Source of the DNA: Octopus vulgaris
Lineage: Eukaryota
NCBI GenBank assembly: GCA_951406725.2
Contig: OX597817.1
Span: 28,024,001 to 28,088,000 of the forward strand
Reading direction: 5' to 3'
Length of the DNA: 64,000 nucleotides
The notes under the pieces were generated by a model that saw only the letters and a program-made list of their open reading frames with translations, had not been told where the DNA came from and did not search any database. Positions 1-64,000 of the stretch are shown here, piece by piece. How positions within the stretch are numbered: position 1 is the stretch's first letter; the number at the start of each line of letters is the position of its first letter. The translations under genes were made by a program, and so were the position numbers.

Positions 1-339
1 ATATATATACATATACACATATACATTTATATATACACATACACATACATCAAAAGTAATGATAATGGTTTTGTAAGCTTTCATGTTCAGAACAAACTGC
101 AAGGAACACTTAGGTAAATATGAAACGAAAAGAACTCCGACAAAGTAAAATCGGAGCACCGTAGATTCTTTGGGGTTTTCGCTTGTTTGTTGTTTGTTTT
201 AATTTAGGACAAGCACACGCGCGCGCATGCACATAGATACATATATTTATATGTATATGTGTGTATATGTGCATTTATCTTATCTATGTAGAAATTTTTG
301 TGATTTCACATATACATATGCCACATTCATATATATTTA

Positions 340-429
340 CAATAATCTCTCAACTATTGTGGGTATTAAGTTCCAAAATACCCCGCGATATGTGCAAATC
401 CGTGAAGTAGAAACAGTAGTGTTCCGTAC

Positions 430-508
<79 letters not shown>

Positions 509-652
509 AAGATAGATAGATATTATAATTTCTACATATTTATTTTATTATAAATGCAAGACAACACCACGTAGGAATCTGCGTAAGCTTAAATAATAAA
601 CCGCGATAGGTGAACAGCGATAGGTGAACCGCGATATGGCGAGGAATTACTG
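340..652. mobile_element. Tigger/pogo-like MITE with internal (GATA)n
   Basis: Left end TA|CAATAATCTCTCAACTATTGTGGG resembles the reverse complement of right end CCGCGATATGGCGAGGAATTACTG|TA; TA flanks. Confidence 0.65.
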
Positions 653-689
653 TACTTATAAATGAATATATATGTTTCTCTTTCATCTT

Positions 690-915
690 TCTTTTTCTCA
701 CTTGTTTCAGTGATTAGATTGCGGCCACGCTAGAGCATTGTCAGTGAGGATTTTTTGTCGTATTAAATATTTTTTCTCTTAAGCTTAGTACTTATTCTAT
801 CGCTCCCTTTTTACCGAACCGTTACGGAGACATAGATCACCAATACTGGTGGTCGAGTGACACTATGGTACAAACACAGACAAAAAGACATAGAAACATG
901 CAAACACACACAGAG
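690..915 (-). mobile_element. Decayed 3' half of SINE family A
   Basis: Diverged match to the full copy at 12561-12963 (cttgtttcagt..gcggcca..gtacttattctatc..ccgaaccg). Confidence 0.7.
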
Positions 916-920
916 ATATG

Positions 921-960
<40 letters not shown>

Positions 961-1285
961 TGCGTGTGTGTGTTTGTGTGTTTGCGAGCATAGAGTGTTT
1001 GAAGTAGTGTACAGTTATTGTATAATTTTTTATTAGCGCTTTTGTTCGTTTATCGAACTCGTCATGACAAAATCAAAATGGTAAAGACAGAACGCTTTGT
1101 TGTTCATTTATATGAAACGGATGGCTTTTTCTTTTTTGCTTTGTTTAGAAGAGGAGAAAAATATTTTTCTGCTTTTGGAACAAGGCAGAAAAAAAGAAAG
1201 GAAAAGCAAAGGCGGGAACAAAAATAGACGGAAAGAGGTTTCTGGACAATCAAGAAAGAGGGAAAAAATAAAGGATTGAAAAATG

Positions 1286-1456
<171 letters not shown>

Positions 1457-2349
1457 GAAATATGTAGAGAGGAAAAGAGAGCGTGAGTAAGTGAGAGAGT
1501 AGTGTTTTTTAGTTTCAGTGGTAAGCCCATTGAAATTTCATTACAAAGCATTTTTTTATTTTTCTTTCCTTTCTTTTCTTCTTTTTTCTCTTCTTTCCTT
1601 CCCCATTGTATACTTATCAACATATTTGTAAATAGACACATTTTCCCACAAGGGCTGGTGAGAAAGATGTACTCACTGAAAAATACAAAAAAACGTTTAA
1701 AGTTCAGAGTCCTATGAAAATGTATATTCCTTTACACATGTATAGTCAAATCCCATATTCTGTGTAATTCCATGTTTTGCACGAACAAACATTAAATGTT
1801 AGTACAAAATTCCTAAATTAGGAAAATAATGTCATAATATAAAAAATTATTTGAGTTCGGTACTGTTTATAATTTAATCTATTCTCTATGTACATTTAAC
1901 CAAACATCATAAATGAGTTTTGTAATTACGTATATATTGTATATTTAGCTGGAAGCCAATCTGTAGGACATAACTTACATCACAAAGCAGGCCTGCTTAA
2001 ATATATTGTTGAGTATCTTTCATTCTTTTGTAGGATTTCTTTTTATTCTTTTACTTCCTTGGATAAGATAATTCAAAAGAGATCTTTTTCACAAGTTACT
2101 TTGCCAAGTAGCTACATTATATATCTTTCCTGACCTGTGGTTCTAGTATTCTTTCTCGTGTATATGTAAGCTCTATGAGAGCAACAGTTGTCAAAATCCT
2201 AATGTTATACATATATATTTGATCATTTATAGAGGTGAGTATCATGTTATTAACACCGGAGCCACATTCAGAAACAACAGTAACACTGTAATATAAATGT
2301 TTTCTCTTCATTCATCATTATTACTATTAAAAAATTAACATTAAAGTTG

Positions 2350-5300
2350 TAAAATGATCATGAAGAAATTTTTTGGCAGACACCAAAACCATCAAGTGTA
2401 CGTTGATGTAACCTTACATGGTATGTGAATATTGTTAGACAACAACATAGCATTCATTTAATGTTAAGAGAATGTTTTGATGAAGTGTGGCTCCATTGCT
2501 TTTCGGAACTTTGTGTCATCTCTTGAACATTTGTGAAAGAGAAACATTTTGAACTTTTCTTCACCACATATTTCTAGATGCTTGCTCAGTGGAATCTTGC
2601 GCAATTCCTTTTATTGCATTTGTTGTCGGTGGATACTTACGCGTTGGTAGGGGGAATTTTTTGTTTCGCCAATGTAATTTTCCTTGCAGTCGGGGCAAGT
2701 AATACAATATTCTACGTCGTGCTGTTCTTACCTGCGTTTACTTTGAACGAGAATCCGCTCCTGAATTTTATGTGGGAACCACCTTCTAAATATTTAATGT
2801 TGTTGAAAGTTGTTGCATGTTCCACGCCTGCTTTCTCTAATTTCTTTTACGGAGAATTTTGATTCATTCTCTGATGTGAATTTTGTTCTTATGAGATGTT
2901 TTCGAGATTTCTGGTTACCGTCTGCTGTTTCATAAGCGGTTTTTATGAATCATATTTTTCATTTTGGAGCATTGTAGAAGTAGAAGTAGGTTTATTTTTA
3001 TGGTGTGAAAGATGTTGGCTACCCCAGGATTGTGTGTATTAATAAATGGAATCTTGTGTTCATTGACTTTTTTTCCTTCAGCATCCTTAGTTGTGTGATG
3101 CTCAGATTCATTGCCTTTTTAATTCCATCATGTATTAATCCTAAGAGGTATTTAGGTTTTTGGTACGAAGCCTTTGACCTCGTTGAGTCCGATTTGACAT
3201 ATTTTGGGTCAATCGCAATAGTACAGATACGTCTTGCCATGCTGTATGGGATGTTCCTTTTGATGTGTGAGGGATGGCAACAACAGAAATTCAAATATTG
3301 CTGCGTGTCCGTTTTTTCTTCTTTTTTTTTGAAAAATATGTTTGCTGTATCTGTTAAGTTGTGTATTTTTATGTATTGGCTCCTCTGCTCATTCACTCTT
3401 CTCTGTATTTCGGAGCTTTTGTGGATTTTGGGTAATCCGTAGCAGTTGCTCTCATTGATTACAAAGTTGCATAAATAATCTTTCTCCTTGTCTGTGAAGG
3501 TATTCATTAATTAAAGGCGGCGAGCTGGCAGAAACGTTAGCACGCCAGATGAAATGCTTAGCGGTATTTCGTCTGTCGTTACGTTGTGAGTTCAAATTCC
3601 GCCGAGGTTGACTTTGCCTTTCATCCTTTCGGGGTCGATAAATTAAGTACCAGTTACGCACTGGGGTCGATGTAATCGACTTAATACCTATGTCTGTCCT
3701 TGTTTGTCCCCCTCTATGTTTAGCCCCTTGTGGGTAATAAAGAAATAGGTATTCATTAATTAGTGTTTTGATATTATTCATTATTACTTTTTCCAGGTGT
3801 CTTGGTTCTTCCTTGTAATAAGTTTGGTCAGTTAGAATTTCCAACATTTTATCTTTATAGTAGTCTTTGCCTATGATTCCTATCACCCCTCCTTTATCGG
3901 CTTCTTTTAAGACGAGTGAATTGTCATTCTTCAGTTTTAGTAAGGCTTCCTTTTCTTCTTCACGAAGATTTTGTTTGCACTTACGTGTACTTAGAGAAAA
4001 TTTCAAAATAACGGCTATATATGCGTCTAAATGTTTGTCATTCCTCTTGTAGCGGGAGAAGTGAAATTTATTTTTGACAATTGATTAGTCGTTTATATCC
4101 TTATTGCCGAAGAATTCTATAAGTCGGTGGCGGCGGTTAAAATGCTCTGCTCAATGTCAGCATTTAGTTCAATGCGATTAGGTGTGGGTGTCGGGATAAA
4201 TTTGAAACCTTTCAATAAGAGATTCATATCATTCTTCTTGAGGTTTCTATTTGAGAAATTTATGATCTTTGGGTCTATATGTTATGTGCTCATTAACATT
4301 TTCTGTTGTGTCATGTTTCGTGCGTGATTGTGGTATTTTCTCCCTAAAAAAGGAATTGTATTATTGTTTCCATTTTCTGTTTCCGGGGTTCTGATTCCCT
4401 CGTAGGTGAGGAGATGGTTCATGCTTTTTGTAGGTATTTCGTTGTCAACATGTTCTGTCTTCTTTCCATCTTCTATGTTTATTGGGCCATTCAGGATGCA
4501 TGGGACCGTTGGTTATAAATCGTGGGTTTCTTGAGTTTCCATCATGATTATTCATATTGCGGTTTCTGTGTTGTCCATATTTTATTCGTCTTTCTTTCTA
4601 TGCAGTCATTCATTTAGGGTACTTGGTATTATGGGTTGACAGTTGTGTGTATGTTACTTGTCTTTCCTGTCTTTTTCCCCATGTATTCATCCATCTAGTG
4701 TATTTGGTATTATGAGCTGATGGTTGACTTCTATATTCCATGTGTTTGTTCATTGCAGTGTTATGTTTTTGTATTGCAGAATATGAGTTTCTAGTCTGCA
4801 CTTTGGACAGGCTGGAGGTCATCGCTGCATATGTTCTTGGATAGCTAGAGGTTCGATACCTTAGACCTGGTTCCTCTGGTGTTGGTGTCATTTTGTTCTT
4901 ATTTCCTTGTATTTTTTGTTGTTGTGTTTTCGTTTTCATAATCGATATTTCTCCATAGTTTTTTTTTTAATACTTAGTGAACCATTCTTGTTGTTTATCG
5001 TACGTTTTTATGGATTTTTCTTCTTTCCGCTTAGTGTCTTCTTTCCATAATTGTTGTGTAATGTTTCATGACTTTGTTTGTCACTCCGTTTGACGATTTC
5101 AGCAAACATAAATGCATCAGTTGTTTTGACCCCCTCTTCGCGTCGTATTTTTTGCAATTAGAGAAAAGAAATTTCCGCTTCCAGTCGGAATAAAGCTAAG
5201 TTTGTACGTGTCATCGAATTTTCAAGTGTTTCACTTATTATTTCTTTAATAAGAAATTTTCTGGGAAGGATTGGTTTTTCTTTGCTTCGTCGATTTTGGT

Positions 5301-5500
5301 AGGTTTTGGCTATATTGTTACATCGAATGTTTTTCATGTTTACGTTGATTTAGAAGCTTGTTCCAGAGTTGTGGCTTCAAAAGATTTTGCTGTTGTATAT
5401 CAATTCTTGCTTCTTTCTTGTAAAGTTTTCTTTTAGACAGGCATCGTTCATGAGTAGCGCCTGTGTCGTTCATTCTTATTGTTAGAGTACCTACTGTATG
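2350..5500 (-). mobile_element. Decayed Penelope-like retroelement (RT fragments plus C-terminal GIY-YIG endonuclease)
   Basis: Minus-strand PLE motifs KEADKGG..KDY, YGLPKIHK, KTDTQQYL..CHPSHIKRNIPYS, and YCITCPDCKENYIGET (~2660-2715). Frameshifts, stops and a SINE interruption; ends approximate. Confidence 0.85.
3514..3746 (+). mobile_element. SINE family B (tRNA-like head), with 16-bp TSD
   Basis: TSD AGGTATTCATTAATTA at 3498-3513 and 3747-3762; GGCGGCGAGCTGGCAGAA head; GTTCAAAT B box; many copies in the window. Confidence 0.92.
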
Positions 5501-5511
5501 AATATTATTCA

Positions 5512-5620
5512 CAGGTTCATCTGCAGTGGTGAAAACTGTGTCAAGTGTCTCCTACTATAGCCTAGGGTCGACCAAAGCCTTGTGTGTAAGCTTGGTAGAC
5601 GGAAAGTGAAAAAGCCCGTC

Positions 5621-5664
<44 letters not shown>

Positions 5665-6026
5665 CTGAAAACTATTTACAGTCTTGGATTTTTTATCTCA
5701 TTCTGTTAATTTATATATGCATTCTAATACATGGCCCACGTTGGACACCTCAATCGTATTATTGTCGAACCTGGAGCTTAACCAGGGTCTATCCCTAGCA
5801 CTTACTCAGCGTTACGCGACACCTTTTGGGTTTTCTTGACACCAATACTTCTCATGAACCATGGCAATCTAAAAGAACAATTTACGATAAAGAAGCAAGA
5901 ATTGATATACAACAGTAAAATCATTTGAAACCACAACTCTGGAACAAGCTTCTAAATCAACGTAAAAATGAATATTGGAAAATCATTCGATGTAACAGTA
6001 TAAACAAAACCTACCAATATATATAT

Positions 6027-6091
<65 letters not shown>

Positions 6092-6325
6092 ATAAAAGAA
6101 TTGATAAAAGGTGAGTTTTTTCTAATATTTTATATATATATATATTGTATGCGTGTATGTCCGTGTTTGACACTCCATCACCACTGGACAACTGCTGTTG
6201 GTATGTTCACCAAAACCGATAAAATAACATACCTGGTTTTAAAATGAGTACATTCGCCTGAAGATTTTAGGCGGTGCCCTAGCATGGCCGAAGTCTAATG
6301 ACTGAAACAGATAAAATATAACAGA
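5512..6325 (+). mobile_element. Decayed SINE family A split at its internal (TA)n by a PLE fragment (5660-6017)
   Basis: 5' half at 5512-5622 and 3' half at ~6150-6325 match family A; 5868-6017 is an inverted match to 5295-5437. Confidence 0.7.
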
Positions 6326-6670
6326 TACGTTCAGACAGAGAGAAGAACAAATGTGCATATACATATGTAATTGCTCTCGATAGAATTCAAAGCCAAAACT
6401 TTGAGAACCAAAATATTCTTTCTACCCTAGTATTTTTTTTTCGGATGGTTAATTTCTTACATTAAGTAAAGGTTTCTAATTTGAGAGAATAACATGTAAG
6501 CGATATATTTTCTAATCGAATTTTCTAGAATGAATTGTAATATCGATCCTTGCTGAGGTTTAAAACATATTGTAAAAATATGCAATTAAATGTTAGAAAA
6601 CAATTAGCATGCACACCACCGATTCTATGATACAGTCTGTTTAACACAAATTCTTTATTTATATATATAT

Positions 6671-6984
6671 CACCGTGATTACTGTGACTGACCAGGCTAT
6701 CAGATGTTGCTACACATCGGTAGCCATATTGCGTTACGCATTGTCTTAGCCTTCAAATGCCGCCACCCCGCTGGCTAAGCGAGCAGGCCAACACAAGAAA
6801 GAGTGACAGAAAGTTGTGGAGAAAGTTGAGTACACGGGGACCGCCACCACCCCCTTGCCGGAGCCTCATGGAGCTTTAGGCGTTTTCGCTCAATAAACAC
6901 TCACAACGCCCGGTCTGGGAATCGAAACCGCGATCCTGCGACTGAGAGTCCGCTGCCCTAACCATTGGGCCATTGCGCCTCCAC
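6671..6984 (-). mobile_element. tRNA-derived SINE family C (head 1, tail 1)
   Basis: Head GTGGAGGCGCAATGGCCCAATGGTTAGG..GGTTTCGATTCC with A/B boxes, shared with 23184-23553. Confidence 0.85.
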
Positions 6985-7244
6985 ACGCACACACACACAC
7001 ACACAGACGCACACACGCACACACACACACACACACATACACACACACACACATATATATATATATACATGTGAGAACTTGAATTCATGATTATATACTT
7101 GTAAAACATTTTATAATCTATGCTGTTCAGATGAGGTTAGAGAATTTTACCGTGAACAAAAGGAACGATTTTGACTAAGAGTTAATCTCATCACAGTCTT
7201 GTTTTATTTACAGCTTTATTCTCTGCTGCTCACCAAATATTGGT

Positions 7245-7455
7245 TTCAAATTTTAGCACAAGGGCAACAAGTTCCGAGGAGGTGATAAGTCTTGTTGGTT
7301 TTATTGCTCAACTGGTACTTAATTTATCGACCCTGAAAAGATACAAAGTGAAGACGACCTCGGCGTAATTTAAACTCGGAGCGTAAAGACGGATGAAATG
7401 CCGCTAAGCATTTTTTCCTGTATGGTAACGCTTCTGTCAGGTCGCTGCATTCTGC
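7245..7455 (-). mobile_element. Decayed SINE family B variant
   Basis: actggtacttaatttatcgaccc..gacctcggcg..ccgctaagcattt matches the reverse complement of family B. Confidence 0.75.
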
Positions 7456-9109
7456 CGCTCATCATATATTAAATTGTAGTATTTGAACAAATCTAGTTTG
7501 TTTCAGATTTAGATTTGTCATAGGGGATCGTTTTATACTCCATGTAGAATATGTGAGCATTAAAAACTTTGGTATACAATAAGTTAACATGGATGAAGGA
7601 AATCGTTTGTATGCTACATTTAGGTAGGAATACTGGGAAAATGGCGCAGTTTTTGTTTCCATTGGAATTTTACCTCCTTTGTAAATATTGTTTGTTTGAT
7701 GTTGCATATGCGTGTTCTTAACGAGGAAGCTCAACAGGTTTTAAGAGGAAAAATATGATGAAAAACATTTTTCATAACTTAATTAGATGAATATGAAATG
7801 TTTCTCGGATAAGTACACTTTTAACAGTTCATAAATTTCTATTTGAGACTTGAATTTCCTATATAATTGTTGATGTTAAAAGTATAAAATGTATCCGGTA
7901 CCTTTTTTTAAATGTAAATTATATAATCCATTGCATACTGACAGTCTTTAATTTGTTATCACTAGTTTTCCTTAATGAATTTAAACTGCTTATTGTATTT
8001 TCTTAGACTCTTTCAGTGAAAGATTATTGGATAATAATTTTATCGGTATGGTTCAATAAATTATATACTACTATATTTTCTATTTTATAAAATTTTATTT
8101 TCAACAATGATGGCTATAAAAATCCAGACTATAAAAAAAACTCATAAAGGAATTTTATCAAAATCTGTTAATTAAAATAACTAACTCATCGTTGCCCTAA
8201 TCATTTATACAAATGATTCATAGATGCAAAGGTTTTTGACGAGGTACTTAATACTATGAAAGCAAGAAAATCTTGTTTACATACCAAGGATATTTTACAT
8301 ATTATTAAGATACTTTTCGACAAGTACTGTTTAAGTTAGTGATTCTGTATATTCACAGTAAAAGCATAATGAAAATAAATATTTAAATATTTGAACATGA
8401 AAAGAAAATGGTGATGGAAAAGTGTTTGGTGTGTGAGGATATTTAGTGTGCATGCGAGTTAGCTTTCTGTAGATTTTATCATGAGCTACATGAAAAAAAA
8501 ACCCTAAAGCAGGTTATAAAGATATAGTATTACTGAATATAAAAACTAGTGTATTTTCTTGTCCCTCTAAAGAACAGTATTCAAGCATAAATGATACACA
8601 TTTTGACACATGGAACATTGTGGTAAATAAGGAGATATATTTGAAAGATTTTCATACAGATAATTTAAAAACTAATTTGCTCATATCATTCAAACTTTAG
8701 TAAGATATTAAATATCACCTATATCTAACAAGCATTTCTCAAATTATTTGTGAATCGATACACTTCTTTAACTCATCAAATTTCACACGATCATTGATAT
8801 TAAATGTATATGAGTGTAGAGTGTGTGTTATATGGTGTTTTATCTCTAATAAATTCTTTATTGCTATAAAGTGTTAACGTCTTCGGATATATTTCAGTCA
8901 CACCGATATCACACAATTAATGTTTCTATTGTAAGGAGAGTGGGGCTTTTAAGAAAACATAATCACACTTAGCTTGAAATAAATATGACAAAATTATATG
9001 AATAATATATACTTACTTTAACACTTATGTCAATAAGAAAGAAAATAGCATATGTTCCATATATTCACACACACAAGCGCATATAGAAATCTAACCAGTA
9101 TCATAAGAC

Positions 9110-9223
<114 letters not shown>

Positions 9224-12200
9224 GTATGTATGTATATATATACATAAGCATATATATACATATATATATGCATGTACATATGTATATGTATGTACGTATG
9301 TATGTATTTATGTATGTATGCATGTATGTATGCGGCATTGTGGTGAAAAAGTGTGTGTGTGTGCCTCATAATTTATTGGTGTCAACTGAAGACAGAATAT
9401 AACATAAAATATCGTTAAGTAAATTATGTTACAGTGATAGAATTTCCTTGAAATTAATTATTTATTTTGGACGTTAAAGGAAGCGAAGCAATCAGGTTAG
9501 AGAAAACAAGTTTCGCCGAGCAAATTCTTCCCGAACTAATGTTGTGTTGACAACAGTGTGCTGTCATCTTATTGTACGACAAATATTTCACCACCATTGT
9601 TGACTAAATATGCTGAGCATATGATTTATGATCATTTTAAATAGTCACTAAAAAGACATTAAATACACCCAGACAAAACATGATGAAGGAAAATAAAGAT
9701 ACCAAAAAATAACAAAGAAGAAATTCCCTTATAAGTGACCGAATTATTTCTGAAGATTATATTAATATTTCTACAGAAATATTCCGCTGAACATGGACAT
9801 CTACTTGCACATGTATACTTAGATACGAATACAATTCTTTACATATTTCTGTTTGCTAAAACATGAGAATGTTTGTAGGTTTATTTGTATATGTACATGC
9901 TCATATTATTCTTAATGTGCAATTGATATATGTTATGAGTAAATGTGTTTCAATATACTCTTGCAAGAATGAAATGTGAAAGGATTGTAGGGCAAGCTTT
10001 ATAATACACGGCCTCTTCCACAGATAAGCTACATAAAATTCCTTATGTCATCTCTGCTATCAGAATACATATTGTTCTCCTCGTTTCGAAGCTACTAAGT
10101 TGTACAAAGCCGTGTATTTGTTCTATGGGAACTTGTTGAAATGTTTCTAGTGAAACAACATGACTTTATTTGTATTTACTTAATGAGCGGGTGTTGTTGC
10201 CATTTTTGTTTAACACATGCAAAGCCACGATCGAGTCGCCCTAGATTTCGTAGGTAGCTGATTGAACCAAAAGCTGCCAGATTCTCTACTACAGATATAC
10301 CCTACTATAGTTTGCAATTTAATGACCAATTATTTATTGTATAGAGTACATTGTAACAACCCGAGCATATTTTTCTCTGTCTCTCTCCCTCCCTCTCCCT
10401 CTCCTGTACATTATGCTCCTCTATGCCTGTAGATTTTGACAGAATGAAATAAATTAATTTGTTAAGAGCTTATCTGAACTAGTCACTGTGTGCAAAGCAC
10501 TGTCTGTATGGATAACTCATCGATTCGGACTTTTGCCGTGTGTGAGTATGTAAAGCTGACATGGTGCATTGTATCCTTCAACTACATCCCAAGAAATATT
10601 TTGCCTCTGTCTCATAAGCCATTTACTTCTATGTCTATTTTCTTATAATATTTTGCCATCAATGTCAGTAGTATATATTGAGCATATAAATTATGACCAA
10701 TTATTAAAATTAAGTACATTTTAAACACTACTCTCATATGTCCTCCCTCTAAATTTACTTGTTTGCTGCATTCGGAGCTGAATGGTGTTAAGACCCCTAA
10801 AGTCAATATATATTTCTATGGAATGCAAATCTAATGTTCATTTACATCTTTTATTAATTCTAATTGTAGTAAATTTAATATTCCAGAATGTTTTCAGCAA
10901 TAGTTTCCCCGGAATAAATTTACGTCATTTATAATTCATATTTTGTCTTAGAATCATAATAATGTATCTGGAAGCTAACTATAAGAATTCTATATTTACT
11001 TTATCAACAAAGACCAGCTATTATTATTTTTACAAGGAATATTATTGCTCAGCTTCTAAATATCAGTTTGATTGATCTTCCTGGAGGTTAACGTGTAGTA
11101 AAACATAATTAAAACAAAGAAAATAGATATTTGTCTGCACAATAAAGTAAACAGTAATTTGTACCTTCAATATTACATCCATATTATCAAATGCTTTACA
11201 TGCTCGATATTTTACTTCGTGCGCTTCTCAGAAGTTATGTGTATTTTAGGTTGAAATTATTTCTCAATCCTATAGAGGTGCAAGATTTATGTTGAAGTGG
11301 AAATGGATCATCATGACTTTCCTGTGTTTATTGTCTTGGATTTTAGCACATCATTGATCCTGGTGAAAAGTGAGTTAGTCAAAAACTCCAATACTTCCTC
11401 ACGCCCCCCAATGAAGCCAGACATTACGATATTATATCTCCAATATTCATAATTAGTAAATCATTAACTTTCTTGCATTAAGCGCAACTCCATCAAGGCA
11501 ACAGGTTGGGGAGGTTTTTACATTTCAGGTGGGTTTTCTTTTTTAATGCTATTTATCGCTTTATTTCCTATTTACTACCATTACTAAGTAGCTAACGTTA
11601 TTAAAATGGCGTTCACTTCTACTTTACTTTCTCTCTCTCTCTCTTATTCATTTCTATATTCTGCCCTGAAATGATACTTTTATGTGTCTTATTTTCTTTC
11701 AGGAGATGCGTCTCAGCAAGTAATAATGATGTAATAATGAGGCAGGTTTTCTTTATATGTATATATATATTTGTGACAGAGTGTACGTGTGTGTTTAATT
11801 GAAGCTATTATTTGAAGACAAATTTCAGAATAGCAATGGAACATACAACGATAATGACTCAGTATTAAGGTAAAGTTAAATTTACTGAAAACTTCGTCTG
11901 TGAGTTTATACAAACAGTGAAGCGAAATACTGTGCTTGCATTTTCTTAAAAACCCGCTTCATTCATTACTCTGTATTTAGCTGGTAATCTTTTAAGATAT
12001 CATAACTGACATTTAATAAAGACTTATAAAGTATTGCTTATCTCTAATTTGTTCGTGTGATAGTGGTTACTATACATTTTTAGTTTTAGCTTTTGCCGAC
12101 GACATTATTCTCGTCAGCTGGATTTAACTTCTAACAACTAACGCTAATCTCATTTGCATCTGAACCTGATTTCAATGGCACTTATTTACGATACTTAGTA

Positions 12201-12560
12201 ACACTAAGTGTTTAATGAAAACATTACTTAATGGATACGCGCGAAATACATACGTGCATATATTCACAGTAATATTCAGTGAAAATGTAATATTTATAGT
12301 GCCATTTGTTTTTTTAAAAGCTTACATATATTCTTATTGAATACAACGTAACATAAACTTAAATTTTATTATGAATCATTATAAATAAGATTCTGAAGTA
12401 GGTGTTTAATACAAACTTGCATTTGTAAGCAACAACACATCCACAGAAATTTTGCGTACATACATACAGATAACTGCAAAAACGAATATATTTATATTTC
12501 TTCACACAAAATTCACTTCATACATTCACACTCTTTAGAATAAAATCAACCCTGAGTTTT

Positions 12561-12963
12561 CTCTTTTTCTCTTTCTCTTTTACTTGTTTCAGTCATTTGA
12601 CTGCGGCCATGCTGGAGCACCGCCTTTAATCGAGCAACTCGACCCCGGGACTTATTCATTGTAAGCCCAGTACTTATTCTATCGGTCTCTTTTTTGCCGA
12701 ACCACTAAGTGACGGGGACGTAAACACACCAGCATCGGTTGTCAAGCGATGCTAGGGGGACAAACACAGACACACAAACACACACATATACATATATATA
12801 TATACGACAGGCTTCTTTCAGTTTCCGTCTACTAAATCCACTCACAAGGCATTGGTCGGCCCGGGGCTATAGCAGAAGACACTTGCCCAAGATGCCACGC
12901 AGTGGGACTGAACCCGGAACCATGTGGTTGGTTAGCAAGCTACTTACCACACAGCCATACTCC
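12561..12963 (-). mobile_element. Full-length tRNA-derived SINE family A
   Basis: Head GG..TGGCTGTGTGGTAAG..GGTTCAGTCCC, internal CA/TA microsatellite, AAAGAG-type tail; near-identical to 20583, 25151, 28745 and 38648. Confidence 0.92.
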
Positions 12964-13826
12964 ATTTAAATAGCTACTTAAGTAACTGTAATAACAATAG
13001 CAGCAAAAGTTATTTAAATTTAGGATATCTAATAGTCAACTACGGAGAGATTACGTAATCACATATCTTGGAGGAAATTACACTCTTTATTATTATACAA
13101 ACAACAGGCGAAATATGTTTTTACGCCTCGAAATCCACTGGAAATTGCATATTGAGATCACTTTAAAATGAAGTAACTTCGAGGAACAATACCTGGTTGA
13201 TCACATTAAGCAAATAAAGTGCATGAGACTGACAATTCTAATTATTATAGCCCAACTGATAACATCTACGATATTAATAACATTTTTTCATTGTACATTA
13301 TGAAACCCGAATAGGACTGCTTTAATGCTGACAATATATAATAGTCTTGTTTCTGTGGCTGTTCTAGTTGTTGTCATCTGTTGCTCGTGCTATTAAATTA
13401 TTGTCCATACTTTTATTTTTGTTGCTGTTATTGTCATGCTTCAAGTTACCCCTATGATCATGAACTACCTATTCAAGATTATTTCGGTTTCTTTTAAGAC
13501 ACCGTATCTAAGAAAAGAATACTTGAAATCCTTCCCCTTCTTACATATAAGAAGTATATAAAAGTATATTCGAGAGTAATTTGATTGTTATTTCATGCAA
13601 GAAAAATGACCGCCTAATGTCTCCTGCGATCCTGCTGGGTTTATTTTATTTTATTTTTTGGTTTCTATTATTACTATTTTTGTGTAATACTTGTGTTATA
13701 TCGGTCAGTCTTGCCGAAGTGCTACATTGCGGAGTCGTAAACACACCAACATTGGCTTTCAAGCGATGGTGGGAGAGAAAGACACATACTCACACATACA
13801 CATACATACATACATACATACATACA

Positions 13827-13905
<79 letters not shown>

Positions 13906-13958
13906 CAGAAATACTAAATTTCTAAATCTCTCGTAGAGACATGTACGGTGGTGGGGCG

Positions 13959-14177
13959 ATAGAATGGTTGTATACTGTCAATCTAACACGAACGGGACAG
14001 TAGGGGGTACACCACCGCTGTTTAGCCCTAGGAAGCATCGACGCCTCCTGATGGCTTTGACACATTTTTCCTGTGTCAAAGCCATCAGGAGGCGTCGATG
14101 CTTCCTAGAGCTAAACAGCGGTGGTTTACCCCCTACTGTCACGTTCGTGTTAGATTGACAGTATACAACCATTCTAT
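13959..14177. repeat. Near-perfect palindrome (106-bp arms, 7-nt loop) at a (TA)n array
   Basis: Arms 13959-14064 and 14072-14177 with 3 mismatches by eye; mirror ORFs in the track. Confidence 0.95.
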
Positions 14178-15034
14178 ATATACATACATATACATATATA
14201 CAATTCTACTAACACATCTTCAGCTTCTTTTTCAAAATGTTGTTAATCTCATTTTACATCACTTTAGAATTAAGCGTTAAATTAAACATTAGATGAAACA
14301 TTAAATATTTAAAATTGTACTTTATAAAGATAAGAATTAAAAATTATAAATTATACATTATAAATGTGAATTAGTAAGCATATATCAAACTTATAAAGTC
14401 AAGTATATATTGTCAAATACAAAATATTATAAGATATAAAATATACATCAGAATAAAAATGTCTATGATTAAATGTAAAAAATAACATAAATAATGCAGA
14501 TACATATCCCCTTTTTATGGAACCAAGATGTCTTTTAAAATGGCGATTAGATGAAGTGAAGATAGCAGAGCACTATGGGAATTTATAGGTAATTAGTACC
14601 AAGGAGGGGTAATTGCACTATGCCTTTAGTTTAAATTATCTTCTATTATTATCTTCAAACTATGTTGAGGGATATATAAAATTTGTTATAATTTTAATAA
14701 TATTTAATTATAATCTTTTCAAGTGCTGTAAAAGTCAAAAGTGTATGGTTATTAGATTCAAAGGGGTGGGTTCAGTATTTCATTTTATTGAAAGTAAAAT
14801 TACTTTTGTGTCTACATTTGCTTCCTCGTTTGTCAATGTGTTTAGTAATTCTCTCTAGACTCTATCAGTTTCATAAATTTCAAAACAAAGTATTATTTCA
14901 TGATGTGCAAATCGATACTACACTGTTTACCTTCAGATATACTCATTAGGTTATTTTCTGTATTATCTGAAATAGAATACCCGCATATCTTTTAATCCCA
15001 AAAACTAAATTATATATGTAAATTTTTTTATATG

Positions 15035-15815
15035 TAAATATAGATTAAAATTACTGCTTTTGATATTAGTAAGAGTATGAAAATCTTGAAATTCATATAT
15101 GTCTCCTTGGTAATTCTTCTGTAGGAATCAACAATAATTATGTATAAATCCATTATATTGTCCAGTATTCCAAATATATTTCATATACTTAAAATATAAT
15201 TTTACTTCATATTATTTAAGTTTATTTTATATTGTTTCAGTGTATGAAATATATTTGGAATACTGGACAATATAATTATTATGGATTACTACAGAAGAAT
15301 TACCAAGGGGACATATATGAATTTCAGAATTTTCATACGAAAGTGTATTTACCAAAATCAAAATCAGTAATTTTAATTTATATTTCAAACAAAAACCATT
15401 TTCCCATATTACTTCATAAATTTTTAAAAGCTACTATTCGTAAAATTATACAAATTTCTCATTTGATATTACTGAAGAGTTATTTATAAATGCTTATCAA
15501 TAGAGGATTCCATTATTCTATTTTATCTAAGTATATGAACTATATTTGGAATACAAGACAATATAACAGATTTTACATATGAATATTATGGATTATTACA
15601 GAAGACTAACCAAGGGAGTATTTATGGATTTAAAGACTCTCATCAAAAACAGTAATTTTTAATTTTTAATTTATATTTCAAACAAACACCATTTTATAGT
15701 ATTGCTTCAAATTTTAAAAAAAAACTACCATTCGATGTGTTATACAAAATTCAACTTTTATATCTCTGAAGAGCAGAAGAGTTGTCTATAAATTCTTATC
15801 AATATAGGATTTCCT
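15035..15815. repeat. Old element: one inverted partial copy plus two tandem ~294-bp copies
   Basis: 15035-15200 is the reverse complement of ~15230-15385; the unit recurs at ~15525 (CTGAAGA at 15472 and 15766). Confidence 0.8.
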
Positions 15816-16364
15816 TATAGGGAGAGCACTTCTGTGAAACGATCGTAAGATGCTTTAAAAACATAATTCAAAACTTTTAAACTGTCATATACATTATATA
15901 TTTATGCTTATAAATATTTATATATGTTTTTATAGATATTTATATTTTTAATACAACAATTATTTTACACACCTATATATCTTTCTGAAGAACTTTCTAA
16001 TATTGATTTCCTGATATTAATAATAATATATTTTAAAATATATATATATATAATCGCTCGTATTAATTATATAAATACTTTAATAATATTAATAATTTGA
16101 TACAAATGGGCACTCAATATAAATTCAGTATATAATATTCTCATTGAATATATTTAACTAAAGATGTATACATATATATGTGTGCGTGTGTGTATACATA
16201 TATATGTATATATAGATATATATATGTGTGTGTGTATATACATATATATGTATCTATGCATATATGTATATTATTTATATTATTGTATATATATATATAT
16301 ATATGTATATATATAAATGTACAATAATATAAATAATATACATATCTACATATATATGTATATG

Positions 16365-16417
<53 letters not shown>

Positions 16418-16911
16418 GTACAGGACGTCGAAAGGACGTGGACAGCATGACAAACGAGAGCAGGAAAAAAACAAAACATTTAAAACAAACGGTTAGGGCT
16501 GTTAAGCCACAACGAGGACAAGTGGTGAACGCGCAAGAAACAAGCTTTGACAGGAGGCAGGCAAAAATGAGCGTTGTCTCTCGTTATGATTTAGCAGCCC
16601 TTACCGTTTGTTTTTACTGTTTTGTTTCTACTGTCCTGTTTTTATTACCATTTTAACACTCCGCAAATCCCAAATTTTATTTTATTTGCTTTGCAGGAAC
16701 GACTGTTTTGATGAAGATCCATCTTGTCGTGAACGTTCAAAATGCGGAGTAGATAAAACAGGAGTCAATTGATGAAGGGATTGTTCTTTATGTTGCCTGT
16801 CTCGTTTCTCTAAATGTTTCTTTCGTTGTTTGATAAAAAGTTCGTTTTCCATGTTTTTCTTTCTCATGTTCTCATTTTTCATGTTGTCCACATGTTTTTG
16901 ACGTCCTGTAC
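16418..16911. mobile_element. (TA)n-embedded element with diverged ~47-bp inverted ends, probable PLE pseudo-LTR relic
   Basis: GTACAGGACGTCGAAAGGACGTGGACAGCATGA vs reverse complement of TCATGTTGTCCACATGTTTTTGACGTCCTGTAC. Confidence 0.55.
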
Positions 16912-16968
16912 ACATATATGCATGTGTATATACATATATATGTAGATATATAATGTATGTATATATGC

Positions 16969-17004
<36 letters not shown>

Positions 17005-17030
17005 AGACACAGAAACATACACACACACAC

Positions 17031-17062
<32 letters not shown>

Positions 17063-17070
17063 ATATACAT

Positions 17071-17112
<42 letters not shown>

Positions 17113-17249
17113 AATAAATATAGATGTATATGTGCTTGTGTGTGTGAGAGTGGTGCGAATATTACTAAAAGTACAAGACAAAGACGAAGTAAAAAATAGA
17201 CACAGTTGGTATAACTTAGACTCTCATGAAATCGGGAAAATTGACGGAA

Positions 17250-17302
17250 ATGTCTTTAACGTTTCGAGTATTCACTTTTTTCACTTTTCTTCCGAAAGAT
17301 AG
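17250..17302 (-). other. Degenerate hammerhead-like motif (PLE pseudo-LTR relic)
   Basis: Minus strand tcttt-CGGAAGA...ctc-GAAAC-GTTA-aaga; core mutated (U4 to G). Confidence 0.35.
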
Positions 17303-17367
17303 ACAAGGAGGGAAATACACACACACACACACACACACATACACACACACACAAATATATATATATA

Positions 17368-18617
17368 CACATTCATGGCCTGAATGGATGACTCACTGAT
17401 ATATAATCAAGAATTCAGCCCTATGATGTTATTTTCAATAACTAGTCGATCGTTCAAATCTATTTCTTCATCACTCAGTGTTAATGTGTTTCCTGCTTGA
17501 TTACTAATTTCCTGTCGTTGTAAAGAAGGCCTAGTCGAAAAATTTCGTCGGAAAGTCATGCTCGAAAAAAAATTCTGTACGAAGAAGGATACGGCACTCG
17601 ACAAATTGGTGTAGGATTGAAATTGGCACAGAGAACTCTTTCAAAGTCAACGAATTATTCGAAATCTCATGGGAAATACCGATTTGACAAGCCTACGGTC
17701 ACCCAGAAACAACCCCGAAGCGAATGGACAATGCTATCATTCTAGCGGCCAAAATGTCACCCAGAATGTCTTCCGAAGCTATTCAAGCTGGTCTACCACA
17801 AGTAAAAAAATTCCTAGCCAAAGGACAATTCGAAGAATATTATATGATACCGGCATTAAGTCTAATAATCCTTCAAGGGAAGCAAGGTTAACCTTGAAAA
17901 TTATTACATTATTATATTATGATATTATTATGCCAAAAGAATAAAAATTGGTCAGCCGAACAACGGAAATGAGTTATGTTTTTGGATGAAACACAGCTGT
18001 CACAATTTAATGCATTTTACAGACATGTGAGACGACACCCTAAGCGAAGTGATAATCCTCGCCAAATTATCCTAAGTGTTAAAAATGCTCCAACACTTAT
18101 GGTGTGGACAGCGATTTGTACTGGAGAAAAATGCGGACTGTGGTTTATGCCTGAGGGTGCAACTAACAAGGAAACTAATTCCTTTTAAATTCTGCGAACG
18201 AAAGTCCCATTATTTATGGGGATCAAGCAGCGTACGCACTTCCAACATGATCTCAACCAATAGTGCATTGTTAGATTATTCTGAAACAGAAAGTAGCAGC
18301 TCGTAATCCAACGTCACTTTCGGAGTTGAAAGTTGAAAAATTACATCAAAATAGTCTCCATTATGGAGATAACACACGATTTGTGCGAAAAATTCTGCTT
18401 ATCAATGCCCAAAAGTGTTGACGCCGTGATTCAAAGCAAAGGACTACATACGAAATAGTGATTCTGTAAGCACCGTTTGATGTTCATTTCTAATAATATT
18501 AAATCGGAATTTTGGGAAGATGTTAATTTCTTCCTGATTAAATACTATTTTCGTCGGAAATATTCAATCTCCTACAAAGTTAAAACATGTAGCGAGTCAT
18601 TCATTTTGGCCATGACA
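17368..18617 (+). mobile_element. Decayed Tc1-family DNA transposon (~1.25 kb)
   Basis: ~28-bp TIRs (TCATGGCC..AATG.ATGACTC); peptide relics WSAEQRK*VMFLDET and VKNAPTLMVWTAIC; many stops and frameshifts. Confidence 0.85.
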
Positions 18618-18668
18618 TATACGTACACACACGCATGCATATACACAAACAAACACACACACACATAT

Positions 18669-18750
<82 letters not shown>

Positions 18751-19561
18751 CTAAAGAAGTAAAACAACTCTTGCACATGTGCATACACATTATTGTAGGT
18801 ACATTTTAAATTGTACGACAACATCTTTGCGACCAGTTTTCTAAAAATCAGGGCATTGAGTATTGAACAAAGGAAAATATAAGTTTAGAAATTGAATGCC
18901 AAGTATTTCATACGTAGATACCTTAAATAATCGTCTTGTAGCTTTAAGATTAAACTAATAAAAATCACATACAGTTAGGAATCTTGAAAAGGATAACGAA
19001 ATACTAAATTTAGTTACACCAATATTTCCTACGTAACGTGTATCTTGCATCTTTTCTCTTTATGTCTCTCTGTCTCTTCAATTTTCTTATCACTAAAATG
19101 GAATTCATGACATGAAGGAATAATTTACTTGTCAGCATTCAGTTCAAACATTAAGCATTATAAATATATCATACAGGATGTGTACATCCTCTTGCCAAAC
19201 CCAAAACTTGTATAAATTAGGCGAAGCATCTACACAAGGTCTCTAACAGTCAATATTGTAAAAATTTATAAAACAAAATTCTTCATCTTAAATTATTTCA
19301 CTAATGTGTAAAAACAAATCTGCTAGCCTAAAACTAGATATGGAAATGGAATCCTTATCTACATATAAAACGTATATTGCTCTGAAGGATTATAAGGGAA
19401 ATTTCAAAGCAAACACTCAATTCAGATGTATATATTCTGTGAAACGTGAAATGAGTTTGGATAGTTAGCGATTCTTCTATAATATGAACTAAAAACATTA
19501 GAGAAACCCACTATCAGTAGTTGATTGCTTTCATTGGAGCAGGGGTAGAAGAAAGGCATGT

Positions 19562-19678
19562 GCTTACGGCGATATCACGTTGAAAGCATCGGTTCTCGTT
19601 TGATCACCGAAGCTAAGCAATATCGAGCGTAGTGAGTACTTAGATGGGTGACCGTTTAGGAAACCTAGGTGCTGTAAG
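19562..19678 (+). rRNA. 5S rRNA: 5S rRNA-derived copy, probably a pseudogene
   Basis: GCTTACGGC..CACGTTGAAAGCA..GATCACCGAAGCTAAGCAA..AGTACTTAGATGGGTGACCG..GGTGCTGTAAG is the metazoan 5S pattern. Scattered substitutions, solitary, no immediate T-run. Confidence 0.88.
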
Positions 19679-19706
19679 GGTCTCACAGCTTTTATTATCT
19701 GTTTAA

Positions 19707-19910
19707 GGCGGCGAGCTGGCAGAAACGTTAGCACGCCGGTCGAAATGTTTAGCGGTTTTTCGTCTGTCTTTACGTTCTAAGTTCAAATTCTGCCGAGGTC
19801 AACTTTACCTTTCATTCTTTCGTGGTCGATAAATCAAGGACCAGTTGCGTACTGGGTTTGATCTAAAGATTCGGGCCCAAAAGATTCGGGCCTTGTGCCT
19901 AGAGTAGAAT
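19707..19910 (+). mobile_element. SINE family B (alternative tail)
   Basis: GGCGGCGAGCTGGCAGAAACGTTAGC head and family B body. Confidence 0.88.
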
Positions 19911-20547
19911 TGAAAGTAAAGGCAGGCACATTCACTCAAATGATAATTCTATCGGTTTTCGATCGTGTTTATCATTAGATTACTTGAATTTGGCAGAAAA
20001 TATAGTACCATTGGGAGCTTATATTGTATGTAAATATATCTGACAAAATTTAAAGCATTAGATAGACGGTTATACGTGGATCATGAGTTTTCGTCAACAT
20101 TAACGTCGAAAATTTAGAAGAGTCTAAGAGTATACTGAAGAAGTATTGTAACAACTAATATATGCAAGGTCAATGTTTTAGATATTTCACTTGGTTTACT
20201 ATCGATTCTATATCAGCCATACAAAATGTCGGCCGAAAACATTTACATCGACAAGGATTGTGCGACCACTGAATCATACTTGACCTGAATTTCCGAATAG
20301 AAATGAATATTGTACAGACGCTATAAATATATTAAGCTTGCAAACCAGATAATTAGCGCTGGATATTTTATCGAATGATGGATAACGATGACGAATATCG
20401 TTTTGGCTCAGTGATAAGCAGTTCTGATACAAACACTCCCGTCCAGAATTCTCTAAGTTGTAAGTAAACGTAAAATGTCTTTTTAAGCAACCGATGTGTG
20501 AGCGGTTCGATAGAAGGAAAATAATATATAAATTATCGGAAAGGGTT

Positions 20548-20582
<35 letters not shown>

Positions 20583-20583
<1 letters not shown>

Positions 20584-20996
20584 CTCTTTTACTCTTTTAC
20601 TTGTTTCAGTCATTTGACTGCGGCCATGCCGGAGCACCGCCTTTAATCGAGCAACTCGACCCCGGGACTTATTCTTTGTAAGCCGAGTACTTATTCTATC
20701 GGTGACTTTTGCCGAACCGCTAGGTGACGGAGACATAAACACACCAGCATCGGTTGTCAAGCAATGCTAGGGGGACAAACACAGACACACAAACATACGC
20801 GCATACACACACGCATATATATATATATATACATATATACGACGGGCTTCTTTCAGTTTCCGTCTACCAAATCCACTCACAAGGCTTTGGTCGGCCCGAG
20901 GCTATAGTAGAAGACACTTGCCCAAGGTGCCACACAGTGGGACTGAACCTGGAACCATGTGGTTGGTAAACAAGCTACTTACCGCACAGCCACTCC
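20583..20996 (-). mobile_element. Full-length SINE family A
   Basis: Collinear with 12561-12963. Confidence 0.92.
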
Positions 20997-21020
20997 AGTA
21001 TATATATATATATATATATA

Positions 21021-21608
<588 letters not shown>

Positions 21609-21732
21609 CATCACAATCAAGGAACGGCCATAATAGGCCATTCACCCACTAGAAATAACAGCCAAAAGCTTTAACCGCAAAATAACGTCAATTCCGTAAA
21701 CCAGGAGAAAATTGAAAAACATTTACCCTGTA

Positions 21733-21839
21733 ATTTCTTAGACGATGCACCGTTTCATCTTCTGTTTAATGGAAAACTAACCTGATTAAATTAAATCAAG
21801 CCAATCTACCATAGGCCCTTAGATTCATCAGTAAGAAAT
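21733..21839 (-). ncRNA. Type I hammerhead ribozyme (mirror copy)
   Basis: Reverse complement of 22308-22414; core intact. Confidence 0.8.
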
Positions 21840-22307
21840 AGCCAAACCGGAACAGATATTTTTCACGAGGCATTCTCATTGCTACCTCGTCAATATCTGA
21901 CCTAAAAATTTCAAATCGTCGCACTCGCGCCAAATTTATCGGCAGCAAATAAATATAGGCCGCCGATTCCATTACGGAATTAACCAGAAAATTCATAATT
22001 AATCAATATAGGGTGGCAAAAAAAAATTTTGTAGAATTCTTTTGCCACCAGCGGCCTAGTGGGAAAAAATTAAATAGTCATAAACCATTTTTAAGTTCAA
22101 CATCACAATCAAGGAACGGCCATTTTTTTGCCACCCTATATTGATTAATTATGAATTCTCTGGTTAATTCCGTAATGGAATCGGCGGCTTATATTTATTT
22201 GCTGCCGATAAATTTGGCGCGAGTGCGACGATTTGAAAATTTTAGGTCAGATATTGACGAGGTAGCAATGAGAATGCCTCGTGAAAAATATCTGTTCCGG
22301 TTTGGCT

Positions 22308-22414
22308 ATTTCTTACTGATGAATCTAAGGGCCTATGGTAGATTGGCTTGATTTAATTTAATCAGGTTAGTTTTCCATTAAACAGAAGATGAAACGGTGC
22401 ATCGTCTAAGAAAT
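22308..22414 (+). ncRNA. Type I hammerhead ribozyme with extended stem II
   Basis: Stem I ATTTCTTA (22308-15) pairs with TAAGAAAT (22407-14); CTGATGA 22316-22; stem II base ATCT/AGAT; GAAA 22391-94; stem III ACGGTGCATCGT; GTC triplet 22404-06. Confidence 0.82.
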
Positions 22415-22650
22415 TACAGGGTAAATGTTTTTCAATTTTCTCCTGGTTTACGGAATTGACGTTATTTTGCGGTTAAAGCTTTTGGCTGTTATTTCTAGTG
22501 GGTGAATGGCCTATTATGGCCGTTCCTTGATTGTGATGTTGAACTTAAAAATGGTTTATGACTATTTAAATTTTTTCCCACTAGGCCGCTGGTGGCAAAA
22601 GAATTCTACAAAATTTTTTTTTTGCCACCCTATATTGATTAATTATAAAG

Positions 22651-22683
<33 letters not shown>

Positions 22684-22685
<2 letters not shown>

Positions 22686-24190
22686 GGGTGTCCCTAAAAA
22701 TAATTACACATTTTAGCAGCTAATAACTTAATTGATGTTTTTTTTCTTTCCAGATAAAAACCATTGGAATTAATGATGGCAGTCTGACTAAGCTTTGAAC
22801 AAAGGAAATTCATTCGAAAATGCTACTGGAAATGTGGAGTGCAAAGACAGTTTAGAGGGGAGTTTCAAACAGATCCACCAATACGACCTACCATCATTCT
22901 AATTAGAGATAAGTTTGAAGCCGATGAAAATATTCAGAATGTCCACGAGAAGCGTTTCGGAAGACCTTGAACATCGACAACTCCCACAAAGCAAGAAGGA
23001 GTGCTGGAAACGATTCACCAAAGTCGAAGAAAATCAGTGAGGCAAGTGAATCGTGAGGTAACTATTTCAGAATCGTCTGTCCAACGCATGTTGAAGTGTT
23101 GTCAATGGAAAAGTTACGTTCCAAGATTAGTCCATCCTATTACTGACGATGATCCAAACCGAAGAGTGCAGTATCGTGAGTGGATGGAAGCACTCCGTCG
23201 GTTACGACGACGAGGGTTCCGGTTGATCCGATCAGCGGAACAGCCTGCTAATGAAATTAACGTGTAAGTGGCTGAGCACTCCACAGACACGTGTACCCTT
23301 AACGTAGTTCTCGGGGATATTTAGCGTGACACAGAGAGTGACAAGGCCGGCCCCTTGAAATACAGGTACAACAGAAACAGGAAGTAAGAGTGAGAGAAAG
23401 TTGGGGTGAAAGAGTACAGCAGGGATCACCACCATCCCTGCTGGAGCCTCGTGGAGCTTTTAGGTGTTTTCGCTCAATAAACACTCACATCGCCCGGTCT
23501 GGGAATCGAAACCACGAGTCCGCTGCCCTAACCACTGGGCTATTGCGCCTCCACAGTATCGTGAGTGGTACTTGGCACAATGTGTAGAGGACGCACACCT
23601 TCCAACAAATATTGCGTCGAGTAATGAAGCAATTTTCAAATTAAATGGTTCAATTAACCGCCACAATTGCACTTACTAGTGACCCAAGAATCCGTATGTT
23701 ATGGTGGAACACTATGTTAATTTACCAGAAGTTCCAGTGTGGTGTGACTTATCATCAAAAGGATTAATTGGACCATTCTTCTTTAACGCTAATGTGATTG
23801 GTCCCGTTTACTTGAACTTGCTGCAACAGTCTACCATGCCAAGCATCAGAGAAAGCTTTGAAGATAAGGAGGTTTATTTTCAGCAAGATGGGGTAACCCC
23901 ACACTACCATCGCGATGGTAGAACCTTCCTTGATGAGATCTTGCCAAACAGGTAGATTGGACGAAAGGCTTTCACTGAATACACTCTGCTTTACCAGATC
24001 TCACACCACTAGACTTTTTTCATGGGGATACCTAAAAGACAAAGTCTACGCTACAAAACCTGCAACAGTCACTGATTTGAAAGCAGCCATTGAACGAGAA
24101 TGCACACAAATACCAAACGGATTGTTTCGTGATGTTTGCGATTCCATTGCTTCGCGTTGCCAGCAGTGCCTGGAACAGAACGGATGTCAG
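22684..24190 (+). mobile_element. Decayed Tc1/mariner-superfamily transposon, DD41D (rosa/Visitor)-like
   Basis: TA|CAGGGTG end; motifs [53 protein letters not shown]; ~41 residues between the 2nd and 3rd D across a frameshift; right TIR not seen. Confidence 0.85.
23184..23553 (-). mobile_element. SINE family C (head 1, tail 2) inserted in the transposase, 15-bp TSD
   Basis: TSD CAGTATCGTGAGTGG at 23169-23183 and 23554-23568. Confidence 0.93.
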
Positions 24191-24969
24191 GGCTCACTTT
24201 ACAAGCACGAAATATTTTACGTGGTTTCTTTAGGACGTTCTTCAAGGGTTTTTTTGTTTTCGTATGTGTGTGTCGAATGTAACGTATTATAATTTTGTTT
24301 GTCCATGAGCGTGGTTGAATTTATATAATATGATCGTGCATGTAGTCGACTAAGCAACTTCTCCTCCAAAGACCGCTTCACAAAATATATTTCATGGGTT
24401 ATTAGATTCCATTTATTTCCGCTTCAGTACAATTAATATTAAGCTCAATTGCATTGTGTATTCTTTTAACAGTTCTTTCTCTTTGAGGCAGTTAGTTACA
24501 GAAGTACATTTTAAAAGTTTAACTTAACTTTAAATATCTTTAATTTGCAACACTGGGAGAAATGTTGTAGCAGAGAAAACATACAGCATCATTCTTTGAT
24601 TGCTTTTCTATGACTGTATGTAACTCAAGAATTCCAGAGATCCACTGTCATTTTTGTAATTCTGAGATATATTAAATAGATAGAATAACGCCTGTTTACA
24701 TCGAATACAGAGCACTATTGCGTTGTTTATGACAACCTTGGGGGCGTAGATATCTTATATTACTTTAAAAGTGCAGTTTCAATAAAATGCACTTCCTGAA
24801 ATAAATACGTGTTAGTCTATTGATTTAACAAATAAACATTTACTATTACCTAGAATATTTTCATGTATTTATCAGTTTTTCCTAAACCAGATACATATAA
24901 CGAAACACCTGAATTTTATTCTACATGCATATACAAACTTAGATAGATAGATAGATAGATAGATATTAT

Positions 24970-25140
24970 TAACCTTTTACGCCTTTCAGCCACTTGACTG
25001 CGACCATACTGGACCACCGCCTTAAAGGCTTTTAGTCGAACAAATCGACCCCAGCACTTATTTTTTAAAGCTTGTTACTTATTCTATCGGTTTCTTTTAC
25101 TGAACCGTTAAGTTACGAAGACAAACGCCGACACAAATAC
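24970..25140 (-). mobile_element. SINE family A 3' fragment
   Basis: Diverged match to the family A 3' half. Confidence 0.75.
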
Positions 25141-25150
25141 ATGCATATAT

Positions 25151-25551
25151 GTGACTGTATGATAAGTAGCTTGCTAACCAACCACATGGTTCCGGGTTCA
25201 GTCCCACTGCGTGGCATCTTGGGCAAGTGTCTTCTGCTATAGCCTCGGGCCGACTAAAGCCTTGTGAGTGGATTTGGTAGACGGAAACTGAAAGAAGCCC
25301 GTCGTATATATGTATATATATGTGTGTGTGCGTGTATGTTTGTGTGTCTGTGTCCCCCTAGCATTGCTTGACAACCGATGCTGGTGTGTTTACGTCCCCG
25401 TTACTTAGCGGTTCGGCAAAACAGACCGAAAGAATAAGTACTGGGCTTACAAAAGAATAAGTCCCGGGGTCGAGTTGCTCGATTAAAGGCGGTGCTCCAG
25501 CATGGCCGCAGTCAAATGACTGAAACAAGTAAAAGAGTAAAGAGTAAAAGA

Positions 25552-25553
<2 letters not shown>
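25151..25553 (+). mobile_element. SINE family A
   Basis: Reverse complement of 12561-12963; (AAAGAGT)n tail. Confidence 0.92.
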
Positions 25554-25607
<54 letters not shown>

Positions 25608-25749
25608 TATAATCATCTCAGGGATACGGTTTATGATCTTAAAAATATATAATTGTGGAAAGGCACGTAACAATGGATTAAAATAAATTCCATCCAAAGA
25701 TTATTATTTTTATCACTACTACTACTACTACACACACACACACACACAT

Positions 25750-25799
<50 letters not shown>

Positions 25800-25800
<1 letters not shown>

Positions 25801-25965
25801 ATGGGCTACTTTCATTTTGGGTCAATCAAATCCACTCACAAGGCTTTGGTCGGCCCGGCCCGAGGCTATAGAAGACACTTGCCCAAGTTTCCATGCAGTG
25901 GGACTGAACCCTTGACTATGTGGTTAAGAAAGAAGCTTCTTACCACACTCCCAAGCCTGTGCCTA
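25800..25965 (-). mobile_element. SINE family A 5' half
   Basis: aaatccactcacaaggctttggtcggccc..cagtgggactgaaccc. Confidence 0.8.
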
Positions 25966-26555
25966 TATAGTGTGTATGTGTGTGCGTGTTTGAATGCATA
26001 TATACATGCATACAATTCATATATTCACGGTGTTTATTTCGGTCTATAACAGTAAAACATAACTTTTAGGAACAGAAGACTCTTTTGAATACTGTAAGAA
26101 CTGGGAAAGCCTATGCCAATAAACCTAATTTGCGAATAACAAATAGTTATTTTTAATTGCTCGCCTACTTAATGCAACCCATCTTGAACTATAAGAATCT
26201 ATCTTTTGGGCTATGTAACAAATACAGATCATTTACTTTAATAACCTCAGCCAAGTCACTAATTCATATACTCACACCAAAAGCATTTATATACATATTT
26301 TTTTATTCATAGATAGAGGTCAAGTTCGCCTTTTGTCTTTTCGAGGTCGATAAATTAAATACCAGTGGCGTTCTGGGGTCGATCTAATCGACTGCACCCC
26401 CCCTCCCACAAAATATCAGGTTTGTGTCTGGAGCAGAAAAGAATATTACTAATAGTCTTAGCAATATACAGTCGCAACCGTTTACCATAGATAATATTAT
26501 ATTTACAAGAAATATTTGCCAGAAATAGATTATGTTTCATGTAGGGTGTGAAGAA

Positions 26556-26822
26556 TCTCTCTCTATATAAACGGCAGTTTGTCTGTGCGTTTTCTGTGTG
26601 TCTGTTTTCTCGTACCCTCACTCTGACCACGGCTTTCAACCGATTCTGATGAAACTTGACACACACATAGCCCAATGTCATAACTCCACCTTTTTTAACT
26701 CTCAAAAAAAATTTACCATCATTTTTTTTCCATTTTTTTGCTATTTTTTGGCTATAACTCTCTAAAAATGCTTTATAGTTATTTCCCTTACAAACCTGAG
26801 CAACGCCGGGCGATACTGCTAG
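26556..26822 (+). mobile_element. Non-autonomous Helitron
   Basis: A|TC start, subterminal hairpin CCTGAGCAACGCCGGG, CTAG|T end; 3' end shared with 36689 and 59711. Confidence 0.82.
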
Positions 26823-27253
26823 TAATAAATATATTGCCATATAATATCTATTTAGTGAAAAGGTTAACAGATATTGTCAGTTTCTATACTTACATGTGTG
26901 ATAATGTGTGCGTGCGTGCATGAATATAGATGCAGTATGGTCGAGCAATTTGCCACTCTACTATCCCAGGTTCTATCTCACTACCTGGTATTTTTGGCAA
27001 GTACCTGCATTTCAAAAATAAAGTCTGATTCTGTCAGCGAATTACATTAAGGGTATATATATATATGCTCAACCATTAACACATAACTATTTTGATCAAA
27101 CTAGTAAACACTCGTCGTCGAATATGACGGGGGACCTTACATGTGTGTGTGTGTGTATAGACAGACAGACAGACAGATAGATAAATGGAAGTTGATTGTA
27201 TGTATATAATGGAAGTTTATAAGTACTTTTACGTCTCTCTCTCTCTCTACATA

Positions 27254-27323
<70 letters not shown>

Positions 27324-27365
27324 CACATATATATATATATACACACAAACACACACATATATATA

Positions 27366-27447
<82 letters not shown>

Positions 27448-27607
27448 GAATATGTGTATGTATATGTATACATGCACCTATGAGTGTTGTGTTTCTATGT
27501 ATATGCATGTATCTATAATGTAAATAGCTTGTTAGATCAATAGAGACGGTAAATAAACAAATAAATGATCACATGGACACAGGTGGATACATCGGTTGAT
27601 CGATAAG

Positions 27608-27707
<100 letters not shown>

Positions 27708-27937
27708 CAGAAAGAAAGAAAGAAATGGATAGTTCTACAAGTAGATGGACATACAGACGAGCAGTCAGATAAAGAGACTGATAGATGGAGAGAAGAGATA
27801 GCAGAGATACAGGTAGACTGATACAAATACAATATAGATAGACACACATATACATGAGTACAGTGTTAAACAAAGCAGACAGGCAGACAGACAGGCTGAC
27901 AGGCAGACAGATAGATAGAAAGAAAGATCGATAGATT

Positions 27938-28036
<99 letters not shown>

Positions 28037-28744
28037 GTCCAAAGTTACTCTTGTAAAACGTGATCGCAAGGCGACTCTAGAAATTAGGTCTAAATTAGTT
28101 GCCTGTTGCGTTTACGTGACTCGCAAACCAAACAGACTTTCGACAGTTTTCTTATAGCAATTCATTAGCTGGTCGGCGCCAACTAAATTATTCAATTCTC
28201 TCTAAACGTGTCCCTCACAACTACAATATAGAAAAGATCTCTGTTCCACGAGTTGTTATTAGTTCTAAAAGATACTTCACTATATATCTCCTTCTAGTGA
28301 GCATGCATGATGTTTAAACACAAGCATATTTGTTTCTTCTTATAAATGCGTTATTTGAATTCTGTAATTTTGTGTGTCAGTGTTAGTTAGATTTAATGGG
28401 TAGGTTTGTTACATAAAGAGTGTGAGTGATACGGTCTGTACTTGTTGGAACAAGAGAAAGAAAATGAGGAAGAGTAAGTATAGGTTAGAAAGAGAAATGT
28501 AGAGATGGTTAAACAAGGCGAGAACGATCGAGTGTGTGAAGTTTTCTTTTTAGTTGTTTACCTCTGTAACGATTTTTCACGGTGCAGAAATAACACCGTT
28601 GTCTGTTATTTTAAACATTGACGCTTATTTTACAGTAAACTTTTATTTAACTGTGTTCATGTAGTATACACTTTTGAAGTGCAATCGTCGCTCTGTTGAT
28701 TTATACTAATGGTTTTGCTTTCATTGTTTGTATTTTCAGCCACA

Positions 28745-29143
28745 GGAGTGACTGTGTTGTAAGTAGCTTGTTTACCAACCACAGGGTTCCGGGTTCAGTC
28801 CCACTGCGTGGCACCTTGGTCAAGTGTCTTCTCGGGCCGACCAAAGCCTTTCGAGTGGATTTGGTAGACGGAAACTGAAAGAAGCCTGTCGTATATATGT
28901 ATATATATATATATAAGCATGTGTGTTTGTGTGTCTGTGTTTGTGTGTCTAGCATTGCTTGACAACCGATGCTGGTGTGTTTATGTCCCTGTCACTTAGC
29001 GGTTCGGCAAAAGAGACCGATAGAATAAGTACTGGGCTTACAAATGAATAAGTCCCGGGGTCGAGTTGCTCGATTAAAGGCGGTGCTCCAGCATGGCCAC
29101 AGTCAAATGACTGAAACAAGTAAAAGAGTAAAGAGTAAAGAGT
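28745..29143 (+). mobile_element. SINE family A
   Basis: Collinear with the other copies; small internal deletions. Confidence 0.92.
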
Positions 29144-29449
29144 ATATTAAAGATGGAAACAGCAAATTCGAATGGCAATATTCTGAGTTCAAACCAGAAT
29201 GAAAATCAGCGAAAGCTGTTTAAAATGTTAAGCAATTATTTGACCAGGTGACCTTCAAAGAGCATACATTGATTTCACAAATTTCTCTCTTGTCGAGAGA
29301 GAAGCACAAAGACGACCTTCCGCAATGGCTGATAGAGTATCAATATTGCCGCTAATTCGAAAACTAATTCGGGAGGCTTCAGAGTAACATTTATACATCA
29401 TTTCAAAGTCGAGACAGAAAAGGGGCTCGAGAAATGGGCGTCGCAAAAT

Positions 29450-29682
29450 CTTTTATTCTTTCTCATTTATTTGTTTCAGTTAATGCACTGAGGCCATGGA
29501 GGGGTACCGCACTGAAGGGTTTAGTCGAAGAAATTCACCCCAGTGCTTTCTAAAGCATGTAACCAATTTTATCTGTTTTTCTTTTACCTAACCACTAAGC
29601 TTCGGGGGCGTAAGCTAACCAACGGCAGTTGTGGGGTTGTGCTGGATGATTAACACAAGCACAAAGACGCACACAAATACAC

Positions 29683-29768
<86 letters not shown>

Positions 29769-30190
29769 TAAATGTAAAATGGACAACAAAATCAAAGTAG
29801 GACGAGTATCTCAGGTGGTTTACAAGATTCAATTAGAATAAGGTGAATCAAACAATGGAGAAGCAGAAGTAATTAATATCTTACAGCTGTTTCTGGGACA
29901 TCCCAGGAGATGGGTCAACATCTCCATACGCTGGGTATTCTGCCATCAGATTCAAGGTCTGTATGTAGGAAAGTTCCAGACAAAGAATACAGAATGTATA
30001 AAAGACTAAAACAGTAGATAGAAGAATAAAAACGGGATAAAGTTCACAGCTCATCTTGTTCCAGAGGGGTATATATGAATAGATATATATATATATACAT
30101 ATCAAATCCCCTCACAAGGCTTTGGTTGATCTGTGGCTATGATAAAAGACACTTGCTCAAGATGACACGCAATAAGACTGAGCTCAAGGA
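29450..30190 (-). mobile_element. Decayed SINE family A with a PLE pseudo-LTR-like insert (29770-30065) in its microsatellite
   Basis: SINE halves at ~29450-29680 and ~30104-30190; the insert carries GAAACAGCTGTAAGA on the minus strand. Confidence 0.65.
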
Positions 30191-31144
30191 TAATATCTTG
30201 ATTCTTCAATTGAAGAACCATAACATTATCTTAAACTAAATTTGCATAAAAACATAGCTGCGGTCACACTTTGGTGATCGGCAAGTACAATCATCAACTC
30301 ACATTTCTTGAATCTTTGTGAAACATAACAGTACAGAAGTATTGCCAAGAAATAGACAAAATGCTCTGAGAATTATAATGTTAACACCCATCGTTTCTAA
30401 ATCGAAATTGACTAATTTTTCCCCATGGAATCCCCTAGCAATCTATTGTACAATGAATCTGCCAACATTTAATTAACTCAGCCATTTTCTTCTACAAACC
30501 TCTTTCCGATCATCTCCTCCTTTTTGAAGCATGTTGGTAACGTTTCAGCAAAGATAATCTTCAACAAACAAGTAATATCGAGACTCTTCTTCGAATAATT
30601 CTTCTGCTTGCAGCCTCCAGAATTCTATACCACAGGAATAGATCTGCATTTTCTTGGCAAAAGCGTGTGCATGTATATGGCTGTTATTTCGATAATTAGA
30701 ATCTATTCTGAGCCGAAATACATTGCTTTAGATTTGTTGGCTAAAAGCTGCAATTACCTTTGCACCAAACTTTTATGTATATGTCTGCTTGTATATATAC
30801 ATTATACATATATACATTTATGCGTGTCTGTATATATGTATGTACGAATGTTTGTATGTATGCACGTATGTATGCATGTATGTATGTATGTATGTATGTA
30901 TGTATGTATGTATTATGTATGTAAGTGTGTATGTATGTAAGTGTGTATGTATGTAAGTGTGTATGTATGTATGTATGTATGTATGTATATATGTATGCAA
31001 TCAAGCATTGCACTTACGGAGACATCTGTCTGCAGATATAAATGATGCAGAGATACACATGCTTTACTGACAGAAAATAAAGAAGTCACGATGAATTTGC
31101 GTTGTACATCCGTGAAGATGTCACACCACTAACCCTGTCTCTAT

Positions 31145-31408
31145 ATACTCTTTTTCCGAACCGCTAAGTTACGGGGGGTGGGGTGTAAACACACTAACAC
31201 CGACACAGACAGCAAGACATAGAAGCACACACACGCACATATATAATCGACGGTCTTCTTTCAGTTTCCGCCAATCAGATCCACTCACAAGGCTTTGGTC
31301 GATCTGACACTTTATTGGAAGACACTTGCCAAGGTGTCACAAAGTGGGATTGAACCCGAAGTTATGTGGTTGGGAAGCTAGCTTCTTGCGACACAGGCAC
31401 GCCTGTGC
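31145..31408 (-). mobile_element. SINE family A, 3'-truncated and diverged
   Basis: ccgaaccgctaagttacgg..tcagtttccg..ccactcacaaggctttggtcg..gaacccg. Confidence 0.8.
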
Positions 31409-32803
31409 CATTCTATTACGGCTAAATACCGCAGCCGATACGCGAACTAACGACACACATATCCTGTGTATATGTCTTCGTTTTTGTTTATGTACTTCTA
31501 GTTGCATCTAATTCATATTTGACTTCCTTTTTCCGTGGTATAAAATGATAGAACATGTCAGCAGATGGTTCTAATTATTTAGCATATATTCATAGTCGGC
31601 TTGTAACAGGCCTTGTTCGATATGCGACATTGATAAGACAAAACAATATGAAACATCAATGTCTGTCGCTCCTAGAAAGGACTTTGTATGGCATTATAGT
31701 TCGTCAAAGAACTATGCTTTCGACAAGGTAGAATCTTTATTCAACAACAGGGGCTTTCTAGCATACACTAAATCAATATCCTTCCATTCTAGTATGTTGT
31801 TGCTCGTAACAATATCTTACGCGCTGCATAGAAGGGTTTGAGATACAGAAGTTTAGCAGTCAACAAAGATGAGCTGAATATATCTATAGAGGTGCTTGCT
31901 ATCAATACTCTTCAACTAGCTAAGCTAATGTCACCAACAATATAATTGACTTAGAATTGGGTTGTTTACTCTAAGGATAAATTTCTTGTTGGATAGTTTG
32001 CAAGGATGTTTTAAATAGCTTTAATTGTAACTAGTAGGAAAACCACGCTCAGGAAGATTTTCTGCTAGTTGCTATATGGTATTTACGCATTTGATTCCCA
32101 GTTTGTGTAATTTTTCTGATATGTTAAGTATGAATTTCCTATGAATCATATATTGAGTCTAATCGTACTAAGTCAATATATTTAGGGCATAACTACACAA
32201 GTATGCCACGCTGGATTTTTCGATGATAACTTTTTGAAAAATGTATATTTATTTATGATTATTTCTATTAATACGTTTCAGATGGTGTAGAAAGCGATAA
32301 TATCGGAATTTATGGAGCAGCTTTGTGAGAGAAGTTTTGGCTAGTTCACACGGTTCAATTTTGTTTCGTCATAAGTTTTAGAAAAATAGTTATTTTCATT
32401 GAAATTATCTGCAAATATCATTCAAGTGGATATATAGGAATTTAAAGTGGAAATACATAGGGGAAACGGATATTTCATGCATCTCAACTCTGTTTCCTAT
32501 TCGTTTTGATGTTTTAATCATAATTATATTTTAAGGAAAAATTTCTCTGATTCATGTGTTCTCTGATATTTCTAGCATACTAAACAGCCACGTAGAGGAC
32601 GGACAACCTTTCAGTTTGTTTAATGGGAGAGATTAAGATTGCGATAAAGTAATGAAAGAAATATGCATTTAATAATTAGTGCTAGCATGAGTGTGAGAGG
32701 ATTGGGTGCCTGTGTATGTGTGTAGGTGTCTATTCAAGTTTGACTAGGATTGGTAGAACCGTTACAACAACTGTTGAAATGCATTACGGTATTGGATTGG
32801 ACT

Positions 32804-33039
32804 AAGCAGGCGGCTAGCTTGCAGAAACGTTAGCGCGCCGGACGAAATGCTGAGCGGTATTTCGTCTGCCGCTACGTTCTGAGTTCAAATTCCGCCGAGG
32901 TCGACTTTGCCTTTCATCCTTTCGGGGTCGATAAATTAAGTACCACCTACGCACTGGGGTCGATATAATCGACTTAATACCTATGTCTGTCCTTGTTTGT
33001 CCCCTCTATGTTTAGACCCTTGTGGGTAATAAAGAAATA
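32804..33039 (+). mobile_element. SINE family B with 16-bp TSD, nested in an older B-like copy
   Basis: TSD GGTATTGGATTGGACT at 32788-32803 and 33040-33055; flanks resemble a decayed B head and body. Confidence 0.9.
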
Positions 33040-33685
33040 GGTATTGGATTGGACTCTTTACAAACTGGTTCAAATCTGACTTCAGTCGAATTTGCTTTTC
33101 ATCCATTCAGTTCATCCTGGGTCGAAACATCTAAAGTAATATAAAGTACTGCAATCGGTATACTTGGATACAACTCTGCTACTCACAAAAATGTGGCCTT
33201 CAGAAGTACATTTAATGTACTCTTTTTCCTCGAAGAGACGTTTGTTAGATGGTATTCCTCATTGCCGTACACCTATCCGCCGAGACTTCTAAGCCAATCT
33301 AACAATAGTCGATAAAATCAATACTCATGTCTGTGTGTGTATGTGTGTGTGTGTATGCTTGTGTATCTAAGTGTCTGCGTGTATAAGTGTGTGTGTATGT
33401 ATGTGTATATACGTGTGCATACATGTGATTTTATATATATAGGTGTATTTCTACATATATATGTGTGTGTATGCATCTTTATACATACATATACGCACAC
33501 ACAAACAACACATACAAACACATACACACATAAAAATACAGGCATGTTTGTATATATATTTATATAGACACACACATATATATATACATACATATATATA
33601 AGTATATAGACATACACACACACACACACATATATATATACATACATATATATATGTATATAGACACACACATACACACACACAA

Positions 33686-33730
<45 letters not shown>

Positions 33731-34405
33731 TATTCATGCTTCTGTGTGAGTGAGTTTGCATCTATTTCAATTTCATTATAACACCCGGTATTTCCTGTTT
33801 GACATTTCCAACTATGGAGAGGAAAGCTCTAAAATTATTTACACAATTCAGGATATTATTTCCCTGTCAATAGTTGCGATATAAATCTTGTCCATAATTT
33901 CCTGAACGCCCCCCCCCCACTTCGTTCTTCCCCACCAAAATTCTTTCCATAAGGTTTCACACAAATACCACATTAATAGGTATGATGCAGTACTTGAAAA
34001 ATTCTTCGTCAGTTATTTAATGATCGCCTTCAATAGCTTTCTTTTTGCTTTCTTTTGATATTTTTGTTATTTATATATTTATGTACATTTTCATTGATGA
34101 TTTTTTATTATTTATTTATTTATTTTGTCCTCTCGATATCCAGAAGTCTGTGTGGCATCTTTCACCATCAAGTGCTGAACTGTGGCCACTTCGAAATCAA
34201 TTCATCGGATGATTGACAGCGGAGTACGATGAACCTATTCGCATAAACATATATTTTGAAAGTTTGTGTCTTATTGGTATTTTTTGGTTTATTTCAATTT
34301 TCTTTTATAGCATTATTACGTTCTTTTTAACTATCCTTCTGAAATGTCAGAAATTTAATAGCAGTGCGATACCCAAGAGGTATTATTTCTTATTCCTGAT
34401 TGTTT

Positions 34406-34522
<117 letters not shown>

Positions 34523-34625
34523 GCTGTTGTTGTTGTTATTATTACTATTATTATTATTGTTGTTGTTGCTGTTGTTGTTATTATTATTATTGTTGTTGTT
34601 GTTGTTGTTGTTGATATTATTATTA

Positions 34626-34819
34626 TTCAGTAGTTTTATTTTTATAGCGTGCTTTCACTTCACTACCGAGCGCAGCTCTGTGTGCCTTGGGTATGTGCTG
34701 TGATTTGTTGTGATGCTCTGATGGTTATTGTATGGAAAGTGTTCTGCGTAGGATGTGTGCAGTGCCTAGTAGTGCAATTTTCTGTATGTTATATGTGTTT
34801 GTAAGTCCTGGTGTTTTTG
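34626..34819 (-). mobile_element. 3' end of an R4/Dong-like non-LTR retrotransposon in a (TAA)n array
   Basis: C-terminal peptide NIQKIALLGTAHILRRTL* typical of restriction-like-endonuclease LINEs; (TAA)n on both sides. Confidence 0.8.
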
Positions 34820-34821
34820 TT

Positions 34822-34910
<89 letters not shown>

Positions 34911-34911
34911 A

Positions 34912-35140
34912 GGCGGCGAGCTGGCAGAAACGTTAGCATACCGGACGAAATGCGTAGCCGTATTTCGTCTGCCGCTACGTTCTGAGTTCAAATTCCGCCG
35001 AGGTTGACTTTGCCTTTCATCCTTTCGGGGAGGATAAATTAAGTACCAGTTACGCAGTGGTGTCAATGTAATCGACTTAATCCGTTAGTCTGTCCTTGTG
35101 TTTCCCCTCTATGTTTAGCCCCTTGTGGGTAGTAAAGAAA
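34912..35140 (+). mobile_element. SINE family B within (TTA)n
   Basis: Full family B match. Confidence 0.9.
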
Positions 35141-35143
35141 TTA

Positions 35144-35283
<140 letters not shown>

Positions 35284-35472
35284 CATTATTATTATTATTT
35301 TCTTCTTTTCCTTCTTCACCACAGCCATTTTATTGTGGAGGCCGTTGAAAAAGCAAAGCTTCTAAATGTAGCGATTCTTAAGATTTACTTCTGCTCTCGT
35401 TTCTTGGCTCAATTACCCGTTGGGTCGGTTTTTAACTTTTAATACTTCCGTAGCCAATTAAATAAGTATTGA

Positions 35473-35802
35473 TGATATACCAAACCGGAAGTACATCAAA
35501 TAACCACAGGTACATGCAATGTACCTACATTGTGTTATTAATAGGTAGTGTTGTTAATTTCATTAAGGCTCATAGAGGAATCGATGTGCATGTAGCATTT
35601 GCATGTATTTATATTGCATGTGGATGTATTTATATTGCATGTATTTATATTGTGTGCATGTATTTATATTGTGTTATACCAAAGCGGAAGTACATCAAAT
35701 AACCACAGGTTCATGCAATGTATCTATATTGTGTTATTAATAGGTAGTGTTGTTAATTTCATTAAGGCTCATAGAGGAATCGATGTGCATGTAGCATTTG
35801 CA
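35473..35802 (+). repeat. Local direct duplication (~130-bp block, period ~200) with short internal repeats
   Basis: ATACCAAA.CGGAAGTACATCAAATAACCACAGG..GTAGCATTTGCA occurs twice. Confidence 0.9.
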
Positions 35803-36688
35803 GGACGTTCTTCGAGAATATAAATAACCAAAAATTACCTATAGTCTTCAAATAGACATGACTACTAGCAGTTCCATGGGAGAAAGTGTATCATATATTC
35901 GGAGTATATTTGTAATTATTAGGAATAAATAATGGAAGATATCATTTATTCCGAATAGTGTAGTTGTTTATGTCATACTTCTGTGGATAATAATCATGCT
36001 TGGCTCTAATTTTCGAATGCGTTTGGAATTACTCTACTTGATTACGTGAGTCGGTCGTCAACTAAATCCATGAGAAAGAGAAACCTAATGTTTTGTTCTC
36101 TGATAATAATGGTTTATTTTGATTAAGCTGAATGATAATGTATTTTATAAGTGATAAATAGATGTGACGTTTATGTGTCGTTTATGAGGCAGTTTGTGAA
36201 ATTGAAATGAAGATCATTACCTGAACATCGTTACCTAGGTGAGAGTTTATCACTTGCTCTAAAGCAATCACTACACAGAGTTGTCGATATTGTTATTTAT
36301 GAAAGAGATGGCACGACACAAACGGCAATGCATACGGTTAAAAATACCTCAAACCAAATTTTTTTCAGTTCTACTTTCTCAAGCAACACCAACACGGGAT
36401 CATCTTTAGTTTTCATCCTTCAGGGATAAATAAAATGAGGAGCAGGCGTTTACAAAAGGCATTTCAATTAAGTAGACTCTTCTTCGACTTAGATGTATCA
36501 ATGTAAGAATTCTATGTTCACCCATAAATCTTCTGCATTGTTCTTTGTAAGGTATATTATGATTCTAATTTCCTTTTTGGTGTAATTTTTACACTTTAGA
36601 ATTAATTTATGAATATGATACGAACAACCGGCAAGTATTTTATCAAATGAAATAGTAAGAGACTCTGTATACTAGTTTTATCATAGTA

Positions 36689-37079
36689 CTAGCAGTATAG
36701 CCCGGCGTTGCTCGGGTTTGTTTCGACCCTTGAGAATTGGAATTTTTGGAAAGTAAAAATGTTGCAAATGTAGCTTGTTATTCTCTTTAAGTGAACATTT
36801 TTCTGGTTGAAATACACAGAAAATGGCGACACAGAAGTAGAAAAATCGTAAAAAATAGGGATTTTCATAGAAAAAAACCCACCTTTTTAATGTAAATAAT
36901 TTTTGGTGTTAACATGGTCCGATTTGAAATGTTTCTTCTACGGAAGGAAGAGCAAGCCTTCTTCTATCATACCCTCAATTTTGGTCAACTTGCACTGCAG
37001 GGTCTCAGAGGAGATAGTGTTAGTTGACGGCTACCAAACTTGCCATACACAAACAACTTCAGCTTTATATATAGAGAGA
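36689..37079 (-). mobile_element. Non-autonomous Helitron
   Basis: A|CTAGCAGTATAGCCCGGCGTTGCTCGGG left end and TATATAGAGAGA|T right end. Confidence 0.82.
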
Positions 37080-37290
37080 TTATAGTTATTTATTTATGTT
37101 AAAAAATTTAACCAACAAATTTACATTCCAGTTTCTATATACATCCAGTTGTAATCTTCCATTTTCACTTTTAATTTCACTAAATATAACCATATATTAT
37201 GATATTTCTATGCTTCAATACACACACACACACACACATACATACATTTGCACGTATGAATCTATAAATATGTGTTAGGAAGAGAGAGAA

Positions 37291-37709
37291 TATTTATTTC
37301 TTTATTGCCCACAGGGGCTAAACATAGCGGGCACAAACAAAGGACAGACAAAGGGATTAAGACGATTAGATCGACCCCAGCGCGTAAATGGTAGTTATTT
37401 AATCGAACCCGGAAGGATGAAAGGCAAAGTTGACCTCGGCGGAATTTGAACTCAGCACGTAACGGCAGACAAAATATCTGTTTCTTTATTACCCACAAGG
37501 GGCTAAACATACAGGGGACAAACAAGGACAGACAAACGGGTTAAGTCGATTATATCGACCCCAGTGCGTAACTGGTACTTAATTTATCGACCCCGAAAGG
37601 ATGAAAGGCAAAGTCGACAGCGGTGGAATTTGAACTCACAACGTAACGGAAGACGAAATACGGCAACGTATTTCGCCCGGCGTGCTAACGGTTCTGCCAG
37701 CTCGCCGCC
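37291..37709 (-). mobile_element. Tandem/nested dimer of SINE family B
   Basis: Two consecutive family B bodies with one head. Confidence 0.88.
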
Positions 37710-37869
37710 CTAAAGAGACGGAATATTAATACTCGTATGTATGTGAAATTTGACACGTGAACGCTAAACTACGCGAGACATCAGTGATGCTGCTCACTTT
37801 ATTAAGTATATCTCACTCAAATCACAGTTTGTTATTTCTCAAAAAGGATAATGAACATCACTACATTAT

Positions 37870-37996
<127 letters not shown>

Positions 37997-38229
37997 CATA
38001 GCTATATTTCAAGTATGATATATATATATATATCAGAAAATAAAATGGACTTGGATTATATTTCAATATTTGTTTGTTCCGTTGTGCTTGGCTTCGAACC
38101 AAACGACAATAGCACACGAGATAAGCCAAAAAGTGAACCTCTATGTGGCCGCTTCACATGGGAAAAACAGCTAAATCTCACTCAAGTCAAATCATAGTGT
38201 TTTAAATAAGGAAAATACACGTTAGATGT

Positions 38230-38301
<72 letters not shown>

Positions 38302-38647
38302 TTCGACAAACACCTTAAAGAACATTTTTGTAATGGCGGGAACGCCCTCTTTATAAAACAACCGAACAGGGAATTGTTCGAAAACTAGCCAATACATTAG
38401 TGTACTAGTTAATGAGATATATACTAATTAATGAGATATATCAGACGTGACATTTTGAGTAAACATTACATGTCACGGTTAACTAACGTTTTCCTCAGTC
38501 TGCTGGTAGATAAAATGTATTACCCGTCATTGAGATTAGTTGACGAAGCATCAAAGTTGTCAGAATCGTCCTTTCTCAAGACTTTATTGTGGGGTTAGAC
38601 TTGTTTTCGTAGTACATAGTGTATGCGTTTTTTTTTTTTTTGTATAT

Positions 38648-39051
38648 ACTCTTTTACTCTTTTACTTGTTTCAGTCATTTGACTGCGGCCATGCTGGAGC
38701 ACCGCCTTTAGTCGAGCAAATCGACCCCGGGACTTATTCTTTTTTGTAAGCCCAGTACATATTCTATCGGTCTCTTTTTGCCGAACCGCTAAGCAACGGG
38801 GACGCAAACACACCAGCATCGGTTGTCAAGCAATGCTAGGGGAACAAACACAGACACACAAACATACACACATACATATATATATATACATATATACGAC
38901 AGGCTTCTTTCAGTTTCCGTCTACCAAATTCACTCACAAGGCATTGGTCGGCCCGAGGCTATAGCAGAAGACACTTGCCCAAGATGCCACGCAGTGGGAT
39001 TGAACCCGGAACCATGTTGTTGGTTAGCAAGCTACTTACCACACAGCCACT
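38648..39051 (-). mobile_element. SINE family A
   Basis: Collinear with 12561-12963. Confidence 0.92.
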
Positions 39052-39148
39052 ATAATACTTGTGACTGTGCTTCCTTGTGAGTTCTGGAGAAGGTTAAACC
39101 TCTGCAGAGAGTCTATAGTTTATGGGGATTTGGGGAATATAACAGATA

Positions 39149-39367
39149 CGAGGGATATGCTGAAAAGGTCCTGGCTCTGGGTAAAAAAAAAATACAAGAA
39201 GATCAGTTTATCATGATTTTATTCAACGTGTTCCCCTCTCAAATTCATGCATTTATTGTAACGGTCCTTCAGTTTTTCTAAGCCCCGTAAAAGGAACTCG
39301 GAAGGTTGGGACCCCAAACAGGCCTTTCCCGACACCCTTAAAGCCAGGGATTTTTAGCGTCCCCTCG
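39149..39367. mobile_element. Mariner-like MITE
   Basis: TA|CGAGGG..GCTGAAAAGGTCCTGGCT and AGCCAGGGATTTTTAGCGTCCCCTCG|TA inverted ends. Confidence 0.8.
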
Positions 39368-39736
39368 TATGTGATAGCGCACTGTCTATGTAATGCGAGG
39401 AATACGCCCTTCAGGTATATTCTGTAGGCCATTTTATTGATATAGTCAAAGTCACTTTCGTCTCAATGCCTCTCTCTCTCTCTTTATGTATACATATACA
39501 TCCACACTCACACGCATCTGGACATATGTACACACACACACTCACAATACATTCACAAACATTCACACACACACACACACACACACATACACAAGCGCAC
39601 GCACACACGCACACACATATACACACACTCACACACACATTCACATGTACATGTGTACACTTATGGATGTTGATCACTCACAGTCTTACTTATTGGCTAG
39701 AATACACATGACTGAGAAGTTCTAACAGATAACACA

Positions 39737-40488
39737 TGTCCATTGTTTGTAGTCACTAACTAGCTTAGCGAGCTAGCAGAAACGTTAGCACGCCGAGCGA
39801 AATGCTTAGCAGTATTTCGTCTACCGTTACGATCTGAGTTCAAATTCCGCCGAGGTCGACTTTGCCTTTCCTTCTTTTCGGGGTCGATTAAATAAGTGCC
39901 AGTTACGCACTGGAGTCGATATAATCGACTTAATCCCTTTGTCTGTCCTTGTTTGTCCCCTCTATATTTAGTCCCTTGTGGGCAATAAATAAATAACTAA
40001 CTAGTTTTAAAGACATGTTTCACTTCCGCCTGCATTGTCCTTGTTTCCCAAAAATTTCAATCAAGCGATCACAGTAAAAACTCCATTGGCTGTTTGATAC
40101 ATTTACATTTTCATCGCACCTCCACTGAGTTTTTGCCTTCCAACTCACGCTATTTTATATTTGACAGCCTAACGTACAGATAACATTTTTATTTTAGAAT
40201 GAATACAGTAACCAATGTGCATTGTTTGTAGTCCCTAACTAGCTTTAAAGACATATTTCACTTCCGTCTGCATCGTACTTCCGTCTGCATCGTACTTCCG
40301 TCTGCATCGTACTTGTTTCCCCAAAATTTCAATCAAATGATAGCAGTAAAAATTCCATTGGCTCTTTGTTACATTTACATTTTCATCGCACCTCCACTGA
40401 GTATTTGCCTTTCAACTCACGCTATTTTATATGTGTCATCCTAACGTACAGATAACATTTTTTGTTTTAGAATGAATACAGTAACCAA
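39737..40488 (+). repeat. Tandem duplication of a ~240-bp unit
   Basis: CATTGTTTGTAGTC.CTAACTAG..GAATGAATACAGTAACCAA occurs twice; copy 1 carries a SINE and copy 2 a 17-bp triplication. Confidence 0.88.
39768..39995 (+). mobile_element. SINE family B
   Basis: Family B body flanked by ACTAACTAG direct repeats. Confidence 0.88.
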
Positions 40489-40680
40489 GCTCAATAACTA
40501 TCGTATATTCGATAATTATATTTTCAATAGACACTCTAATTCGAACACTAAGCGTAAAACAATTTGAACGACGCAAACAAATTTATTAAAGTCCCCATTT
40601 TTTGATTCCCTCTTATGAAATAATATATTACACTCAACCCATATTATAAAGACTGCTATACAAAAGAAGATATATATATG

Positions 40681-40804
<124 letters not shown>

Positions 40805-41271
40805 GCATACATACACAAACATATGCATACATGTATATATATATATATATATACACTCACAAACACCCACATATATGTGTGGGTAGGTATCTATTTATGC
40901 ATACATGCATGTATGCATATATGTATGTATATCTATATTATGAGTTGTGTGTATGTGTGTGTGTGTGTATTTTGTGTGTGTGTGTGTGTGTGTGGAGGCA
41001 TGCTTTATTCTCCGGCGCTGGTTCACTCAGCTTTATACTCAGGATGTTGAGTTTTCATAAATAAATATTTCCTTTTCTATATCATTCAATTTAAGAGAAT
41101 AAAGATATTTCGTTCCGTTATTGTCACTGTTGTAATATATTTTCAATATGTTTTCACTAACATTATTGGATATCTTTTTCATCTCACTCTGTTCCTCTAC
41201 ATACACACACACATATAATGTACGTATGCCTATATTTGTATACATACACATATATTTGGATCTGTATATAC

Positions 41272-41328
<57 letters not shown>

Positions 41329-41975
41329 CACACTCGCACGCACACTCACACGTATGAGTATGAATACATATTCACCCAGACACATATAAGCGCGCGCACA
41401 CACGTAATTTCTCTACTTTCACTTTCCCCTTTCTGCCATCATTTTTTTCTTATCTCTTCTCTGTCTCTGTATATTACCCTAGCTCACTCACTCACTCTAA
41501 TTATCTCTCTCTCTCTCTTTCTCTCTCTCTCTGTCTCTCTTCTTCGCTGTCTTTTTCACTTTTCTTTATCTATATATTTCTATCTCATTCCCCACCTACG
41601 TCTCCCTTTCTGCTTCTCACAATTTCCCTTTATCTATCAATTTATCTCCCTCCTGCTTTATTTTTCTCTTTCATCATATTATACTCAAAATTTCATTCAT
41701 CGTTCAAGCAATTTATTTCTGAACTTAGAGTTTCTGTTCTTAATATCTATGAGAAGGCCATTCTGTGGACCATAACATTCTGCTAACAGTAAAAATATCA
41801 AACATACGTACATACATACAACCATACATACATACATACATACATACATACATACATACGTACTTACATACATACATACATACGTATATACATACATGCA
41901 TACACACAGACCTATATATATATATGTGCATATATATATATGTGCATATATATATGTGCATATATATATATATGC

Positions 41976-42016
<41 letters not shown>

Positions 42017-42217
42017 CATAAATATATATATACACTTAAACATATACATTCACACACATATAAATATATATATATATATATTTATGTATAGATATATAGA
42101 TATTTATGTAATATATATATATATATTACATGAATATTTATATATACATATATATGTTTACATGTACATATTCATATATATTATATAGATATTTTACATA
42201 ATATACATATACATACA

Positions 42218-42304
<87 letters not shown>

Positions 42305-42791
42305 GTTTAAATATATATATATATATATGTATATGAACACATAAGTGATAAGCAATATAAATAAAAACGTTTTAAAATACCTTCAATTGTATCAAATTTC
42401 AGTTTTGAAATAAAACATCAATTTTTTTTTGCAAGCTAAGTTGTATGTAGGACTGGCGCTTATAAGGATGACATTAATTCAACCGAAAGATTATTTAATT
42501 TGAAAGTTATGTATCTCTGAGGCATGAAGTATTCATTTATATTCTTACTATCATTCTTTCCACCTGCTTTCCTTTTCTTCTACTGGCACTCCTCCTTCTT
42601 GCACTCCTCCTTCTTGCTCTCCTCTACTAGAACTACAGGTACTTCATATTTTTCTTTTTTACTTCTCTTTTCTTTACACTCAGTTATATATATATATACA
42701 AATATACAGGAATGCGTACATATATACGCACACAAATACCCTAATTATATATATATATGAATATATATATATACACATATATATATATATA

Positions 42792-42829
<38 letters not shown>

Positions 42830-42915
42830 CACATATATATAATATATATATATATATATACAGACACATAAATACACACACATACATATCAATACATACA
42901 GATAAATAGATAGAT

Positions 42916-42949
<34 letters not shown>

Positions 42950-43386
42950 GGATCAATTCTGTGTGAGTGAGTGTATGTGCATATACATATCTCAGTCTAC
43001 ATATATATATATATATATTATATATATATATATGTATGTATGTGCGTGTATGTATGAATGTATATGTATAAACATATATGATCATGAATGTGTTTATTTG
43101 TGTTGTATATATTAATCGATACATCGATACGCAAATATATCGAATTTTATGTGTATGTGATCATTTATTTACGAACACGCATACTCATGTATGTATATAA
43201 TATATATATATATATATGTATATAATATATATATGTATATAATGTATATATATATATACATATATATGTTTATATACATATATGTATATACAGGTATATA
43301 AGCTCTCACAATAGATAGGTATATATAAATTCACCTACTTGTAGATATATATACATATGTATCAACGGGTATATTTGTAAATTTAA

Positions 43387-43433
<47 letters not shown>

Positions 43434-43492
43434 CATATATATACACAGATATATATATATATAAATATATTTATACATATACATATATATAC

Positions 43493-43536
<44 letters not shown>

Positions 43537-43659
43537 CTGCAAATATTTTTTCGTATACAAACATATATATGAATATTTATATATCACGTATTTGATGCAC
43601 GTATATATATTTCTATATGTATAAACACACATACAGACGCATATATATATATACATATT

Positions 43660-43716
<57 letters not shown>

Positions 43717-43733
43717 CATATTTCTATACATAT

Positions 43734-43800
<67 letters not shown>

Positions 43801-45600
43801 TACATACATACATACATACATATATACAGAAGCACATACCTCCACACACATATTGAATGCAGGCATAGCTAAATCATTAGAAGTTTGGTTTCTCTCTTTG
43901 GATTCAGTTCTACTGCTTGGCATCTGTTATCGCCTCGTGTTGACCCAAGCTGTGTAAGTGGAAACCCAGTAGACTGACAGAATGTGAAACACCGTCAGAT
44001 GGATTGTATCGGTAATTCAAAATCTCAACTTTGCAACATTGCGTGTCATGCTTTTACCCTGAGAATTGGTTTAATTTAGCAAAAGACATAAACCTGAGGA
44101 TGGAAGGACTTGACCATTATACTTTTATTTCATTTCCCACATCGCTATGATTGCTTTTTTAGAGAAAGAGGATGTTAGTACTCCTACTATTATTTCTGTT
44201 TCTCATTGGGAATTAGGTTTGTCTTGGGTCTCAGATTTGAAATCAATTAGGGTTTTTTTTATCGTATACGTCTATTTGATGCAGATCTTTCCAGGGTTTT
44301 TTAATTTTTTGGCAATCTATTGTGGTTCTGTCCGTCTCATTCGTACGCTGTTGTACTAAATGGACTATTCCTCACAAAACCACAGAACAGGAACGAAGAT
44401 ATTTAATTCATAAAAGTATACGAAAGAACCACAAATACTTGTGTGAAGAATATACGTCACATACTACTCACTGCCATGAAGTATTGGAATACAGATGTAA
44501 TCGAAAATGTACCAGTCGTGTAGCAGTGTTTATCGTGCGTGAAGTAGAAGGTGGCATAGCTGCTGAATGGATTACAGCAGATACAGAACCATAGCCGTGC
44601 AGTAGTACACGCATAGTTACCACAAATTGTCGTCCCGTGTTATCACCCACTAATATCTATCCAAACATCGCACCAAAACTACTGCTGAACGTCAAAGAAC
44701 TCTTACAACTTAACAGAAGTAAAATTCCATGATTGAGAAACCTTGTAGCAAACTGAAGCAATATTCATGGCACTAAAAGAAACACATCAAGTATCAATCA
44801 TAGCTAATGTTGAGATAGATATATCAAAGAAGATTGTTTCGTACTAACAGAAATGAAACAAATCATTGCAGAATAGCCATGTACGTCTTGTGCAACTGTG
44901 GCGTCCTTACTTTCGTAACCACGCTAACACTGCTTGTGAATAACGAATGGTACATATAAAGTAATTTAACGTAGATATATGCACAAAATATGTTACCTCG
45001 AACCATGATGGATAAGTTTGAAAACAGCCTCAGGAAGTTTAAAGCGGTACTAACAGACCTAAACCAAAACATTAATGTACTTGTTTCCCGACGTCATAAT
45101 GACTGATAATAAAATAATTTTAAATACATCACTCCGGAAACAAAGACAAGTAGAATTTCTAAAATGGATTTCTTATCTTTAAGAGCTTATATCAATTTTG
45201 TCTGTTAAAGCTTGATACTTATTCTATCAATCTCCTTTGCCGAGACGGTAGATTACGGGGACATAAACACATTTAGACCGGTTGTCAAGTGGGGATGTTA
45301 TAGCAAAAACAATTTTACAGTAATTTGAAGGGTCATGCCATACTTTGGTAGAGTACAAATTTATTATTTTTTAGGAAGATTAGAGTTGACAGTGACTTCG
45401 AAGATTCAGCCGGCTAAGCCAAGATCGGGCTGGTATATATTATACATTTATTCAAAGCTGAGTCTGCAGCTAGCCTGAGTAATTCCTCTCTACCTAGCAG
45501 CATTCATCTAACTGCAATGTTCACCAATATGAAATGGTATTTAGCTACATATACACCCGTGTGCTTGTTTGCATCTGCCTTGTATGCGTGGCTGTGCGCG

Positions 45601-45885
45601 GTGGTGGTGGTGGTGGTGGTGGTGTTGGTGTTGGTGGTGGTGGTGGTGGTGGTGGTGGTGGAGGTGGTGGTGGTGGTGGTGGTGGTGGTGGTGGTGGTGG
45701 TGGTGGTGGTGGTGGTGGTGGTGGTGGTGGTGGTGGTGGTGGTGGTGGTGGTGGTGGTGGTGGTGGCGTTGGCGGTGGCGGTGGTGGCGGTGGTGACGGT
45801 GGTGGCGGTGGCGGTGTGGTGGTGGCGGCGGTGGTGGTTGTGGTGGTGGTGGCGGTGGTTATTGGTGGTGGTGGTGGTGGTGATG
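45601..45885. repeat. (GGT)n microsatellite
   Basis: Directly visible. Confidence 0.95.
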
Positions 45886-46474
45886 GTAGATGCATGCGTG
45901 TGCGTGAGTTGGATATCGATCATATATATCTTCCCCTTTTGTACCTTCTTTTCCAAACCTATTTTCGGAACCTTTACTCGATATTTTTTTCCCTTTATGG
46001 TTCATCACCATTTTTTTTGGGGGGGGGGGGTCTTTATCTACCCCCGGGAATTTGCTTTTTAACAGTTTCAATTAAATTCATCTTTATTTGTATTTTTGCT
46101 CATGATATTCTTTTCCCCGTCCTTGGCTCTCGTCCACGATCTTTTCCGTTTTTCCTTTCATGCATATTTCGCCATTTTACATGTTACATTCTTCTTCCAG
46201 GAACTCTCATTTCCCTCTAATTCTTATTTCTCTCTCCTCTACACTTTCTCTGACCGTACTCCTTTTCCTCTCCCCCTTTCTTCATCTTCTTCTTTTCTCC
46301 ACCTCTCTCTCTCTCTCTCTACCGCTCTCTTTCTAATTCTCCTCCTTTCGTTATCTCACTCGTTCTCTTACATAAAATGCTTCCGTTACTACTGTCACAT
46401 ATTTATTCGGAGGTTGTGTATATATGTGTGTGCGTACGTGTGCGTGTGTGTTTGTGTGTGTACGTATCTATATG

Positions 46475-46534
<60 letters not shown>

Positions 46535-46584
46535 CATATATATATATATCACAGCGTATATATATGTAAGTATGCATATATATG

Positions 46585-46620
<36 letters not shown>

Positions 46621-46917
46621 CATGATTGTGTATAGATATATGGATATATATATACTTATATATGTATGTATATATATTATATAGATTCGTGCATTTATAC
46701 ATATGTGTATATATATATAAATACATATGCATATATATATATATATATATATATATAATGTATACATGCATATACATATATTCCCTCATCATTAGATTTT
46801 CTCCAGTATACACGTTTAATAATACTACCACCAAACCAATCACTTTCCATCTAATTTCCTCTCTCAAAATTTCTCATAATCTGTCCATCTTTTATCCTTC
46901 TTCTCTTCTTCGTTTTC

Positions 46918-46968
<51 letters not shown>

Positions 46969-47417
46969 TCACTCTTTCTCTCTCTTTCACTTCCTTTTCT
47001 TTTGACACTTTTTATACCAACTTGATATTTTCCACTTGCTCTATCTGGTATAGAGAAGTCACCGAAAACTATAAATGTCCTTCCAGCTGTTTTCATTAAT
47101 ATTAATGAGAATAACCAAGAACACTTTCCTGAATTATTCTTTTCATGCCTTCTTTCCAATTTAATTGAATCATTAATAATAATGTTGCTGAATAGTATGA
47201 CAAGCGAATGCTAAAACAAAGCTTACATTTCACATTTCTCTTTTTATCTTGCCACTTCGTGAATTTTGTTTATCTGTCTAATAATCTATCTGCCTGTTTA
47301 TATATGCATATATATATATATATCAAATACACACATGTTCATATACATGTATATATATATATGTATATATATATATATACGCACCCATATGTATACGAGT
47401 GTATGTGTGTATACTTT

Positions 47418-47455
<38 letters not shown>

Positions 47456-47529
47456 TACTTATACATACACCTGTATACATTTATATATATATATATATAC
47501 AAATGCGAGTATACATTTATACATATACA

Positions 47530-47574
<45 letters not shown>

Positions 47575-48406
47575 CTATATGTATGTATGTATGTATGTAT
47601 GTGTCTCTATACATATATGTGTGTATACATGTACGTGTTTCAATAGTTATATCTATGGTGAGCTGTCTGTGTATTTATCAATCACTTGTTAACACTTTAT
47701 ATAATGTTAATTTTTTTCTCTCGTCTACGTCAATCGTTGTTTCCTTATTTCTTACATATGTGTGTACGTGTCTGCAAGTAAATTGCCACGTGCCTTTTAT
47801 CTATACTTTGCCTCTTGTTAACGTGTATCATTTTCAATAGAAAATTATCCATCTTTACATCTGTTTACATATATATACTATGTACCTGTATGCACTTGTG
47901 TATGTGTTGCTTCTCTCCTTAAGCATAAAAATATGATTGCAAATGGGTAATGTTGACTCTGTTTAGATATGTTAAGCATGGTACTGCACCATAAGCCAGA
48001 TCGCTACCTAAGACACGATAAATTGCTTTGTCTTTCTTTCGATATCAGAAATTGAATCATTGAGAGTATAAAATATGGGGTAACCTACCCAATGACCGCA
48101 AGTTCATATCTATTGCCAGTTCCACCATATATTTCTTAAAACGAACACTATATTTTGCAGAGGTTTGAGGAATGTTGTCTCCAGTTGACGCTTCTCATAC
48201 AAGGAAACTTGTGTTAATCATCACCGTTACCTTCAGATCATCGAAAATAATATAAAACAATATTATGGTGATTTGTACTTTTTATAATGCATTTCTCTCC
48301 TCACTCTCGCACCCCACTGTATTTTACTCATTTATATATATGCCTCTGTGTGCGTATATATGTGTGTGTGTGTTTGTGTGTGCATGTATTAATACATTAT
48401 ATATAT

Positions 48407-48645
48407 ATACTATATAATTAGGGTTCAGCAACAATTTGCTTCACTGCACTCAGAAGTTTAGAAATAGCAGTCAAAAAATCTTAGCTACTCCCTTCTAAAC
48501 TTCGGTGTGTGGTGAAGCAAATTGTTGCTGAACCCTAATTATATAGTATTACTTAAACTTACCTTGAAATGGTCTTTTTCATGCCGAATTCTACTTTGTG
48601 AAGTTACTGATTACTACTTAATTAATTAATTTCACCCTTTGTTAT

Positions 48646-48650
<5 letters not shown>
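48407..48650 (+). mobile_element. Fold-back fragment of the 62565-63245 family
   Basis: Palindrome 48407-48549; the reverse complement of 48490-48650 aligns to 63045-63200. Confidence 0.85.
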
Positions 48651-48733
<83 letters not shown>

Positions 48734-48735
<2 letters not shown>

Positions 48736-49052
48736 ACTCCGTCGGTTACGACGACGAGGGTTCCAGCTGATACGATCAACGGAATAGCTTGCTCGTGAAA
48801 TTAACGTGCAAGTGACTGAGCAATCTTTAGACACGTGTACCCCTAACGTAGTTCTCAGGGAGATTCCGCATGACACAGAGTGTGACAAGGCCGGCCCTTT
48901 GAAATATAGGTACAATTCCTTTTTGTCAGCTGAGTGGACTGGAGCAATGTGAAATAAAGTGTCTTGCTGAGGACACAACGCGTCGCCGGGAATTGAGCTC
49001 ACGACCTTATAATCGTGAGCCGAATGCCCTAACCACTAAGCCACGCGACTTC
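48734..49052 (-). mobile_element. SINE (head 2, tail 2)
   Basis: Tail shared with 23184; head shared with 56445. Confidence 0.88.
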
Positions 49053-49100
<48 letters not shown>

Positions 49101-49240
49101 ATGTGTGTTTGTTTGTGTGTGTGTGTATGTATGTATGTATGTATATCGTATTTATACATATATACACATACATATGCATAAGCGCCAACACACGAACTCT
49201 CAGACCTTGAATCGCTCTGTTACTTCTGCTAAATATTAGC

Positions 49241-49271
<31 letters not shown>

Positions 49272-49432
49272 TTAATCAGTCGAAATTGGTAAGATGATCC
49301 GGTTCCTGACTGAAGATTAGAGGCTTCGAATGACCTGTCTGTTTTTTTGTGTCGTCTCTTTGTGTAGTTTGCGTTCTTGTCCCCTTTTGTACATTTTATA
49401 TATAAGTTTTATACATATATATATATATATAT

Positions 49433-49698
49433 ATAATAATTCTCTAAAAGGGATATAGACAGTAACTGCTCGATAACAAAGGGACTAAAGCCATCTGAAT
49501 ATGGCTAGGGACAGGGGGTGGTGGGGTGTTACTGTTGCATTTAGCCCCAGGCGAACATCGACGTCACCAGAAAGGCTCGACACCGTCACGGTGCCCTTAA
49601 GGGTGACGTCGATGTTCGCCTGGGGCTAAATGCAACAGTAACACCCCCACCACCCTGCCCTGTCCCTAGCCATATTCAGATGGCTTTAGTCCCTTATG

Positions 49699-49702
<4 letters not shown>
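49433..49702. mobile_element. Fold-back element (~96-bp arms) between (TA)n arrays
   Basis: Arms 49473-49568 and 49602-49702; the unique leader is homologous to the reverse complement of 57221-57267. Confidence 0.9.
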
Positions 49703-49742
<40 letters not shown>

Positions 49743-50229
49743 AATTCAGGGTGAATCCTTGATAACTGTAAGCACCTGTATATGCCGGTTAGTGGTGTAG
49801 GTGATAGAGTATATTTATCAAAAGAAAAACAGGATGCAAATATATATATATATTATCTTGGATGCATGCAAGTGGCAGCGGGCTAAATTTAATAGCTTCA
49901 CTCCATTGCTGTGAGGAGCACCATGTCAAGAACCTTTAGTCGGGCAATTTCTAGATACATCTTGAACGTGCTTGACTGGACTAACGTGATATAAAACTCT
50001 GACTAGCAACAATCAGAATCATCAACTCAATTTCATATGTGTAAGAGTATATGTTAAGTGTTTTTGTCTATGAGTGTATTTGTGTATGTGGGGACCAGCT
50101 TCCCTTTAAATCAACAAACCACAGACTTGCGAGTTGTTAAATACACGTCTGATTGGTAAAGTAATTTAAAAATTCAGACGCAAACTTGAAACTACATCAT
50201 AAATGTTTTTAAGTGATTTCGGCAAGCAT

Positions 50230-50460
50230 TTTACAGCAAGGAGCCAGTGCAACACCTTATCACACGTAACATAGAACAAAAACAGTCATGAAATCTCTAA
50301 TTGACTTCACAAATGCGACCAAAAAAATAAATAAATAAATAAATAAAAGAAGAAGAAGAAGAAACAACTACGAGACGATTTGTTATAGAAGCTATATTAA
50401 TAGGAAAATACCACGAAGAAATCATCTCGCAGACAGTACCTTCTTGTAAACAAGTTAACA
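50230..50460 (+). pseudogene. Possible highly decayed PLE GIY-YIG C-terminal fragment
   Basis: Peptide relics IDFTNAT and RRFVIEAILIGK. Confidence 0.35.
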
Positions 50461-50732
50461 TCACGTTATTACATGATTGCGAAAAGTTATTTGATGATTG
50501 CTAAATGAAACATGACGTTAATGGTTATACATTTAAAGTCTGATGATAACAAATGAGAAGCAGACACATCAGAGTTCAATTTATTCTTGATTTTGATGCA
50601 AATAGTAATAATAACCCTGCCACTAAAGTAATTTTCTCTAGGAGACATCATCAAGTTTTGAAACATCGATATACCTACAGAATTTATTTTTCAAATTGGA
50701 ACGTAATGAACTACTAATATTAAAAATGCTTA

Positions 50733-51110
50733 AGGCGGCAAGCTGGTAGACTCGTTACTGCGCCGAGGAAAATGGTTAGCAGCACGTCTTCCGACTTCTG
50801 ATTTCGAGTTCAAATCTCACTGGGATCGACTTCGTCTTTCGTACCTTCGTGATCAATAAAATAAGTACCAGTTAATGACTAAGGTCAATGTAATCGCTGG
50901 CCATGTGCCATGGCAGAATCGTTAGCACACCGGATAAAATGCCTAGCTGCATTTCGTCCGTCTTTACGTTTTGGTCTCAAATGCCCCCAGGATTGACTTT
51001 ATCGTCCATTCTTTTGAAGGTCAATAAAATACGTACCAGTAGAGTACTAAGGTCACTTCAATCGACTTATCCACTTCCCCAAGTTAGTTGGCCACCTGCC
51101 AAAATATGAA
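50733..51110 (+). mobile_element. Two decayed family B-like SINEs in tandem
   Basis: ggcggcaagctggtaga..gttcaaatc..aataagtaccag, then tggcagaatcgttagcac..gtaccag. Confidence 0.75.
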
Positions 51111-51241
51111 ATCATTATTATTATAATAATTATTATTATTATTGTTGTTGTTGTTGTTATTATTATTATCATTATTATTATTATCAGCATCATCATCATC
51201 ATTATCATCATCATCATCATCATTATTATTATTATTATTAC

Positions 51242-51313
<72 letters not shown>

Positions 51314-51406
51314 GTTTTTTTCTGCTTTCTTCAAATTTTCTTCCGTTTCTCGCCGAGTGTTTTCCATACACCTAGGGCTGAGAAGCTCATTGTATGCATT
51401 CCCAGA

Positions 51407-51534
<128 letters not shown>

Positions 51535-51874
51535 CGCAAAAAAGAAAATAACACTGACATCTCATTTCTAGAGATATATTTACAAAAATTACAAAAATAT
51601 ATCTTGAAATACCATTACCTGCCACTTTGTATCTTCTGGATACATATTATCTCTCATATATACACATAGATATAAATATACTATATATTCCATGTGTAAC
51701 AGCAATTCTACCTCGCCTAAGAGTAGCTGCTTGCAAATTATAAAATTATATTTACCTCTATAACAGACCCTATTATGAAAAAGGCTTAAATCCTGTATTA
51801 TCCCAGTTAAAACATAAACATATGTATGCATATATATGTAATACATTTACGTGTGTAGATATGTGTGCGTGTGT

Positions 51875-51942
<68 letters not shown>

Positions 51943-53200
51943 ATAATATTAAGGAATATATATACACACACATATATTATATTATATTATTATATTTTAT
52001 ATTTTATATATACTCTTTTACTTGTTTCAGTCATTTGACTCTAGCAATGCATAAATATCTTCTTATATCCTTACATCCTTTAAGATTTTTTCATAATGCT
52101 GGAAATATTTTTATATAATTATATTTTTTATATAAGTTTATCTGTTATAGAATCAATTATCCCATTTTTTTGCCTTTAATCCCTCGTTGTCCGTCAATAG
52201 AAAACGTGTATCTCTTTCTCGAATATCTGAATGTAATTCTGGGTTCACTGTTTGAATGGTTTTATCTTGACCACCTTAAAAGTTTGCTAGAATAGAATCT
52301 TTTATTCTATATAAAAGTATTCTATTTTTAGGGCTTAAGTTGGTGTATCTTACTTCTTATCTTATTTGGTCCTCACATTTCTTTCTAAATTTTTTAATTT
52401 TATTTTTTTGTTATACAAAATATAATAATATATAAACTTTGCTAAATTTTGGCTATATTTTCCCCCTGTACCCTTAATGCCCATTTATATCTCATTGTGA
52501 CGTCCTTTGTTTTCTATTTTAGGCCCCTCTAACTGATAATAATAAAATAGTCTATGTCACCCCTACCCTCCCTCTTCCTGGGTATATACCACTATCTTAC
52601 TGACATCTGAGATTTGTTTCTTTATGTAATCATAGCGATTTTGTAACCATAGTAAATTAGGAGTTTGGGAGAGTATCTGTCATTAATTAATTTCTTATCA
52701 TCAGCTAGAACTTAACTGTCAATTCCAAATGGTTTTAATTCTTAGCTGACGTAGTAACAAGAAGCATTAGATCTTCTGATGGTGATAAGGAGATAGATAA
52801 ATGCAGCTGTATTACCATGTCATTGTTATTCTCTTCTCCCACTCCAAATTATAATTGGAGTATTTTCTCCCTAAGTTCATTCTGCTACAATAATAGCAAC
52901 AAGCATGTATTTCTTTTATTCCCTAGTCCTGGTGCAATATTTGCTAAAAACATTAATGCTGTATCCTGTATGTTCCTATATGGTCTTATGCATCCGAAGA
53001 AGACGGTGTATTTCAACTTGATGTAATGCTTGCATTGCTCGATTAAATGGAGCCACCTGAAACGGCCGTAATGCATTGATACCTTGACATCGTTGTTACT
53101 TATTTGCTTTTTATTCACCTTACTTCGAGCTGTGCGGAAAATATCGGACTGACTTGGTGCCTCAATTTAAGTACCTAATTCAACTGAATCTTAATCATTT

Positions 53201-53332
<132 letters not shown>

Positions 53333-53334
53333 TA

Positions 53335-54065
53335 CTTGAAGTAGTTTGGTTGAAGCAGTGATGTAAATTTAAACAGATGTGTCGTGTAATGCCAGAACAA
53401 TGCGAGAAGGAAGAGAGAAAGAAAACAAAACAAACACATAACAAAGTTACAGCTTTATCTTGTATTTCTATGTTTTGGTGTTATGACTTCTTCTTCGGGA
53501 CATCTGGAAAAAGCAGCAGGTGGAAAATGTCGTTGTTTAGATGTGTGCTGGAGGAAGGGGGAAGGTGAGGGGCGCAGACTGGTGTTCCTATTGTTAATAC
53601 CTGGTTTCAATTAAGGCGGTGAGCTGGCAGAAACGTTAGCACGCCGGGCGAAATGCGTAGCCGTAGTTCGTCTGCCGTTACGTTCTGGGTTCAAATTGCG
53701 CCGGGGTCGACTTTGCCTTTCATCCTTTCGGGGTCGATAAATTAAGTACCAGTTACGCACTGGGGTCGATGTAATCGACTTAATCCGTTTGTCTGTCTTT
53801 GTTTGTCCCCTCTGTGTTTAGCCCCTTTTGGGTAGTAAAGAAATATAATACCTGGTTTCAATTTGTTTATAATGAGGGCGTCTATGATTCTGAGACTGCC
53901 TCTGTCTCGTTGGATGGCCTTGAAGGACATTTTTAAAATTCTGGGTTTGGTACTTCTTTAGTTGTTTCTCTATTGAAGAGTCCGTGTGCATATGTTGTTT
54001 TATACGGATGTGCAATTTCCTGGTGGTGCTACCTACGTAGGATGACCCACATTTAAATACGAACT
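53335..54065 (-). mobile_element. 3' end of a Penelope-like element (GIY-YIG relic plus 3' region)
   Basis: Minus strand CGSSYVGSTTRKLHIRIKQH and LRIIDALIINKLKPGIN; abuts (TA)n. Confidence 0.75.
53613..53845 (+). mobile_element. SINE family B with 18-bp TSD
   Basis: TSD TAATACCTGGTTTCAATT at 53595-53612 and 53846-53863. Confidence 0.93.
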
Positions 54066-55356
54066 AACGTTCATAATCAGAGAGGTTGGTATAACTACGT
54101 TGGCAAGCGTTATTATCAACTGACACATCTAAGAGTAATAAATCTGTGTTGCTTTTTGTGTGTGTGTTCTATTTAAGTGTTGGGATTAAGGTACGGAGAT
54201 CGGCATCATGCTTTTATGGGTGAGGACACCGATTGGGATTTGGTAAAGTGATAAAATGTTTGTTGCATTAATTTGGAGTCTCATTCGAAAAGATCAAAGA
54301 GTGGTTAAGGCTCAATACGATCGTAATTTTTATTCGTGTACCATGAAGTACACACGATTTGAGTTTCATTATTATGTAACTGGACAAAATTTTCTAAATC
54401 TCCTTTTTACTGTTTTAGAGATCACTTCGTGATAATCGTCTGTGTTTGATGAGAGTCGTTAAGTTATTATACTAATGGGGCATATATAGTGAAGATAAGG
54501 AAATAGCATTGAAATTTGTTGTCTTCTTATGGATAGCTGAAGTGAACGTAGTAGCTAGCCGAATGTTGATGCAGCGCAATGATAAAAGAAGATTGTATGT
54601 ATTATATATTTATCACGGTATGTCTATGTTAGCCAATTAACTTTTTACTGAAAAATTTCTTGGTATAATTCCACTTGTGCTTGCCTCTATGATTTCCCAA
54701 AACGTTAGAATATTCGGCTTTTAAAACTCATTTGTTAATGGTTTACTTAGTCACATTATCACATTTAGCGTTAGAAATATAAATAGAATATAACTTTTTA
54801 AGCCCTTTCAATGAACATCACATGAACAACGCATTTTCCTTTTTCGCCAACTTTCAGTAGTATTCTTAAGGGAAAACCAGACGTTTCTAAAAAGAAAGCC
54901 GCGGCATTTTTTTTTTTTCTAATTATGTGAAAACAATTAAAGCGTATACAAAATTTAAAAGCTAATATTTTTAAACAACGCAGATATAAAAGGTGTTTTA
55001 GGACAAAAAATATTAAAAATATTAATTCTGCATCTTTTTGCAAGTTATAGTGGTCGCCTCATTCATTATACTTGACACAGCTTAAAATCTATCTGTCACC
55101 CTTGGTTTTATCAATTTTGAGAGCATCCTTTCTTCCTCCATGTCTATCATTCTCTTTTAATACAAAATCAAAAAAATATATGTATATGTGTGTATATAAT
55201 TCTCATTAGCTATTTAGATAGATAGCTGGTTAGATAGATAGAGAGAGAGAGAGAGAGAGGGAGGGACAGAAAGGTAGATAGATAGATACATACATACACA
55301 CAAGCATGTACAGATGCGCACATATATACGCACACGCACACATGTTGAGAGAGAGA

Positions 55357-55389
<33 letters not shown>

Positions 55390-56444
55390 ACAGACCTGTA
55401 TACATATATATACATGTGTGTAAGTGCATATGCGTGTGTGTGTGATTGTTCAGTTTTATTTCAACAACAGGCTATTTTTGTTTGAATGTATGTATATATG
55501 TTTGTATGTATGTATTTACGCATGCATGCATGTATGTATGTATGTATGTATGTATGTATGTATGTATGTATGTATGTATGTATGTATGCATGTATGTCAG
55601 GTCACTTATGAGGCTTTCATAAGTGCTATTGGTAACATGGAATCCAGTACAAACTGTTGCATGGTCGGGTTACCGTCGACTAAACTTGCACCCCCACCAT
55701 GCTATCCTGGTGAGAAGGGTTGCTAGAAACCCAGCAAAATTAAAAACAAAACCTGTTTAAAGGTCGGATGAACCAAGTGCAGGCTCAGCAGCTACCTAGC
55801 TACAGCACGAGTACGCAAAAATTCCAGGATGGTGTCCGGCGTGCTGAAAGACCACCGGGAAGCATGTCTCTAGGAGGTCACTCTGATATAAAACCAGATA
55901 TGCAGGGAATGGCATTGGATATTTTGGGATCTTTGGTTTGTACTAGAGATCATGGCACATCCCTGAGTCTGCGACTCATATTGGCACTGGACGTCTTGCT
56001 CTGACTTGTCTTTAGAGGTGGGGTTATGAGGTGTCGTGCAAGCCTTATTGGACCTAAAATTTTTCACAGGCATTGCTAACCTCTGCTCGATATGTGCCTT
56101 TTTCTTTTTTTCTTATTTCTCTTTTTTCCCTATATATATATTTTATTTTATTTTCAGTATATATTTATATATTTTCAGTATATTTTTATTTTATTTTATT
56201 CGGAAGTCCTGCGGCCATGGGAAGGTGATGAAGCATGCAGACCTGACGGATTGGAAGCATGTAGTCAGTGACCTGCACGTAGGCGACCCATGCTAGATAC
56301 AAAGTCGTCTCCTTGTCGCCCAAGACAGCAATAGGATTCGATTACTGCATGGGTGTCTGAGCAGCTCTATTTGGAGAGGCCACTGCTCACCCGGAGGCCA
56401 AGGTGAACCAAAAGTTGTCTGTCTATCTGTCTCTGATCAGTTTA

Positions 56445-56772
56445 GCGTCACTGACGGATGGTTAGAGCGTCGGGCTCTCAATCATGAGGTAGTGAGTTCG
56501 ATTCCCGGACCGGGCTATGTGTTGTGTTCTTGGGAAAAGCATTTTACTTCACATTGCTCCGGTTCATTCATCTGTAGAAATCAGTTGCGACGTCACTAGT
56601 GCCAAACTGTATCAGCCTTTGCCATTGCCCTGAATAACATCGGTGGAATGGAAAGAGGAGACTTGGTATGCATGGGTGACTGCTGGTCTTCCATAAACAA
56701 CCTTGCCCAGATTTGTGCCTCGGGATGGAACTTTCTTGGTGTAATTCCATGGTCATTCATGACCGAGGGGAT
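56445..56772 (+). mobile_element. tRNA-derived SINE (head 2, tail 3)
   Basis: TGGTTAGAGCG..GAGTTCGATTCCC A/B boxes; central block shared with 48734-49052. Confidence 0.8.
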
Positions 56773-56781
56773 CATTTAGAT

Positions 56782-57428
56782 CAATGCTTTTCAAACTATT
56801 TGATGTGGAGTACCGGCAGTTTTTTTTTCCAATATGCAGAGACCGGTAATATTTCTTAGTAATATTAGTTTATACTGGAAACAATATATATAATGTGAAG
56901 TATATATGCCACTTAAATGTGGCTAACCCTTAAATGTGGATGCTACTGTAGCTTGTAGCCCCAGGAGGACACTTTCTCCAACTGCTATTGACACACTTTC
57001 TGTGACCTGTGCAAATACTGATTAATCAATACCCAGAAACTCGAGTCCGTGTGTATCATGTTAGATTGAAGAGAGGAAAGATGGCTTCCCTTTGCAAATA
57101 CTGGTAGGTCACAGAAAATGTGTCAATAGCCATCTGGAGGAGGTGTCCTCCTGGGGCTACAAGCTACAGTGGCATCCACCCTTAAGGGTTAGCCATATTT
57201 AAGAGGCAAATATGCTTCACGTTGACGTGCAGCTACTGTTTATACCTCGCTCAGAGATTTATTATTAATATATATAATGAATATAATAAAAGTTTGTAAA
57301 CAAATAATACAATGTTACATAAAAAAAGTTATACAATATTACATAAGCATTTTATTTTGTTTCTTTCTTTTCTGGAAAAACGCCGCGTACCGGCACCGGT
57401 TTGTGGACCACCTCTTTGAGTAGCAGTG
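56782..57428. mobile_element. hAT (Charlie-like) MITE with 8-bp TSD
   Basis: Ends CAATGCTTTTCAAA and TTTGAGTAGCAGTG; TSD ATTTAGAT/CTTTAGAT; subterminal ACCGG repeats. Confidence 0.8.
56895..57267 (+). mobile_element. Fold-back element nested in the hAT MITE
   Basis: Arms 56895-57008 and 57106-57220; AATATATATAATG on both flanks; GAAAC-TCGA-GTC hammerhead half in the spacer. Confidence 0.85.
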
Positions 57429-57741
57429 CTTTAGATAATAGCAATGATACTGCCAAGTTCTTATGAGATATGGTTAGCGTAGGTATTTACTTTCCACTCA
57501 TTCCTAACTGAACTGGAATATTCTTTCTCAATGCAATAACGTTCGCAATGTTTTCGTCAATTGCGGAATATTTATTCCATTCCTCATAGGAGACTGAGGA
57601 GGCAGACAAGCCACTGATTTCCATCTTCCAAGTGAGGTCAACAATTTCCCCTCAATTAACTATCAAATATGCACTTACTCTGACTAGTGTAAGCATCTAT
57701 GTTGGTTTGTATATATATATATACTTTGAAGAATAGTGAAA

Positions 57742-57800
<59 letters not shown>

Positions 57801-57902
57801 TGCTGCCAGGCAGGCAGGCAGGCAGGTAGGTGAGGTAGGAAGTCGAACAAGCAGGCAGTCGGACTGATAGGCAGTCGGATAGGTATGGAGTAGCTAGCTA
57901 GT

Positions 57903-57967
<65 letters not shown>

Positions 57968-58088
57968 GATAGATAGATAGATAGACAGACAGATAGACAG
58001 ACAGACAGACATACAGGCAGACAGGCAGACAGGTAGGCAGTCGGACAGGTAGGGGGCAGCTAGCTAGCTAGCTAGATAGATAGATAGT

Positions 58089-58177
<89 letters not shown>

Positions 58178-58296
58178 GGATGACAGACAGACATGCAGGC
58201 AGGCAGGTGGGGCAGGCAGTCGGACAAGCAGGCAGTCGGACAGGTAGGCAGTCGGACAGGCAGGGGGTAGCCAGCTAGCTAGCTAGAGAGATAAAC

Positions 58297-58387
<91 letters not shown>

Positions 58388-58400
58388 AAGATAGATAGAT
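57742..58400. repeat. Compound GATA/GACA/GGCA satellite with ~3 higher-order units
   Basis: Recurring (GATA)n-(GACA)n-GGCAGTCGGACAGG-(TAGC)n blocks. Confidence 0.9.
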
Positions 58401-59389
58401 TGTTCTTTTATAGGTATAAATTACCTGGGAAATAATTTCCTTTCTAATAAAATGTATTTGGCTTACACGTCACATAAGCAAGCGAGGAAACAGAATTGTC
58501 GGAGAAAGCAGTACCTTTTGTAATTTCTGATAAATCAAATTGAAAGGGAATCTTGATGTGTTTGATGGAAAACATTTTAACATTTACGTCAGATATCGTA
58601 TAATCGCCTTATCAAATAGACTGACTGGAGCAAGAATAACCGAAAACAAAATGGCTGCCACATGCTAAAACATCATAGATGAGAGATTGTCTGAGATATA
58701 CACTTAATTCAATCAGTTGAGTAATGGAGGATAACACATTTATCTCGCGTGGAAAAGGATGTCGGACCCAACTTAAGACCACTACCTTTACACAAGTGAT
58801 CTTAACGAACGGCCGTGCAAAATGAATTGGATTTTTTCCGCGTGAAAACAAGTTTATCATCAATCAAAATATTCTTGACACGTTGCCAACAAACATAGTT
58901 TCAAAATTCTTCAAAACATTTAACAGAAAGAACCATATTCTTGTGGTTTCCAGCAACATTATTATGAAGAAAAAGAAGCATAATAGCATTTCTCTTCTCT
59001 TGATCAATTTATCTTCTTTAATTATTCGTTCAATATTACTGTAACTAAACAATCAAATTTCCACAGCCATTTTCAATGCAAGCTGAACTGAATGTAAATT
59101 CATGTTTCGGTGGTTCGATTTAATGTCTATGCAACGCAGGCATATACAAATGGATCATTTAATATACATTCATCCCCAGGTTACGGCTAGTTCAGATTAT
59201 GGAATTCCGGTTTTACAGCAATTCTAAAGTAAGACCACTAACTTCAAGATACGGTCTATAATTTCGTTCTTATGGATTCTCAGATAAATTTTAACAATTT
59301 AAATGTTACACTTTCTTCTTAACCCAAAGGCTGATAGTCGACGATCTAAGATCAAACTATAGTTAACATTTGGAAAATATGTAATCATG

Positions 59390-59441
<52 letters not shown>

Positions 59442-59710
59442 AAGACAGAGAGGGGGTACTTGTGCAGAAGTGTTTGCGTATGCGTCTTTGTAAATACTTA
59501 CGGAATGGAGGGGTGAAATTCTTCATTATTAACGATTGTGTGTGGGATTTTGTCTATTTCCTTAGATCGTAATGAATATCTGCCTATCTATTTCTCACTC
59601 TATCTAGCTATTGAGCATATACATTCATACATACATATGTGTGTGTGCGTGCGTGTATGTATGTCTTTATGTGTGTGTATACGTAATACATATATATATA
59701 TATATATATA

Positions 59711-60232
59711 CTAGCAGTATCGCCCGGCGTTGCTCGGGTTTGTAAGGGAAATAACTATATAAGCATTTTTAGAGAGTTACTTCCCTTATAGATGCCAATC
59801 CGGGCTTTCTTAGCCATTTCTGTTTTGGTGTCTTCAAGCAATGAAGTCGTTGTTCTAAAAGAACGCTGGTCTCCTTGACAACGCTTTACGACGTTGATTT
59901 CCTTACACTCCCTTCCCCACAGCTTCACGAGGGAGGGAAGAAGGGGGAGAAGCAAACAGGTGCAGGTGTGACCATGGACGCCAACTCCGCCGCCATCGAC
60001 ACACGAAAAATTATGCATTAAAATGGAATAAAAAATGATGTTAAATTATTTTTAAAATCGTAGACTCATCGTAGACGCGCGCTAATATTCAGACGGGCTC
60101 GATATGAATCACGACTATAAGATATCCGAATTTGGTTAAACTGCACCGCAAAATGTGGGAGTAGTTAGGAATCTAAATCGAAGGGGACAGACACTCACAC
60201 AACTACAGTTTTATATATATATATATATAAGA
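59711..60232 (-). mobile_element. Non-autonomous Helitron
   Basis: A|CTAGCAGTATCGCCCGGCGTTGCTCGGGTTTGTAAGGG matches the reverse complement of the 26556-26822 3' end. Confidence 0.82.
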
Positions 60233-60242
60233 TATATATATA

Positions 60243-60331
<89 letters not shown>

Positions 60332-60516
60332 TATATTATTTAAAACAGTTCTATTCGGCCCCAGGCAACTTAAGTTTCGTAGACTCGTCACATGGACGAA
60401 GCCCACTGGGCTCAGACGAGAGGTCAAATGAAACTCTCTTTTGAATAATGATATACGTAAATCCTACTAACCGTGTTGAGTGCCTCTTTCTTCCGTCTCT
60501 TCGCTCACTTGCATGC

Positions 60517-60547
<31 letters not shown>

Positions 60548-61409
60548 CGCGCGTGCATGTGCGTATGTGCGTGTGTGTGTGCGTGTGTCTGTGTGAGTAT
60601 GTGTGGTGTATGTGTGTGTGTGTATAAATCAACCTTTACTAGTACCACTGTCTTTCATCAACAACGCAATCAACACTAAAACCAATACAACCACTGTCAA
60701 TACAAAACCTAAAACTCCTTAATACGCAACAAGAGCAACTTTATTATGAACAAGATCAGAAGCTCCATTTTAAAAAGAGAGTCACGTGAGATAATGTGGT
60801 AAACAAGCGTATTATAAAACTTAAATGAAATATCATTGATCTTAGGCCAATGGTGATCGACGTTGAAACTAAACAGCAACAACATCAATATTATATCCGC
60901 CGCCACTTAATATCTCTCTCGCCATCATTGTGACCACTATTCCAATCTTGACCATCATCGACATCAGGTCCAATACAACCACCACCACCATCACTTCTAG
61001 CATATCAAATTTTGAATTGCCTACTTGCAACACTAATAACTGTATCAGAAACAGAGCAATGTCTGTAGCTACATATGATGTATGAAAACACAAGAGAGTG
61101 TATATGTGCGTCCATGTGTGTGTGTGCGCGCGTGAATTAATATGGCTTAAGTTAGAGGTGAAAAGAGTAAAATTTCTATGAACTAACTGAAATCATAAAT
61201 GTTCTTTGAACTAACTATAATCATAAATGCTCTTTACTTTCTTCTTCTCATTTCCATTCTTATATTAATAAGAATAAGACAAATTTTTTGCAATCAAGAA
61301 ACAGTCCTTTCCTAGTTCTACACTTTTCACTAGATATTTGTGGTGGATAATTGTTGATTCGTAGATTTACCTTCAATTCAAAATATCTGAAAAGAGACCA
61401 TCAAGTGGA

Positions 61410-61560
61410 TATGGAGGCAGTATTGCGAGAAGGTAGTACTGCAAAAGAGATTAAATTGTATGTTAAACTCGATGCTTTTAAAAGCCTGTATATTGGGGGA
61501 AAGATCAACCCCATTGCCAAAACATTAAAGCTTGCAATGTCTACAGTAAGAACAATATAC
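61410..61560 (+). pseudogene. Relic of a pogo/Tigger transposase N-terminal HTH
   Basis: KEIKLYVKLDAFKSLYIGGKINPIAKTLKLAMSTVRTI resembles the CENP-B/psq-type HTH of Tigger transposases. Confidence 0.5.
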
Positions 61561-62482
61561 TGGTGTAAAAAACAAAAGAAATTCAAGTGCTCCAGTAGTT
61601 ACACCATTAACTGTTTGGATCTTATTTTTTCATGGAACTAATGTTATGATTAAAATGGAATGACATCACAGTATGGATCGAGGATAAGACAGGATGTAAT
61701 ATGTCGATAAACAGGGAGGTGATTTATGAAAAAAAATGGCCTTAAAAATTTTGCCAATTTACCAAAACATAATAATAATAATAATAAGAGGACGAAACTT
61801 CTACCGAAACCTGTTTCTAGTGAGTGAAAACAAGTTTGAAAGCCGTAAGAGTTATTGCAGTGATAGTTAAATGCGGCGTAATTTTGGTGGGTGAGTTTAT
61901 TGTTCATATTTTCGCCTGAAAAGCTGCTAAGCTGAATTTTGTGATGACTTCCAGCTATTTGTTTGTGTACATCTTTTAAAACGATGTGTCAAGCTGCGTC
62001 CCATTTGTGGAAGTTAAGCAATCAATAAATAGACCAGATTGAAATAATTTCTGGTGTCGGTATCGTCAATAAAACTTCCACCATGACTGTAGTTCAATAT
62101 TAATATTTCACCTGCTAAGACGAAAGATCGCTTTATTTAGGTATTTTACATTCATCAGAAAATGACAGCCATTTTATACCTTTATAAAGTATTAGTAAGC
62201 AAATCACTAAATCCCTAACTTACTTTATGCCATTGAATTTACTATTTACTTCTATATTTAATAATAATTTTGCAAATAGAATACACTTCATTGAAGATTG
62301 TCAAAAATGGTGAAATTTGCTTAAACTTTTCGATGCTTCCAATTGAGAATAATATTCTGCTTTACTGAATCCCATTAATTAGCTATTCAACATTTTTATC
62401 ATTAATATATGATTACATACAGTTATGCCGTGTATTATAGGTATATTTTTATAAATATGTTTTAATTTCATTATACGCGTGC

Positions 62483-62564
<82 letters not shown>

Positions 62565-62566
<2 letters not shown>

Positions 62567-63245
62567 ACAGGGCTCAGTAAATATTTGCTTTACCGCATAC
62601 CGAAGTTTAGAAATAGCACCCAGAGAACCTTGGCTATTTCCTCTACTTTAAAAAGAGATTCCCGGGACAAAAACAAAGTACTCGAAAACAATCCACGCAG
62701 GCAGAGATGAAGAATAACGAAAATCAATCGATATTTGATTACCCATATACGCGCTTCAGAATTAGTTCGGTATAAAGAATGTAAAATTTGTACTTTGCCC
62801 AAACACTTTCCTCGTTAGCATGGAACTTCACAGTATAATATAATATTAAATTCGGAGGCACTGGAAGAATAGAATGTACCTTTCCAACCAACAGAATTAG
62901 ACAGACTACCTACAACGTCAGTGCCGCCGAATTCAAAAATATACGAATGAGGTTCATCACCTTCCCTCGCCTATCCACGTGTGTCGTCAAGTAAAAATCT
63001 ACAGAAAAAACTAGTTTATTATCCGGGAGAAAATTATATTATCAATAATAACAAAGGGTAAAATTAATTAATTAACTAGTAATCAATCATTTTACCAAGT
63101 AGAATTCAGCATGGAAAGGGACCATTTCTCGGTAAATTTAAGTAATATTTTGTAACAGGGTTCAGCAAAGATTTGCTTTACCACATACCGAAGTTTAGAA
63201 ATAGCAGCCCGCGAACCTTAGCTATTTCCTCTACTTTAAAAAGAG
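62565..63245 (-). mobile_element. Retrozyme-like ~588-nt unit with 93-bp terminal redundancy and a decayed hammerhead
   Basis: Direct repeats 62565-62657 and 63153-63245; minus-strand CCATG-CTAACGA..GAAG-CGCG-TA-TATGG at 62743-62823; abuts (TA)n. Confidence 0.75.
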
Positions 63246-64000
63246 GGAATACTATAAAACAGACTAACAACATCTCCATCAATGACCTAACTGCTTTCCC
63301 TGAATCTGACGAGGAATGTTTCAGGTACCTTGGACTGGATAAAAACATATCTTACGATGGCACCTGTAACAAGACACATGTCACCAAAGAACATTACTGC
63401 CGAATAAAGAAAATATGGACCTCGGAACTGTCTGCATTCAATAAAATTGTAGCCTACAATGTGTCTGCAGCGGCAGTACTCATACCAACATTTGGATTAC
63501 TTCATAAGATGCTTGATGAGATGTGAGCCTTTGATGTTAAAACCCGGAAGATACTAACCAGCATACATAATTTCCACAGCAACAGTGACATAGACTGCCT
63601 CTACCTAAAACGAAAACAATGGGGCAGAAGCTTAACATCAATCCAGACAGTCTTTGAATGTCGTAGCATACCCCTTCGGCAATATCTTTTAATCGAAGTG
63701 TCGAAGTGTATCTCCTGACCAAGTTTTCTTACATGAGGCTGATAACATCATGAGACTTAGAAAGCAGAGCTCCTTGAGCAGCATTCCTTGTCTGATAACC
63801 TTAGATAAATGACCAAAAAAGCTGCACGACTTTACTGCAATGTATCATCAGATGAAAGGGTGAGCGTGTATGAGCAAAAACCATTCGTGGATATGCTAGT
63901 AAAAAGCTCCGAGATGATAGCAACATTAATCCTCAAAGCAGTCTATCATGGACTAACAACCGGGTCACTAACTCCCACATTCGAGAGCAAGGTTTGCAAT
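63246..64000 (+). mobile_element. Decayed R4/Dong-like LINE, post-RT region
   Basis: FRYLG..RIKKIWTSELSAFNKIVAYN..LIPTFG..DVKTRKILT..FHSNSDIDCLYLKRKQWGRSL; contains stops and runs off the window. Confidence 0.8.

Follow-up and report, generated by a model that had tools for sequence, protein, structure and literature searches.

A young retrozyme family whose inverted two-armed insertions in (TA)n point to copying of one RNA from two fixed sites, likely by a Penelope-like enzyme

The inverted repeat at positions 21609-22646 of the window (the whole stretch of DNA analyzed, 64 kb in length) is best read, with a probability of roughly 70%, as an insertion of a young non-LTR retrozyme in which both ends of a break in (TA)n were extended on one RNA, starting at two fixed sites, likely by a Penelope-like reverse transcriptase (RT)-endonuclease. 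Repeat comparison and unit alignment resolved it into two permuted head-to-head copies of one unit, arm A (21609-22123, minus strand) and arm B (22123-22646, plus strand), which overlap by 1 nt at the inner junction (22123) and have (TA)n on both flanks, the left tract (21257-21608) representing the insertion target and the right tract spanning 22651-22683. The join had been placed at about 22123 between TA repeats from the letters alone, and it is indeed there. Over 416 nt (21609-22024 and 22123-22538) the inverted arms are complementary at 99%. Arm A (515 nt, 1.04 units) contains unit positions 394-494 followed by 1-416 with three substitutions and two one-base gaps and has its outer 3' end at fixed site A, while arm B (1.06 units) runs from unit 1 to 494 and on through 1-30 and has its outer 3' end at fixed site B. 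The terminal direct repeats measure 23 nt in arm A (21609-21631 and, as its terminal redundancy, 22101-22123, spacing 492) and 33 nt in arm B (22123-22155 and 22617-22649, spacing 494). The unit is 494 nt long in the right arm and 492 nt in the left, so that the previous figure of about 492 nt holds for the left arm only; likewise, the halves are permuted as the earlier note had claimed, but the redundancies beyond one unit, given there as about 25-30 nt, are 23 and 30 nt. With a GC content of 0.362 the unit lies below the retrozyme limit of about 45-50%. No coding capacity was detected (longest stop-to-stop frame of 68 aa within one 10-unit array), no RT or GIY-YIG ORF was present in the retrozyme arrays, which consist of the unit only, and neither the unit nor its arrays contain an LTR. 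A target-site duplication cannot be read at retrozyme loci because their flanks are (TA)n.

A BLAST-type check of the 2.8-Gb genome, as the earlier note had advised, returned 975 candidate places for the unit; other copies therefore exist, and in the loci analyzed they are not tied to a coding Penelope-like element (PLE). The best 40 of these 975 places were scored, showed 96-100% identity and were spread over many contigs. Hundreds of copies are 98-100% identical and arms extend up to 10.4 units in arrays that are homogeneous within a locus, both of which support the previous reading of a recent non-coding hammerhead repeat derived from a circle or an uncleaved multimer. On the forward strand the exact end-plus-TA patterns occurred 616 times for site B and 392 times for site A, compared to 0 for the controls. 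Since reverse-strand pattern counts were inflated by overlapping matches, the total of about 1,000-1,200 young insertions of the 494-nt unit in the genome is an estimate. Two samples were analyzed further, the 40 best-scoring places and 60 regions of contig 1 that were picked on one end only and serve as the unbiased sample. The fixed 3' ends, variable 5' ends and exact end junctions identify a non-autonomous 494-nt repeat that is dispersed by retrotransposition, and its head-to-tail organization, in which every unit has a type I hammerhead, is that of a retrozyme. Judged by its sequence, the insertion is a member of a new non-LTR retrozyme family, the element class itself being known. The family is likely present in related organisms too: three sequencing runs that carry the labels organism B, C and D gave contigs with 90-99% identity to the unit. 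Part of the unit was present in 20 of the 23 listed sequencing-run rows, of which none is recorded as RNA and 14 are only guessed to be, and contigs of four sequencing runs cover the unit, although contigs cannot show strand, ends or circles; these run data carry no weight in the reading given here. A subfamily with 90% identity and compensatory hammerhead changes was found in L174 (5337-9599) and L064 (6-4164); an array of this subfamily is bounded by a B end and an A end, and a younger insertion lies 293 nt away.

In the 64-kb window the type I hammerhead pattern has only two matches, one in each arm, at 21734-21838 in arm A (minus strand, predicted cut 21741/21740 by unit-to-window mapping) and at 22309-22413 in arm B (plus strand). 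The arm B hammerhead, which was additionally examined by cut mapping and variant alignment, comprises helix I (22309-22315 with 22407-22413), CUGAUGA (22316-22322), a long helix II (22323-22390) that holds a 60-nt insert, GAAA (22391-22394), a near-palindromic helix III and GUC. Cleavage is predicted after C22406 (22406/22407), corresponding to unit 284, and is thus located mid-copy rather than at a junction, in agreement with the previous proposal. An Rfam scan gave six matches at E<=1, all of them TA-repeat noise with the hammerhead not among them, a miss that is probably due to the 60-nt helix II insert. The circular MFE of the unit was -143.9 kcal/mol for the plus strand and -97.2 for the minus strand, and the helices named in the earlier note are present in the former. 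That note had also used folding as a marker of the RNA strand; the choice of the plus strand stands, but folding energy alone is a weak marker because the z scores against 40 dinucleotide shuffles are similar for both strands (-5.7 and -4.8). It is the orientation of the hammerhead together with the outward-pointing 3' ends that marks the RNA strand. The active hammerhead fold is missing from the monomer MFE. Among 16 hand-picked variants, 98.9% of the hammerhead cells were paired and two compensatory pairs were found, counts that are inflated by the kinship of the sequences. None of the locus-fixed changes affected the 11 hammerhead core positions, with N7 showing all four bases and H17 either C or A, while 95 of the 483 positions outside the core vary; by itself, this conservation of the core is not significant (p 0.09). 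Outside the curated structure, only 29-30 of 63 fixed variants at MFE-paired positions retain pairing.

All two-armed loci are divergent with their RNA 3' ends facing outward, and this inversion is the normal insertion form of the retrozyme family. With a spacing of about 110 nt, the outer ends map either to unit 412-420 (A) or to unit 23-33 (B) and end on AT into the TA tract, with (TA)4 following in 174 of 177 A/B ends. End mapping across loci places site A within arm B at 22526-22537 (unit ~404-415, the putative first reverse-transcription start) and site B at 22630-22646 (unit ~14-30, the putative second start, lying about 110 nt further downstream). An A end was paired with a B end in all 35 of the two-armed loci that the 40 best-scoring places contain, and the 60 contig-1 regions showed this pairing in 38 of their 43 two-armed insertions. 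The other five had one end that the script could not call; inspection by eye identified two as A+B, while three are still uncallable. Combinations of A+A or B+B were absent from the 73 two-armed loci with both outer ends callable, and under independent choice 73 mixed ends out of 73 have a probability of about 1e-22. Three further contig-1 pairs read as A+B from pattern positions alone, three apparent single-arm insertions conceal a short arm of the opposite type, and the remaining insertions are single arms. The inner ends, on the other hand, are variable and meet either with an overlap (at most 15 nt) or with inserted bases (at most 36 nt). When the permutation points were tabulated along the lines of the earlier note, variation was confined to the inner ends, while the outer ends proved to be fixed at two sites, a regularity that the note had not noticed.

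The two arms of a locus resemble each other more than they resemble other loci, with differences of 0.41% and 0.66% between arms compared to 1.06% and 5.6% between loci in the two samples. We found 42 locus-private variants that are fixed in all (at least three) copies, 32 of which span both arms. Overall, 70 variants were locus-fixed, 131 were limited to a single copy and 24 to a subset of copies, while none was confined to one arm. In 13 of 37 loci (3.3 in shuffles) the two arms have end points on the template that lie within 25 nt of each other, and without the cut-site arms co-terminal stops were still present in 5 of 25 loci compared to 0.84 in shuffles. Each arm includes template sequence that its partner lacks in 18 of 37 loci from contig 1 and in 4 of 34 from the best-scoring set, the present locus included.

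Copying past the predicted cut site was mostly clean. Crossings without indel amounted to 312 of 315; the best-scoring loci contained a single stop at the cut in 184 crossings, and in the contig-1 sample 2 of 24 later-pass crossings end at the cut. None of 110 minor variants recurred at the same lap in the partner arm. Repeated copying of a monomer would best explain the clean crossings and the lap data, and a circle would be the simplest such template. Periodic variants were noted in three arrays, L043 (period 4), L069 (period 2) and L067, for which tetramer or dimer circles, multimer templates or later duplication are candidate explanations. A different pattern emerged for the first pass in the unbiased sample: unit 284-321 is the end point of 20 of the 62 arms, compared to 3 of 42 and 2 of 64 for the 40-nt windows on either side. 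In 8 of 37 loci this applies to both arms (Fisher p 5e-5). The most upstream stop of this cluster is at 285, the first base after the predicted cut, and some insertions thus appear, from their end points, to derive from self-cleaved linear RNA. A transcription start or a roadblock at unit 285 may also produce the cluster without cleavage, and the Hydra-like element described below, whose short arms mostly stop upstream of its hammerhead, illustrates that stops may pile up for reasons other than cleavage. Stop rates are not raised at the 5' edge of the retrozyme hammerhead, and the idea of a second cluster at that place was rejected.

Among retroelements, the closest relatives of telomerase are the Penelope-like elements. 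This genome contains at least two such families that are young and intact, with clade labels assigned by motif; endonuclease searches used a locus-derived endonuclease fragment and PF01541. The first family encodes a 717-aa ORF with the motifs RWK, DKT and CxCX5C at a period of about 2,590 nt and on these motifs appears to match the description of the Hydra clade in the accessible text of PMC8557442. Pfam returned no family for this ORF and PDB one irrelevant weak match, while the ESM Atlas placed it with clusters carrying HTH_animal, GIY-YIG and RVT_1 at 0.96-0.99. The family is very young (L160-L173, L195-L224), with 1,277 exact matches to one end junction. It is inserted in (TA)n, and its two 3' ends are separated by 67 nt. 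One of each end was present in eight of nine young loci, the exception (L160) having two identical ends, and in all 13 callable loci of 30 that were picked on one end, the others being single (7) or outrunning the flank (10). The hammerhead of this element has a variant core (CCGA, GUU), and its short arms are co-terminal, mostly stopping at +174 to +199, possibly the transcription start of the element, and twice exactly at the hammerhead cut. The second family, likewise very young and TA-targeting (L255-L270), encodes a 781-aa ORF plus an upstream ORF and was provisionally called Neptune-like from its CxxxxCxxC linker, a motif given in the accessible text of PMC8557442; a short and a tailed end were found in all three two-armed loci among the 16 examined. 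The unit has no detectable similarity to either the Hydra-like or the Neptune-like family (best E 0.06), and the only unit-like sequences in the Penelope loci are separate retrozyme copies lying there. A derivation of the unit from the pLTR of one of these two families was consequently rejected. By analogy, the driver of the retrozyme is likely a Penelope-like enzyme, for which either family would be a candidate.

The animal retrozymes described previously (Cervera and de la Pena 2020; Li, Clavereau and Pollet 2026) resemble the present family in being non-coding, low in GC and arranged head to tail, each unit containing one type I hammerhead. Circular RNAs are established for animal non-LTR retrozymes, while tandem cDNA synthesis on circles and mobilization by Penelope elements have been proposed (PMC7229834; bioRxiv 10.64898/2026.07.22.740005), and in the accessible text of PMC7229834 and PMC4209133 the circle-template model of retrozyme spread is likewise a proposal. 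The 494-nt unit exceeds the range of 150-450 given in PMC7229834 and falls within the 51-972 of Li et al. In contrast to the known animal retrozymes, the present family has the 60-nt helix II insert, and its copies are dispersed in (TA)n as inverted two-armed insertions that end at two fixed points; the accessible text of PMC7229834 does not contain the word 'inverted', and that of Li et al. does not describe the two-armed inverted form. Similarity to Penelope pLTRs is reported for 21 of 57 Xenopus families of Li et al. or their matches, whereas none was found here with the two families compared.

The insertions exhibit the inverted 5'-truncated arm, the tail at one end and the microsatellite target of Penelope-type insertions, and an inverted 5'-truncated arm, a one-ended tail and (TA)n targets are shared with Hydra, Neptune and Poseidon PLEs as far as the accessible text of Craig et al. 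2021 (PMC8557442), Arkhipova et al. 2013 (PMC3846280), Frangieh et al. 2024 (PMC11167929) and Cervera and de la Pena 2014 (PMC4209133) describes them. Endonuclease-bearing PLEs also have, in these sources, a hammerhead with palindromic helix III, two internal start sites and tandem copies of more than unit length. Unlike these elements, the retrozyme has no ORF, a tail of about 110 nt instead of 30-40, a strict counted pairing, arrays of up to 10 units and genomic stops at the predicted hammerhead cut. A Penelope protein that is predicted to act as a dimer cuts and extends both strands in vitro, starting at two internal sites; both strands used both start sites, and pairing per molecule was not measured in that work according to its accessible text (PMC11167929). 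The origin of tandem and inverted Penelope insertions is called still undefined in PMC8557442. Retrozymes as well as Penelope inversions and tails are known, while strict A/B pairing per insertion, evidence for a single template and cut-site stops were not found in the literature searched, subscription papers and supplements (e.g. Fig. S9 of PMC7229834) aside.

In L1 twin priming both target ends prime on one RNA and the inverted arm is joined by microhomology, the first primer annealing to the poly(A) tail and the second at an arbitrary internal site. In the retrozyme, by comparison, both starts are fixed and internal and the template frequently exceeds one unit in length.

According to the mechanism that we propose, tandem retrozyme loci would be transcribed, the hammerhead would cut after unit 284 and the monomers would be ligated into circles. 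The enzyme, probably a dimer, would grip A and B of the same RNA, cut both target strands and prime both ends on the AT dinucleotide. On a circle each polymerase could run round up to about 10 times, whereas on a cleaved linear template both would halt near the RNA 5' end; end-joining would then fuse the two cDNA ends. The present insertion, each arm of which passes the cut once, would stem from an uncut template, most likely a circle. This leads to the predictions of one A and one B end per insertion, arms derived from one molecule, clean passage of the cut on circles and, on linear RNA, stops at the cut. The broader version, namely that Penelope-type enzymes perform obligate two-site twin priming as a dimer on one RNA and that the retrozyme RNA is a ribozyme-made circle reverse-transcribed as a double rolling circle over as many as ten laps, its cleaved form yielding short dead-end inserts, has in our view a little better than an even chance of being correct. 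If true, obligate two-site twin priming would unify Penelope inversions, tails and tandems, and the arrays would provide genomic evidence for circular RNA as a transposition intermediate. The value of the family lies in a countable record of how Penelope-type enzymes copy RNA: it is young, abundant and protein-free, and its insertions can thus be counted as records of single copying events.

Several other explanations were weighed. The same twin priming could have used uncleaved linear multimers, or template jumps between linear monomers, to generate the long arms, which we consider unlikely even though the periodic variants in L043, L069 and L067 and the stops near the cut after one or more laps in L079, L081 and L108 fit such templates. 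A linear multimer would need a monomer bottleneck followed by re-expansion to account for the 42 private variants present in every unit, and neither the lack of lap-matched variants (0/110) nor the single cut stop in 184 crossings of the best-scoring loci agrees with it; jumps would be expected to leave scars, whereas 312 of 315 cut junctions are clean. Even less probable is that the primed cDNA folds back and copies itself and that the endonuclease trims the second arm at the other site, for which the accessible text of PMC3846280 (a self-priming model) and PMC8557442 (the tail as a product of endonuclease resolution) offers precedents. Arms that lie head to head, carry the same variants and share their inner end points would likewise result from folding back, and local palindromes occur at some junctions (L037, L040). 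It is disfavored because neither arm contains the other in 18/37 and 4/34 loci, each of which would need an extra central deletion, and in vitro both sites are reverse-transcription starts with both strands extended (PMC11167929).

A later growth of short Penelope-type insertions by unequal crossing-over or slippage, in line with the local satellite amplification discussed in the accessible part of bioRxiv 10.64898/2026.07.22.740005, would suit the local duplication patterns of L067 and a few other arrays. We regard it as quite improbable as a general explanation, with subset variants rare (24, as opposed to 70 that are fixed and 131 found in one copy), up to 10 units per array in dispersed, very young loci of 98-99% identity, and private variants that cross the inversion. 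An assembly artefact of an inverted repeat in (TA)n is hardly credible: the same geometry with different inner junctions recurs in 73 loci on many chromosome-sized contigs, the arms differ at five positions and two coding families follow the same rule, while the lack of a listed contig bridging the 22123 junction in three other runs would fit an artefact, but such a gap proves nothing. Copying of one RNA from two fixed sites is thus the reading that we retain.

Two further features were noted next to the insertion. On its right flank, the sequence at 22684-23160 resembles a degenerate DNA-transposon fragment, with transposase-like wording recognized by eye. On its left, positions 21021-21257 contain a second short two-armed inverted insertion between TA tracts whose outer ends differ and lie about 65 nt apart. 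This repeat represents a separate family with 1000 candidate places, the best 40 of which scored at 85-98% identity, and an ORF was absent in the 20 loci checked.
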